DNA from: Bispira polyomma
Taxonomy: Eukaryota
Direction: 5' to 3'
Assembly (NCBI GenBank): GCA_965649765.1
Contig: OZ287749.1
Location: forward strand, 21,824,001 to 21,888,000
Length of the DNA stretch: 64,000 nt
Shown here: piece after piece, positions 1 through 64,000 of the stretch
How positions within the stretch are numbered: position 1 is the first letter of the stretch
How the letters are laid out: each line of letters opens with the position of its first letter
The notes under the pieces: generated by a model
What the model was told of the DNA's origin: nothing
Database searches by the model: none
Seen by the model: only the letters and a program-made list of their open reading frames with translations
Made by a program: the position numbers and the translations under genes

Positions 1-414
1 ATTGCTATTTGAGATGGTGTTTGTGCGTGGAACATATTTAAAGTCATTAGTAATATTGGCTCAAGTCTTTATAAACGTATACATAACAAGGGCATTGAAT
101 TTCGATGAAATATCCATCAAATACATTTCACAATGGTACTTTGGTAACTTATATTTTGACCAACTATAGTAATTACTATTTTGTGGTTTGCATATAGGAT
201 GGAAATATTAAAAAAAACTGCAAAGTAAAAGTAATTGATATATTAATTTCATGCTTTCCTAGACATATTTATAGAAGGGTATTTAGGACACATGGCAAAA
301 AAATTTATATAAATAGAACTCAAATTATCCAGGGAAAATTCTATTTCACCAGGGTGAAATACAATATTTTATTTATGGCTACCTGTCGAACAGTGTAGTC
401 TGTTTAAATACATA

Positions 415-649
415 CTTGTGTTCAAAGCTCCGTTTCCTCATCCTGACCAAATAGAAAAATCAGCAGGTGCTGGTTTACTGTCACGGTTACTGTTGAATGG
501 AACAAACTCCCACATATCACAGGATTAAATCACTGGTTTCAGAAGCCATCTCAAAACTTACCTTTTCAGAATGGCCACTCCGCTCTGCTTGCACCTGAAA
601 AATGTTTTTAATGAGTGAGTCGCCCCATACTTACCGAGATGTTTAGCAT
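415..649 (+). mobile_element. Degenerate L2/CR1-like LINE 3' fragment (left flank of the YR element)
   Basis: Reads as ...WNKLP...FRSHLKTYLFRMA (tggaacaaactccca / ctcaaaacttaccttttcag), the typical L2 ORF2 C-terminus, similar to other copies in the window. Confidence 0.5.
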
Positions 650-835
650 CAGTCTCTCAAAATAAGTTAAGTTAATTGATATCAGTCCAATATAAGTTTG
701 GTTGGCCATGAAGTTAATGGATGCTGGTAAAAATAGTGATGCTGTTTGGAGATATTTTATTTACAATTCCTTTTGGGAATAATTTGGCAACTGTACATAA
801 AATTTTTAAATTTAATTTTTTTTTAAAATATGCCA
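650..835 (-). repeat. Split direct repeat B2 (3' terminus of YR element)
   Basis: Near-identical to 1557-1740 (cagtctctcaaaataagttaag...aaatatgcca). Confidence 0.95.
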
Positions 836-1110
836 CTGTGGCGTATAAAATGTTACTCGTAATATTTAATAGAGCCATACATAACAAGCTCTCAATTAAC
901 GTATACATTTAATGTTACCCATTTGTATTTACGTATATAAGCATTATAGTTTTATAGAAACATAACAGTTTCTTAAAATTTGTATATACAATATAGTTAT
1001 CTAGTCTTTAAGACTTTTCATTTTCATTCTCTATTGTTATAAAACCAGTACAGGTTTTTTCTCTGCTTTATGAGTTATCATGTTCAAGGCATTATATTCT
1101 ATTCAGTTTT

Positions 1111-1320
1111 TATGGGATAAAATTTTTTAAAGAAAAGAATTCGAACTTTTGCCAGAAGGAACCCGAACGCACGGCACCAATTTGCCCACAGAAGTCCCAC
1201 CTCTCAGCGCCCCTAATCCATCCTGGCACCCCAGTGGTTTGCTCAGGAGAGAGATTAAGAAGGTGGGACCTCCACGTGGTCTGTAGGTTCCGCTAGCAAA
1301 ATTCCGAATTTTTCCCATTA
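1111..1320 (-). other. Predicted long stem-loop (structured RNA) in the A2-B2 spacer
   Basis: Nested helices on minus strand: UUUGCUAG/CUGGCAAA, GGAACC/GGUUCC, GGAGGUCCCACCU/AGGUGGGACUUCU, UAAUCU/GGAUUA, UCCUG/CAGGA; GC-rich island in AT-rich flanks. Confidence 0.6.
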
Positions 1321-1365
1321 AGTAAGAAAGTTTTTGTATTCAATCAAAAAGGGAGGAGGGTGTGG

Positions 1366-1556
1366 ATTAAAAAATCTGGCCTTGTTCACTCTTCGCCATA
1401 CAATTTAATAATGACCATGAGGCCCCCACAAACGTGGTGCCCTACTTTTGACCCCAGTAACCAGACAATGCTTGTCGTTGCTGGGGTTCAAATACCATAT
1501 TCTCTTGAATTTTGGGGACTGAGGTGTCATGCCACTATTGTCGGCAGTGACTATCA
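1366..1556 (-). repeat. Split direct repeat A2
   Basis: 191 bp, about 3 mismatches by eye to 6959-7149; directly abuts B1. Confidence 0.95.
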
Positions 1557-1740
1557 CAGTCTCTCAAAATAAGTTAAGTTAATTGATATCATTCCAATAT
1601 AAGTTTGGTTGGCCATGAAGTTAATGGATACTGGTAAAAATAGTGATGCTGTTTGGAGATATTTTATTTACAATTCCTTTTGGGAATAATTTGGCAACTG
1701 TACATAAAATTTTTAATTAAATTTTTTTTAAAATATGCCA
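1557..1740 (-). repeat. Split direct repeat B1
   Basis: Copy of 650-835, begins just after the YR stop codon (1750). Confidence 0.95.
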
Positions 1741-1749
1741 AAACCCAAA

Positions 1750-2693
1750 TTAAAGAGAAAAAGGGATTATAGCAGCAAAAGTATCTGGAATAATGGAAGC
1801 TGCTTTGGAAGTGGATTCTAGATATGTCCAAACAGCATCCGATTTCCAGCAATCATGTTTTTGTATATTTTGTAATTTGACATTGCTATTGAAGGCCAGG
1901 GATGCCCCTGACCTTCTAAAACAGTGAAAAGAATGTCCCACTGGTGATATGTTGTTCTGCTGTAAAATGTTTTTCAGAGTTGACCTTAATTTTGTTTCAG
2001 TTAGACATTTGCCTCCTGTCTGTGGATCTGCCAACAGTGGGGCATGTGCTGGCAATGGATACTTTTGAAATAATGTCCTTGCTGCTATAACTGGGCACAA
2101 CCAGGGATTTTTGAGTTTATGTAGCTGTATAATATCAGATTGTGTCCTTGTTTGATTGTTTTTGACCATTTTAGTACTAGATGTAACCCTGGAGGTGCAA
2201 AAGTGATATCTGATCTTGTGATATGTCTAGTCATATCATCAAAAGTTTTTGCTGATTGTGGTGTAAGATTTGATATTCGAAGAAAACCAAAGTAAGCAAA
2301 CAAGAAAGCGGTACGGTACAATTCTGGAAAATATAATAGCTGACATTGCTTTGAGATTGTGTGTAACTGCTGAAGGTCAAAAATACCTTTTGGTTTTGGT
2401 ATGTAATGAGAATTTATCATTACCGATTTTTGGTAGGATGCTATTCTTGCATCATATAACTGTGAATCATCACTTCCAATTTGTTTTGCAAAATTTCTAA
2501 TTGCTGCTAAGTAATTGTTCACTACTTTATATGATAAATTATTCTGTTGAAGAAATTCCATAAATGCCAGAATTGTACCAAAACTAAAAGTTGGTTGAAT
2601 GTCATAGTATATGACAAAAGCCAAGAATAGTTTTACTTGACCTTCATACATTCTAATAGTCCTTGGTCTGTGACTTGTTTTAATTTTCTTCAT
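1750..2693 (-). pseudogene. Tyrosine recombinase (frameshifted near 2170)
   Basis: ORFs 2085-2693 (AYFGFLRISNL, catalytic R) and 1750-2169 (LCPV; HCFRRSGAS = HxxR; CWKSDAVWTY, catalytic Y) join across a frameshift at LKWSKTIK/NNQTR. Confidence 0.92.
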
Positions 2694-2779
2694 GGCTGCT
2701 GTCAGTAGTGGTCGTATGTTGTCTTTTGTGTCTGAAAAATATTAAATGTCATTGTCAAGTATAAATAGTTCAATTGGAA

Positions 2780-4333
2780 CTCTGTACATGTTAAATTTGG
2801 TACTTATTAAAGTCTTTATTTCCTGTGTGTGAATGCCTAGATCATGCCATCGTGACAGCGTATCTGCAATAATATTCTTTTTTCCTGCCAAATTTTTATG
2901 TCAATGTCATTATGTGCACAAATTAGCCATAAATTTCTAAGGCATGTACTTAGAAAAGAGTCTCTGGTTTTTGACGACCGTACTGCATACACCACAGCAG
3001 CATTATCCGAATGAATTTTTATAGTTTTATTTTAGTTTTATGTCGTTGCCCATAATTTAAATGCAATCAGTAAACTTAGCATTTCGAATTGAACAATGCT
3101 GTGTTGCTGTGTGAGCCACATTGGGAGTACTGCTGAAAAAACGTCCATTCCGGATATACCCCCTATTCCTTGTAGGCATGCATCTACTTGTAGAAACCTT
3201 GTTTCTGACTTCTCGCTATCAATGTATTTAGTTTTTCCATTAAAATATCTTATAAATTTCACAAACCAGTTCAAATCTTTGTGAAATTCTTCATTTAAAG
3301 TAATAATATTTGTACTCGTCGAGTCTCTTAATAGTTGTAGCATACGATTCATAAATATCCGTGCCGGTTTTACACATCTATGAATGTATAATAATTTCCC
3401 TAATAAAGACTGGTATTTATTCTTTTTTACTTTCTTGAGTTCTTGAAATGATATACACACGTCATAAATACTTTGTAACTTTTCATCGTCTATGCTTAAC
3501 GTTTCATTATCGATATCAATCGTTATACCCATGCAGGTCACTTTCCTACTGGGTGGTACTAGTTTTTTCTTGTTTATGGGCAGACCTAGTTCTTGTAGCA
3601 GATCTTGTAGAAATTTATAAACTATGGTCGCTTTTTGCTCAGTTTCTACGATAATAAAATCGTCGATATAGTTAAACACTGTAAAATAGTGTTGTTTCAT
3701 TATATGTGTAATTGATTTCGATACTCTTACAAAGACTGCAGTGCCATGGGTTAGGCCAAAAGTCCAAGCTTGATCGACATAATAATTATCTTTCCATTTA
3801 TATCCCAATTTTGAGCTATCTAGCGGGTCTACTCGTAGATTCCTGAACACATGCGCGATATCGACCTTTGCTAATAGTGCACTGTCACCTATTGTCTGTA
3901 TCTGATCTACTATCTGGTCAATTGTGGGCAGTTTAAGTTGAAAGTCAATGTCATCATATCTATCTTTACTAGTGCAATCATTCACAGAAAAACCCAAAGG
4001 ATGTGCTAGATTTAAAATGAATCTTCTTTGATTATCATCTTTTGGTCTCATTAATAAAGGTGAACAATGGAATTCATCGTGTAGTTTACCTGTAATTGGT
4101 CCTATTATTGTATTCTTTTCTTTTTCTATAGTAAAATATTTATCAATATATTGCGGGTATTCATTTGCCGAAAAATGATTATCAATATGTTTTGTATCTA
4201 ATCGTTGGCGATCATACAATGAGATATGAAATCTGAATTCCAAATATTGTAATAACAGTTGATCATGATATTGTCTCAAGTGATTTCTCCAATTCTTGAT
4301 GTTCAGTCCGCTTTTTATTGGTATACGTGCCAT
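2780..4333 (-). pseudogene. DIRS/Ngaro-type reverse transcriptase-RNase H (disrupted near 3038)
   Basis: ORF 3038-4333 has AKVDIAHVFRNL, TFGL, YIDDF, MGITID and RNase H VDACLQGIGG; past the stop the sequence continues as IHSDNAAVV...KNIIADTLSR. Confidence 0.92.
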
Positions 4334-4439
4334 TTTATAATTTTCCCTATTATTTTTCTTATAATATCACAGATTTGCACTAGTTTTTCATAGTTTAAAC
4401 TTAAAATCCAAGTTGCTGTCAGTAATAAAACCATAAGTC

Positions 4440-5624
4440 CTATTTTCTTTTGTCTTTTGTCTTTCTCTTAAGTTTGTTGTCAAGTCTTTTTTTATCTGTA
4501 TTCTCCAAGTTTTTACTATTATATTCTAATAATGTTGTTGTCACTTCAGAAGCTTTGTCACTCAGTGATTCTGGTATGTTTGTTTTAATTTCTGTATGTC
4601 TGTCCTTTTGTCTCTCAATCATTACTTTTTCTGTTTTGTCTATTGTAATTTTTTGATTTCTGTCATTTTTTATCGACTGTTTTTCTATATGTTGACTTCC
4701 CTGGTCATTGTTATTCAATGTTATCTCATTAGTCTGACTACTAATAAGCTTATCTATAATTGTCTGGTAATAGTATGTATTACCAATATTAGTTCTGGTA
4801 TGTGTCTTATTTTTTGTTTGTCGTTTGTGTTTGGATTTATTTTTGTTCTTTCTAGTCCCAGTCTGTCTTTTGACCTTGACCTCTGTTGACATATAATATG
4901 GCCATATATCATGCACATTATAACAGGCCTCCTGTAATATTAGGCTGCCCTGATCTGACATTTGTATATATACACCTGAATACTGGAAGTCTATTTTGTC
5001 GACTCCATAATAAGCAATTTTACCATTAATCAGTACATTACCAATATATAAATCTAGAATTTTGTCTGTTCCTGCTTGTTTAGCATTTGACACTGTTGAC
5101 TATATATATCAAAAGCTTTAAACTGTTCACTGTCTTTGCTGTTATCTCTGAAGTGAGTGTCCATATGTTTAGACTGCACCATTTCTATATCACCTTTTTT
5201 ATATTCAATATCATTTTCAGTTTTTATGTGTACGTCATGATCAATCACTTTCATAATGCATTCATTTTCCCACTTTTTTTTCATTTATCACAATGTCTCC
5301 ATTTTGATTTTCTTTATTTTTTAAATTTAACTTTAGTGCATTATGATCATTCATTTTCATAATGTACTCATTTTTTTGAAAATTATTAATTTTTTGATTC
5401 CTCCAATATATATTACTAGGTGCACTGTCGATATCTTCTCCAACTTGCTCACACAATTTCACATAACTTTTTAATTTTTGACTTCTGTTCTGTTGTGGTA
5501 TATGCAGGCCGTCTCCTGTCCTACTTGGTTGTTGATTGGTTGCCATTCGGTTTTCCGTGTAGCTTAAAGCATTTTGTCTCCGGATGTGTATTTTTCTTGC
5601 GATTACCTCGAAAACAAGTAGCAC
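4440..5624 (-). pseudogene. Frameshifted N-terminal extension of ORF2 or accessory ORF, unknown function
   Basis: Three overlapping same-strand ORFs (5262-5624, 5054-5284, 4440-5093) bridge gag and RT; the first overlaps the gag 3' end; K/N/Q-rich with one hydrophobic block. Confidence 0.55.
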
Positions 5625-6822
5625 AGATGTGCTTGAAGATGGTCATCTGATTCTCATGATCTCCCTCCCTATTACACTGATTCTTTTGGTAATGCTTACA
5701 CGGAATGAGCGATTTGGTAGTCGACATGATGTTTGTTGTATTCGAAGTAGAACCTGCTGACATCAGCGCATGTGAATATGATAGTCTATTAAGCGTCCAT
5801 TTTGTTTCGTCCATCCACGTTAATCTGCCTTCTTCTACGTCATGCATATTATTTGCATAGGCCCCTCTCACGACTTGCCACAAAATGTTGGCTGCATCAC
5901 TCAGCGTGTCCCCTAGTTGTCTTAACAAGGCTAACGCAATACTTGGTTGTTTTACTTCCAAAATGTTTTTAATTTGTCCTGATGAAAATTGGGCTATTGT
6001 TAATTCGTCATATGAAACTCTTTTCTTAGAAATTCCAGAAAGACAACCTTCGTTTGGCCACCTGAATATTGGGTCAGTTGTGCATGTATCAGCCACATGA
6101 AATCGTCCTGATTTGCGTTTTAATAACGACTTACCCTGTAAGATGTTCTGTGCAGCCAGTGTCTCGTATTGCTGAAGACAGGCACTAACTTCATTCTGTA
6201 ACATGGCAGAATTCCTCAACACATCGGCTGTAGGTGTAATGTCATGTCCAGTTGTTGCGTTTTGATGGTCATACGTGACCCGTGATTCCATTCTGTCGGC
6301 GTGCATCGTCATTAACCTTGGATTTTCTTCCGGAAAACCAGTATATGGTGTATCTGGCATCCTGCCCTGCTGAATGCTAGGACGTGGTGCTGGAGTAGGA
6401 CGAGCTGGGAGCAAAAACTGCTGTAACGGATCATTATGTGGCTGTAATATATTGACTGGAGCACTTACTGTAGTAGTCAGTCGAGTCGGTGTAACCGTCG
6501 TTTTTCCCTTGGACTTTAGTTGTTCCACGTCTGCCTGTAAAGCCTCTACTGATTTCATAATTGTGGTCATCATTTCTTGTTGACGCTGACACATATCACG
6601 GAACACTGAATTTACTGTACTCACTTCGGTTGTTAGAGACAATATTTCCGCACCTGTTTCTAATTCTTCCTCTGACACTTCACTTGTATAACATGCTTCT
6701 GTCAGTATAGCTCTTTTGCACCTTGTACCCACAGGTCGGTTATGCTGGCACTTACAGCGAAAACAGTCAAACACCATTCCTATTTGTGTTGATTTCTTTT
6801 TCTCTTTTCCCATAATTTTCAC
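5521..6822 (-). CDS. Gag-like ORF1 of the YR retrotransposon
   Basis: Intact 433-aa ORF (first ATG at 6813); N-terminal CFRCKCQH...C cluster, coiled-coil-like segment, C-terminal CKHY...C...H...HICATC...H....C zinc-finger cluster typical of DIRS/Ngaro gag. Confidence 0.85.
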   Translation of the reverse strand: MKIMGKEKKKSTQIGMVFDCFRCKCQHNRPVGTRCKRAILTEACYTSEVSEEELETGAEILSLTTEVSTVNSVFRDMCQRQQEMMTTIMKSVEALQADVEQLKSKGKTTVTPTRLTTTVSAPVNILQPHNDPLQQFLLPARPTPAPRPSIQQGRMPDTPYTGFPEENPRLMTMHADRMESRVTYDHQNATTGHDITPTADVLRNSAMLQNEVSACLQQYETLAAQNILQGKSLLKRKSGRFHVADTCTTDPIFRWPNEGCLSGISKKRVSYDELTIAQFSSGQIKNILEVKQPSIALALLRQLGDTLSDAANILWQVVRGAYANNMHDVEEGRLTWMDETKWTLNRLSYSHALMSAGSTSNTTNIMSTTKSLIPCKHYQKNQCNREGDHENQMTIFKHICATCFRGNRKKNTHPETKCFKLHGKPNGNQSTTK

Positions 6823-6958
6823 ACCATATGATAAAGAACACTATACTGTATATTTTAAAACATTAAAAAGCCTTTAAAACATATACAACACTAAAAACTT
6901 GATCACTAAAATTTCTAAAATCTTTCTGTTTCATAAAATTCAATATGGCGGCAGGCGA

Positions 6959-7149
6959 ATTAAAAAATCTTGCCTTATTCACTCTTCGCCATACAATTTA
7001 ATAATGACCATGAGGCCCCCACAAACGTGGTGCCCTACTTTTGACCCCAGTAACCAGACAATGCTTGTCGTTGCTGGGGTTCAAATACCATATTCTCTTG
7101 AATTTTGGGGACTGAGGTGTCATGCCACTATTGTCGGCAGTGACTGTCA
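6959..7149 (-). repeat. Split direct repeat A1 (5' terminus of YR element)
   Basis: Copy of 1366-1556. Confidence 0.95.
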
Positions 7150-8384
7150 AAATCTGTGACTTCGTCAGCTGATGTACTTTCTGTTAGCGAACGAATATGT
7201 GACCAATTTATCAGTCACTGATTGCTTGTTTCAAGGGTACCAAAATGTTTTTGTTAATTAATTTAAAATTAATCAGGGTAACTTGTGTAGGTGATATAAC
7301 TGACACACAAGTGATTTAATCACTACAAATTAATTGGACTAGTGTCAGTGACAGCAAATACTTTTTAAAAAGATCTAAAAAATACAAACAGTATGTGTTT
7401 TTTTTCTCTGTGCAATATTTCATTGGAAACTAGTGACTAACAAGGTTTTTTCATTATTTTGAGAAAGAAAAATCGCGACATATTCTGTGGATATATTGGC
7501 ATCAAAAAATCATATACTGGTAAGTCAAAAATTTTGCCTAAGCTTAAAACATACACAAATACACAATAAATGGCGGTTGTTTGAGTTTACCAAAGTAGTC
7601 GCATTTTCTGTAGTACATGTACTACTTTTTAGCAAGAGTAGATTTATACAAAGTGGCAGTTGAATTCATTCAAGATGGAGTAATTTTACAACAGGCACAA
7701 CACATGATTAAAAGAAGTCTATTTTCCTACAATTTATAATTGTCCAGCAGCTGGAGTGTATAAAATATACATAAAGCCTCCATAGAGCGAATGCTCACAG
7801 GACCAAGCTTTACAATGCAAGTGGTTCAAAAAGTGCTAATGTACAAGAGAAAAAAAGAGTGGTTATCAATAAAATATTCCGATAAATTCGCCATATTCTC
7901 GAAAAAAGTTAAGCTCAGACGTAACTCAAATGATCGCTATGTGGAAGTCCTTGGAACATAGAATAAACCTATAGTTGTGACCATTTATTTTAATAGGGCT
8001 TACAGCACCAAATTCAAATATGCAGTCAGATTTTACACAACTTCAGCCCAGCCAGAGATACACCTGGACTTTAAAAATTTGAGTCAGAGTTGAGCGTGAG
8101 ATCTTTTAAAAAATTACCATCTGTTAGAATCTGCTAAATGGGATCATATAGCAGCCAATGAAAACATGTTATGAGCTTTTCTATTTTTACCAGAAGATGG
8201 ATGGGATAATCTATAATATTATTAATGTTATTGGAGGCCTGCCTTCAACACCGTATAGCTACATTATTGGGGATTTAAATATGACAAAAAAATCCACCTC
8301 ATATTAGATATGGTATTATTTTTAGTCTGCTGAAGAGGTCATGTTTTTTTTTGTGGCTGTCCCCAGGATAACACAACAACTACT

Positions 8385-8505
8385 AAGGGGAACATGGTAT
8401 CCTAGTGGTTGGAAGTGTTAGCTTCAAAATCAACCGGCCTCTCGCCGATGTGGGTTTTACTCGCAATCTGACCTAAGCTGTTGATAGCAATGAAACCCAC
8501 TAAAA
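8385..8505 (+). mobile_element. Diverged tRNA-derived SINE fragment
   Basis: A-box-like tcctagtgg and head caaaatcaaccggcctctcgcc similar to the SINE head at 15295. Confidence 0.45.
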
Positions 8506-8561
8506 CCAATTTACCTGAAAGTTGGAGGAGTGATGATTCCAATAAATTTAGTGGTGGGTCA

Positions 8562-8710
8562 GGGGCCATATTCCAAAAACATTCTTACAATACAATTCTT
8601 GAAATTTTCTTAGTTTCAGCCGATCAGTTTCTTTGAAGCAATATATTCAGCCAATCAAATTGATTGAGACAAATATTTAAGAATAAGAATATTTGTGAAT
8701 ACCAGCCTAG
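8562..8710. mobile_element. Small MITE (PIF/Harbinger-like) inside a Helentron-like repeat
   Basis: Imperfect TIRs ggccatattccaaaaacattctta / taagaatatttgtgaataccagcc; followed at 8757-8805 by the ggaggtatgtgctc..gagtgc..ctagtt end motif. Confidence 0.45.
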
Positions 8711-8899
8711 GGTAGAAGATAGTGTTCCAGAATTTTATATTTTTACTTTTTGCACTGTGTTACCTTGGTGGAGGTATGTGCTCAACTGAGTGCTAGTCTA
8801 GTTGTTTATGTATTTCAAGATATTTAATAATTGCATGTTTTCTACTTTGAAATGTGCAAAATACAGTTTGATGTACCCAAGAACAATCTTCCCCCCTGA

Positions 8900-9030
8900 A
8901 GAGAGAGGCTTGAGGATGACCATTTATCAACATCCACAAAGTTCTTTAACTGGGAATAGGACCACCATTTTATGTGGTCATCCGAGCCACTATGTGTCTA
9001 CCTGTACCTGGTCGCCACAGTCTGGAATAA
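8900..9030 (-). mobile_element. SINE fragment (same family as 24150-24449)
   Basis: Shares ggcttgaggatga...tttatcaacatcc...ctttaac...tggt.atccgagccact with 24225-24330. Confidence 0.55.
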
Positions 9031-10136
9031 ATTAGGTCCTGTATGTTCCTTAGTGAGTGTTGTCTCTTAGTGGCAGATAACGTTTTATTCAGACTGGAAC
9101 AAAATAATGGTCAGTATAAACCATACAGCTTTAACAAAGTGAAAGTTTGTGTCATGAAAATACCTCTTTACATAATATAGTTTGTGGGAACATCAACACA
9201 ATGACATTAATTATTTGTTGGTTTGTCTCTTTTTTATGTCAAATTTATACCCAGTAAATCAACATGGAAAAGATTGTTTTATTTAAACTGTTTCTGAAAC
9301 AAGCCCACAAATATAAATCCACTAAAATGTGTGATTTGCTGCTCCCGGTAATAGCTTGCCGACTATAAATTAAGGCCAGTAAAAATAATTACATCAAATA
9401 AAGCTTCATGAATCCCACAGAGTTTAGTATTTCAGTACTAATGGGATCCATAATTGCACTACTATATCAACATCTCAGTTATTTTGCCAATGGGCTTCCT
9501 GTTATATGTTTGGACTCAAATGTTTAGTTAAATACTTGTGCCAAACGTTCATAAAAGTAAACTGCAATGTGGACCTTTAAATAAATAATTTTGATACAAA
9601 TCAATGCATTTTCTGACCTTTTCAAATTAAAAGGAAACTTTGTAAAATGATAGTTTTTACATCTGAATTTGAGTTTTTAAGTAAATCTAAAAGACCCCAA
9701 AAATTCCCCATGACTTATACCTCCATCTATATTTTAGTACAGCAATACCCCCAGATACTTAAAACTGTCTAGCTTGGGGATATCAAAAAAGGGAAATATC
9801 ACATCAAAAGCCTCTCTTTGAAGGATGGCAAATTTGATTAAACTTTATTATGGATAATTATCGTTAAATGTTAAAAATTGCCTTCGTCATATATCATTAA
9901 TGACATTTGCCATCAACATTATTATTTCTTTTTTTTTTGTTTTTCAGACATTTTAGATCCATCTCTATATTGGGACAAGTTGTAAAAAACGGATCAACCT
10001 TTTTCAATTTATTTTATGTTTTTTTTCTCACTATAATGTTTCAAATGTATTAGGGTTTAATTCATATACATATATTTTCATATTTGGCAGAACAACAAAT
10101 GTTATGTTGTAAGTGTATTCTCCCATGGCCTAGTGA

Positions 10137-10300
10137 CCAGGGTTGAGTCGATGTTATAGAAGTAATAGAAAAGTAATAGATTTGCCGAAATTTCAAAGTA
10201 ATAGTAATGGATTTTAAAATTTAAAATGTAATAGTATTAGATTGCAAAGTATTAGATTTTATCTATTACTTTTCTATTACTTTTTATTACTTTCATTGTT
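10137..10300. mobile_element. MITE-like end with agtaatag/ctattact internal repeats
   Basis: caggg start followed by repeated agtaatag units and their inverse ctattact. Confidence 0.4.
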
Positions 10301-10633
10301 TCATTATGGAGTATATTATATTAGGCACTAACAGATTTTCCAAAATTTTATCTGACAATTATTAATATGCTACACCCAATGCGCATTAAATACTGCATAT
10401 GTGACCATTTCACATTGAATTAAATTTAGTGATTTTCACCTTTAAACTTTTGAATGTAAGATTTAATTTTTCATCACTCTTTAATTAACAAATGGTCAAA
10501 TATTGAATATTAGTACCAATAAATTCAATAAATATATTCAAAAAGAGTTAAATTTTTCATCGGCTAAAATGTCCATGTTTACAGTATTTTGGGAAGAACC
10601 AAATGAGGACTCTTTGTTAACAGAATAAGCCAT

Positions 10634-10883
10634 GGGCCGTACTTATCAAAGGTCTTAATGACTTAAACTCACTGCTTAAACTCAAATGCCACATAACTAT
10701 GTAGATTCCCTTTTTCATGGAAATGACCCAGACATGTTACCATTCATTTTAATAGAGCTCTCGACGATGGAACTCAAATATGTTATTAGATTTTAGGTAT
10801 CTTTATTGTACACAAACACAGAGCAGGTCAGAGTTGTTTGAGATTATTGTGAGTGTTTAAGACCTTTGATAAAATATGGGCCC
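10634..10883. mobile_element. MITE (PIF/Harbinger-like)
   Basis: TIRs gggccgtacttatcaaaggtctta / taagacctttgataaaatatgggccc. Confidence 0.7.
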
Positions 10884-11060
10884 AGACCTGTACATATAAA
10901 ATACCATGACTCTGTAACGGGAGCCTGTGTCCCTGGTACATAGGATCTGATCACAAGTGTCCTTGATTGAATCAACAGGAAGTGCCACAGATGTGCCAAG
11001 TACTTGTCCAAGAGGGTGCTGGGCTAATGAGATTGAGTCACCCATTTACAGATCCACAGT

Positions 11061-11310
11061 GGCTTGTATTTTCTCGAAAGATCTCAAGCTCAACTCAGTC
11101 TTAAGCTTAAAAGGTATGGTCCTAATATTATCTCTGACCAGAGTGGAGTTACTTAAAATATATGACTGCATATTTTAATTTGGCATTAAAAACCCTGTTA
11201 AAATTAATGGTCACAAGTATAGGTTTATTTAATTTAAAACAATTTTACCATAGCCTATATTTTAGTTTGAGTCTAAGTTCGATCTTAAGTTTCTCCGAAG
11301 AATACGGGGC
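11061..11310. mobile_element. MITE (PIF/Harbinger-like)
   Basis: Long imperfect TIRs ggcttgtatttt..gatctcaagctcaactcag / ctaagttcgatcttaagtttctccgaagaatacggggc. Confidence 0.55.
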
Positions 11311-12169
11311 ATGGAGAATTAGAAGGGGGAAAGTTGTGAACTTTGAATAGAATTTTGGATTCTAAAAAAAAAATACTTTTGCCCTAAGTAGGTGCATTGA
11401 ATAGCCAAAATGGTTAATGGAAAAACAACCTTAAAAGGGGGGATATGTATTTTTGAGCTGTAGGATGTGTGTGGCATCTGTAAAGAGTTACACTGATCAG
11501 TTGCCTAAGAATAAAATGTACTGTAGTTTGCCCCCTTTTTTTTACAAAAGTGGAACTATTGTAAAAAATCAATGTTGATGTTCAAAAAAAAAAAAAAAAA
11601 AAAAAATTATGGAAATATATATCATATAATTTAACTATCCACAGTAGGTCTCTATGTTTTAACATAGTTGAATGAAATATACATGATCAACTTTATCAAA
11701 TCATTATGTCATAATAATTACTATTTAAAACATTGCCAACACTGCTCGGACACCAGGCTTACTTCTAATGTAATACCTGCTGAACTATTAGACATTTAGT
11801 GGCATCAGAACACCATTAGAAATTTAAATAATGAATCCACGGATGGTCTTAAAAATGGAAGGAAATATCGTCATTGATGTAACATTATCATATTTAAGAA
11901 ATCTATAAATATTTTAAAGTTCTGTGTTACAGTAGATCTGGTATAAAAGTAAAAAATAAAATTAATGTATTAAAATACCCCCTCCCACCCTATGCAGATT
12001 TTGGAATGATAATGAATTTATATGAATGTCCTTGTTAAAAGCTCATTCAATGGTCATTATTAATTCATATTCTCCTCTCTCAATAGGTCATGGTCAAATT
12101 AGAAATTTTCGAGCCATTAAAATAAGTAATGCAAAGTGGCAAGCAGATTATGTCCACTTAAGGCAATAC

Positions 12170-12375
12170 AAACTAGATAATGTACCTGCAATTCAGGTTG
12201 CAACCAGATATAATTCACAATTCTGGTGGTAAATAAAAAAATGTACAATTGATGTGGTGAACCAAATAATGTACAGTTTAATTATTAACCAGGTAATGTA
12301 TAATTAAGGTAGTAGCCAGATGATGTAAAATTAAGGTAACAGGCCAAATAATTTACAATTAAGGTATTTCATCAG
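12170..12375 (+). repeat. Degenerate ~28-bp minisatellite, left part
   Basis: Units resembling aatgtacaattaaggtagtaaccagat; array resumes at 13478. Confidence 0.7.
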
Positions 12376-12384
12376 ATGTACTAG

Positions 12385-13460
12385 TCATTTCACGGACAGC
12401 ATGAGTTTTCAGTCGCTCAAATACCTTACGGTATTTACATATAACAACAATTTGTTTACTAAAGGTCACCCAATAAGAAACAACTGTTGTATTAGCAAAA
12501 GACTGGTTTACCCGCCATAACTATTGTGGGGCCATTATTAGACCTGAAAGCAAAGAGTAAACATCACAAATTTATTGGAAACAGCAGCCATATTAAAATT
12601 TTAGTGTTTTTGTTCAAGTTAACGAATTTAAAGCTTCAGGTTCTTTTTTTTTTTTAGTTATTTGATTTTAAACTTACATCTTATACACGTGATTTACATG
12701 CTGTGGATATTATTATAGTGTTATAAAAGTGTGACATAAAGAACTCTCGATAGAAAATAACAATGGGGAGAGGAAAAAAGCGGCAAAGTGGTCAACCAGT
12801 AGCCTCATGTTTTAAGTGTAATGTACTGCACACATGACCAGTAGGCAACCGGTTAGCTAACAAGTGGCTATGCCCAGTTAGAGCAGTTACCACACTATTT
12901 CAAACATGTCCTAAGCGCACAAAAAGTTTGTATATAATAATTATATCCAATGGCAGCACAGGCTCCATTATTAGGAGACCCAACACAACAAAGAATCCAC
13001 ATTATAAATACAAAACAAAACATCACAGACAATCTTAAAAAAATTCTGACAAACTTTAACATACCCTTAGAATGTCACTCATTCTATTGTTTTAGAAGGT
13101 CAGGAGCCTCCCTGGCCTTCAATCACAATGTCAAACTTCAACATATACAAAAACACGGCTGTTGGAAGTCTGACGCTGTTTGGGCTTATCTAGAATCGAC
13201 CTCCGAAGCCCTTGAATCATCCCCTCTTCCTTTGCTTCCATTATCCCCACTTTCTTGTTGTTGGGCTTTGGCATTTATTTCAAAATATTAATCAATTTTA
13301 AAATTATTGTATAGTTCTACATAGAAGCAAAGGTTTAAATAAATCTATCCCAAACAGCGTCAGAGGTTTTCCACTGCCTTATCACTCAAACACATCTCCA
13401 AATACCTGAACCTTCAACCAAGAGGTCTTACACAGTGACCTTTTGGGGTCAAAACTTCTC
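12385..13460 (+). mobile_element. Internally deleted YR retrotransposon related to 650-7149
   Basis: A-like leader (gccattatta..caaagagtaaa..gccatattaaaatttta); gag start MGRGKK...CFKCNVLHT*PVGNR at 12763 fused to YR C-terminus (KWLCPVRA...FRRSGASLAFNHNVKLQHIQKHGCWKSDAVWAYLES); then B-like sequence (ttgggctttggcat...ccaaacagc). Confidence 0.8.
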
Positions 13461-13477
13461 AATCACATTTGCAGCCA

Positions 13478-13592
13478 CTGATGTACAATTTAGGTAGTGT
13501 GAACCAAATAATGTACAATTTATACATGTAACTAGATAATATAACTTTAAGGTAGTAACCATTTTAATGTACAATTTAGGTAGTAAACCAGA
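13478..13592 (+). repeat. Degenerate ~28-bp minisatellite, right part
   Basis: Same unit as 12170-12375. Confidence 0.7.
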
Positions 13593-14159
13593 CAGGAGGT
13601 ATCTATATATATTCAGCTTAGTGGAAGCTTTTAACTTTATATACAGGATGGGACTAAATATTCATAAAATATCTTCATGACCTAATCCCCCATAGTTTCA
13701 AGGCTTTTAGTATATGTGTTATTTTTACCTCACTCTATAATGTAGCTGTGAATATTTTAGCAGCCACGTGATGCCTTTCCCCTTATTACTGCCTCCCGTG
13801 TCAGCAGCGCTTTGTTTGTGCATTGAGATAGTGTCCTTTGAGACATAAAAAACATCCAACAGAGATGAATGTTTGCAGACATCCGTCAATCCCTCATCTA
13901 TATTTTTTTTAAATCTCAGCACTAGTTTTTTTTCGGTGAAAATTCACAAAGTGTTTGGCAAATTGTATCAAGTTTTGAATTATTTACACAAGAGGCAACT
14001 ACCAAGTTTTTAGGTAATAGTAGATTGTGTTGCATGCAGATGTGTTTAAAAACATTAAATTATAATATAAACTATCCAACAGCTGAACATCTTAAATTAC
14101 AAATTAACAATGCAAAAGACCAATAGACTGAATTTACTGCTTCAATGAGTATATATGAA

Positions 14160-14315
14160 CAGTCAAATCCCTTTCAGTAGAATCCTGTTAATTCGATTGA
14201 TCTTTTATTGTGAAGAAAACTGTATGTAGTCCAACAACAGTCTTTTAAAATCTACCATGTTAGGTGGAGGTATTTCTCCTGGTCCCTTGAGGTTCGACTT
14301 AAAGAGGTTAAACTG
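14160..14315. mobile_element. Tc1/mariner (pogo/Tigger-like) MITE
   Basis: cagtcaaatccct... / ...agaggttaaactg|ta termini. Confidence 0.45.
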
Positions 14316-14699
14316 TACTTGTAATTAACCGTCTTGAGGGTGATTTTGAAAGAAACCAAACAGCATGGGCGATAAACGCTTAGAAATTACCATACTTTTA
14401 TTAATTCACCAAAAAATTAAGTATCATAAATACAAAAACAGAAAAATCTCTCCCAAAAATCCCTATCCTAAATATAGTTCATGGGTCTTTTCAAAAGCTT
14501 GTCGACTGATCCCAGTGATATCTCATACAGCACGAAATTTGTTGATTAAAGAAGTGAAACAAGAAAACCTCCCCAAAGTTCTTGCTTTGTCAACCCTTTA
14601 CTGACCTTCACTGACACGAAGTTTATCTTAAACCTGCAGGTTTCCTTATCCCCACAGAAAAAAGTAATCTCACCTAAATAGCTATTTAATCTACCAGAA

Positions 14700-14860
14700 A
14701 ACTGTGACGTAATAGCGATGCCCTGGAAAACTGTTGACCCGTGGGGAATATTGGCAATTCCAGTTTAATGTTGTGATTAAAGCGAGATCTACAGAGAGGG
14801 GAGGGGTAAGGGGAGAGGGGGGGGGGGCGGGGGGCGTGGCAAGCTGTCAAGTGACATGTC
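14700..14860. promoter_or_regulatory. G-rich candidate regulatory site (GC box/KLF, CRE-like, potential G-quadruplex)
   Basis: tgacgtaa at ~14705; ggggaggggtaaggggagagggggggggggcgggggcgtggc at 14797-14840. Confidence 0.3.
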
Positions 14861-15294
14861 CATTGAAAAAAAAAAGAGATTGGCAAAACTGAGATCAGAT
14901 TTAGTTTTGCAGAACAAAATGCCTGCTGTTATTTTATACTGTTTTGGTGATTTGTCTGAGCTCTCTGGGTTTTAATTTTCATCTTGATATTAATAAACAG
15001 AAATCTTTTGTGTTTTTTTTTTCATTATATCTCTTATTTGCCATATCAAAAAAATACGATTTCAAATTTCATTACACAATCTTAAATCTAGAATTCTAAT
15101 TTATAATAGTGATTTATTAAAGCAAGTGCATATATAATTTATTTGATGGTAGCTATTTTTAACAAGAACCATTTTGCAATTTACATAGTACCAGAAGGTA
15201 TTTTTTTTGCAAAAGCATCATTATTTATGGTTAGGATATGCATATTTTTGGCAAAGGCTGCCTTTCATGTTCTTGAATATATGCCATCTCTGCT

Positions 15295-15551
15295 GGAGGC
15301 CGCGGTGGCCTAGTGGTTAGCAAGCATTGCGCCTCACAATCACTGGTCTCTCACCTCTGGGCGGCGTGAGTTCGAATCCCGTCGATGCCTATGTGGGAAA
15401 GGTGGTAGTTCCTTACTGTGGGCTGCTGGTTTCTCTGCAGAACCTTGACCGACTGTATGCAGTGTTTCCTCCAGCGTTTCCAACTACCCGTCCCAATATA
15501 ACCTACTAAAAGGTACTAGAGTGGACGTTAAATATCCGAATTCAAATTCAA
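15295..15551 (+). mobile_element. tRNA-derived SINE, full length
   Basis: A box tggcctagtgg, B box gttcgaatc, (aaattc)n tail, 14-bp TSD atgccatctctgct. Confidence 0.92.
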
Positions 15552-15563
15552 ATGCCATCTCTG

Positions 15564-15742
15564 CTATTAGTTAATACTAATAGAAGAAAGCTAACCTATT
15601 AGTTAAAACTAATAGAAGAAAGCTAACCTATTAGTTAAAACTAATAAAAGAAAGCTAAACTTTTAGTTAAAACTAATAGAAGAAAGCCAACCTGTTAGTT
15701 AAAACTAATAGGAGAAAGCTAACCTATTAGTTAATACTAATA
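15564..15742. repeat. 32-bp tandem repeat with palindromic core (resumes at 16270-16336)
   Basis: Unit ctattagttaaaactaatagaagaaagctaac, about 5.5 copies; interrupted by a LINE fragment. Confidence 0.85.
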
Positions 15743-15744
15743 TT

Positions 15745-16035
15745 GTATTGTATTCTACATTTTTAACACGCCTTATTGATGCTGGGCATCTTCTAAGGCG
15801 CAACATCAGAATCAATCAGCCAATAGAAAAATGAAAAAACATAGCCAGGTCGTAAGGATGGATGCATCAGCGCCCAGGAGAAGGACTATGGCAGATAGGT
15901 GAGCCTGAAGAGATAGGTTTTAAGCCTTTTCCTAAAACCAGAAAGTGAATCAAGCAGTCTGAGTTCAACTGGAAGACTGTTCCATAACATAGGGGCGGCG
16001 ACCGAGAAGGCTCTAAATCCAACCCTCTTGGTGGG
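15745..16035 (-). mobile_element. L2-like LINE 3' fragment
   Basis: Minus strand reads GFRAFSVAAPMLWNSLPVELRLLDSLSGFRKRLKTYLFR, then a 3' UTR with (aatac)n tail. Confidence 0.75.
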
Positions 16036-17139
16036 TTTTTTAGAGGAAACGGAGTCTTTTTCCCCTTTTAAGGCTGCTGAAGGAGAGCTTAGTAGCGAGG
16101 TAGTGAGGCTAAAAAAAAATGGTTACGTTGAGGTATGGAGTGACATCAGTACGAATTCCCAAATGAAAGATGACTCTACATAGATAGTTTTGAATGGACT
16201 GCAACTTGTTTATGTGGGACTTATTGGCTTCATACAGAAGAGAGTTACAGTAGTCAAGGCGGCTACTTACAATAGAAGAAAGCAAACCTATTAGTTAATA
16301 CTAATAGAAGAAAACAAACCTATTATTTAATACTAAGTTTTCATTGCATAATTCTGGAAAGGTAAATGTATTCATTTATTGTTCAAACAGTGTACACAAA
16401 ATCCGGTTCCACATTATGGTAATACATTCTAACTGATTCAATAATCTTTATTTTAAATAATTACAATGAAGTTCTGACCTTTTAAATAAAACAATGCTGA
16501 TGCCTGGCATTGTACTTTTTCCACGAATGCATTACATATTTACAATATGGCTGAGCCTGATAAAAATGTATACAGCCATACTTTAGAGTCATAATTCTGA
16601 GGCAAATGAGTTGCAACATTTCTGACATGGCAATTTACAAATTTCAAGTTGTTTCCTGAAAGATCAGAGGTAAAGGCAGATGTAGAATTGTGGTTTACTT
16701 TTGCTAAATGACAATTCCTGTGCCAGTCACATAGTCAGACACTTCACAAAACCCTTACACAACAATAGCACACGGGCAGGAAGTGGGCATCTATTTAACA
16801 AGCAATCTCTTGCCATTACTAATTAAGTTCTGCTGAATGATATTTTGTTATGGATAAGACCAAATTTAATCTGGTTTCAAGCTTTATTACCTATATACTA
16901 CAGAATGAACACCAGACAACTACTATGTTGAATAATTTGTACTCTTGAATTACCTCGGCACTTTCGGTTCGTTGGATTTAATACAATTCTTAGACTCAGC
17001 TGCCAAAAGATTACCAGACAATTTTCAAGTTGCAAAAGCATAAACACTGATAATCAATATTCAAAACAAGAACGAGCCATATCTGAAAAGAACAGTCCAA
17101 GACATTATCCAGTCCACATACAATGATCATTTGGGGCAT

Positions 17140-17320
17140 GAACCCACCTTGGAAGGGAAAGCTAACCAAAACAGGTAAGTTTTAAGCTTACTTAAGGAGG
17201 ATAATAGAGTTGAAGCTGTCTTGATTTGAGTAGGAAACATGTTCCATTCTAAAGTAGCTGCCACAACAAAAGAACGTGAGCCATATTTATTGGATGCCAC
17301 AAGACAAACATTTGCCATAA
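17140..17320 (-). mobile_element. L2-like LINE 3' fragment
   Basis: YGSRSFVVAATLEWNMFP...KLKTYLF in ORF 17127-17381. Confidence 0.7.
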
Positions 17321-17354
17321 GTGAGTCCACTGACAATAATAATAATAATAATAA

Positions 17355-17620
17355 TTGTTTTTTAAAAAGACATCGGCGCACAGTGTGACCCCTCAGTTTG
17401 ACCTAAATTGCATTTCAAAGAAGAGTGAAATAATGGATACTCTTTCTGTACTAGTGGAATCCGGGTCCGCTATTACACCAGAGACCTTGCTCATGTCACA
17501 CTTCCCGGCGGTGGTTGATAATCGTCTGACATAAATCTAACACCCCCTCAGTTTCGTCGGGTCGATTGTTTTTAACCAATCCATGAAGTTGTTACATATT
17601 TCCAGCACAGCGCCTGATAT
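17355..17620. mobile_element. Helentron/HINE-like repeat family 2 (diverged copy)
   Basis: Shares aaaagacat.ggcgcacagtg, aaatct.acaccccctcagttt, atccatgaa, gcgcctgat with copies at 54335, 60718, 62059. Confidence 0.5.
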
Positions 17621-18744
17621 TTATACATGTACTGCATCCAAAGTTATGTGTATTACCCAGTACACTGTGTAATAAGTATAAGATGTAAGCAACGTACTAT
17701 TAGTTTGGCAAAAAAAGACACTATTTTCAAATGGTCATCTAAACTGCCATGTATCTGCTTGTACCAGGGAATGCCACACTTTAATAAAAAAAAAAACCCA
17801 GGTCTTATCCACTAAGTTCCATTCAAATGTGAATTTCTGCAATATGAATCAGCTTCCTATGGTGTGAGCTTGGATGATAAGAAACAAGGGAACACTAAGT
17901 CATAAAAAGGCACTGTTTAGGCTTTTATTAGTTCTAATACAGCCAAGCATTTGTTTTCTCTTCTGAATTGGTCTCACGATGAAGGGTTATCGTTGAATAA
18001 ATGAATGCCTTAATTTATATCAGAAACATATTTTGTCTAAGACCTGGTTGTAGTATTTTCTAATATATGTAGATTCCACATAATTTTGTAATCATTATAT
18101 ATGTATATCCAAATCTAGATTATATATAGGAACAATGACAGCATGCGTTAATGCTTTACCCCACATATATGAGATATATATATATATAGAGAGAGAGAGA
18201 GATATCTTTAGCATCCTTACAAAAGAGGGGATAATCAGTTTCAATAGGTGACATCCCCTGTATGTGAATTGACTCATCAAAGAAGCATTAGATGTTTTAT
18301 GCATTATTCATACATCTCATATATGTCCTCTCCAATTTAAGGGCCTGTGTTATAGTAACATTCCTCCCTTGCCAATCTCCCCACAGAGAGAAACACAAAG
18401 ATAAAATACTGGTGAATTAGAAATTTTAAACTATTAATTTTAGCAAGTTAATTCATGATCTTGGATAGTAAAAATTAATTCTCAGTAAAAACAAATTAGT
18501 TGTATTAATTTTTTACCAAAATATTGCTTTTAATGAAATTGATTTTTAAATAAATATAGTGAATTAGTAAAGTTTTCTTCCAGTTAAAATGTCCACCTTT
18601 TTTTCAGAAAATGTTAATCAACATTATGTGATGTATATAGTGAATGAACTATTTTATCTCAAGCATTTTCAAAAAGCACAACTGGCAAAGGAAACATTTA
18701 GTTTGGAGTCTATTTAGAACCATGTGAGATCAGTTTAAGTGTAA

Positions 18745-19406
18745 AGGGGAGAATATACCTATCCGATTTTGCTTCGGGATCCGTCATCCAATGTAATTTG
18801 CAGATACACTACATCCCAAAAACTGGGGGCCGGGGTGGCCTAGTGCTTAGCAAGCATTGTGCTTCACAGTCACTGGTCTCTCACCTCTGGGTGGCGTGAG
18901 TTCGAATCCCGTCGATGCCTATGTGGGAAAGGTGGTAGTTCCTTACTGTGGGCTGCTGGTTTCTCTGCAGAACCTTGACCGACTGTATGCAGTGTTTCCT
19001 CCAGCATTTTCAACTACCCGTCCCAATATAACCTACTAAAAGGTACTAGAGTGGACGTTAAATATCCAAATTCAAATTCAAACATCCAAAAAACTGGACA
19101 TTTTTTCTAGTATTTATGTTTTGAAAAATCAGAAAAAAAATCAATGAAATGACTTCACTTTCCCATCCGTCATCCTAAAAAACGGTCTAAAGGGGGGAAG
19201 TGGGGACTAGACTTGGCCGATTTTGCTCCCTAATCCACCAACCGTCGCACAGGTGTATTCACCCCTTTAGCCCAATTATGAACATTCCGCTCCCAATTAG
19301 CATGTGTTTTCTCCTCTATTTTTAAAAATTTTAATTTAATCAGATGACGGAAATAGACGTCGGATGACGGATTCGGAAGAAAAATCGGCCAGGTATATTC
19401 GCCTCT
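18745..19406. mobile_element. MITE with ~45-bp TIRs (Kolobok-like) interrupted by a SINE
   Basis: aggggagaatatacctatccgatttt..cgggatccgtcatcc / ggatgacggattcggaagaaaaatcggccaggtatattcgcctct, flanked by taa/ttaa-like sequence. Confidence 0.7.
18825..19081 (+). mobile_element. tRNA-derived SINE, full length
   Basis: Near-identical to 15295-15551; TSD acatcc.aaaaact. Confidence 0.92.
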
Positions 19407-19619
19407 TAATACTATGGCTGCATACATACAGGCACACAGCATGGTGGATGTAGAGAAACATTAAACTAGTAGATTCTATATATATATATAGCCAAGACGC
19501 ATGCTCTTTTTAAAGCTGTGGTAGAATCTAAAATTAAATAGTGTGTCTGACTTTTAAAACGCACTCAATAAACAAATATAGATGACTTTAATAGTCTTGT
19601 ATATGGGAGGGCTTTCATA

Positions 19620-20408
19620 TGTTACGGTCATGGGAGCAAGCACGGTAGCAATACCGGTTGCTTTTAGGTTGTAACAGGAAAAGACAAAAAGTTTCACTTA
19701 ACAAATTTATTAACAAATAAAATAACAATTACAGAATTACAGAATTACAGACTTACAGTCAACCGAGATACTCTTAATGGTTCATACAATAATACAATAA
19801 TGAAACCAATCTGACCTGACCACAGTCCTGTCCACATAAATAACAATTAAACAAGTTTGTCCACTGTATCCAGCAATCTGTCTTGAAATCCGCTCGGTAT
19901 CCACACAATGCCTGTATCCTGTTATCCGTTCGGTGTCCACAAACACAAAATGTATATATCCAGAGAGTCTGCACAACTAAGCTATCCAGTCCAGGATGCA
20001 AACAATATCCAATATGCAGTAAATCCAATCTCTGGTAGATCCACAACTTTTTTCTAGTTCACTCCAATGAGTTCACCACAAAAACATATATAGTAATCAG
20101 TTTATATCCACAGGAAAAGAAATAAAATGTTTCACAGTATAGCAGTTCATATAGCACACCAACTCAATAACCTCTGGTCTGTGGCCAGGCTGTCAATCCT
20201 TATATATACCACTGCTAGAGAAGGTTGCCAGAATATGTGAACAATTGCTAGAATGTTCCAGATTGAGATGTAAACAAATAAGGACAGCTTCAATAACAAC
20301 AGAAACAAAATAGAAACAGCTTCTAGAAGCTTAGGGGTTTCCCCAAATCTATAAATAGATCACTCTAGCAGAGTGCTTTAACATACCACAATGTCCTTAT
20401 ATGTAACA
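19620..20408 (-). mobile_element. Solo LTR of the Gmr1-like family
   Basis: Reverse complement of the 32351-33125 LTR; TGTTAC...GTAACA termini; flanks cata/tata (4-bp TSD, 1 mismatch). Confidence 0.93.
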
Positions 20409-21399
20409 TATACCACTAAGTGTGAATCTGTATAAACTATGTTATTATTGACAGGGGCACAATTGTATCATATCATTCGTACACACAAAAGTAGCCTATT
20501 TGGGCTGCAGGCACATACAACCATATATATACATGCATATTCACGTGTGAAGATGATGTCTATTCTAACTTAAACAGAGAGGTTACCATAAAGTTTGAAA
20601 ATGGCTGGTTGTATTCTGTATATCATTTAGTAAAAGTTTGCAAACACCTTGGAGGAATGAAATAGAATGAAATTGATGTAATTCTGGTAAAAGTAAGACT
20701 ACTGCAGTATATATGTTAAAACCTGTTCTTCCTTTATTATGCAGTTCATTTGAAAGCTGGATATAATTAAAATTAGACAAAGTTGGTGATACAGACACGA
20801 GATTCAACTTCATCTGAACAATCAACATACTACATTGAGGAGTATTAGTAATAATTTCAGTGTAAACTTCAAGTGTTATGTCTAAATGAAACTATTTATT
20901 TCTCAACGGAAAACAAAATATTTAGAGCCTGGTAAAAAAAATCCATCATTCTTTAATAACTGGGCGATTGATTGTTGTATTTTAAGGAATTGAAACTTTA
21001 ACCACTGCAATCTAACATGTAATTGGAATGTTTCTTGATATTCTTGCTATAATGCCACACATATGCTGCATGAAAGAAGGAACGTGTTAAAAGATGGACT
21101 CGGGTGGATATTTGCTGTTATAAACAGAAATCCTTGTAAGTATACGTTTACCATATATGGTATTTTTGTTACACCTTTTACTCATTTAATAGAATTCATT
21201 GATTTTGTTGTTGGTATTATAGTATTTAGATCAGTGACCCTTATTTTCTCAGTCAAAATGTGTTTGTCTTAAATAATATTTGTTGAAATAGATTGTAGAT
21301 TTAGATGCTCACCAGACAGTCTATTAATTTAGCTGGAAGAAAATTTTACTCATTTTTAATTTTTTTAAGAAGGCCACAGGGATTCACTATTGACTATAT

Positions 21400-21722
21400 A
21401 TTTGCTCCCAAAAATAGATTCCTTCTTGTTCCAAAATATAAGTCCAAAGTACACAGGTCAAAGTTCACTTTGATAAAAGTTTTGCAAATGATGCCTCTAC
21501 CCTATAGACTAGTTTACCTCAACACTTTAGGACACCTCAGTCCCTGTATTCCTTCCGGCACAGTTTAAAGACCTATCTGTTCAATAATGCATTCCCTCCA
21601 TAGTCTCTTTCCCGTTCTCGGTGGACGCATTGATGACGACTTTCTTCTGTCTATCACCAATGATTTTTTACTCTGGCTGTGGTTTTTTGCGCTAAAAAAG
21701 TCTGATATATTATTATTATTAT
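21400..21722 (+). mobile_element. L2-like LINE 3' fragment
   Basis: Same family as 26905-27320 (PKYKSKVHRS..FDKSFANDA; UTR ttctcggtggacgcattgatga; (att)n tail). Confidence 0.75.
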
Positions 21723-22169
21723 ATTTTGTTGGTTGAAGTATCAACACAAGTTATAATTTTCACTGGACAGTATTTTCACTATCCCAACTCATTTAACTAA
21801 TATAGCTAACATTAATTCCAGCTGACAAGTTTCATGTATATAAAGTATATATAGATGCTTGATTAAATGAAGCAGTAGGGGGAATTTTAATTGTTTCCAG
21901 ACACTCCTGCATAAGTCTGCTTAAGGGATGCCAAATTGCGGGTGGTGGGAAGTAGCAGAAAAAAAACAGTGATGAGGGAGAATTTGTTTGACACGTATCT
22001 GCACATTGCATGTCAAGACAAACCACCAATTGAATCAATCAGATGTTCAATGACCTAGTGAGGTAGGCTACAGACCTGCAATGAACCATGTCACCACATC
22101 AGTGATTGGTTTGGCAATAGGGTTTTGTTGAAAATTAGGTAATAACGTTTAGGATGAGAATACAACTAC

Positions 22170-22712
22170 TTAAGGGCTATACAGCCCACCGACTATCCAA
22201 CACAACACTTGTACACTATAAAAGTAATAAAAATAAGGCAATATATAGAGGTTATTCAGACTGCTCCATACACGACACGACACTAGAAGACATGGCAATT
22301 GAACTTGGAGAAATCTCTAAAAAAAAACGTTGTGTCGTTAGGTTACCTTATATGTAATATGTAGCAAACTCATTTATGAACAGTACAGTCGTGCCGTGTC
22401 TTCCCATCTACTGTAGTGTTATGTACAAACCACCGACGACTACACAACACTACACTACACAAGTAATAGCAATAGGACTATATATATAGAGGCTACTTAG
22501 ACTTCTCCCTACACGACACTACACAACACGGCAATTAAACTTAGAGAACTCTCTAAAAAAAACATTGTTTTGTTATGGGGGTAGGGGGGGGGGGTCATTC
22601 ACACACATAAATGGATTATTTGATGTGAACAGTAATGACGTGGCGTGGCATGCCATCCCCTGTAGTGTGGTGCAGTGCAGTCGGCGATGTTTGTAAAGCC
22701 TGTAAGTATAGC
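22170..22712. repeat. MITE-like element with an internal ~240-bp tandem duplication
   Basis: 22190-22340 repeated at 22436-22575; cgacta..acac motifs inverted at 22660-22690. Confidence 0.5.
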
Positions 22713-24149
22713 TATGTTTCCCTCTGCCAAAGAGGTTTTTGGTCTGACTTTGTTGGTTTGAAGATCTGTTTGTCACCAGCATTACACGAAAAATACTGAA
22801 CCAGGTTTTTGTCTTCATTTTTTGGGCACTGTGGTACCTTAGCGAAGGTATGCTCTATACTGAGTGCTGTTCTAGTTGTCTAATAGATTTCTGGATATTT
22901 GACAATTACATATATTACATTTTTAAACGTTCAATATATAGTTTTATTCACCCATAGAACTACAGAACTTATTGTCATGATATTAGGGGTATAGACTTTA
23001 AACATAAATACATAGAATTTTAGCGTTGATCCGGGTAAAACGGCAGATCCATTTTTTTTTGTGTGTTTTGTTTTTTAAAATTTTGGTACTTTAACAGAAG
23101 TTTGCACTCTACCAAGTGCTCCCACTGGATTGAAATGTTTTAGCAATTCGAGTTGTATTGGTACTAATCTTATATATAACTTGAGTTTAACCGAAGATTT
23201 ACAAAACGTGGATGCAAAATGGAAAAAATCTTTTTATTTTCCTTTGCAATCCACTTCTTAACAAACCTAACAACCAGCACTTGGTAAAGCTTTTTGGTTA
23301 TGAAACTGGGGTCATCTATAATACAATTTGTCATAAGAACTCAATGTCTTCAGCATAAGCCTGAAGACCCACAACATGTCATTTCAGAGCATGTCTATTC
23401 TGATTCTAACCTAAAACCAAAGAGCTCTGCATTCACTAGTACGGATATCTTATTCGGATCCGTTTTATTAATGGAACTTTAGAAATATTTATTCAATAAG
23501 ATATATATGTATATTGCAATGTTTGTGTTTATCTTTAATATTTAGAGAAGTTTGAGTGGAATAAATTATAATATGAGGATAACTTAAGAATAAGACTAAG
23601 GAAAACATTAGCTAAAGAAATAGTACACTATAACATGACTGTCTCTAAGTGTCCAGATTCATTTCTAGCTACATTTCATCTGAATGTGTTGTAGTAAGAT
23701 GGTTGTGACAAGTTCAAGTGCACTGCCCTGTGTAATGAGGATTCAACTAAGCTAAATCAACTAATAATCCTATTTATCCCATCAAGAGAACATATTCATT
23801 GTCAGGCACAAAGTTAAGAGCTTTAAGTTGTAAATGAAATTTATAATGTATTAAATCATGTTTTTATCTATACAGTTTCAGTAAAAGACCACGTTATATG
23901 GGATTTGAATTACTCATTAGACCTCAAAGTAGATTGCTTTACAAGTGAGCCAAACAAGGTAATATTACCCTCCGAGAATTACTAAATCAATATTTCAATT
24001 TCATTGTATAAATATCTTCATTTTTTGCTTTTGAAGTTGCAATAAACATGAGTTTAAGAACCATTGTTTTTTACAGTCAGGTTCACAATATATTATGGAA
24101 GTGCTCGCCCCCATCTAGAAAACCATTGATCTACTCATATAAATCTACA

Positions 24150-24449
24150 TATTTGTTATATCGCACTTATACAATATAAGGTAATTTCAAATGCGCTTCC
24201 TCATGGTCAGCCACTATGGACGCCGAGGCTTGAGGATGAATATTTATCAACATCCCCAATGATCTTTAACCTGCCTCTGGAGAACTGAAGCAGTGGACAG
24301 CCATTTTTTAGTGGTTATCCGAGCCACTAGGCAAATCCATGTTTACACATTGCCCAATCATATTATCCCACCCCCCAAAAATAGTGGCCGGTACCAGAAC
24401 CCGAAACCTTCTGATCAACAGACTTACTCCCTAACCACTGGACCACCGG
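24150..24449 (-). mobile_element. tRNA-derived SINE (second family)
   Basis: Minus strand ccggtggtccagtggttaggg...cgggttctggtacc head; body ctcggataaccact...gttaaagatc resembles Meta-type SINE cores. Confidence 0.65.
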
Positions 24450-26444
24450 TATATACTAGTAAAATATAAAAGCCGATAAGTGTGGCTCATATACAGTCTG
24501 AAATATAGTTGTATATAAAACCTTAACAACTGATAATACATTTGCCATGTTATTAAAAAATTGCAAAACCACTGCAGAGTAAAACTGCTTCCTTATTTCC
24601 CCCACACATTATGAGTTTATTTGTCAGATATAATTTTTTCCTAAAGCGAAGGTTAATGGCTTTATGAGTTTACATCGATCATAAACACCCTATAACTAAC
24701 AATTGATACATTGTTGTCACGAAGTTATTATGAAAGAGATAAATTCTTTGAAATCTCTAGTGAATTATTGTTTTATTTTTAAATAAAGTTTCTATAGTGG
24801 GAAGTGTTTGGCATGTGTGTGTTTGTGTGGATATGAGGGGGGTGGCTGTCGTGGGTGGATGCTTTAAAGCCCACAGGTCACATCAAAGAGACAAATTAGA
24901 GCTGATGTGGCTGTAATTAGTGTGCCTCATAGATAGAGATACTTTACCTTTGATAGTTGAATGTCGCTTTAAATACTTGTACATTATGAAATGGAAGACT
25001 TTTATTTATTGATGGGGAAAACCACAACATACAGTTAGTCAATCAACGTCCTTCAGCATGAAAAGACATGGAAGCATAGGCTAAAGGGAATTGAAAAGCT
25101 TGGACAATGTTGCAGACATACTAAAAAAAGCAAAAGAGAGCTCCATGCTAGAGGTGAAGACAACCACAGCTGATCAGCTGCTTTGTAAGTAACACACAAT
25201 TTTAGGTCCCAGATAAGGGGAACAGAATAGGGTTTTCGTTTGTTTGGGTTTTACATCACTTTTCAGCATCTAAGGATAAATCACCATGAGCAAATTTAGT
25301 GATAGTCTTTACCTGTTGGTTGGCCTGGTAATTCCCGCTTGTAGGTAACAGGCATGTTGCACAGAAAACTGTTTCACAAACCTCCATAATTTTAAGAAAA
25401 CTCCGTAAGCCTTAAAACCTTGGTCTCATATACACAAATATTTGCCCCAAATATATCACAAATAAATATTTACATTTTGTGACAGACAGATTCCCAACTT
25501 ATGTTAAAAGTGAGCATTCGTGACAGGATGTGTTATAAACATTCAGTATGCATCAGAATGTATGGATTTGCTTACATATGTCTTGCAAATGTGAATAAAC
25601 GTGTTCATTATACCCACCTCTCATTTAGACGGATGGCCATAACAAACGCACCACGGACATTTTTGTTGCGATCAGTGACAGTAGGTTTCCACTTCATTTT
25701 TCATTCATCTACATTGGGAGCACTCTAGAAGTCTTTGTTGATATCCGTGAGTATCAGTAGCGCCGTCATGAAAAGTTTTGAAATAGTCTAAGTTTGAGTC
25801 AAGAATGCTCATTTGTGTGTGGGGGGCGTCGGAGGGGTATATGTTTTTTTTTAGTTTTGGTATGTTTATCAACAGTAGCAGTTAGTGTTGACTCTTGTGG
25901 CTTGTTCTGGCTCACATTAGTTAAAATTAATAGCAGTTAATACAAAACACTAAGAAAATGCACCATTTTGCTTCTCACAGTTTAAAGTGGGGCAAAAAAA
26001 TGACTGCGATAAGGTCAGCTACATCTATACTAGTGTAACTCTGAACCTCAAACTCTTTGAACATTATGGTATCGCATTTTGAGGCTTTAACACACAAGTA
26101 TACCATCAAAATCGAAAAAAAGGAAAAGTCCCCAAAATGCCATATAGCCAAGTTCCAAGGAAGGATGTAATGGGACCACTAAGACCATTAAGAACGGCAT
26201 TTTTCCAGCTGTTCAGGTGGGTCTGGCAGTGAGTCTATCTCAAAACTTACCTTTTTAGACTGACCTACCCCATTCATAGTTTCCACCCTTGTAGATGCTT
26301 TTTGGTAATGTTCTTTCTCTTGCCCTTGAATCCTCCCTTTTGGGATATCAGCGCTTTAGAGGATGTTCTTATCAATTTGGAGATCTACAAATGCTTAAAT
26401 TATTATTCATTATTACTCTTCTTTGGTGCATTTGTAGAATGTTA

Positions 26445-26890
26445 GTACTGGTGAGTTGTTACTCAGGAATTTACTTCAGTACATGGGAATATATTGCTCC
26501 CTCAGCTGCGAAAGGGTTAAAACTGTGAGTTCTCTTACTGGGTGGAGTCCCCCTCTGAGAAAGTGACATTGTATAGTATTATCTACATCAGTCCAGTCCA
26601 GTCACTGAGGACAGGTGCATTGTGGGAGTGGTTTCCACCCCACTACCCCTGGATCTATTATATAATGGTCCCTGGGTAATAGAGCTATTTGATGGGTTAA
26701 GTCAGAGCGATGGTCTCAATTAATTCTACACCCAGAACTAGGGGATGATAGACATAGACCCCCCACCCTCTTTACCCCCTTACACTGAGGTATATGTTAT
26801 ATAGGAAGGGCAAAAGTAGTGTATTGAATAGAGGGTGAGGATAGTTTTTATCTTGGCAAATCATTTTGCAATGACTAATATGGGTGTGTA
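26445..26890 (+). repeat. Unclassified ~430-bp interspersed repeat (copy 1)
   Basis: Roughly 90% similar by eye to 31030-31462. Confidence 0.85.
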
Positions 26891-26904
26891 CACTGTACAT
26901 GTAT

Positions 26905-27320
26905 GTAAGTTTCTCTATTCGGGTTTGCCTAAATACTTTCAACCACACTTGTGTTACTATAAGTGTAATGTTAATACCAGGCGATCTGCTCCTCAAATTA
27001 AATTCCTTTTTGTCCTAAAATATAAGTCTAAAGTGCACAGGTCAATGGTTCACTTTGATAAAAGTTTTGCAAATGATGCTCCTACCCTATGGAATAGTTT
27101 ACCTCAACACATACCTCAACACATTAGGACAGCTCCTCTATATTCTTTCCGACGCAGTTTAAATACCTATCTGTTTAATGATGCATTCCCTCCATAGTCA
27201 TTTTCCTGTTCTCGGTGGACGCATTGATGATGACTTCCTTCTCTCTATCACCAATGGTTTTTTGCACCTTAGAATTCGTTACAACTAAAATAAGCACTAA
27301 AAAAGTCTGATATATTATTA
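26905..27320 (+). mobile_element. L2-like LINE 3' fragment
   Basis: ORF 26835-27197 ends FANDAPTLWNSLP...FRRSLNTYLFNDAFPP; (att)n tail. Confidence 0.8.
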
Positions 27321-27344
27321 TTATTTTATTATGTATAACATCAT

Positions 27345-29580
27345 CGGAACTTCCAACTGTGCCATCACAGCAAAAACAAGTGATATATTTACCAAGGGGA
27401 TTGTGCTGTCTTTGGCTCCTCCAACACGTTGGTTATAATGTGTCAATGGAAGTGAAAGGGGTTGATTTAAATGTGGTATTGACTTTGACTCATTATAATT
27501 TGGCAGGTTGTCACACTTAGACTTACACAAAGGGGGCGCGGTGGCCTAGTGGTTAGCAAGCATTGTGCTTCACAATCACTGGTCTCTCACCTTTGGGATC
27601 GGCTTGCTTGGGTTCGACTCCCATCGATGCCCATGTGGGAAAGGTGGTAGTTCCTTACTGTGGGCCACTGGTTTCACTGCGGAACCTTGATAAACTGTAT
27701 GCAGTGTTTCCTCCAGCGTTTCCAACTAGCCATCCTAATATAACCTAAACAGGTACTAGAATGGACGTTAAATATCCCAATTCAAAAAAATAAAAAAGTT
27801 AGACTTTCACACATTAGCTGTCAAACAGCTTACCATGTAATACAGGCAAATATAGGACCAAATCAAAAAGTTTTCACTCATCAAAAACAATTTATACAGA
27901 ACCCTCCTCCACTGGCTCCTAGTTGATTATTATGTATTAAATTAATGTTGATTATTCTAACTTTTTAAGTCACCTAAACAAAGAACCAAAAAATCCTGCC
28001 AAACCAAAGCAATCTCACTTAAGGAAAAAAAATTATGTCTAATTTTTCTTAGCATTGCTATTACCAAATACCTATCTATCTAATTTGTTCCTTGAGCAAT
28101 CTCTTTGAAGTAGAGCAAGAGTATTTTTTATTACAGTTACTAAGTAATTTGGAGCATCTCGGTATAAATACTAGGTATCAGTAATCAAGTTACTGCTACA
28201 ATACATCTGTCGCTTTCATTTGACATATCAGTTCTCTATTGTTTTGGGGTATCAGAGTAAATTGTTGAAAACAATATAATTTAGGTCAATGTTCTTTATG
28301 GAAGACAAAACAAGACAAAGCTATGATTTTCAAAACTCAGCATTGTATTGGCCAATTTCATGGTTTTTTTGTTCAGTGAAAGTAAGGAATTTCCAGGTTT
28401 GAAAGAATATTTCAAATATATCTGGTTAATCTATAGTTTTTGGTAATCACCCCATTGTCACCCCGTTATACATGTATTTCTGTTGGAATTTATGGAACAT
28501 TGCATGATATATGTATAAATACATATGCTTATAGAATGTTGACCCTAATTTTTGTTTATGAATTTAGAGTATACTGCATCGATGAGGTAGATTGTCACAA
28601 ACAAACTTTGATAAATAGATTAACCTGTTCTGTTTGAAATGTTTCTCTGTATTCCCTAAAATATTGAAGTAAAGGGGAATTCAATGCATTGTTTGTCCCC
28701 TCTGTAACAAGATCAAAGCCAAGTTTTGTAAACAACCTCTGAGAAGAGTCGGTTGTGTACTCAACCAACAGGAGCCAATCCGTTTATATATATCACTCAG
28801 CAGTCAAATGTTGTTATCACTTTGAAGTTACAGAGTTACAGGGATGTTTTTCAACAGATTTGGGGGGCAAAAGTGAATTGAAGACGTGACTTGTGTAAGG
28901 ATGATTCAGTGTGAATGTATTATATCTATTTATCTGTCTATTTGGAATTGCAAAACGGTAGCTTCCGATTGAGAAAATGTAAATAGCATAAGTATAGATT
29001 GCGAGACATTTTAGAATGCATTTTAACAAACCCTTTTAAAGTGAAAGTTACATGTACAGACTATATCCTTTTGACATTTCTACATATATTTAAGCCATAG
29101 GAGAGTGCTTAAACGTGTACCCTTTTGATCAATACAGTCTCTTGTAGGTCAAGAAAATTGTACCAAAACTACTGATGGCTTATGAATAATTTTATGTAGA
29201 TAACTTATATATCAGCATTTGATGAAAAACGACAAATTGGCCAGTTCAAAAAGCAGATTGTAAAATAACTAAGTGAAAAATCAACCAAACAAAACAAGAT
29301 GTTGTGTGGTTTGTATTTTTGTTGTTATAGTTGAATGGATTTGTCACCTACTCTGATTGGTTACCCAAATCAAATGGTTGGGGAAATTTTGTCTGCTCTA
29401 AGTTCATTGCTGCTGTTGTGGATTTAAGACTTCCCTGTTTATGTTTTACTGGATCAGTGGTTCCATGATTTGACAAACAAGACAAGGAAAGTCCTGTATT
29501 TTCGTACCTGCCCGGGGAGAATATTAGATTTATTTTTGACAACAGAGAATCTTTAAAGGGTAATTTTAGCACGTGAAACA
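27345..29580 (-). pseudogene. Decayed duplicated segment copy A, possibly an LRR-repeat gene relic
   Basis: Collinear with 31640-31710 + 39290-41230. Minus-strand fragments look LRR-like (TQHLVLFG*FFT*LFYNLLFELANLSF; LSSIKNIDLNYIVFNNL; LGDLKKLE). The duplication is clear; the protein identity is weak. Confidence 0.35.
27532..27798 (+). mobile_element. tRNA-derived SINE, full length
   Basis: Same family as 15295; A/B boxes; imperfect TSD ttagactt.caca. Confidence 0.9.
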
Positions 29581-30479
29581 TCTCTTATATTTTATTACTT
29601 TTTGGTAGAACAATAATAAACATAAAACTAACCCCACATATGCACTTTTATAAAGATATCAATCTCATGTAATCAGCAATGTAAACTAGTCACTTTAGAC
29701 CTCCAGAAGACAACTGCCGAAACATCCCGAGTGCAGACCTCCACATGCAGGTGTCGTGTGACGTCCGACATGTCCAACTAGATTGTACCTATCACTACAC
29801 AGCAGTTAGACAACAGGGTGAGATTTGCAAAGATGAGCCACTTGTTTGGAAAGAAAATATACCAGAATGTTTTATCAGTTTTACCTTAATGCACATATTA
29901 ACATTTTTCTTGTTTAAAAAGGGAGGAAATTATGAGCAATAATCATGGAAGCCAGCCACTGTCAATATACAACTTTTTTTTGTTTGACTATATAAAGTGT
30001 ACACTTTTAGTTTAAGTATTTGTATTTTAAGAGGAATATGTTTAACATAAGCTAGCTGTGTTCAGTAATAAAAAATCGGTATCAGTTTGTTTGTGGTGTA
30101 ACTTGCTGCAACAAAGGATCACAGGTTCACATCTGATGAGAGTTGGCTTTAAATAATGAGTTTGTGTCCAATTTTGTTTGCATTTGTCTGTAAAAGTGAG
30201 GCTGACTGAGCATTAGTGTGGATTCATTCCATGTTTGTGGCAGATTAGTGACCTTATGTTGGTTGAAATGTTGTTATTGATATTTCCATGACATGTTAGT
30301 AATAGAAAGTAATACAAATGTGACATAGCAACATATGTAGGCATTATAGAAAATATGTACAATTTCCACAAAAATATCCACAAATTTTTGCTAAAAAAAA
30401 CAATTAAAATGTATGTGCAGTGTCAACAAACATCAGGGCATACCACAGAAACACAGCAAATATAAAAATCTAGAAAGAT

Positions 30480-30640
30480 GTATAATCTTGCGTCTCAAAG
30501 GTTTAAGTGGACAAAAACGTCTGAGATAAGGTCAGCTTTATCTACACCACTCAACTAAGAGGTGGTTCCATAACATGGGTGCAGCCATTAAGAAAGTTCC
30601 ATATCCAACCATTCTGGTGGGTCTGGTAGAAGGAGCAGAA
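30480..30640 (-). mobile_element. L2-like LINE 3' fragment
   Basis: Resembles 15890-16035 (ttccataacatgggtgcagcc, ccaacc.t..tggtggg). Confidence 0.5.
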
Positions 30641-31029
30641 TTTGTAAATTCAACAGGGTATAGTCAGAATATTTAAATTGTATGACCTTGTTCACCCTTC
30701 TTGAGCCATTATAAGTCATAAGTTCTACGACTGGTTTAAGATATCCTTGCCCTTATACATGTACACGCAAGGGAAGAATAACTGCACAAGTGTAGAATCT
30801 CATACTTAACCTCAAATACCACATAAATTTACTCATTTATCAAAATAACCTCAACATGGTACCATTCATTTTAATAAAACTTTCCATTAGACACTCATAT
30901 ATGCAATTACATATCTTCATTGTACAAAAATGTATATCAGGATTACTGTTGAACCCTTTCTGCAATGAGGTTCGTCGACGTATCACCAAACAGCCGACAG
31001 CCATATAATATTATTATTTTAGTTGGCTT

Positions 31030-31462
31030 CAGTACAGTTGCAGATGAGTTGTTGCCGAGGAATTTACTCCTCAGCTGCCAAAGGGTTAAGACTGTGAGGT
31101 TCCATACTGGGCGGAGTCCCCCCTCTGAGGAAGTGACATTGTATGGTATTATCTACATCAGTCCAGTCCAGTCACTGAGGACAGGTGTATTGCAGGAGTG
31201 GTTTCCACCCGACTACCCCTAGATCTATTATATAATTGTCCCCGAGTAATAGAGCTATTGGATGGGTTAAGTCAGAGTTAGGGTCTCAACTAATTCCACA
31301 CCCATATACTGGGGGATGATAGACATGGACCCCCCCACCCTCCCTCCCCCTTACACTGGGGTATATGTAACATAGGAAGTAAATACATAGTGTATTTAAA
31401 AGAGGGTGGGGATAGTTTTTATCTGAGCAAATCATTTTGTAATGACTAATATGGGTGTATAC
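31030..31462 (+). repeat. Unclassified ~430-bp interspersed repeat (copy 2)
   Basis: Matches 26445-26890; flanked by agttggctt direct repeat (31021-31029 / 31463-31471), a possible TSD. Confidence 0.85.
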
Positions 31463-32350
31463 AGTTGGCTTTCTAAGTTAAAAAGTGCTGCTTATAGATT
31501 TCCTTCAAATGTACAGATGTGATGTTCAGTGGGGGGCCTCTAAATGTGTGCAAAGACCCACAAACAGTTATAGCTTTCTGTCTTGAACTCACAACTGTTA
31601 AGACATTTTTTGCTGGTTATAAAAATACCCTGGACAATATCATCACCAGCAAGAACAAGTGATATATATGACAAGGGGCAACCATTTTGCTGTCTCTGGC
31701 TCCTCTAATACCCTGGTCCCACCAGCCGTCACGTTAGGAGACGTTTGAAAATTAATTTGCGTAAGTTTTGCGTGGTATTTGCGGGAGCTGACGTAATATA
31801 CATAAGCATACATAACCTGGCGTGAGAGTTGAGATGTAAGAACTTTATAATTTTAAACTGTTTGAGATTTGGACACGCAAGAGATGCAAATGTATGACGT
31901 ACTAAAACGTGGATATGCGTCACAGTGTGTAAATGTGCGTCATTATGACGTCCTGTTACATATAAGGACATTGTGGTATGTTAAAGCACTCTGCTAGAGT
32001 GATCTATTTATAGATTTGGGGAAACCCCTAAGCTTCTAGAAGCTGTTTCTATTTTGTTTCTGTTGTGTGTTCATATGTGTATCTCATCTCTGGAATGTTC
32101 TAGCGATTGCTTACATATTCTAGAGCCTTCTCAAGCAGTTGTATATATAAGGGTTGACAGCCTGGCCACAGACCAGAGATTATTGAGTTGATGTGCTATA
32201 CAAACTGCTATACTGTGAAACATTTTATTTCTTTTCCTGTGGATATATACTGATTACTACATATGTTTTTGTGGTGAACTCATTGGAGTAAACTAGATAA
32301 AAGCTGTGGATCTACCAGAGATTGGATTTACTGCATATTGGATATTGTTT

Positions 32351-33125
32351 TGTTACATATAAGGACATTGTAGTATGTTAAAGCACTCTGCTAGAGTGAT
32401 CTATTTATAGATTTGGGGAAACCCCTAAGCTTCTAGAAGGTATTTCTATTTTGTTTCTGTTGTGTGTTCATATGTATATCTCATCTCTGGAATGTTCTAG
32501 CGATTGCTTACATATTCTAGAGCCTTCTCCAGCAGTTGTATATATAAGGGTTGACAGCCTGGCCACAGACCAGAGTCAATTGAGTTGATGTGCTATATGA
32601 ACTGCTATACTGTACTGCTATACTGTGAAACATTTTATTTCTTCTCCTGTGGATATAAACTGTTTATTATATACATTATGTGGTGAACTCATTGGAGTGA
32701 ACTAGATAAAAGTTGTGGATCTACCAGAGATTGGATTTACTGCATATTGGATATTGTTTGCATCCTGGACTGGATAGCTTAGTTGTGCAGACTCTCTGGA
32801 TATATACATTTTGTGTTCATGGACACTGAACGGATAACAGGATACAGGCATTGTGTGGACATTGAGCGGATCTCAAGACAGATTGCTGGATACAGTGGAC
32901 AAACTTGTTTAATTGTTATTTATGTGGACAGGACTGTGGTCAGGTCAGATTGGTTTCATTATTGTATTATTGTGTGAACTATTAAGGGTATCTCAGTTGA
33001 CTGTAATTCTGTAATTGTTATTTTATTTGTTAAATAAATTTGTTAAGTGAAACTTTTTGTCTTTTCCTGTTACAACCTCAAAGCAACCGGTAATTGCTAC
33101 CACGCTTGCTCCTGTGACCGTAACA
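32351..33125 (+). repeat. 5' LTR
   Basis: TGTTAC...GTAACA; 4 substitutions seen versus the 3' LTR. Confidence 0.97.
32428..32548 (+). promoter_or_regulatory. LTR promoter: heat-shock-element cluster plus TATA box
   Basis: cTTCtaGAAg (32430), gGAAtgTTCta (32489), aTTCtaGAgccTTCt (32514) directly upstream of tatatataagg (32539). Confidence 0.6.
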
Positions 33126-33225
33126 GGAAAATTGAGGATCTAACCATTTGATCTAACTATTTTCATAGCTTTTTGAAAAATCATTTATTTTGTTGAAAAA
33201 TATATTACAGTCAACAGTGCTCAAA

Positions 33226-34855
33226 ATGGCTAGTGCTAAAGAGTTTGTACAGTCACCATCTATTGAGGTTCTAGAAACTTTTAAAAAAGATATGTTAATG
33301 CAGATAGCACAGGAATTACAGTTAGATGTGAAAAGGTCAACATGTAAACATGAACTTAAAAGGCTTATTGTTGAACAGTTAGTTGATGAAGACCTTTTGC
33401 ATGATAGTTGTTTAGAAGTGTATGAACTTCTGCCAATGGAACCTTCTGGGCAATTTGAGATCAGGCGATTAGAATTGAAAGAGAGCTAAAACTTAAAGAG
33501 CTTGAAGCTCAGCAACAACAGAGAAAAGAAGAGCTTGAGCTTGAGGCTCAAAGACGAAAAGAAGAGCTTGAGGCTCAAAGGTGAAAAGAAGAGCTCGAAG
33601 CTTAAAAATTTGAAAAAGAGCTTGAGCTTAAACATGAAAGGGAAATGAAGGCTTTGGAACTCAATGCTCGTCGAATTGCCCATGAAGAGTCCATGGCAAC
33701 CAAATTTGATTTGGGTAAAAATATGCGACTGGTACCACCTTTCAACGAGTCCGAAGTTGATAAATATTTTCAACACTTTGAACGAGTGGCTCAAAATTTG
33801 AAATGGCCCACAAACCAGTGGCTTTTATTGCTGCAAAGTGTTTTCGAAGGCAAAACCCAAGAGGCATATACAGCTTTGCCAATTTCTGAATGTAGAGATT
33901 ATGACTGTGTGAAGAATGCTATCTTGAAAGCATGAGTTGGTACCAGAAGCATATCGTCAAAAATTCAGAAATTATTGTAAGCAAGAAAATCAAACTTATG
34001 TTGAATTTGCCCATGAAAAAGAAGTGTACTTTGACAGATGGTGTAATTCTAGAGAAGTTGGTACAGACTTTGAAAAGCTTAGGCAAGTCATTTTAATTGA
34101 GGAGTTCAAAAGGGGTGTTCGTGATGACATTAAAACCTATCTGAGTGAACAGAAAGTAGAAAATTTGCAAAAAGCAGCAGCTTATGCTGATGATTATGTG
34201 CTGATTCACAAGTCCACTTTTAACAAGACTAAATCCTCTGGTCCCACAAAGAAGTTTTATCCTGAAGTAAGAAAGAAATTAGAAAATGTAGCTCCAGAAA
34301 AGAGTTCAGATAAGTTTCAAACAACAAATCAGACAATGAGTAAGGATAGGAAACCAAGGTCCTTTGCTCCTGTGTGCCATTACTGCAAAAAACCTGGTCA
34401 TGTTATGTCTGACTGTTGGCTCTTAAAGAAAAGGAGAGAAAAGGAGGCAACACCTAATGCCTTTATTTCTAGCAAATCTAATTGGCGTTCAAATCCCAAT
34501 AGAACAGAATCTAGTATTGGTTTAGACAAGTCTGAGATTAGGGATGAGTTCAAACCTTTTGTGTCTGAGGGTTTTGTATCCTTAGATAGTAGTTCCAGTC
34601 AAGTTCCCATTAGGATACTAAGAGACACTGGGGCTACTCAGTCACTACTTTTAGAAGGTGTATTGCCATTGAGTGTAAGCACTTCTACTGGTGAGAGTAT
34701 TATTGCTCAAGATATTGAAGGAGGTTGTGTAAACATTCCCTTACATAAAGTCAACTTAGTATCAGACTTAGTTACTGGTTCTGTTGTGGTGGGTACCAGG
34801 CCCACTTTACCCATTAAAGGGGTGTCTTTGCTGTTGGGAAATGATTTGGTGGCAA
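33226..34855 (+). pseudogene. gag and aspartic protease of the Gmr1-like element (stops/frameshifts)
   Basis: LVPPFNESEVDKYFQHFERVA, VPEAYRQKFR, zinc knuckle CHYCKKPGHVMSDC, protease ILRDTGATQSLL...LLLGNDL; breaks near 33487, 33582, 33603, 33933, 34850. Confidence 0.92.
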
Positions 34856-34856
34856 G

Positions 34857-37698
34857 GTGGTTGCTGAACCTAAGGTTACTTCTAAGCCGATCACTTTGGT
34901 TAGCACTGAGAAATTAGAAGAGGTTATTCCTGGTATTTTTCCCTCCTGTGCTGTGACTCGAGCTATGGCTAAAAAAGCCCAAGAAGAACCAAAAGATTGT
35001 AAACAATCTACAGATATCTTAGTTGATTTATCAGATACATTCTTAAACAGCTGTGACCATGATGTGCAAAATCATAGTGATATTGACCCTAAAGGTAGGA
35101 AAGATTCTGAGAAACAAGACCAATTTGATGATCCAGATGTATCACTCTCAAAATCAAAATTGATTGTAGAGCAGGAAAATGACCCTGAATTAGCCCCTCT
35201 ATTCAAATTGGTGTTACCACCAGTAGAGCTAGATAAGGTCCCAGTAGGCTATTATATCAGAAATGGTGTGCTTATGCGAAAGTGGAGGCCGCCAAGTGTC
35301 CCTACCTCTGAGAACTGGTCAATACTTCATCAGATTGTATTACCAAAAATGTACCAAAATGATGTATTGAGGTTAGCTCATGAGTCTCCAATGGGTGGCC
35401 ATTTAGGCATCAACAAAACCTATGGCAAAATAACCAAGCATTTCTACTGGCCTCAAATCCGGCGCTGTGTGGCAGAATTTTGTAAAAATTGTCACATTTG
35501 TCAAGTTGTAGGGAAACCAAACCAAAAGATTCCTGTAGCTCCTCTAAAGCCCATTCCAGCATTTGAGGAACCATTCAGCAAGGTGATAATTGATTGTGTA
35601 GGCCCCTTACCAAAGACTAAATCCAGAAAACAATATCTCCTAACCATTATGTGTGCCTCAACCAGATTCCCTGAAGCCATACCTTTGACCAACATAACAG
35701 CCCCGAAAATTTCGAAAGCTTTAATCAATTTCTTTACTTTAGTTGGCTTACCAAAGAAGATCCAGTCAGATCAAGATTCAGTCCGTAGTCCTCTTAAGTT
35801 GTTGAAAAAAAATTGGTTATCCGAGAACTCTAAGAGCCTAAACCTGTTAGATTATGTTTCAAAGTTTAGGAGTAGGCTGAAAAAGGCTTGTGAGCTAGCG
35901 CAACAAAATTTGAAACATTCTCAGTCAAAAATTAAAAGTCTTTATGATAGAAAGTCACAAAACCGTGTTTTTAAACCGGGAGACAAGGTTTTAGTGGTAT
36001 TACCTGTCCAGGGGAACACGTTACAGGCCAGATATCATGGGCCATACAAAGTGTTAAAGAGAGTAGGTGATTTGGATTATATCATTGAAACCCCGGACAG
36101 AAGGAAGCCAACCCAACTGTGTCATGTAAATATGGTAAAACCATACTTTGAAAGGGGTGTGACAAAGCCTGTCATGGCTACTGACTGTAATGTGGAAAAT
36201 GACAACAATCAGGAGCATGAAGCATGGGGTGACACTCCTGATGTTGAAGTTAAATGTAAAATCAGGTTGAGTAATTCAGAGATTCTTGCTGATTTGGAAA
36301 CCAAACTGAATCATGTACCTCCAGATAAGAGGATCCCACTTAATGAGTTACTCTTGAAGTATAAGTCAGTATTTCCTGATGCCCCTAACAGGACCAATGT
36401 ACTCATGCATGATGTTGATGTTGGCAATGCCATTCCGGGCAAACAGCACCCATATCGTGTAAACCCGATTAAACTTGAAAAATTAAGAAAAGAAGTGCAA
36501 TACATGTTGGACAAAGATATAATTGAACCAAGTCAAAGTAGTTGGGCATCTCCTTGTGTTTTGGTCCCGAAGCCTGATGGTTCTATCAGATATTGCACAG
36601 ACTATATAAAGGTTAATGTTTTGAGTAAAACCGATTCATTTCCTATCCCAAGAATGGAAGACTGTATTGATCGGATTGGTAAAGCCAAATATATCACAAA
36701 ATGTGACTTATTGAAAGGTTACTGGTGTGTACCTCTTACCGAACGGGCAAAAGAAATATCAGCATTTGTAACTCCCGATGGTCTGTATCAGTACAAGGTA
36801 ATGCCATTTGGCATGAAAAATTCCCAAGCTACATTTCAGAGACTAATGAATATATGTTTAAGGAACTTAGAAGGGGTTGAAGTGTATGTGGATGATATTG
36901 TCATCTTTAGTGATATTTGGGAAGAACATTTAAAAAGACTTGAACAAGTTCTATTTCAGCTCAAGCAAGCCAACCTTACTGTGAATCTATCGAAAAGTGA
37001 CTTTGTAAAAGCAAAGGTTGTTTACTTAGGGCATGTAGTTGGTCATACATAGAGTTGTGACACCAATTAAAGCAAAAGTTGAAAGCATCATTGACTATCC
37101 CATTCCTAGAAATAAGAAAAGTTTAATGAGGTTCCTGGGAATGTCAGGTTATTATAGAAAATTTTGTAAAAATTTCTCAGATGTCACTGCTCCACTGACT
37201 GAGCTCTTTAAAAAAACCGTAAAATATCACTGGTCTGAAGCTTGTCAAAAAGCATTTGACAAAGTAAAAAATGTTCTCTGTTCGGAGCCTGTACTAACTG
37301 CTCCAGACTTTAGTAGGCCATTCCGGCTAGCTGTGGATGCCAGTGATGTTGGGGCAGGTGCAGTTTTACTGCAGACTGATGATGAAGATATTGAACATCC
37401 CATTTGTTATTTTTCAAAAAAATTTAACGTACATCAAAAGAATTACTCTACAATAGAAAAGGAATGTTTAGCCCTCATTCTAGCTATTAAACACTTTGAT
37501 ATATATATCTCTTCATCATCAAAACCAACTATTGTGTACACAGATCACAACCCTTTAGTATTCTTGCACAAAATGAAAAACAAAAACAGACGTTTATTGA
37601 ATTGGAGTTTGGTTTTGCAAGAATACAGTTTACAAATAGAGCATGTTAAAGGAAAGGATAACATTTGTGCTGATGCTCTATCCAGAAGTTGTAGTTAA
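34857..37698 (+). pseudogene. pol: integrase (core deleted) - RT - RNase H
   Basis: IN HHCC (AHESPMGGH...CHIC), IDCVGPLP, QSDQ then jump to VRSPL, GPY motif; RT CDLLKGYW, MPFGMKNS, YVDD; frameshift near 37048; RH VDASDVG...ADALSR. Confidence 0.95.
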
Positions 37699-37885
37699 AG
37701 GTTATTTTGTATGTTAGTAACTGAAAAGTAAACTTGTAAAACTTAGATGTTTACTTATGGATATTACTTGTGTAACTTAAAATACAATGTTTCATGGAAT
37801 GTTGTTGCATATGTACACTGTATGTTCACTTATGTTTTGTGTAATATGAAATTTTGTAACCCCTTGGCTTCCAAAATTTTTCTTT

Positions 37886-37896
37886 AAGGGGGGAGG
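37886..37896 (+). other. Polypurine tract
   Basis: aaggggggagg immediately before the 3' LTR. Confidence 0.9.
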
Positions 37897-38671
37897 TGTT
37901 ACATATAAGGACATTGTAGTATGTTAAAGCACTCTGCTAGAGTGATCTATTTATAGATTTGGGGAAACCCCTAAGCTTCTAGAAGGTATTTCTATTTTGT
38001 TTCTGTTGTGTGTTCATATGTATATCTCATCTCTGGAATGTTCTAGCGATTGCTTACATATTCTAGAGCCTTCTCCAGCAGTTGTATATATAAGGGTTGA
38101 CAGCCTGGCCACAGACCAGAGTCAATTGAGTTGATGTGCTATATGAACTGCTATACTGTACTGCTATACTGTGAAACATTTTATTTCTTCTCCTGTGGAT
38201 ATAAACTGTTTATTATATACATTATGTGGTGAACTCATTGGAGTGAACTAGATAAAAGTTGTGGATCTACCAGAGATTGGATTTACTGCATATTGGATAT
38301 TGTTTGCATCCTGGACTGGATAGCTTAGTTGTGCAGACTCTCTGGATATATACATTTTGTGTTCATGGACACTGAACGGATAACAGGATATAGGCATTGT
38401 GTGGACATTGAGCGGATCTCAAGACAGATTGTTGGATACAGTGGACAAACTTGTTTAATTGTTATTTATGTGGACAAGACTGTGGTCAGGTCAGATTAGT
38501 TTCATTATTGTATTATTGTGTGAACTATTAAGGGTATCTCAGTTGACTGTAATTCTGTAATTGTTATTTTATTTGTTAAATAAATTTGTTAAGTGAAACT
38601 TTTTGTCTTTTCCTGTTACAACCTCAAAGCAACCGGTAATTGCTACCACGCTTGCTCCTGTGACCGTAACA
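37897..38671 (+). repeat. 3' LTR
   Basis: 775-bp copy of 32351-33125. Confidence 0.97.
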
Positions 38672-41289
38672 GTTTGCATCCTGGACTGGATAGTTTAGTT
38701 GTGCAGACTCTCTGGATATATACATTTTGTGTTTGTGGACACCGAACGGATAACAGGATACAGGCATTGTGTGGACACTGCGCGGATTTCAAGACGGATT
38801 GCTGAATACAGTGGACAAACTTGTTTAATTGTTATTTATGTGGACAGGACTGTGGTCAGGTCAGATTGGTTTCATTATTGTATTATTGTATTATTGTATG
38901 AACCATTAAGAGTATCTTGGTTGATTGTAATTCTGTAATTGTTATTTTATTTGTTAAATAAATTTATTAAGTGAAACTTTTTGTCTTTTCCTGTTACAAC
39001 CTCAAAGCAACCGGTAATTGCTACCACGCTTGCTCCCGTGACCGTAACACGTCCTTTTACATGTATTGGCGTACTCATACATGTACTTGGACGTGAACTT
39101 ATGCATCCCCTGTGAGACTTTACAACTTTTGACGTACTAATATATGAAATTCAACGTCTGTTGATGCCTTCAACATGGAGAAAATCTCTAATTTCTAGTT
39201 TTGCATGGCATTTTGTATCAACTATTTTACAAGGCCATGCGTGAATTACATATTCTAACGTAAATCCGGTGGGACCGGCCCATTACTCTTTGATTTTCGT
39301 GTGTGAATGGAAAGTTAAAGGGGCTTAATTTAAATGTGTTATTGACTTCTACTTATTTTAATTGTGGCAGGTTATAAGACTTACTTTACACACATAAACC
39401 GTCATACAGGTACCTTAAAATAGAGGAAAAGATAGGACCAAATGAAAATTTTTTTGCTCTTTAAAAACAATTCACATAGAACACTAACCCACTGGTTCCT
39501 TGTTGAATATTAAGTATTAAATTCAAATTGAATGTTCTAACCTTTCGAGTCACACATACCAAAGAACGCCAACAAATCTTGCCAAACCTAAGCAATGTCA
39601 CTTGAGCAAAAATATATTCTTTCTACTTCTTCTCAGCATTACCATTACAAAAAACCTATCTATCTAATAAGATTGAGAATAAGATTACTTTTCTTGCTTT
39701 AAAATCTCCAGAATTTGGTCTTAGAGCAATCTCTTTGAAGTAGAGCTAGAGTCTTTTTTATTACAGTTACGAGGTAATTTTTCTTAACATAAATACAAGG
39801 TATGAGTAATTAAGTTACTGCTACAATGCATCTGTTGCTTTCATTTCACACATCAGTTTTCTGTTGTTGTTTTTTGTCTTAGTAACAAATTGAGAACAAT
39901 ATAATCCAGGGCAATGTTCTTCAACGAAGACAAAAAGCTTCAAAGCTATGATTTTAAAAAACTCAACATTGCACGGGTACACTTTGTACAACAGACTCTT
40001 TGGCACAATCAAGTTACATTACTTGGACACGAAACTTTTTGGGGGGGATCATTTTGTTGTCTTGTCATTGACATTTGAAAGACATGTCTTATCTGTAACT
40101 TGTCTGTGGGGTTTTAGGGGGGTCACCAAAGACAGAGTTAGAACCCTCGTATCCTTGTATGTTTATTGCACTTGGTGGAATATGTAACCTTATGAATAAG
40201 ACAAAGTCTTGGGTTTTTTGTTCAGTAAATGTAGGGAATTTCCAAGTATAATAGAATTTTTCAAATATATTTGGTTAATCTATAGTTTTTGGTAATCACC
40301 CCATTATGCTATAAATCCAATCCTGTTGGAATTTATGGGAGATTGTATGATATATGTATAGAAGCCAAGTTTTGTAAACAACCTCTGAGAAGAATAAAAA
40401 AACTGTTGTTTTGTCAGTTGTGTACTCAACCAACAGGAGCCAATCCGTTTATATATATCACTCAGCAGTCAAATGTTGTTATCACTTTGAAGTTGAGTTA
40501 CTGGGATGTTTTCAACAGTTTTGGAGGCAAAAGTGATTGGAAGACGTGACTTGTGTAAGGATTTAGTTTGAATCTATTATATCTATTTTTCTGTTTATTT
40601 GCGATTGCAAGACTGTATTGGTTTGCACAACTCAGATACATTAAATTGTAAAGTGCATTTGTATAGATTGCCAGACATTTTAGAATGCATTTAAACATAC
40701 CTTTTTAAAGAGAAAGTTACAGGTGCAGACTTTGTCTTGTTCACAAGGTTACATATTTAAGCCATACGGTTTTTGGGAATGTAATGGGTGTTTAAACATG
40801 TAACCTTTAATAAATACAGCCTGATAGGTTAAGAAAACTGTATCAGAACTACTGATGGCTGATTATACATTTCAGATACACCAGAATTAATTTGGACACA
40901 TAACCATAAAAATTGGTACATTTGGTTAGTTAAAAAAAAAACTAGATTTGCAAATTAACTAAAGGAAAAACCAACTGAAACATAACCCGACTTTGTGTGG
41001 TTTGTATTTTTGTTGTTATAGTTGAGTAGATTTGTCACTTACTCTGATTGGTTAACCAAATCAAACGGTTGGGTTATGTCTGCTCTAAGTTCATTGCTGC
41101 TGTTGTTGATTTAAGAGTTTCCTGTAAATGTTTTACTGGATCAGTGGTTCCATGATTTCACAAACAAGACAAGGAAAGTCCTGTGTTTTGTATCTACTGG
41201 AGAGATTAGATTGGATTTTATTTTTTACCACAGAGAATCTTCAAGAAAAAACGATTTGCATGGCATGCAATTGTAGACAAATTGCAGTT

Positions 41290-41630
41290 GTTGACGCCCA
41301 TTATTGTGGATAATCTTTAATTTCCATCTGACATATTCTTAGAGTCATTGGTTCCCCTTATTCGGGATAGTCCTTAATTTTTTTCTGACATGCACTTACA
41401 GTGTAATATTAGAGCCCCTTATTATGGATAATCTTTAGTTTCCTTCTGACATTATGTATAATCTTGAGTTTTTTCTGACATACATTAATAGTTTCATATT
41501 GGCTCCCCTTTTTGTGGATAATCATTTGTTTTCTTTCTAACATACACTTACAGTGTCATATTGGCGCCCCTTATTATGGATAGTCTTTAGTTTTCTTCTG
41601 ATATACACTTATAGTGTAATTGGCACCTCT
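41290..41630 (+). repeat. ~60-bp degenerate minisatellite
   Basis: Units like gccccttattatggataatctttagttttcttctgacatacacttacagtgtcatattg, about 5-6 copies. Confidence 0.8.
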
Positions 41631-42289
41631 TGTGTCAAATAGTCTATCATATCATGCTAAATTTTGGTATAATTGAATAGTATAGCTGGAGTTTGAATCT
41701 TTTAAAATATTTAAATTCACCAATTATTTTGACTTTTTTTTATAATATTGCCTTGTGTATGTGACTAGGTGACCTCCCTAAGCAATACTGTGACTTGAAG
41801 GTCAAATCAGATAAGAATACAGGAACACAACATAATAGTAAAATCACAATTTGTTTTCTCAAGTTGATGTTTTTAGGATGTTTAATTATATGAAAATAAC
41901 GTATTTGTGAAAGCCAAAGTCAAATTGAAACCCAGGTAGAAGAATTGATTAGCCGTGTCAATTACTTAACAAATTGTGACCTTTACAATTACACAGACAT
42001 AATGACAAAATATTTGCAGGAGTTTAATATATTCCTGAACACATTACTTTTGCTCAATTTTAAACAGTACAAAATTATATTTGATGAAGTCCAATCATTT
42101 TTGTGATGAATGTTGATTATTTATTGGAAGCATTTCAGCATCGTCGGATTGATGAATACATGCTCTAAGGTATTTGTTCTCTGAGAAGTGGTTGTCCAAC
42201 AATATATAGCATGGATCGTCATCAGTAGGCAATGACATGTTCTTCACGTCGGAGGACGTTATCCCCCTGTAACCATTATGGCATTACTA

Positions 42290-42402
42290 GGAGTCAAACC
42301 AGAGACCTTCTAATCATCAAACTAACTACCCAGCTTGTTGCGGAAACAGGCAACCATCTGTTCACCAGACCAACTCCCTATAACCACTAGGTCACTGGAG
42401 AC
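42290..42402 (-). mobile_element. SINE head fragment
   Basis: Minus strand ccagtgacctagtggttatagggagttggtctggtg...gaaggtctctggtttgactcc; similar to 60144-60235. Confidence 0.5.
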
Positions 42403-43369
42403 CACTATAGTGCTGGTTGGTTGCACTTTGGCAATAGAGACAACTTTTTTGAAAAGAATCTAAATAATTATGTAATGATGCCTAATCTCTGTACTAGCGG
42501 ATTGTAAAGTGCAACAACCAAACTAAAGAAAGACACATTGTTATTAATTAATTATCTAAACCCATATAACATAAATCTTGAATGTCAGTTCAAAATATGT
42601 GCTGTGTAATATATTTTATTCTGAATATCTACTGGAGATCATACACAGGACGTCATGTGTTGCTGTCATACATTAACATATGGATCCATACCTTCTACAG
42701 TCACGGCCATTGTTTTGCTGTAATAGTTCCCCAACATTAGGGCCACAGGTATGTTATCTATCATTTCCCTATTCATTCATGACTTTGTGTCCCTTTTTAT
42801 GCATTTGTTTTATTCCCCTGCATCTGTCAATTGAACACCATGAATCTTATTCACATATTGTTTAAGGTGTGAAAATCTATGGGATTGTCTTTGTGTATAA
42901 TTTTTGTGTTTTATCTTCCAGTTGTAAAAAAAAATGTCTGACATAAACTACAAATGCTGCATCATTATCATATACGCTAAGGAGAGTAAAAGCTGTTTTT
43001 GCTGCTCCAGTTGGATCTTAATGGCAGATATTGCAATCGATCATTTTTATTGTATGGAATAGGTTTTATATATTATATCATATTATAGGTTAGATTAAAG
43101 TATAAAAACCTGATGATATTGATGATATTACTTCTATATCATCATTCTATTTTTCTTTAAAAAAAACCATTATATTTATTATTTTTCCTATTCTAATAAA
43201 TAACCTGTTGCTCTTTTGTTGTATTAGGAATGGCTATACAGATGTGGCTGCCATAATGCATAATATTTACATGATACTGAAAACTTAAAAAAATCACCCA
43301 TAATTTTATGTATTGTATCATTTGTTGGTTAGATTTTTGGTAAACAGCTAAGTCTCTGTATTATCGATA

Positions 43370-44640
43370 TTTTTTTTTATTATAGTGACCAGTACATAAA
43401 AAATTACAATAAATATATACAATAACATTTCTGTACCCAGCCCATCGGGCTCATTGGTCACTTTTAACTTAAAACAAAACAACCATTATGTGTGTTGCAA
43501 ATAAAGCACAACAATTCATAACAACAGCAATATAATAACATAAAATTTAAAATACATATATAGTCATGGTAATATATTTTACGGAGGCCCTGTTAGGACA
43601 TAGAGATATATCTTCCCCACCCTTTTTCTTAGTTATTAAAAGATAGTCTCGCATTTAAAAGAACATCTTGTTCTCATAACTTAATTAACTTGTTATAATG
43701 ATCATCTCTTTATAACAAAGATGATCTTATTACAATGATGAAATAGGTCATTAATTTCAAGGACTACTCTTTTTCTTTGACAAACTTTGACAAAATATTA
43801 TCGTAGTTACATTATATTGTCGAAATTCAATAATTTTATATTTAGAGATGTTGAAAATACCCATGCCTACCAAACCAAGAAATAGTAGGAAATTTTACCC
43901 AAAATTTATTTTTGGGGAAAATTGTACTGGAATTAATTTTACCAAAAGATAGTCCTACTTTTTCAAGATTAGTAAAAGTTAAAATTTTTTACACTTTGTA
44001 TTTATTTTCACTATTCCAACTCCTTCAATAAATAACTAAAATTTGTTATTTGTAAAAAACATATCAACTTGGACATTATCTGATAGTTTTTCTATGGTTT
44101 TTGGTTGGCCCACTTTCCACACAAATCCACAACAAAGATTGTATTTCCAACTAAAAGCATACAATTCTGTTGCATTTACACCTGAAAAAGTATAATCTGG
44201 CCTGAAAAAAAGTTACATGATTATAAAATAATTGAAAGCAGAATGTTCTCTATATCAATGTAATCTTACATAATGGCAGTCTTATCTATTTCGCAGATAT
44301 AATTTATCACCAGCTTTAAGCAAAATATGCATAATAAGGTTATATCTCACTTCAGAATATTTTCCCCTATTAAGTATACACTAGCGTTGATTTAGGCTCA
44401 AGTTGGTTGATTTGGTACTAATGCAAAAATGTGTATACATTTAATATGGCATATTTTTCTGATTTAATACAATCAAACTTTTTGACAAGGTTAGTTTTAC
44501 CCTAAAATGTTGTCTAATATGTGACGAGGCTAGTAATACTCTTTTATTTTGTACAATATTTGCAAACGCTTCTGTGGATAGAGTTGCATTTTTATATATC
44601 CTATAAATAGCATCAGAATAACGGCATATACATTAGTTTA
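43370..44640 (-). mobile_element. Old degenerate non-LTR retrotransposon 3' portion (RTE-X/CR1-group-like)
   Basis: Poly(A) at 43370-43379; fragments such as LCCGFVWKVG...IEKLSDNVQ and FWVK resemble decayed post-RT LINE sequence; many stops. Confidence 0.4.
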
Positions 44641-45092
44641 AATATTTTGTACTGGTCTAGTTCAATAAATACTGATTGCTTTACTCATATAAATGTCGTA
44701 TCACTGATGAAACTTACCCCCAAATTTATAACAAAGACAAGAATGACACTGGCTCCCCATTCTCTTCAAAATCCATGTCACTGTGCTTCGTTACTCGCCT
44801 TCTTACCTGCTCTTTTATCTTCCAGCTGCCTCAAAAGAGGTATTAGACTCTCTGCATTGTCTGCCAGACTACTCAAAATGGCTGGATCTAGTAGGGCTGT
44901 CTTAGTGGGTCCCCATTGTTATGAAAAACCACTCACTTGAGCTGAGACCACAATAAACACTGTTTTAGTGTTCTGAGAATTGTTTGAAAACGTGCTTACG
45001 CACCCCTGGATAGTTTTAGGGGTATGGGTTGCATCCTTCCTTGGAATTTGGCTATGTGTTTGGACTATCACTGTAAAAATCCATGTAAAGCT

Positions 45093-45425
45093 AGGCTTCC
45101 TTTTAGCATATTTTTTTCAGCCGAAGTTGGTCGATTTTATCAGTCACTATTTGATATTAGGAATTGCTTCTTTTCAACATATTTCCTTTAGATCAGATTC
45201 AATGTCGGCAGACGTCTGTTCAACCATCAGATGTTATCGGTCAGGGAGCAAAAAAAATCGAGAGGTCAGTTCGATTTTGAATAGAAATTAAGAAAAAGAA
45301 AAAAAATTTCTCACACCATTTAACATAGTCCATATCGGATGAAAGGAAGCGCTATATCAGCTGATGTCAGATAGGTTTGGATGGTAATAAATCGGCCAAC
45401 GTTGGGATCAGCTGAAAGGAAGCCT
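45093..45425. mobile_element. MITE
   Basis: TIRs aggcttccttttagc..gttggtcgatttta / taaatcggccaac..gctgaaaggaagcct. Confidence 0.7.
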
Positions 45426-45481
45426 ATGCTTACAATGCAATAACATACACAGCTGAAAAGGTAAGATATTATATAATAATA

Positions 45482-45690
45482 TTTACCAAAGAGGTTATGT
45501 TTTTAGCCATGTCTGCTTTATGTCTGTTTATCTGTCACAATGATTTCACACCACAATTACTCATTGGATTCACATGAAATCTTGTAGTCCTATAGAACCT
45601 ACTATAGTTAGGAACAGATTCAAGTAGAAGGTTGGATTATTTTTGGAATTGTCGCAGATACATGTACTCTCTGAATGCTCATTATAGTTA
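45482..45690 (+). mobile_element. Helentron/DINE-1-like non-autonomous element family 1
   Basis: ccaaagaggttatgttttt..gtctg repeats..catgaaatc..tactctctgaatgctc. Confidence 0.55.
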
Positions 45691-46449
45691 TAATCTGGTT
45701 TACATTAAAAAACAAGACAATACAGAAAGTTGTTTGTGCATGAAAAAGGGTGATCATTCACTTTAAAAGTTTTTTTTTTTTTTGAATATATGTTCAATCA
45801 AACTATATCTTATTTCCCTTTAATGCACAAATCTATTAAATAAGTCTTGTAAAAATATGAACTCCTCATATATGACGTGGTATAATGTAGTAGGGCTCCC
45901 TTGTAATCTGTAATAACCATCTGAGGATAGAGACATGTAGATTTTCCATATACCAAATATATAAAAAAAAAAAAAAAATGGGATATGTTTTCATATATTT
46001 ATGAAGTGGGATCGAAATGTCAAGTATTCCCATATCTTTATAGCGATCTCTGCAGTTTCAAACATAGCATGGCAACTGTTACTAATTTGGTGTTATCAAT
46101 ATTATTCACCAGAAAAGTGCTCTATTCATCTGTTCACAAAAGTGTTTTATTCATCTGTTCCAATAAAAAATATATTCTCAAAAGTAGGTATTTTACAGCT
46201 TTTATACCATTGACTCGCCAAGATTCTTGAACAGCCATTTATGCATAACCCACCCAAAAAGAAATAATAACAGATTCTTCTTAAGGCACATCTTTAGGAG
46301 TGCCCGGCAAAACTACCCCAGATTAACCAGCGTAACTTAAGATTTAAATGTTTTAAATCCTAGCTCATATTAATATTGGCCAGCTCAATTAGCCCATCTT
46401 AGGATTGTCTTCCAGGCTTAGTATGTAATCTTAAAATTGGCCAAATCCG

Positions 46450-46705
46450 AAGTTGGGTTCCCGCACAGATACGTGTACAACACTTTGGAACAATATGCCA
46501 GCCAATTTAAGATCCCAGAAAACCGTCTCTCGTTTCAGAAACAATTTTAAGACCCATCTCTTTATCCTCCCTTACCCTCCATAGAAATCTTTTTTCCTTC
46601 ACGTCACCTACCCGATCACAAATTTGCATTGCATTAGATTTTAACAACTATTGTCAATGATGTTGCACTTAGAAGATGCCTGGCATAAAAAAATTAGGTG
46701 CATTA
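46450..46705 (+). mobile_element. L2-like LINE 3' fragment
   Basis: TLWNNMPANLRS...SRFRNNFKTHLF..PYPP* followed by UTR. Confidence 0.65.
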
Positions 46706-48869
46706 AAAATCTATCATATCATATGAAAGAACTGAGGCATTCGAGTGCATACCTCCACCGAGACTCCACACTCCAAAAGAGTGAACTAAATCTGGGACTT
46801 GTCCTTTTACTACTTGGGTGTGCTCCATTATTCGATGGTGTATTACTCAGCCCATAACATACCTCTACCAAATTTCATGTAGACTGGGTGAGCAGTTGTT
46901 TTTTGTTGTTGTAATAATCTTGTTTACAAATTGAATTCCAGTTTTAAACATTGAAAACCAGTTAGGCTTCAGACATTCTAGTTTCCAACAACAAAAAAAA
47001 AATGTTATATTTATACTCAATATACAAAACCACCACGAAAAGTATGGATAGCAAAACTAGAATAAGAAATGAAAGAAGATTTGAGTTTGTGTTTTAATGG
47101 GTAATAAAAAAGCTTGTCTGTTTGAAATGAATGGAAGTGCTAATATTAGTTTATGTTAAAGTACTAAAATCTGTACTATTTTACAAACCATATCGCTTTA
47201 GTAAAATCATCCATTGATTTACAATTTGTTAATGCAAAGTATTTTATAACGGTGTCGTTCTAGATTCAATTGGCTTTTAACATTATGCAAACTGGGAACA
47301 GAAAAAAAATGCATGATTCATTCTTAAGCAGGCAAGTCCTTTATATTGTTTTGGTTTTTTAGAATTCTTTTGAAAACCCATTACTTCTCATTGATTTCTA
47401 TACAGATGCCTCCACTAGAGCTTTTTTACAGAAGTGCATGGAAATTATATTCTTTATTACAAATTCCTTTGATTAATTTTTGCAACTTTTTGATGGGACA
47501 AGGGAAAAAGGAGGAAACAGAGAAACATTTTAGAAGTAATATTTTTAAAAAAAATGTGTTGTTTCCCTACTTAAATATTTTCCAGCTGTGTTAACTGAAA
47601 TGTTAACACCAAAAATACCCTGGATCTACTTCCAATTTCATGGATTCCAATCTCAAGTCAATTTATTTTGGTAGTTTTTTTTTGTGTGTGTAACTTTGGT
47701 ATGACAAACAAACAAAATAAACATATACAAATAGACAGAAGTGAAAACATCACCCCCTTAATAATTACATTACATATAAAACACACATGTAACCAAAACG
47801 AGTTTCGAGTTGAGACCAGTATCTTTTAAATGTATCTTCCCTAATTGCAAGCTTTGATAATAGAAGCTGCTCTTCATATGTGTTTTTAGTATTTATTTTG
47901 TTATCTATTATTGCCAGTATATTTAATTGAGTAGATTTACCAGAACATGTGAAAATATATGATTTACTCAGTGTTATAATGGTGTTTATATAACATATAA
48001 CATTTATGCTAGCAGTGATGACTACCATTACATCCATGTGAACAATTGCAAAATCTAAAACCTTGACTTAAGAGAAAGCAAGAACAAATTATGTCACTTT
48101 GGTGAGTTTTTAGTATCAAGACATAATTGGTGAGGAGTGGGCCTAAAAGTGACAAAACGTCACGACAGTATATCAATGTTGATGGTTTGATTTCCATATT
48201 GCTTGGATGTCGTGCATAAAAATCCCCTCCCACTACTACACATTACTGTACCAAAATACAAGTATAAGTCTTACAGTTTTACTTTAAGAAAAAAAATATG
48301 GCATTAAGAAATACCTCTAAAAATAATGTCAATATAGTAATATTTCAATACAAAATAGATCGAGAATCAGGGAAGCATTATAACCAAGTTTGATTAATGG
48401 CCTTTTTTATGACAATTTATATAAAAAAAGGAAACATTTTTACTGTAAGTTTTGAACCTTAAAGACCTAACTGGAAGCTATATTAAGGAAATGGCCAACA
48501 CCCAGGGCAAAGCATGCGGCTGATTTATACCTCAATTTTTGCTTCACCAATTTGCAATGCCTTTTATTTGCCTTTGGGTGGGATTTTGTTTCTTGTTTGT
48601 GACATCAAATCAGCTTAGGTGTCAAATTAAGATGATAAATAACCCCTAGTTTGCCTGTTATAAGTCTTACTGGCGAGGATGCTGCAATAAATTAACGTTC
48701 CATCTATTTAATTTGCATGTAATGAATCTATATTAGATGGGCTCTTGTATCTGAGAATATTTGATCAAAGATCCATCCAAAATGAAATAACATTATGTTA
48801 GTATTACTCCTTATATATTGTTCTCAGTGATTATAATTATTATAATGAACACAATTCTACATTGATTAC

Positions 48870-49105
48870 TGGGGGAGTTCGGTGGCCCAGTGTAGTCAAT
48901 AGTGCCTGCTTCATAATCACTGGCCTCTCACCAAAGTGGGTTTAAATTCCATTTATACCTTTATGTGGGAATGTTTGTCAGGTACTTACTATAGGTCGGT
49001 GGTTTAGACAGTGCTTCATCACTGATTTCTTTCACCCTTGTAATATTACCTAAATAGTTGAAAGCGATTAATTGGTTGAAAGAAACTTAATTAAAATTCA
49101 AATTC
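48870..49105 (+). mobile_element. Diverged tRNA-derived SINE
   Basis: tggcccagtg A box, aatcactggcctctcacc head, aaattcaaattca tail. Confidence 0.7.
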
Positions 49106-50099
49106 ACACATGATTACGGTACTATAGTGTCCAGTATATCTTGTATAACACATGATTGGTTTACCGATGTCTTAAAAAAGCACATTGAAATATATAATGC
49201 AAATATAACACAATATAAATAGTTATTATTTTACTCCTTATAAAAGTTTGTCAGATGTCCAGAACATTGCTTAATATATGTTACATCTTTTCTGGCCACT
49301 TTTTTGCCTTTAAACAACTTAAAGTAGAGCATCTAATTACAAATATGCTAAACCATTAAAAACATACTTCTTTTATAGTTTCAATGATATATGTTTTAAC
49401 CCCACGTAGTTGAGACAAATAATCTCTGAAAACCAATATTGACTAATTACTATAATTGCATTCTTTATTTAGTTATTATCAACCAAAAATTGTCTATCTT
49501 CGATAAAAATGTATTTTCGCCGTTTACTGCAGTGGACAAGAAGAAAAACGGTTGTTATTGAATTAAGACATTGTTATTCTCATTCTGAGATGATTGCCTT
49601 CTTTTGATCTTACCATCTCTTCTCCTCCACTGAGAATAGAAAAGCTTAGAGCTTTGAACACAAAAATACACGACATAAGCACATCATGTTCTTTAAAGGA
49701 GACAGCTAGGCAGGGATGTCTACCCCAGTGACGTCATTTGTAAGAATGTCAGCTTCATTAACCTTAAGTAAACTTCTACTCCTACAAAATAACAATCTAC
49801 TTTGATTAGTGTATATTGGAGAAAAATATTGCTTGGTTCTAAACTTTCAAATGTTTTCGTGACACGACTGATTAACATGGGTACATTTAATCTTCCCACT
49901 GGCATTTTCTTTCTTTATATAACATTTTGCAGATGAAACTAAATCTCCTCGCGATTTAGGGATGGATTGACACTACTAATCACTATAGTCCCATCATGAC
50001 AAACTGACTACCTAAGCTGGATTGACCAAAAATACATCTCTTTTAAGTATAGATTTTAAACTTGAAAATAAAACCCCCTCTGATTCTCTTACAAGGGCT

Positions 50100-50575
50100 A
50101 TTACCTCTAGCGATGAGGTTATAATCTTACGCGTGTGTCAGTTTGTTTGCCAACAGGATTACGCAGAAAATTACTAAACTGATTTACATGAAATTTGGTT
50201 CAGGGATGGGATATGGGCTAAAGAAAAATCTATAAAATGATGGCACAGATCTGGGTAGAAGTGTGGACCCACGAATTTGAATGATTTATCATTGTTTTAT
50301 GTATTTTTATGCATCTCTCCTAAATTTAGTATCAAACTTTTTTAAAACTAAGTTTGATTCTAAAAGTTTAATTATCATGTTTTACCCGTGTAAAGTTTGT
50401 CGCCAGAATTACATAAAAAAAACAACTGAACTTGATTCACATCAAATTGGTTACGACACAGGGTATAGAACAAAATCCTAAACCATTCCACTTTGGAGGG
50501 GCTCTCTGGGTAGAAGAGTTGGCCCAGGATTTGGCCCAATGGGTATTTCAAATCTGCTGAGTGCCCCCTTCCAGT
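50100..50575 (+). mobile_element. Helentron/DINE-1-like element family 1
   Basis: attacctc..gaggttat..gtttgtttg..caggattac..catgaaatttgg..ctgagtgccccttccagt. Confidence 0.65.
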
Positions 50576-51886
50576 AATCATTTAATACAATTTTGTGTTG
50601 CAAGGATTAAACTTGTAAAGCATTCTAATCTAGTAACTTGTATACTGCTACCTTAATTTCAATGTAAATTAGAATGTAGAAACCCATACTGGATATAAAA
50701 TACTTTGTTAGTCCCCATTAAATGAAACTGTTGCAATAACAAGCCATAAAACAAGGCCACCCAAAACTTCACCAGTAGAATAAGCCAATTGATCAAAGTA
50801 ATATAGTGTAAAAATTAAAATATGAAGCAAGACTTGTTTTAATTTATTTCATATTTAGTTTGCTTTATGTACCTGATCATATTCATATTATCGAATAATA
50901 ATAAATAATATTAAATCATTCTTCTTTCATTTAAAAAGTTTACATTTTACTTCAAAAAGAGTTAAATATTCAAAGGGACAGTTTTTAAAACAAAATTGTT
51001 GTGTTTTTACCTTGCTCTAATTAAATTTACGATATATGTTTTTGCAGCCACTTAAATTTTTATAGGAGAACGTCCAAATAAAACAGTTGCCAAAAAACAT
51101 CCAATGCAAGTCAATTTAGTTACCACAGTAGTAATTAGATTTATTAGATTTGAAATTTTATTGAAACTAAAAACAAAATTCCCTTAAAAGCTGAGGTTCC
51201 AGCTGTAATCTCCTCGGGGATTTAAGAGTTAGTTTCACACTATGCAAAAAAACTAGTTGAATGGTTGAGCATTTTATATTTGTAGTTTTTACATAGCTTT
51301 GCCAATTTATGATATCCGGGTTATTTGTGTTTGTTAATATGTTAAGTGTTTTCTTAAAGTGTTGGTTCATTGAATCAAATGTATATTTCATTAGTTTATT
51401 AGGTGAAACTTATCTGGATATTTATTTGTGACAACATAATATAAAGCCTTTACAGATATAAGAAATGTAGTGAATAAGGGAATGCATGAAGGAAACCCTA
51501 AACTAGTTTTCGGTTTGATGTTCAGAAATTTTAATAGCATTCATGGAGAAACAAAACATCTGTAAATTTAGCAATTTTAATCTATGTGAAGCAGGTGGCA
51601 CTATAATAACTCATTTAAACTCTATCTCTCACTCTCATAATGTTATTTTTGGGTAATATAATTATATAGTCATTTTTGGGGTCCGGTGCTAGGGTCAATG
51701 CATTCCAAAACATTTGCCAATGTTGTTGCACAAAAATCTTATCATTAGATGGAACCTTTTTATTTACCATTTATAGTTGAAAGTAATAACGTATAAACAA
51801 CAAACATAATCTACATGTTATTGTCATTGTCTATTCTATGTTTAATAAGAGATACCCCTTCATTCTGCTTTTTGAACATAAACACA

Positions 51887-52005
51887 TGGTATTGTATTTA
51901 TAAAAGGGGCTAAGCCAAGACTTTGTCTAACTCTTAGATCTAGTATATTTTTGTGCTAGATTTAGGACAATGGCCGGGACTTAACCCTTTTGTGAATACC
52001 ACCCC
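51887..52005. mobile_element. Small MITE
   Basis: gtatttataaaaggggctaag / cttaacccttttgtgaatac inverted termini. Confidence 0.5.
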
Positions 52006-52924
52006 TGTTCGCCCAGCTTTATGCTTTATATTCAATTTGATGTTGTTGAACATGGTTTGACCTTTAATGTTTCAGTAATGACCTTGCTTGCTAATTTTAT
52101 TTTCTCAATCTAAATGTCAGTAACTACTGACAAGGACTTTGTATTGAGGAACAAGAGATCTTCAATTGGGGACTTGCTTGCTTTTCCACCTTATTTCATC
52201 CTATCATGGCTCTCTAATCTCTCTGATGCTCTTTTTAATGTTGAAGTGTCATTTCTTAGCATATAATTTACTTTGAGTAATTTTGCCAAATTTAAACAAA
52301 ACAAATATGTCAATGAAATGAGGTAAACACAATTAAAAGTGAAAAATCATTGCCAGAGGGTATCTCCTGCTGCCATATTAAGATGTCTGACTGTTTATAC
52401 CATTTTTATTATACACAACCTTCATGTAATATGCATATTTTTACAATTTGTTTTCCAAAAATAAAATTTTGCCAGTGGTGATTTATTGTAGATCAAATAT
52501 AAAAGATTTACATGTGCTATGCAAATCGTTTTGTGTGTATGGCGGGAACAAAACATGAGTTATATCCGAAGGTTATAGTTACAACAATGCCTTTATGTAA
52601 AAACAACTGTTGACCCTAATGAAGTGACAGGAGCCTTATTAAAGATTGAGCTTTAGTAAACACCAGCCTAGAGGGACGAGATGTGGCAGATAGCCAGATT
52701 AATAATGAATGATAAATGGAACTTATGATTGACTTCATTACTGTGGATCTTCTCTTCATAATGAGCAAACAGCAATATGACCTTGTGTGTTTAGTTTTGG
52801 TTTTAGATCCCCACATGATTGCTACAGCATACTTAATGCTTAAGTTAAGTTGGCCCTTATAGCCAAGTATGAACTGGGTGTGGGATAAAAAGTGATTGTT
52901 TGCTAAAATATATGCATATTGAAG

Positions 52925-53195
52925 TGTTGGGTGGTCACATGGCCCAAGGATCGATATTCACTGCAGGTATGGAGATTGTACCCTTTAGACAAGGTACTTC
53001 ACACCAAATTGACCATGTCCACCCAGGTGTATAAATGGGTACCTGGCCGCTAATGGGTGTTTGTACTATCCATAGCAGCATGGCTAGTATGGTGACACTG
53101 AGCAATTGGTTGACAAAGGCAAGAACCCAGACTGGGTGTCAATTGCAAAGCTAGATGCATCCTCATTATGGATAATAACCAGGCTATAAACCTGC
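52925..53195 (+). mobile_element. Old SINE (CORE/Deu-Nin-like body)
   Basis: gacaaggtacttcacacc..tccacccaggtgtataaatgggtacctggc core. Confidence 0.6.
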
Positions 53196-54334
53196 CTAAA
53201 AATTTTAACATAAAAATATTAGATGAAGCTATTTACTTAATAGATTTTATTAAGTTCTAAACCCCTTTGACAGGCTCAGTTGATGACAAAGAAGGAAATT
53301 GGTCATGGAAATGTAATCTTCAATGGAGTAAGGTTGATTCTGAGTGAACTTTAAGTAAGTAGAGTTTTGAGAAAAGCACTTTACTTACTTAGCTGTGTAT
53401 TGGTTCCAATAACAGGAAGGGTGTATCTTTGTCACTGACACAAGTTTCTACTTTATTCATCATGCAGTACAAAGTTCACAATTTGTGCAACATAACATCG
53501 CCATTAAATAATTAATCCGGTGTGCTTTGGGGTGGTGGTTTTCCTGTAAAGTGATGGAATATTGAGCATTGTATTTTTAGCCTGCAAAAGCATGGAAATG
53601 TTTTTTGAGACAAGGGCGGCCAAAAATACTAACTTTATTAAATGGCTGTATTTTAAAACTAGAAAAGTCATTTATTAAATCAGACATTTGTCTCGTGAAC
53701 ACCCTATTTGAGACATGATGTTGTTTCAGCATTAACCTTAATCTAAATATATAAAAACTACCTTATTGTATAATGGAACTTTACTCTCATTTTTACTTTC
53801 ATTCTTTCAACTTTCTAACTTCCATGCTTTTGCCCCGTAGTAGTTTACAAAAAAAAATACCAAAACCAATTTAAGTTGGTGGAGGGGTCGGTCACAGAAG
53901 AATCCATTAAATTTTAGGAGTGAATCAAAGTAGAATGGAAGAGCTAGGAATATATATTTTTGATACTGTGGAGCCTAGTTTTGCTTAATGTAATTACAGT
54001 AAATTTGATCCCTTAAGTGGCCCACAAAAATGTCCTTTAAATCAAATTAAATTGTCATTTGATGAAGTCTTTTTTTAATATCAAAAGAAAAATCATAAGA
54101 CTAGAATATCACAATATCATATTTCAAACCAGAAATTAAATTTGAATCTCCAGTGGGGAGATTACATTTGTACATTTTAATAATTAACTCTGTTCAAGTC
54201 ATTGACATCCGCCCAACTCTAATTTTTAACGAGTTATATTTAGTTGATGGGACTGATAAGATAGATAATGCAATTTATGTAAGATTTCTTTCTGTATGCA
54301 TATAAAGCAAATTAGTTTTAATAGACTTATATAT

Positions 54335-54570
54335 AACCAAGGATTGTCTTTTTTTAAAAGACACATCTAGGCACACAGCGTGAAATATACTTAACGTTGA
54401 TATGGCCACTATATACTCAGGCAAATCTGACACAAATAAGTTTAGACGAGTCAATTGCTTTCAACTAATCCATGAAAGCCTTACATATTAGTTTCTAAGT
54501 TGGCAGCAACTTTTTAATGATGGTGCCCTATTTAGAATGGAAACAACATCAGGCTGCGCCTGATAAAAAC
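54335..54570. mobile_element. Helentron/HINE-like repeat family 2
   Basis: Subterminal inverted aggcaca/tgcgcctga plus terminal gtctttt..aaaagac hairpin; matches 60718-60950 (inverted) and 62059-62292. Confidence 0.65.
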
Positions 54571-55819
54571 TCTGAGGACCTTTTTAAGTTCTAGTGCATG
54601 AATGCAAAACAAAAAGACAAAAACAAAAGACAGTAAAATTAATTATCTGTTACCCTTCCAAGAAAATATATTACATCTTCTATTGTTTAAGCAGCAATGC
54701 TCGTTGGCCTCTTAATTTAGTGTTCTCACTTTGGAAAAAAGTTACAATTACTGTGCTCTATTTTTAATGAGAGAACACTAACGTGGACACTAACCTATGC
54801 ATATAGAGAGCATTTCAATAATGGGAAATATTCTACAGGTGTAATTAACTGAATTACAACAGCTACAGGTCTCATGCTGGATTAACATCATACCTGATCT
54901 CACAGGTTGCTAATTTAGAGCATGTATATTGGTGGCTGCTTTTGAGTACAGACGGTCACAGTGCAATTGATCGATTACAATCTAATCCGATCCGGTGGCA
55001 TAATAGCTTAATCGCTATGGCTGTGGATACTGTAGTACAATAAAACAACAGTTTAGTCAAAACAGTTAAATAAGTAAAAGCTAAACACAAGCACTAACCA
55101 ACTGATTGTTGGTTTAAGTGAGCAGAAAAAATGTTTTGGTAGGTTAACTTCTTGGTAAACCATAAACATATTAAGTCTTCACAGAAAATATGAAACATTT
55201 GTATTATAATTTTTTCTTTAGCTGTATGGCCAAGTATCTCTGCAGTTGTGTGTCCGAATCTCGGCCCTGGTCTGTATGGGGAAAAGTTGGCAGTAGACTT
55301 GCTGAAGGCCGGTGATTTTGTATAGTAGAAAACTGTGACCAACTGTCCTGCTCTGATTTCATCCACCAATATTAAACTACTCTCCTTCTTGAAATAACAC
55401 AAGACTCATTGAAAATAATGTAAAATTAAACTTAAGCAAGTATGTCTGCATTTAGATGGTGATACTGTAAATTTAAACAAATTTGAACTGTGGAATATAA
55501 AAATAATGCACAGTGATTTATATTTTTATATTGTTGTCAAGTTTTACCAAAAAATATATGTATTACTATAGTCTAACAGATGACTTCAGATGGCTGAAGG
55601 ATAGGGTAATTAGCACAACTGGTGACTAATGAAGCACACACAGTATTGTAAGTAAAGAGTTCCACAGGGAGGGAAGCAGTTCCTGAGGGAACTCTAAATT
55701 AATCTGTTGACCAAGCTAAAAGCTTGCAGCTGTGAAGGGCTGGAATGTGATAACTACACCATAGTTATTACTAGTTCATTCACTGAACTGGTGGAAACAT
55801 ATAAACAGAAAAACAACCT

Positions 55820-56065
55820 AATAGTAAACCTGTTTCCGTAGTCCAGTTTTAATACTGGTGAGTTATACAGCACTTCCGAATAGTGAACACCATCCTATAG
55901 TGAACACTGTTAGATCCCATTTTGATAAGTGAATTGTAGAGTACCTATAGATACCATCTCCGTTTTGTGACCACTTTTTTCCGGTCCCGTTTTGATACTA
56001 GTGAATTGTACAGTACCTCTGAATATTGAACACCTCCCTATAGCAAACAATTTTCCTCGGTCTTG
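55820..56065. mobile_element. Tc1/mariner-like MITE fragment with tagtgaacac repeats
   Basis: agtaaacctg start, repeated (a)tagtgaacac and gtacct units. Confidence 0.4.
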
Positions 56066-56080
56066 TTTCAAAGTCAAAGT

Positions 56081-56330
56081 GGGCCACGGATGCCTAGTGG
56101 TTAGCAAGCATTGCGCTTCACAATCACTGGTCTCTCACCTCTGGGCGGCGTGAGTTCGAATCCCGTCGATGCCTATGTGGGAAAGGTAGTAGTTCCTTAC
56201 TGTGGGTCGCTGGTTTCTCTGCAGAACCTTGACAGACTGTATACAGTGTTTCCTCAAGCGTTTACAACTACCCGTCCCAATATAACCTACTAAATGGTAC
56301 TAGAGTGGACGTTAAATATCCAAATTCAAA
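56081..56330 (+). mobile_element. tRNA-derived SINE, full length
   Basis: Same family as 15295; TSD ttcaaagtcaaagt. Confidence 0.92.
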
Positions 56331-56446
56331 TTCAAAGTCAAAGTTCAGTGTTTTACATCCAGTTCAACAGTCAGGGTCATATTGGGACAGGTCCCATGAA
56401 CATTCAATGAACTGGAATATAATGACGGTACAGAATTTTATTATTT

Positions 56447-56559
56447 AAGTTGAGGTCACCTTAAATTTTCACCCTCAAGTAGCCCAAGCTTGAGGGTAAA
56501 GTTTCTGTAATCGATATGACAGAAAATAATTAAATTACAATTTAAGGTGACCTCAACTT
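56447..56559. repeat. Perfect 21-bp inverted repeat enclosing two hairpins
   Basis: aagttgaggtcaccttaaatt / aatttaaggtgacctcaactt. Confidence 0.8.
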
Positions 56560-56610
56560 GCACATAAGCACACTGCTCTAACTGATGTCTAGAAGAGCTT
56601 ACGTAACTAA

Positions 56611-56688
56611 GTGTTTCCAACTACCCTTCCCAATATAACCTAAAACAGGTACTAGAGTGGACGTTAAATATCCCAATTAAAAAAAAAA
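56611..56688 (+). mobile_element. 5'-truncated SINE (3' end of the 15295 family)
   Basis: tttccaactaccc.tcccaatataacc...ggtactagagtggacgttaaatatcc + poly(A). Confidence 0.85.
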
Positions 56689-57847
56689 TAAATATAAAAA
56701 TCAACCTGGGTGTACAATTAGATGCGCTTCAAGATGTGCAACACGCTTATCGAGCCATTCAGCGTAAATGTCAGGCATAAGATAAAGTATGTACATCTCA
56801 ATTAAGTAAGTTGATTATACCATGAACATCTTATCGAGCACTGACCTAATCTAAAGGGATTAGGTTGGTTGGGAAATTGTAAGTTCATGTCAATCTGTCA
56901 GTGGCTAAATTTAAACTTGTCTGTATGTCTGTAACAAACACCAATGTCCCAACATTAGTAAATTAGCATTGAGATCAAACATTTTGGCTCAATACAATTA
57001 AGGGGATGGATGTTTACATGTTTATATAATAACTTCAACCTGGTTATTACAGACTGGTACAGTCACTTATGTTTTACGGTTGTAAAGGACTGACAAGTGC
57101 AATGCCTTCACACTGCACCCGAACAGTTTTATTCCTTTCTTCGTTCCTAAAATCCCTAAAAAAAGCTAAAAAGAAAAGAAGCACAAAACAACAGACGTGT
57201 ATAAAGTCAACACAATCACAAGAAATCAGGCCACAAAACAAGGCACTGACCCGAGGTGTGTAAACAACTGTTTACTCCAAGCCTCCAACACAACAATACC
57301 TTGGAAATGTACATTCTAAAACCAAACTTTCCTTCCAATTCTCTCTTTCCCTGTTAGCATCCATTCCTGCCTGTCAAACTATCTCTGTTTTCAGCCTTCT
57401 TTGAATACCTTTGAGGTGTGCTTAGTGACTGACGTTAAGACCCCCGGATGTAATGATGCCAAAACCCAAAATACTGTATAACCTTGATATTTGTACTTAG
57501 AAAAGCAATTTTTATCTAATGAGTTAGAATAGTGCAAAAATTAATGCCCTCTTAAAATGTAAACTTGTATTGATAATATCTTCACTAAACAATAGCCAAT
57601 AGTGACAATTTAATTAGTTATTCAATTAATATAGCGCAGTTATGAACATCACTGTTATCTAATGCGCTTTGATTTTATTACCCCAGCCTGGGTTATTCTA
57701 CTTGTCAGGCAATTGTTCAGTCTCCCTTACGAAGCATACTATATTGAGCATACTAATTAATTTATGGTGTTCGGAGTGGCAGCCATGCAAAAGAGGTTAC
57801 AACCTCTACTCCCAACCCACATACTTGGCAAGAGGTTTAAGGTGGCT

Positions 57848-58637
57848 GAACCTGGGTGTCATATTCGACTGCAATTTCTCTTTCAAAAAGCAGATTGATG
57901 CTGTTTGCAGGTCATGTTTTGTTGGACTTCGAGACCTACGGAGAATTTGACAGTACCTACCAAGGACGGTAGCCATCACAGCGGCAAATGCACTTGTCAG
58001 TAGCAGACTGGCCTACTGTAATTCACTATATTGTGGTTTATCCAAAGGTAACCTGAGAAGATTACAGTGTCTGCAAAATGTGTTAGCACGAGTTGTCACA
58101 GGTTCCCGCAAGTGGTCCCAAATTACACCAGTGCTCAAGTCTCTACATTGGCTCCCTGTTAATAAGAGAATCGCTTTCAAAACTGCAACCCTCATTTACA
58201 AACATTTGGACTCTGGGCAGCCACAGTAACTTCCATGAATACATAAATTATTACACATCCACTGTCAATACCAGATGTACTGTGGCTACAAAGAAATACC
58301 TAATTATTCCCACCTTTAATCCTCAGATTTATAAGTCTAAAACTCATTTTGATGGATCATTTGCAAATGATAGACCTAGACTTTGGAACAGCCTACCGCT
58401 TGCTGTATGATCTGCCCACACACTGTCATCTTTAAGGCGTGAGCTTAAGGCTCACCTGTTTCATAAAGCCTATCCCCCTTAACACCTTCTCCTCTGGTTG
58501 CGCAAACGCTTTCTGATGCTGACCCTTTTTTTTCCACGAACTTACGATATTGCCTCTACCCCTTATGTTTTATCTCACCTTAGAATTTGATATACATCAA
58601 AATTAAGCGCACAAAAAGTTCGTAAATAATAATAATA
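57848..58637 (+). mobile_element. 5'-truncated L2-type LINE (RT C-terminal region and 3' UTR)
   Basis: NLGVIFD...LRDLRRI*QYL...ALVSSRLAYCNSL...LQN..ARVV...ITPVLKSLHWLPV...LWNSLP...LKAHLF; (aat)n tail. Confidence 0.9.
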
Positions 58638-58639
58638 CT

Positions 58640-58847
58640 AGCCGTGCTGCCACATACGGCCCACAAGGACTAACTCCCATTAGCTGCCAGGTACCCATTT
58701 ATACACATAGGTAGAAAGGGACAACTTTGTGTAAAGCACCTTATCCAAGGGTGCAATCTCCAGGCCTGCAGCAAGGATAGAAGTGGATCCCTCAGATCTT
58801 TCAGATCAAAATTTAGACACTCTAACCGCTAGGCCACAGAGACCACA
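58640..58847 (-). mobile_element. Old SINE (CORE/Deu-Nin-like body)
   Basis: Minus strand tgtggcctagcggttagagtgtc head and tataaaatgggtacctggcagc core, as at 52925. Confidence 0.65.
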
Positions 58848-59419
58848 TATATTGACAATTTATTTCAGTGAACTTCTCAAAAAATCGTAAATAAGTGAAA
58901 TTTTCTACCAGCTAATATTTCCACTAATACAGTATGTTGGGCTAAAGAGTTTTTACTCTGATAGTTACTTCAAAGGACAGAAGAAATAAATGGTTTTTAT
59001 TCATTATTTCAAAGGGACTTGATCCTTCTTTGTATTAGATGAAAAAAGACACTCTCCCTCCTCCCTCTCCCCCCCCCCCCCTTGGGTAGCTGGGGAATCT
59101 ATTACTAGAAGACTTGTAAAGAGGACGTGTAGGTGTAGATTTGACTGGATTTATTCTTAAATGACCCTAAATATTTAATAATGTGAAGCATGGTTTTTTT
59201 TAATCCGGATTGTCTGTTGACACATTTGGCTGGTGGAAACAAGAGAAAAAAATATGTGTTTTTCACCCATGCTTTCCTGATTTATATGATCAACTTTGAC
59301 CACTTATGACTAATGTGACATAGTTACTCGATTGTGTGCTACTATTGTGCTGTTTTGTTATGTGATGTTGCAATGGTATTATTCACAAACACCTTTAAGC
59401 TGGCAAAGTTAAAGTAATG

Positions 59420-60110
59420 GGGCTGTATTCACTAACAGACTTAGCCAAGTCCTAGGCTTAAAGTTAAGACTTTTGTCTTAACGTTTGGCAAAAAAATACT
59501 AATACAAAAGTCTTAGTCTTAGCGGTATTCACAAAGAAGTTAAGCCTAAGTTTTAACTTAGCCAAGGGCTTAACTTTAAGAAAGGTAGGTAGTGGGCTTA
59601 ACTTTACAGTAAAAAGTCTGAGGGTTTTAAGACAATATTTACAAATAAAACATTGTAAATTTGCAGTGCATAACAAACTATAAACATTTAACTTTGATAT
59701 TATGATATCAAATAGCACACAATCTTTACCGTAACCTGTGATAAGTCAAACAAAAAGTGGTTTGATTCTCAACATATTTTTAATCACATATTCTTTAAAG
59801 GGGACTTAGCCAGTCTTAAGTCTAAGTCTAATAAAATAAAATTATTTAATCTTTTTTTTCACTCTGGGCAAAATATATAGGCCTAAATAATATATAGTAT
59901 ATTAGTGTGTGTAAAAATGTAAATAACATTGTGTATTTTTGTAAATAGAACAATTTAAACTTAAAATTTTTGTCTTACCATAGTCTTAGCTAAGTCATCT
60001 TTTGTGAATACTTTTTTAAGACAAAACATAGCTAAGACAAAAGTCTTAGATTTAATATTGGGCTTAGTCTAAGTTTTGGCTTAGTTTAAGACCGTTGGTG
60101 AATACGGCCC
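59420..60110. mobile_element. PIF/Harbinger-like MITE
   Basis: TIRs gggctgtattcactaac / gttggtgaatacggccc; 3-bp flanking duplication atg; cttag/ctaag subterminal repeats. Confidence 0.8.
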
Positions 60111-60143
60111 ATGGTAATTTATGGATGTTTAAAGTGTCTGTCA

Positions 60144-60345
60144 GGGAGTTGGTCTGGTAATAAGAAGGTCCTTGGTTCAACTCCCCGTGAGGGGAAGTTG
60201 GTCTGGTGATCGGAAGGTCCCCGGTTTGACTCCTGATAATGCCGCCAGGTTTATTGGTGGAATAAAATCGTTGGGCAAGATGTGAATTAATGACTACATG
60301 CTCTAATGTGCTTGTAGGCATGTTCACATCTTACCCAAGGATGTA
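60144..60345 (+). mobile_element. SINE fragment with tandemly duplicated tRNA-like head
   Basis: agttggtctggt.at..gaaggtcc..ggtt..actcc occurs twice (60147, 60196). Confidence 0.55.
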
Positions 60346-60717
60346 ATATTGCAAACATTGCTACATTAAGTTACTGTGTGGAAATTTTATCTATTTTAGC
60401 TAACGAGTTGGGATAGTGAAAATTAATTGCCAGAAAAAATTTAAACTTGTGTATTAACATTTTAACTATAAATAACAAATAGAGAAAATTTATTCTTTCT
60501 GGACTTCTCCAAAATGATAAATTGCGGAAATGTTTTTTTTTTCAGCTAGAATTTTTTCTGTTCATATATTTAATGGAACAATTGCATGATCAAGTCTCTG
60601 AACTATTGTATACAACAAGTTAATCTTTTTCCCCCAATTCCATGGCACATACCAATTCCCATACATCCCAGCACTAGTTAGCCATATGCTGTATCTGTGT
60701 CAAAGTGTTTACACTAG

Positions 60718-60950
60718 TTTTATCAGGCGCAGCCTGATTTTGATTTATTCCAAAAAGGGGTCGCCGTCTTAGAAATAATATGTAAGGCCTTCATGGATTG
60801 GTTGGAAACAATCAACCCGTCTAAACTGAGGGCTGTCAGATTAATATTTGTAGGGGTGCCAAGCAGGCCGGAATACATACATAGTGGTCTTATCAACGTT
60901 AGTCTATGTCACACTGTGCACCTATGTCTTTTTCAAAACACAACTGATGT
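60718..60950. mobile_element. Helentron/HINE-like repeat family 2 (inverted copy)
   Basis: ttttatcaggcgcagcc...ggccttcatggatt...ctgtgcacctatgtctttttc. Confidence 0.65.
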
Positions 60951-62058
60951 TGGTCTCCCAGTCCGAAATGTTTTGGGTTTTATCTGTCACCTTGGAAGGG
61001 ATTTGACACAGTTTTCTGTACTATCACATGACCTGTATTGATTGATCAAATTCTAGCATGACTATGAATAGCATTAACTCTTCAATTAAAAATAAGCTAC
61101 TCTTGACTACTAACTTGTAGTTTAAAGGTGGGATTAAGTTTCACAATTATTTCTTCAGCATTTTACAAATTTGTAACAAAAAACTTTCAAGGCTGTATTT
61201 CCTAAAACGTATATAATCCACTCTCTGTGGTTATTTCTATATAGAAATATTTACAAGGATGAGAGAATAAGAAATCTTTTATAACAATATTAGTATATCT
61301 AAAAGGCTATCAATATCAAAGCTATGCCCACATCTTGGTCATTAAGTTTTGGGTTTTTTCCTCTTTCACGTTTTAACCTGAACTATATAAACTGGAGAAA
61401 TATTTATCGATATTAGTAAATTAATGGTTAATATATATGTTATTATATATTATTTTAAGTAAAAGTAAGTGTCTCGTCCACACAATAATGATCTATAAAA
61501 TAAACTTGCCAAATGTGTCTCACCTTGAGTCTTAAAAAAATAAACCTCTTATTTATTTTACGCGAATATTATAGCCTGAGGTTTAAATAACAAAGAAATG
61601 CCCTTGTAACTAAGATTTAAGGTCACTACAATCAACATTCTTTGATATTTGTGAACAAGATAATTTACTTAATTCTAAAGCACTAAAGTATTGAGGAGTG
61701 GTAATATCTATAGATCTATTCAAATAATTTTTTTTCTGTTTGTGAAAAAAAATGTAGACAATTGATTTGCTTAATGGGGAAGAGTTGTTAAGATGAATTT
61801 ACATGTAGAATGTGAAGCTCTATTGACCTCGGATTCATGGTACAGTGTATGTTGTTATCCTGAGCTATTCAGGCCTACTACCATATTTGATCTTGTCGGT
61901 GTAAACTTGGGGAGCTGCAAGATTTGTTGAATAATTTTACTGTGTAAACCAACGTTATTAGTGCCTGGAGTCTGTGCTTATGTTGATTCACAATCATTAT
62001 TTTCAAGCAGTATTCATCCATATATAGTCATTTTCTTGTTCAAAATGGTATTTTGGTA

Positions 62059-62292
62059 AAACAAGAGTTGTCATGTAAAAAAGACATAAGCACACAGTGT
62101 AAAATACACTATCGTTGATATGGCCACTATATACTCAGGCCCCCAGGCTGCTACCGACAACAATAAATCTGACACCCCCTCAGTTTGGCCAGATCAGTTG
62201 TTTCCAACTAATCCATGAAGGCCTTACACATTTTCCAAAATGGCGGCACCCTTTTCAGAATGCAAACAAAATCTGGCTGTGTCTAATAAAAA
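62059..62292. mobile_element. Helentron/HINE-like repeat family 2
   Basis: aacaagagttgtc..gacat..gatatggccactatatactcagg..atccatgaaggccttac. Confidence 0.65.
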
Positions 62293-62384
62293 TTTAAGAG
62301 CAGTTCCTAGTTCCAACCTTACTTGTGGGCATGCTGGCAATCATTATTAAATGGCTCGCCATTACAAACAACATTGGATACAAA

Positions 62385-62716
62385 CACTACCAAGGAGGTT
62401 ATGTTTTTCCCTGTGTTCATTGGTTGGTTTGTAAAAATAGATAGATAAAATAGCTAGATAAAATATGTACAGAGCCTACTATGTATATATTGTTTATTAT
62501 AGTGACATGTAACATTAATACATTTGATACAAAAAAGCAAAACAAATGTTACATGACTACATTTAGTTAAATGATGTGGCATGGGCCAAGGAATAACTAA
62601 TTAAATGCTGAAACGGATCCAACTGGAATAGCCTATACAGGTGATATTTTTTTTTCATTTTTGACACTGTCACGCCTTTGCGGAGGTATGAGTTCTACTG
62701 AATGTGCTTCTGATTG
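62385..62716 (+). mobile_element. Helentron/DINE-1-like element family 1
   Basis: ccaaggaggttatgttttt...ggcatgggccaaggaataact...gcggaggtatgagttctactgaatg. Confidence 0.65.
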
Positions 62717-63235
62717 AATGTATTAATGTATTATAGAATGTAATCGTATAATTTTAAAATTATGTTGTGATGTAAGAATTCTCTACTTATCTTTATTTAA
62801 TACAAATTTTAATCATATATTGGGATCAATGACTTTTGCAAATGGCATGAATTTTTTATTCCAAACTGCACCAGTTTATGATTTTTTAAAAATCTGTATA
62901 TAATATATATACATATGTGTCTGCAACTGTAATGTTATCATAGTATGTTCTTAGAAGTTAAAAGTTCAAATTGATATCTTCTTTAATGTACAAGTAATGG
63001 GTTTCAGATGCTGTGCACTTGGTGTCCTTTTAGGCTAATTTTAACTTTTGTTTTGTTCTTTTCAAGTGGTATTCATAAACTTGTTAAAAAGTTAAAAGAG
63101 TCCATTACTTCAGCTGCAATACACACACACCTAGTACATTACCAGTAAAAAGACTACAGTAGTGTGTACTTTTTTGTTTACAGATTTACTATTTAAAACA
63201 AATTCCATGCAGAGGTCAATGGCTTTTTTTGTTAT

Positions 63236-63237
<2 letters not shown>

Positions 63238-63283
<46 letters not shown>
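63238..63283. repeat. (TA)n microsatellite
   Basis: Direct read. Confidence 0.95.
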
Positions 63284-63284
<1 letters not shown>

Positions 63285-64000
63285 AGGAAATAGTTGGGTT
63301 TTGTGGTGAGAAATAATCCTTGTTTGCATGTATTTTGGACAAACACATTGCCTGGCTTTAAAAGAAGACGTTTGAGAAGATATAGAAAATAGAAAATTTA
63401 TAATAGATGTTTTTTTTTGATTTGGATAAATTTTATCTTGCTACTAACTAACCATAATTACTAGAAAGAATATATATGTTGTGAAAATTAAATTTGTTAA
63501 ACTACTGGTACTGCTGTAACTGGATATATTGGTTAATAATCTCCTAGAAGCATTGATATTTTTAGCCCAAATAGATTGTGTGGTATTGAAAACAAAATGA
63601 CAACTAAATATATGGAACACTATATCGATGACATATTTAAAAGCAATCTTTTAAAATATTTTATTTCCAGTCACAAACAATGGGTGGGTGAACCTTTTAA
63701 CTGTTGGTTGGCATTAATTGTTACAGCACCAGTACAGTACATAGCATTGTTGGATTATTATTGTTAGTGTATCAAGGAAGCCACTTACATGTTAACGAAG
63801 ATATAACAGATGCCTATTGGAATCTACATGGTACTAGTATTCAACCTTTCATGGATTGTCGATGGTTCAGGTAAATTTTAAATCTAAAAATAGCAAGTAT
63901 AGTATTTTTTTTAAATTTTAAAGTCTAGGAAGTAAGATTGTGTATTTGTCAGTGTAAAGGTAAACAAGAAACTGGTCCATAATACATTTATAATATACAT

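Follow-up and report, generated by a model that had tools for sequence, protein, structure and literature searches.

The whole stretch of DNA analyzed here (64,000 nt of Bispira polyomma, hereafter the window) carries on its minus strand a Ngaro-like tyrosine recombinase (YR) retrotransposon of the order DIRS, as identified by its repeat layout and genes. Read along that strand, the element begins at its 5′ end with repeat A1 (6959..7155) and continues with a gag-like ORF of 439 aa (5521..6840), which has no Pfam match and corresponds in position to homologous ORFs of relatives, an RT/RNase H region (2860..4366; RVT_1 E 2e-9; 41% identical to an open relative) that is broken by a stop near position 3040, and a YR gene (1750..2741) that is frameshifted into two ORFs and homologous to the open 333-aa YRs of relatives. 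These genes are followed by repeat B1 (1557..1740), which contains AATAAA and is 97% identical to B2, by repeat A2 (1366..1556), which is 97% identical to A1, by a 530-bp spacer, and by repeat B2 (650..835), the 3′ end of the element. Both the split direct repeats (A1-ORFs-B1-A2-B2) and the combination of gag-like, RT/RH, and YR genes correspond to the Ngaro layout A1-gag-RT/RH-YR-B1-A2-B2, as given in the available text of PMC9210276, PMC8547959, and PMC3783388. A methyltransferase domain, which DIRS and PAT elements have, was not found in a Pfam scan of five window ORFs, whose pol is broken, and the Phage_int_SAM match of the window YR scores under Pfam’s curated cut-off. This copy of the element looks inactive. 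Such YR elements are abundant in the genome (1.04 Gb in 75 contigs), where one YR query returned 13,409 first-look candidates, 125 of which were scored. Elsewhere in the window, positions 7962-8117 and 11066-11229 contain inverted arms (73 and 50 nt) that are separated by ~3 kb and may be the termini of a DNA transposon.

A preliminary description of this locus had reported a GC-rich, structured block within an AT-rich spacer of ~530 bp between A2 and B2. The distance from the A2 end (1366) to the B2 start (835) is indeed 530 bp, and the GC content is 49-57% at 1130-1269 versus 20-31% at 640-1129; that of A2 itself likewise reaches 47-51%. On the minus strand, which is the sense strand of the element, positions 1111-1320 fold at −87.1 kcal/mol (z −5.95), and on the plus strand the same segment folds at −67.6 kcal/mol (z −4.39), with 0 of 200 shuffles as good in either case. 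For the core (1152-1296), the z-scores are −3.60 on the minus strand and −2.34 on the plus strand (3/200 shuffles). The fold therefore beats shuffled sequences on both strands and is stronger in sense than in antisense, but since the plus strand also folds well, the strand is not settled by one copy alone. The 13-bp stem and the side segment of the preliminary description were recovered as the pairing of 1273-1261 with 1202-1190 and as a hairpin at 1186-1173, respectively. Its extent, in turn, needed correction: the full rod (1111..1320, minus strand) does fold in this copy, but the conserved module spans 1145..1298 only, and the arms beyond it are a lineage-specific stem extension. Likewise, the module is single-copy within this element, with one model match in the 64-kb window, but it is common across the genome.

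Conservation and covariation of the spacer module

The conserved structured RNA module (1145..1298, minus strand), as delimited by a sequence and structure model (R2) and by covariation, consists of a basal stem, a three-way junction, a long helix, an internal loop, and an apical domain. Model R2 was built from a 28-copy alignment with no window-family sequence in its seed; it scores the window module at 96.3 bits (E 5e-26) and matched 77 times across 81 sources. We tested 33 named pairs in the 28 copies, all from other families (923 cells), and found 92% of the cells paired, compared with 40-53% in slid 33-pair controls, and both-side changes in 11 of the 33 pairs (62 cells), where the structure used for these counts was derived from the same sequences and the relatedness of the copies inflates such scores. 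The shuffle control for the number of pairs was not clearly exceeded (101/500). In a set of 47 representatives below 85% identity, from which two short or reverse rows had been removed, the cells comprised 1072 Watson-Crick, 275 G-U, 73 A-C, and 74 other combinations, and several G-U pairs are nearly invariant among the 28 copies (27/28 for one pair; 25 G-U and 3 A-U for another). The excess of G-U pairs and their invariance favor a fold of the sense strand, most simply as RNA, with the reservation that this strand was also the one used to select the pairs. Together with the compensatory changes, the ratio of 275 sense-strand G-U to 73 A-C cells supports the earlier proposal that selection acts on an RNA and not on a DNA palindrome.

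Conservation is distributed unevenly over the fold. The most widely retained parts are the lower three-way junction, its 4-bp side hairpin (1173..1186; 96% of cells paired, with G-U/A-U and G-C/G-U exchange), and the helix above, the side hairpin and junction being present in the most distant variants. The two strands of the long helix (1261..1273 on the 5′ side, 1190..1202 on the 3′ side) show changes on both sides across families. The internal-loop strand (1203..1219) bears the family motif GAATARRRGCTCTGRGA, from which the window copy differs at two places. The apical domain (1222..1247) is identical in several distant families, and in others its loop is variable, shrunken, or substituted or the domain as a whole is reduced; as the upper domain varies so widely, more than one function is possible. 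In the 47-representative alignment, the 30 strongest covarying pairs of columns include no pseudoknot, and a CCUAAAC/GUUUAGG pseudoknot present in one module type is not general across the alignment. The module matches no Rfam family at gathering score: a scan of window positions 1-9000 gave two chance-level matches (best 23 bits versus a cut-off of 102), and a scan of 12 other loci gave nothing on the module. Likenesses to hammerhead, pistol, and hatchet ribozymes, SRP, telomerase CR4/5, and xrRNA found no support in Rfam.

A DNA search of the genome with the block gave 41 matches, in many of which only window positions 1299-1149 align (80-90%) while the repeats do not, and in which the YR is 38-45% identical. 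The 17-nt motif GAATARRRGCTCTGRGA has 209 exact genome matches, the apical 26-nt motif has 62 matches at ≤2 mismatches (25 exact), and the motif of a second module type has 96; each reversed-pattern control gave 0. Position and fold are retained across lineages whose YR is 31-46% identical to that of the window: among loci with both repeats mapped, the module lies 3′ of A2, at a distance of 118-158 nt in most families and of 336-343 nt in a single family, in elements whose A2-to-B2 distance is 0.5-1.3 kb. We give almost no credence to the idea that this is a DNA-level palindrome, a MITE, or an unrelated insertion. The plus strand too folds beyond shuffles, and 7 of 20 motif-anchored loci have no recognized A or B repeat nearby, as such a feature might; however, the module occupies a constant position across many YR clades, its core is conserved with family-specific ends, it shows compensatory changes and invariant sense-strand G-U pairs, and its copies share no terminal repeats. 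Taken together, the module is a real structured RNA family in Ngaro-like elements, apparently undescribed and known from one genome. Its motif has no match in viral contigs, metagenome contigs, or prokaryote genomes, and protein-led scans for other species gave no loci. Looser patterns matched viral contigs 9 and 35 times and were rejected as chance, the best reaching 19.9 bits over ~80 nt versus 36-161 bits for real modules. YR relatives at 43-63% occur in other assemblies (264 proteins, counted at the protein level), and the range of the module need not be narrow.

Several variant arrangements were also seen. The module type of L143 and L144 has 12 of its 13 matches within ~0.4 Mb of a contig end, and the 8 kb upstream of these two loci are devoid of element ORFs. 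L197 and L198 contain two modules in one spacer, one of them full and the other shortened at its top. In L011 (1421-1690), a member of the window family is rearranged such that part of A directly abuts the apical domain of the module, the whole being inserted in a YR fragment.

Copies without the module and exchange between lineages

We next considered a sample of 70 of the 125 scored YR matches (the 30 best and 40 of the others), for which the YR and not the module served as anchor. Forty of these copies have an A2 unit, with the module present in 29 and absent in 11. Of the remaining 30 copies, which lack A2, about 25 terminate cleanly at B1 (L086-L204), some with an open YR. Ten of the 11 module-less copies belong to a single clade in which a common 218-bp deletion has removed the entire module, three of these sampled copies sharing a flank and hence representing one duplicated insertion. 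The deletion junction has 15 matches in the genome, and ten deletion copies retrieved have ten different 3′ flanks and are 97.9-99.6% alike. They are monophyletic (100/100) in a ladder-shaped tree with nested forks, which implies that copies lacking the module themselves served as sources of new ones; the clade comprises at least 10 insertions with different flanks and several successive sources. In the ten copies, B1 and B2 are 97.8-100% identical, and the 947-aa pol is open in seven, the YR in eight, and all three ORFs in three. On the stem of the clade, pN/pS is 0.12 for pol and 0.07 for YR, low values that may predate the deletion, which may fall anywhere on the 0.05-long stem; within the clade it is 0.48 for pol (23 sites) and 0.03 for YR (10 sites). 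Compared with the module-bearing relative L142, the clade shows no large sequence gain. A second module-less lineage, which includes the eleventh copy (L207), has four copies with YR and both B repeats; these have different flanks, are 92-100% alike, and keep only a short basal-stem remnant. Model R2 found no match in 16 loci of the two lineages, and both are shallow tip clades. The different flanks argue against these copies being DNA-level duplications. The module is not needed on a copy’s own DNA for that copy to spread.

The module also has a history that differs from that of the YR gene. Between the window and L061/L062, the modules are 91% identical, although the YRs are 42% identical and belong to different clades; with L074, of the window’s own clade, module and YR are 76% and 75% identical. 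The first of these contrasts points to exchange of segments between lineages, by which the module would have moved from one to another, on the basis of pairwise identities and a quick YR tree whose rows L072 and L149 are unreliable.

The A2-B2 unit and possible roles of the module

The repeats suggest how the module might be expressed. Repeat A has CCAAT ~100 nt from its end in 36 of 38 copies and CCATWTT, which we take to be a YY1-like motif, ~50 nt from its end in 34 of 38; B1 contains AATAAA in 34 of 38. From these motifs, we infer that A is a Pol II promoter and that B holds a poly(A) site, so that the module would be absent from an mRNA ending at B1 and present on read-through and A2-driven RNA. 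With promoter-like motifs in A and a poly(A) signal in B, A2-B2 may be an RNA gene of its own. In the window lineage, A lacks CCAAT and CCATATT occurs only just after A1, so A2 may lack a full promoter there. Solo and tandem A-module-B units are present in the genome, the tandem ones in three loci (L182, L184, and L163). Free A2-B2 units are known as the SIRE of VIPER (PMC6681497) and as solo AB repeats of Cafeteria Ngaros (PMC8547959); in the available text, SIRE has ~30 bp of its own sequence between A and B, whereas the units described here carry a 150-nt structured RNA. No recurrent complement to the module of ≥9 bp was found in 20 elements (800 nt upstream and 1000 nt downstream), and none of the 119 module matches is a gag-to-spacer spliced copy.

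What the module does has to be weighed against its being conserved, portable, and losable. This is how a gene product behaves, and we therefore rank first, albeit tentatively, a protein-binding helper RNA on a predicted A2-to-B2 transcript that would be shared in trans and hence unneeded on a copy’s own DNA. The A2-spacer-B2 segment would form a second, non-coding unit of ~0.6-1.5 kb, transcribed from A2 and ending in B2. Its three-way junction would dock the element’s Gag/RT complex, or a host factor that this complex needs (either partner is a guess), and the docked RNA would assist in the initiation or assembly of reverse transcription; copies without a module would obtain the RNA from the many module-bearing copies and from solo A-module-B units. 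The lack of a recurrent complement in the regions searched points to an RNA that binds protein and not to one that pairs as a primer or guide. Yet a purely shared product should be easily lost, and 29 of 40 copies keep the module, which a benefit in cis explains at least as well. Because it accounts for retention more easily, a non-essential booster acting in cis on read-through genomic RNA, the only RNA able to rebuild the ends, whose packaging, export, or stability it would favor, is a possibility nearly as likely as the helper RNA. Retroviral psi and CTE elements act in this way, in packaging and export in cis. If the AATAAA of B1 is used, the spacer would be unique to read-through RNA, and a cis benefit would fit both the long conservation and the confinement of module loss to shallow tip clades; one retrovirus, according to the available text of PMC11379458, also gained by recombination a transport element that lies between its env gene and its 3′ LTR. 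The deletion clade fits such a booster poorly, being young, largely intact, and derived from several sources with no large compensating gain, and an export signal at this place would miss any mRNA ending at B1. LTR elements use a host tRNA for reverse transcription, and a bolder form of the helper-RNA reading, which we consider rather unlikely, would make these elements two-part genomes, in which A1-B1 supplies proteins and A2-B2 a structured RNA needed by the RT in trans as a tRNA stand-in, which lineages would trade and which cheaters without the RNA would exploit.

Other roles appear less probable still. The module could act in trans as a decoy or small-RNA precursor against host defense (RNAi or dsRNA sensors), by analogy with adenovirus VA RNA, which appears similar in its terminal stem, three-way junction, and apical stem; a host target would account for portability and for free-riding lineages. 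We regard this as improbable, as it offers little cis benefit to account for retention, the alignment has no consistent Pol III box or terminator across families, and Rfam scans gave no miRNA family at threshold. Invariant junction and loop bases and invariant G-U pairs would also suit a new self-cleaving ribozyme that processes read-through RNA, but with no Rfam match at E 5-10, no pseudoknot among the top covarying columns, and an upper half that is substituted or reduced in several families, such an activity seems very improbable. The main idea of the preliminary description was a cis-acting module by which the element primes itself, jumps between templates, or is packaged; as an essential signal, this is more doubtful again. 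In its favor, the module has a fixed place after A2, like a primer site by a repeat, and how YR elements are primed is an open question (available text of PMC7192593). However, two module-less lineages kept inserting, no conserved complement was found nearby in 20 elements, and it is a C-rich tract (1346..1365), not the module, that abuts A2 and is retained in module-less copies. An essential cis role of the module is thus largely refuted, and the preliminary description, right on the structure, was probably wrong on this function. The C-rich tract, divergent in the window and conserved in other families, is the better candidate for an essential cis signal, its possible identities being primer site, antisense polypurine tract, and splice acceptor; it occurs in most families (window 1365-1346; L062-L208), usually ending in ACCACAG.

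Related arrangements are known from other systems. Retron msr, DRT ncRNAs, telomerase CR4/5, and hepadnaviral epsilon are, like the module, structured RNAs tied to an RT, with a similar three-way junction and short hairpin among them. They belong to another RT class, however; no template or primer segment was found in the module, and RT binding would be an analogy. Epsilon is required in cis, whereas the module is not. Retroviral CTE/RTE and psi likewise form structured rods in 3′ non-coding sequence, ahead of the last repeat, and can be gained by recombination (available text of PMC11379458); unlike them, the module has no Rfam sequence match and was lost without visible replacement, and a role in export or packaging would again be by analogy. 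Within YR retrotransposons, the ICR of DIRS-1 is also non-coding but complementary to the element’s ends and essential, whereas the module is self-paired and dispensable in cis; a 3′ priming hairpin has been proposed for DIRS-1, no primer has been determined, and the start of YR reverse transcription is an open question in the available text of PMC7192593. The Ngaro elements cited above share the layout, and in the present ones A2 and B2 lie 0.5-1.3 kb apart with a conserved structured RNA between them; the available text of PMC9210276, PMC8547959, and PMC3783388 does not mention a structured spacer RNA. Nor did the literature searched, in part broadly, yield a description of such a module (including the available text of PMC7192593, PMC9210276, PMC8547959, PMC6681497, PMC13465315, PMC3783388, and PMC11379458), in agreement with the preliminary description; the spacer could be mentioned in the first papers of Goodwin and Poulter or in reports of Repbase. 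The module therefore appears to be an undescribed RNA family with strong covariation inside YR retrotransposons, and near-identical lineages with and without it, as well as lineages that swapped it, provide natural controls. A trans-acting module would make it an RNA gene on a eukaryotic retrotransposon, and a cis-acting one a first candidate for a packaging or export signal in the YR retrotransposon group.

The sequence around the module contains further recurrent features. At the B1/A2 junction (window ~1562-1515), most loci have GACTG/TG and an inverted CAGTC ~40 nt into A, which enclose a nested hairpin; the loop of this hairpin (TTTAGGGG in most families) is similar to the apical loop of one module type. 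Across families, the spacers (L061-L209) contain repeated TTTATG motifs 3′ of the module and one or two GGCTAGTCC motifs shortly 5′ of B2.
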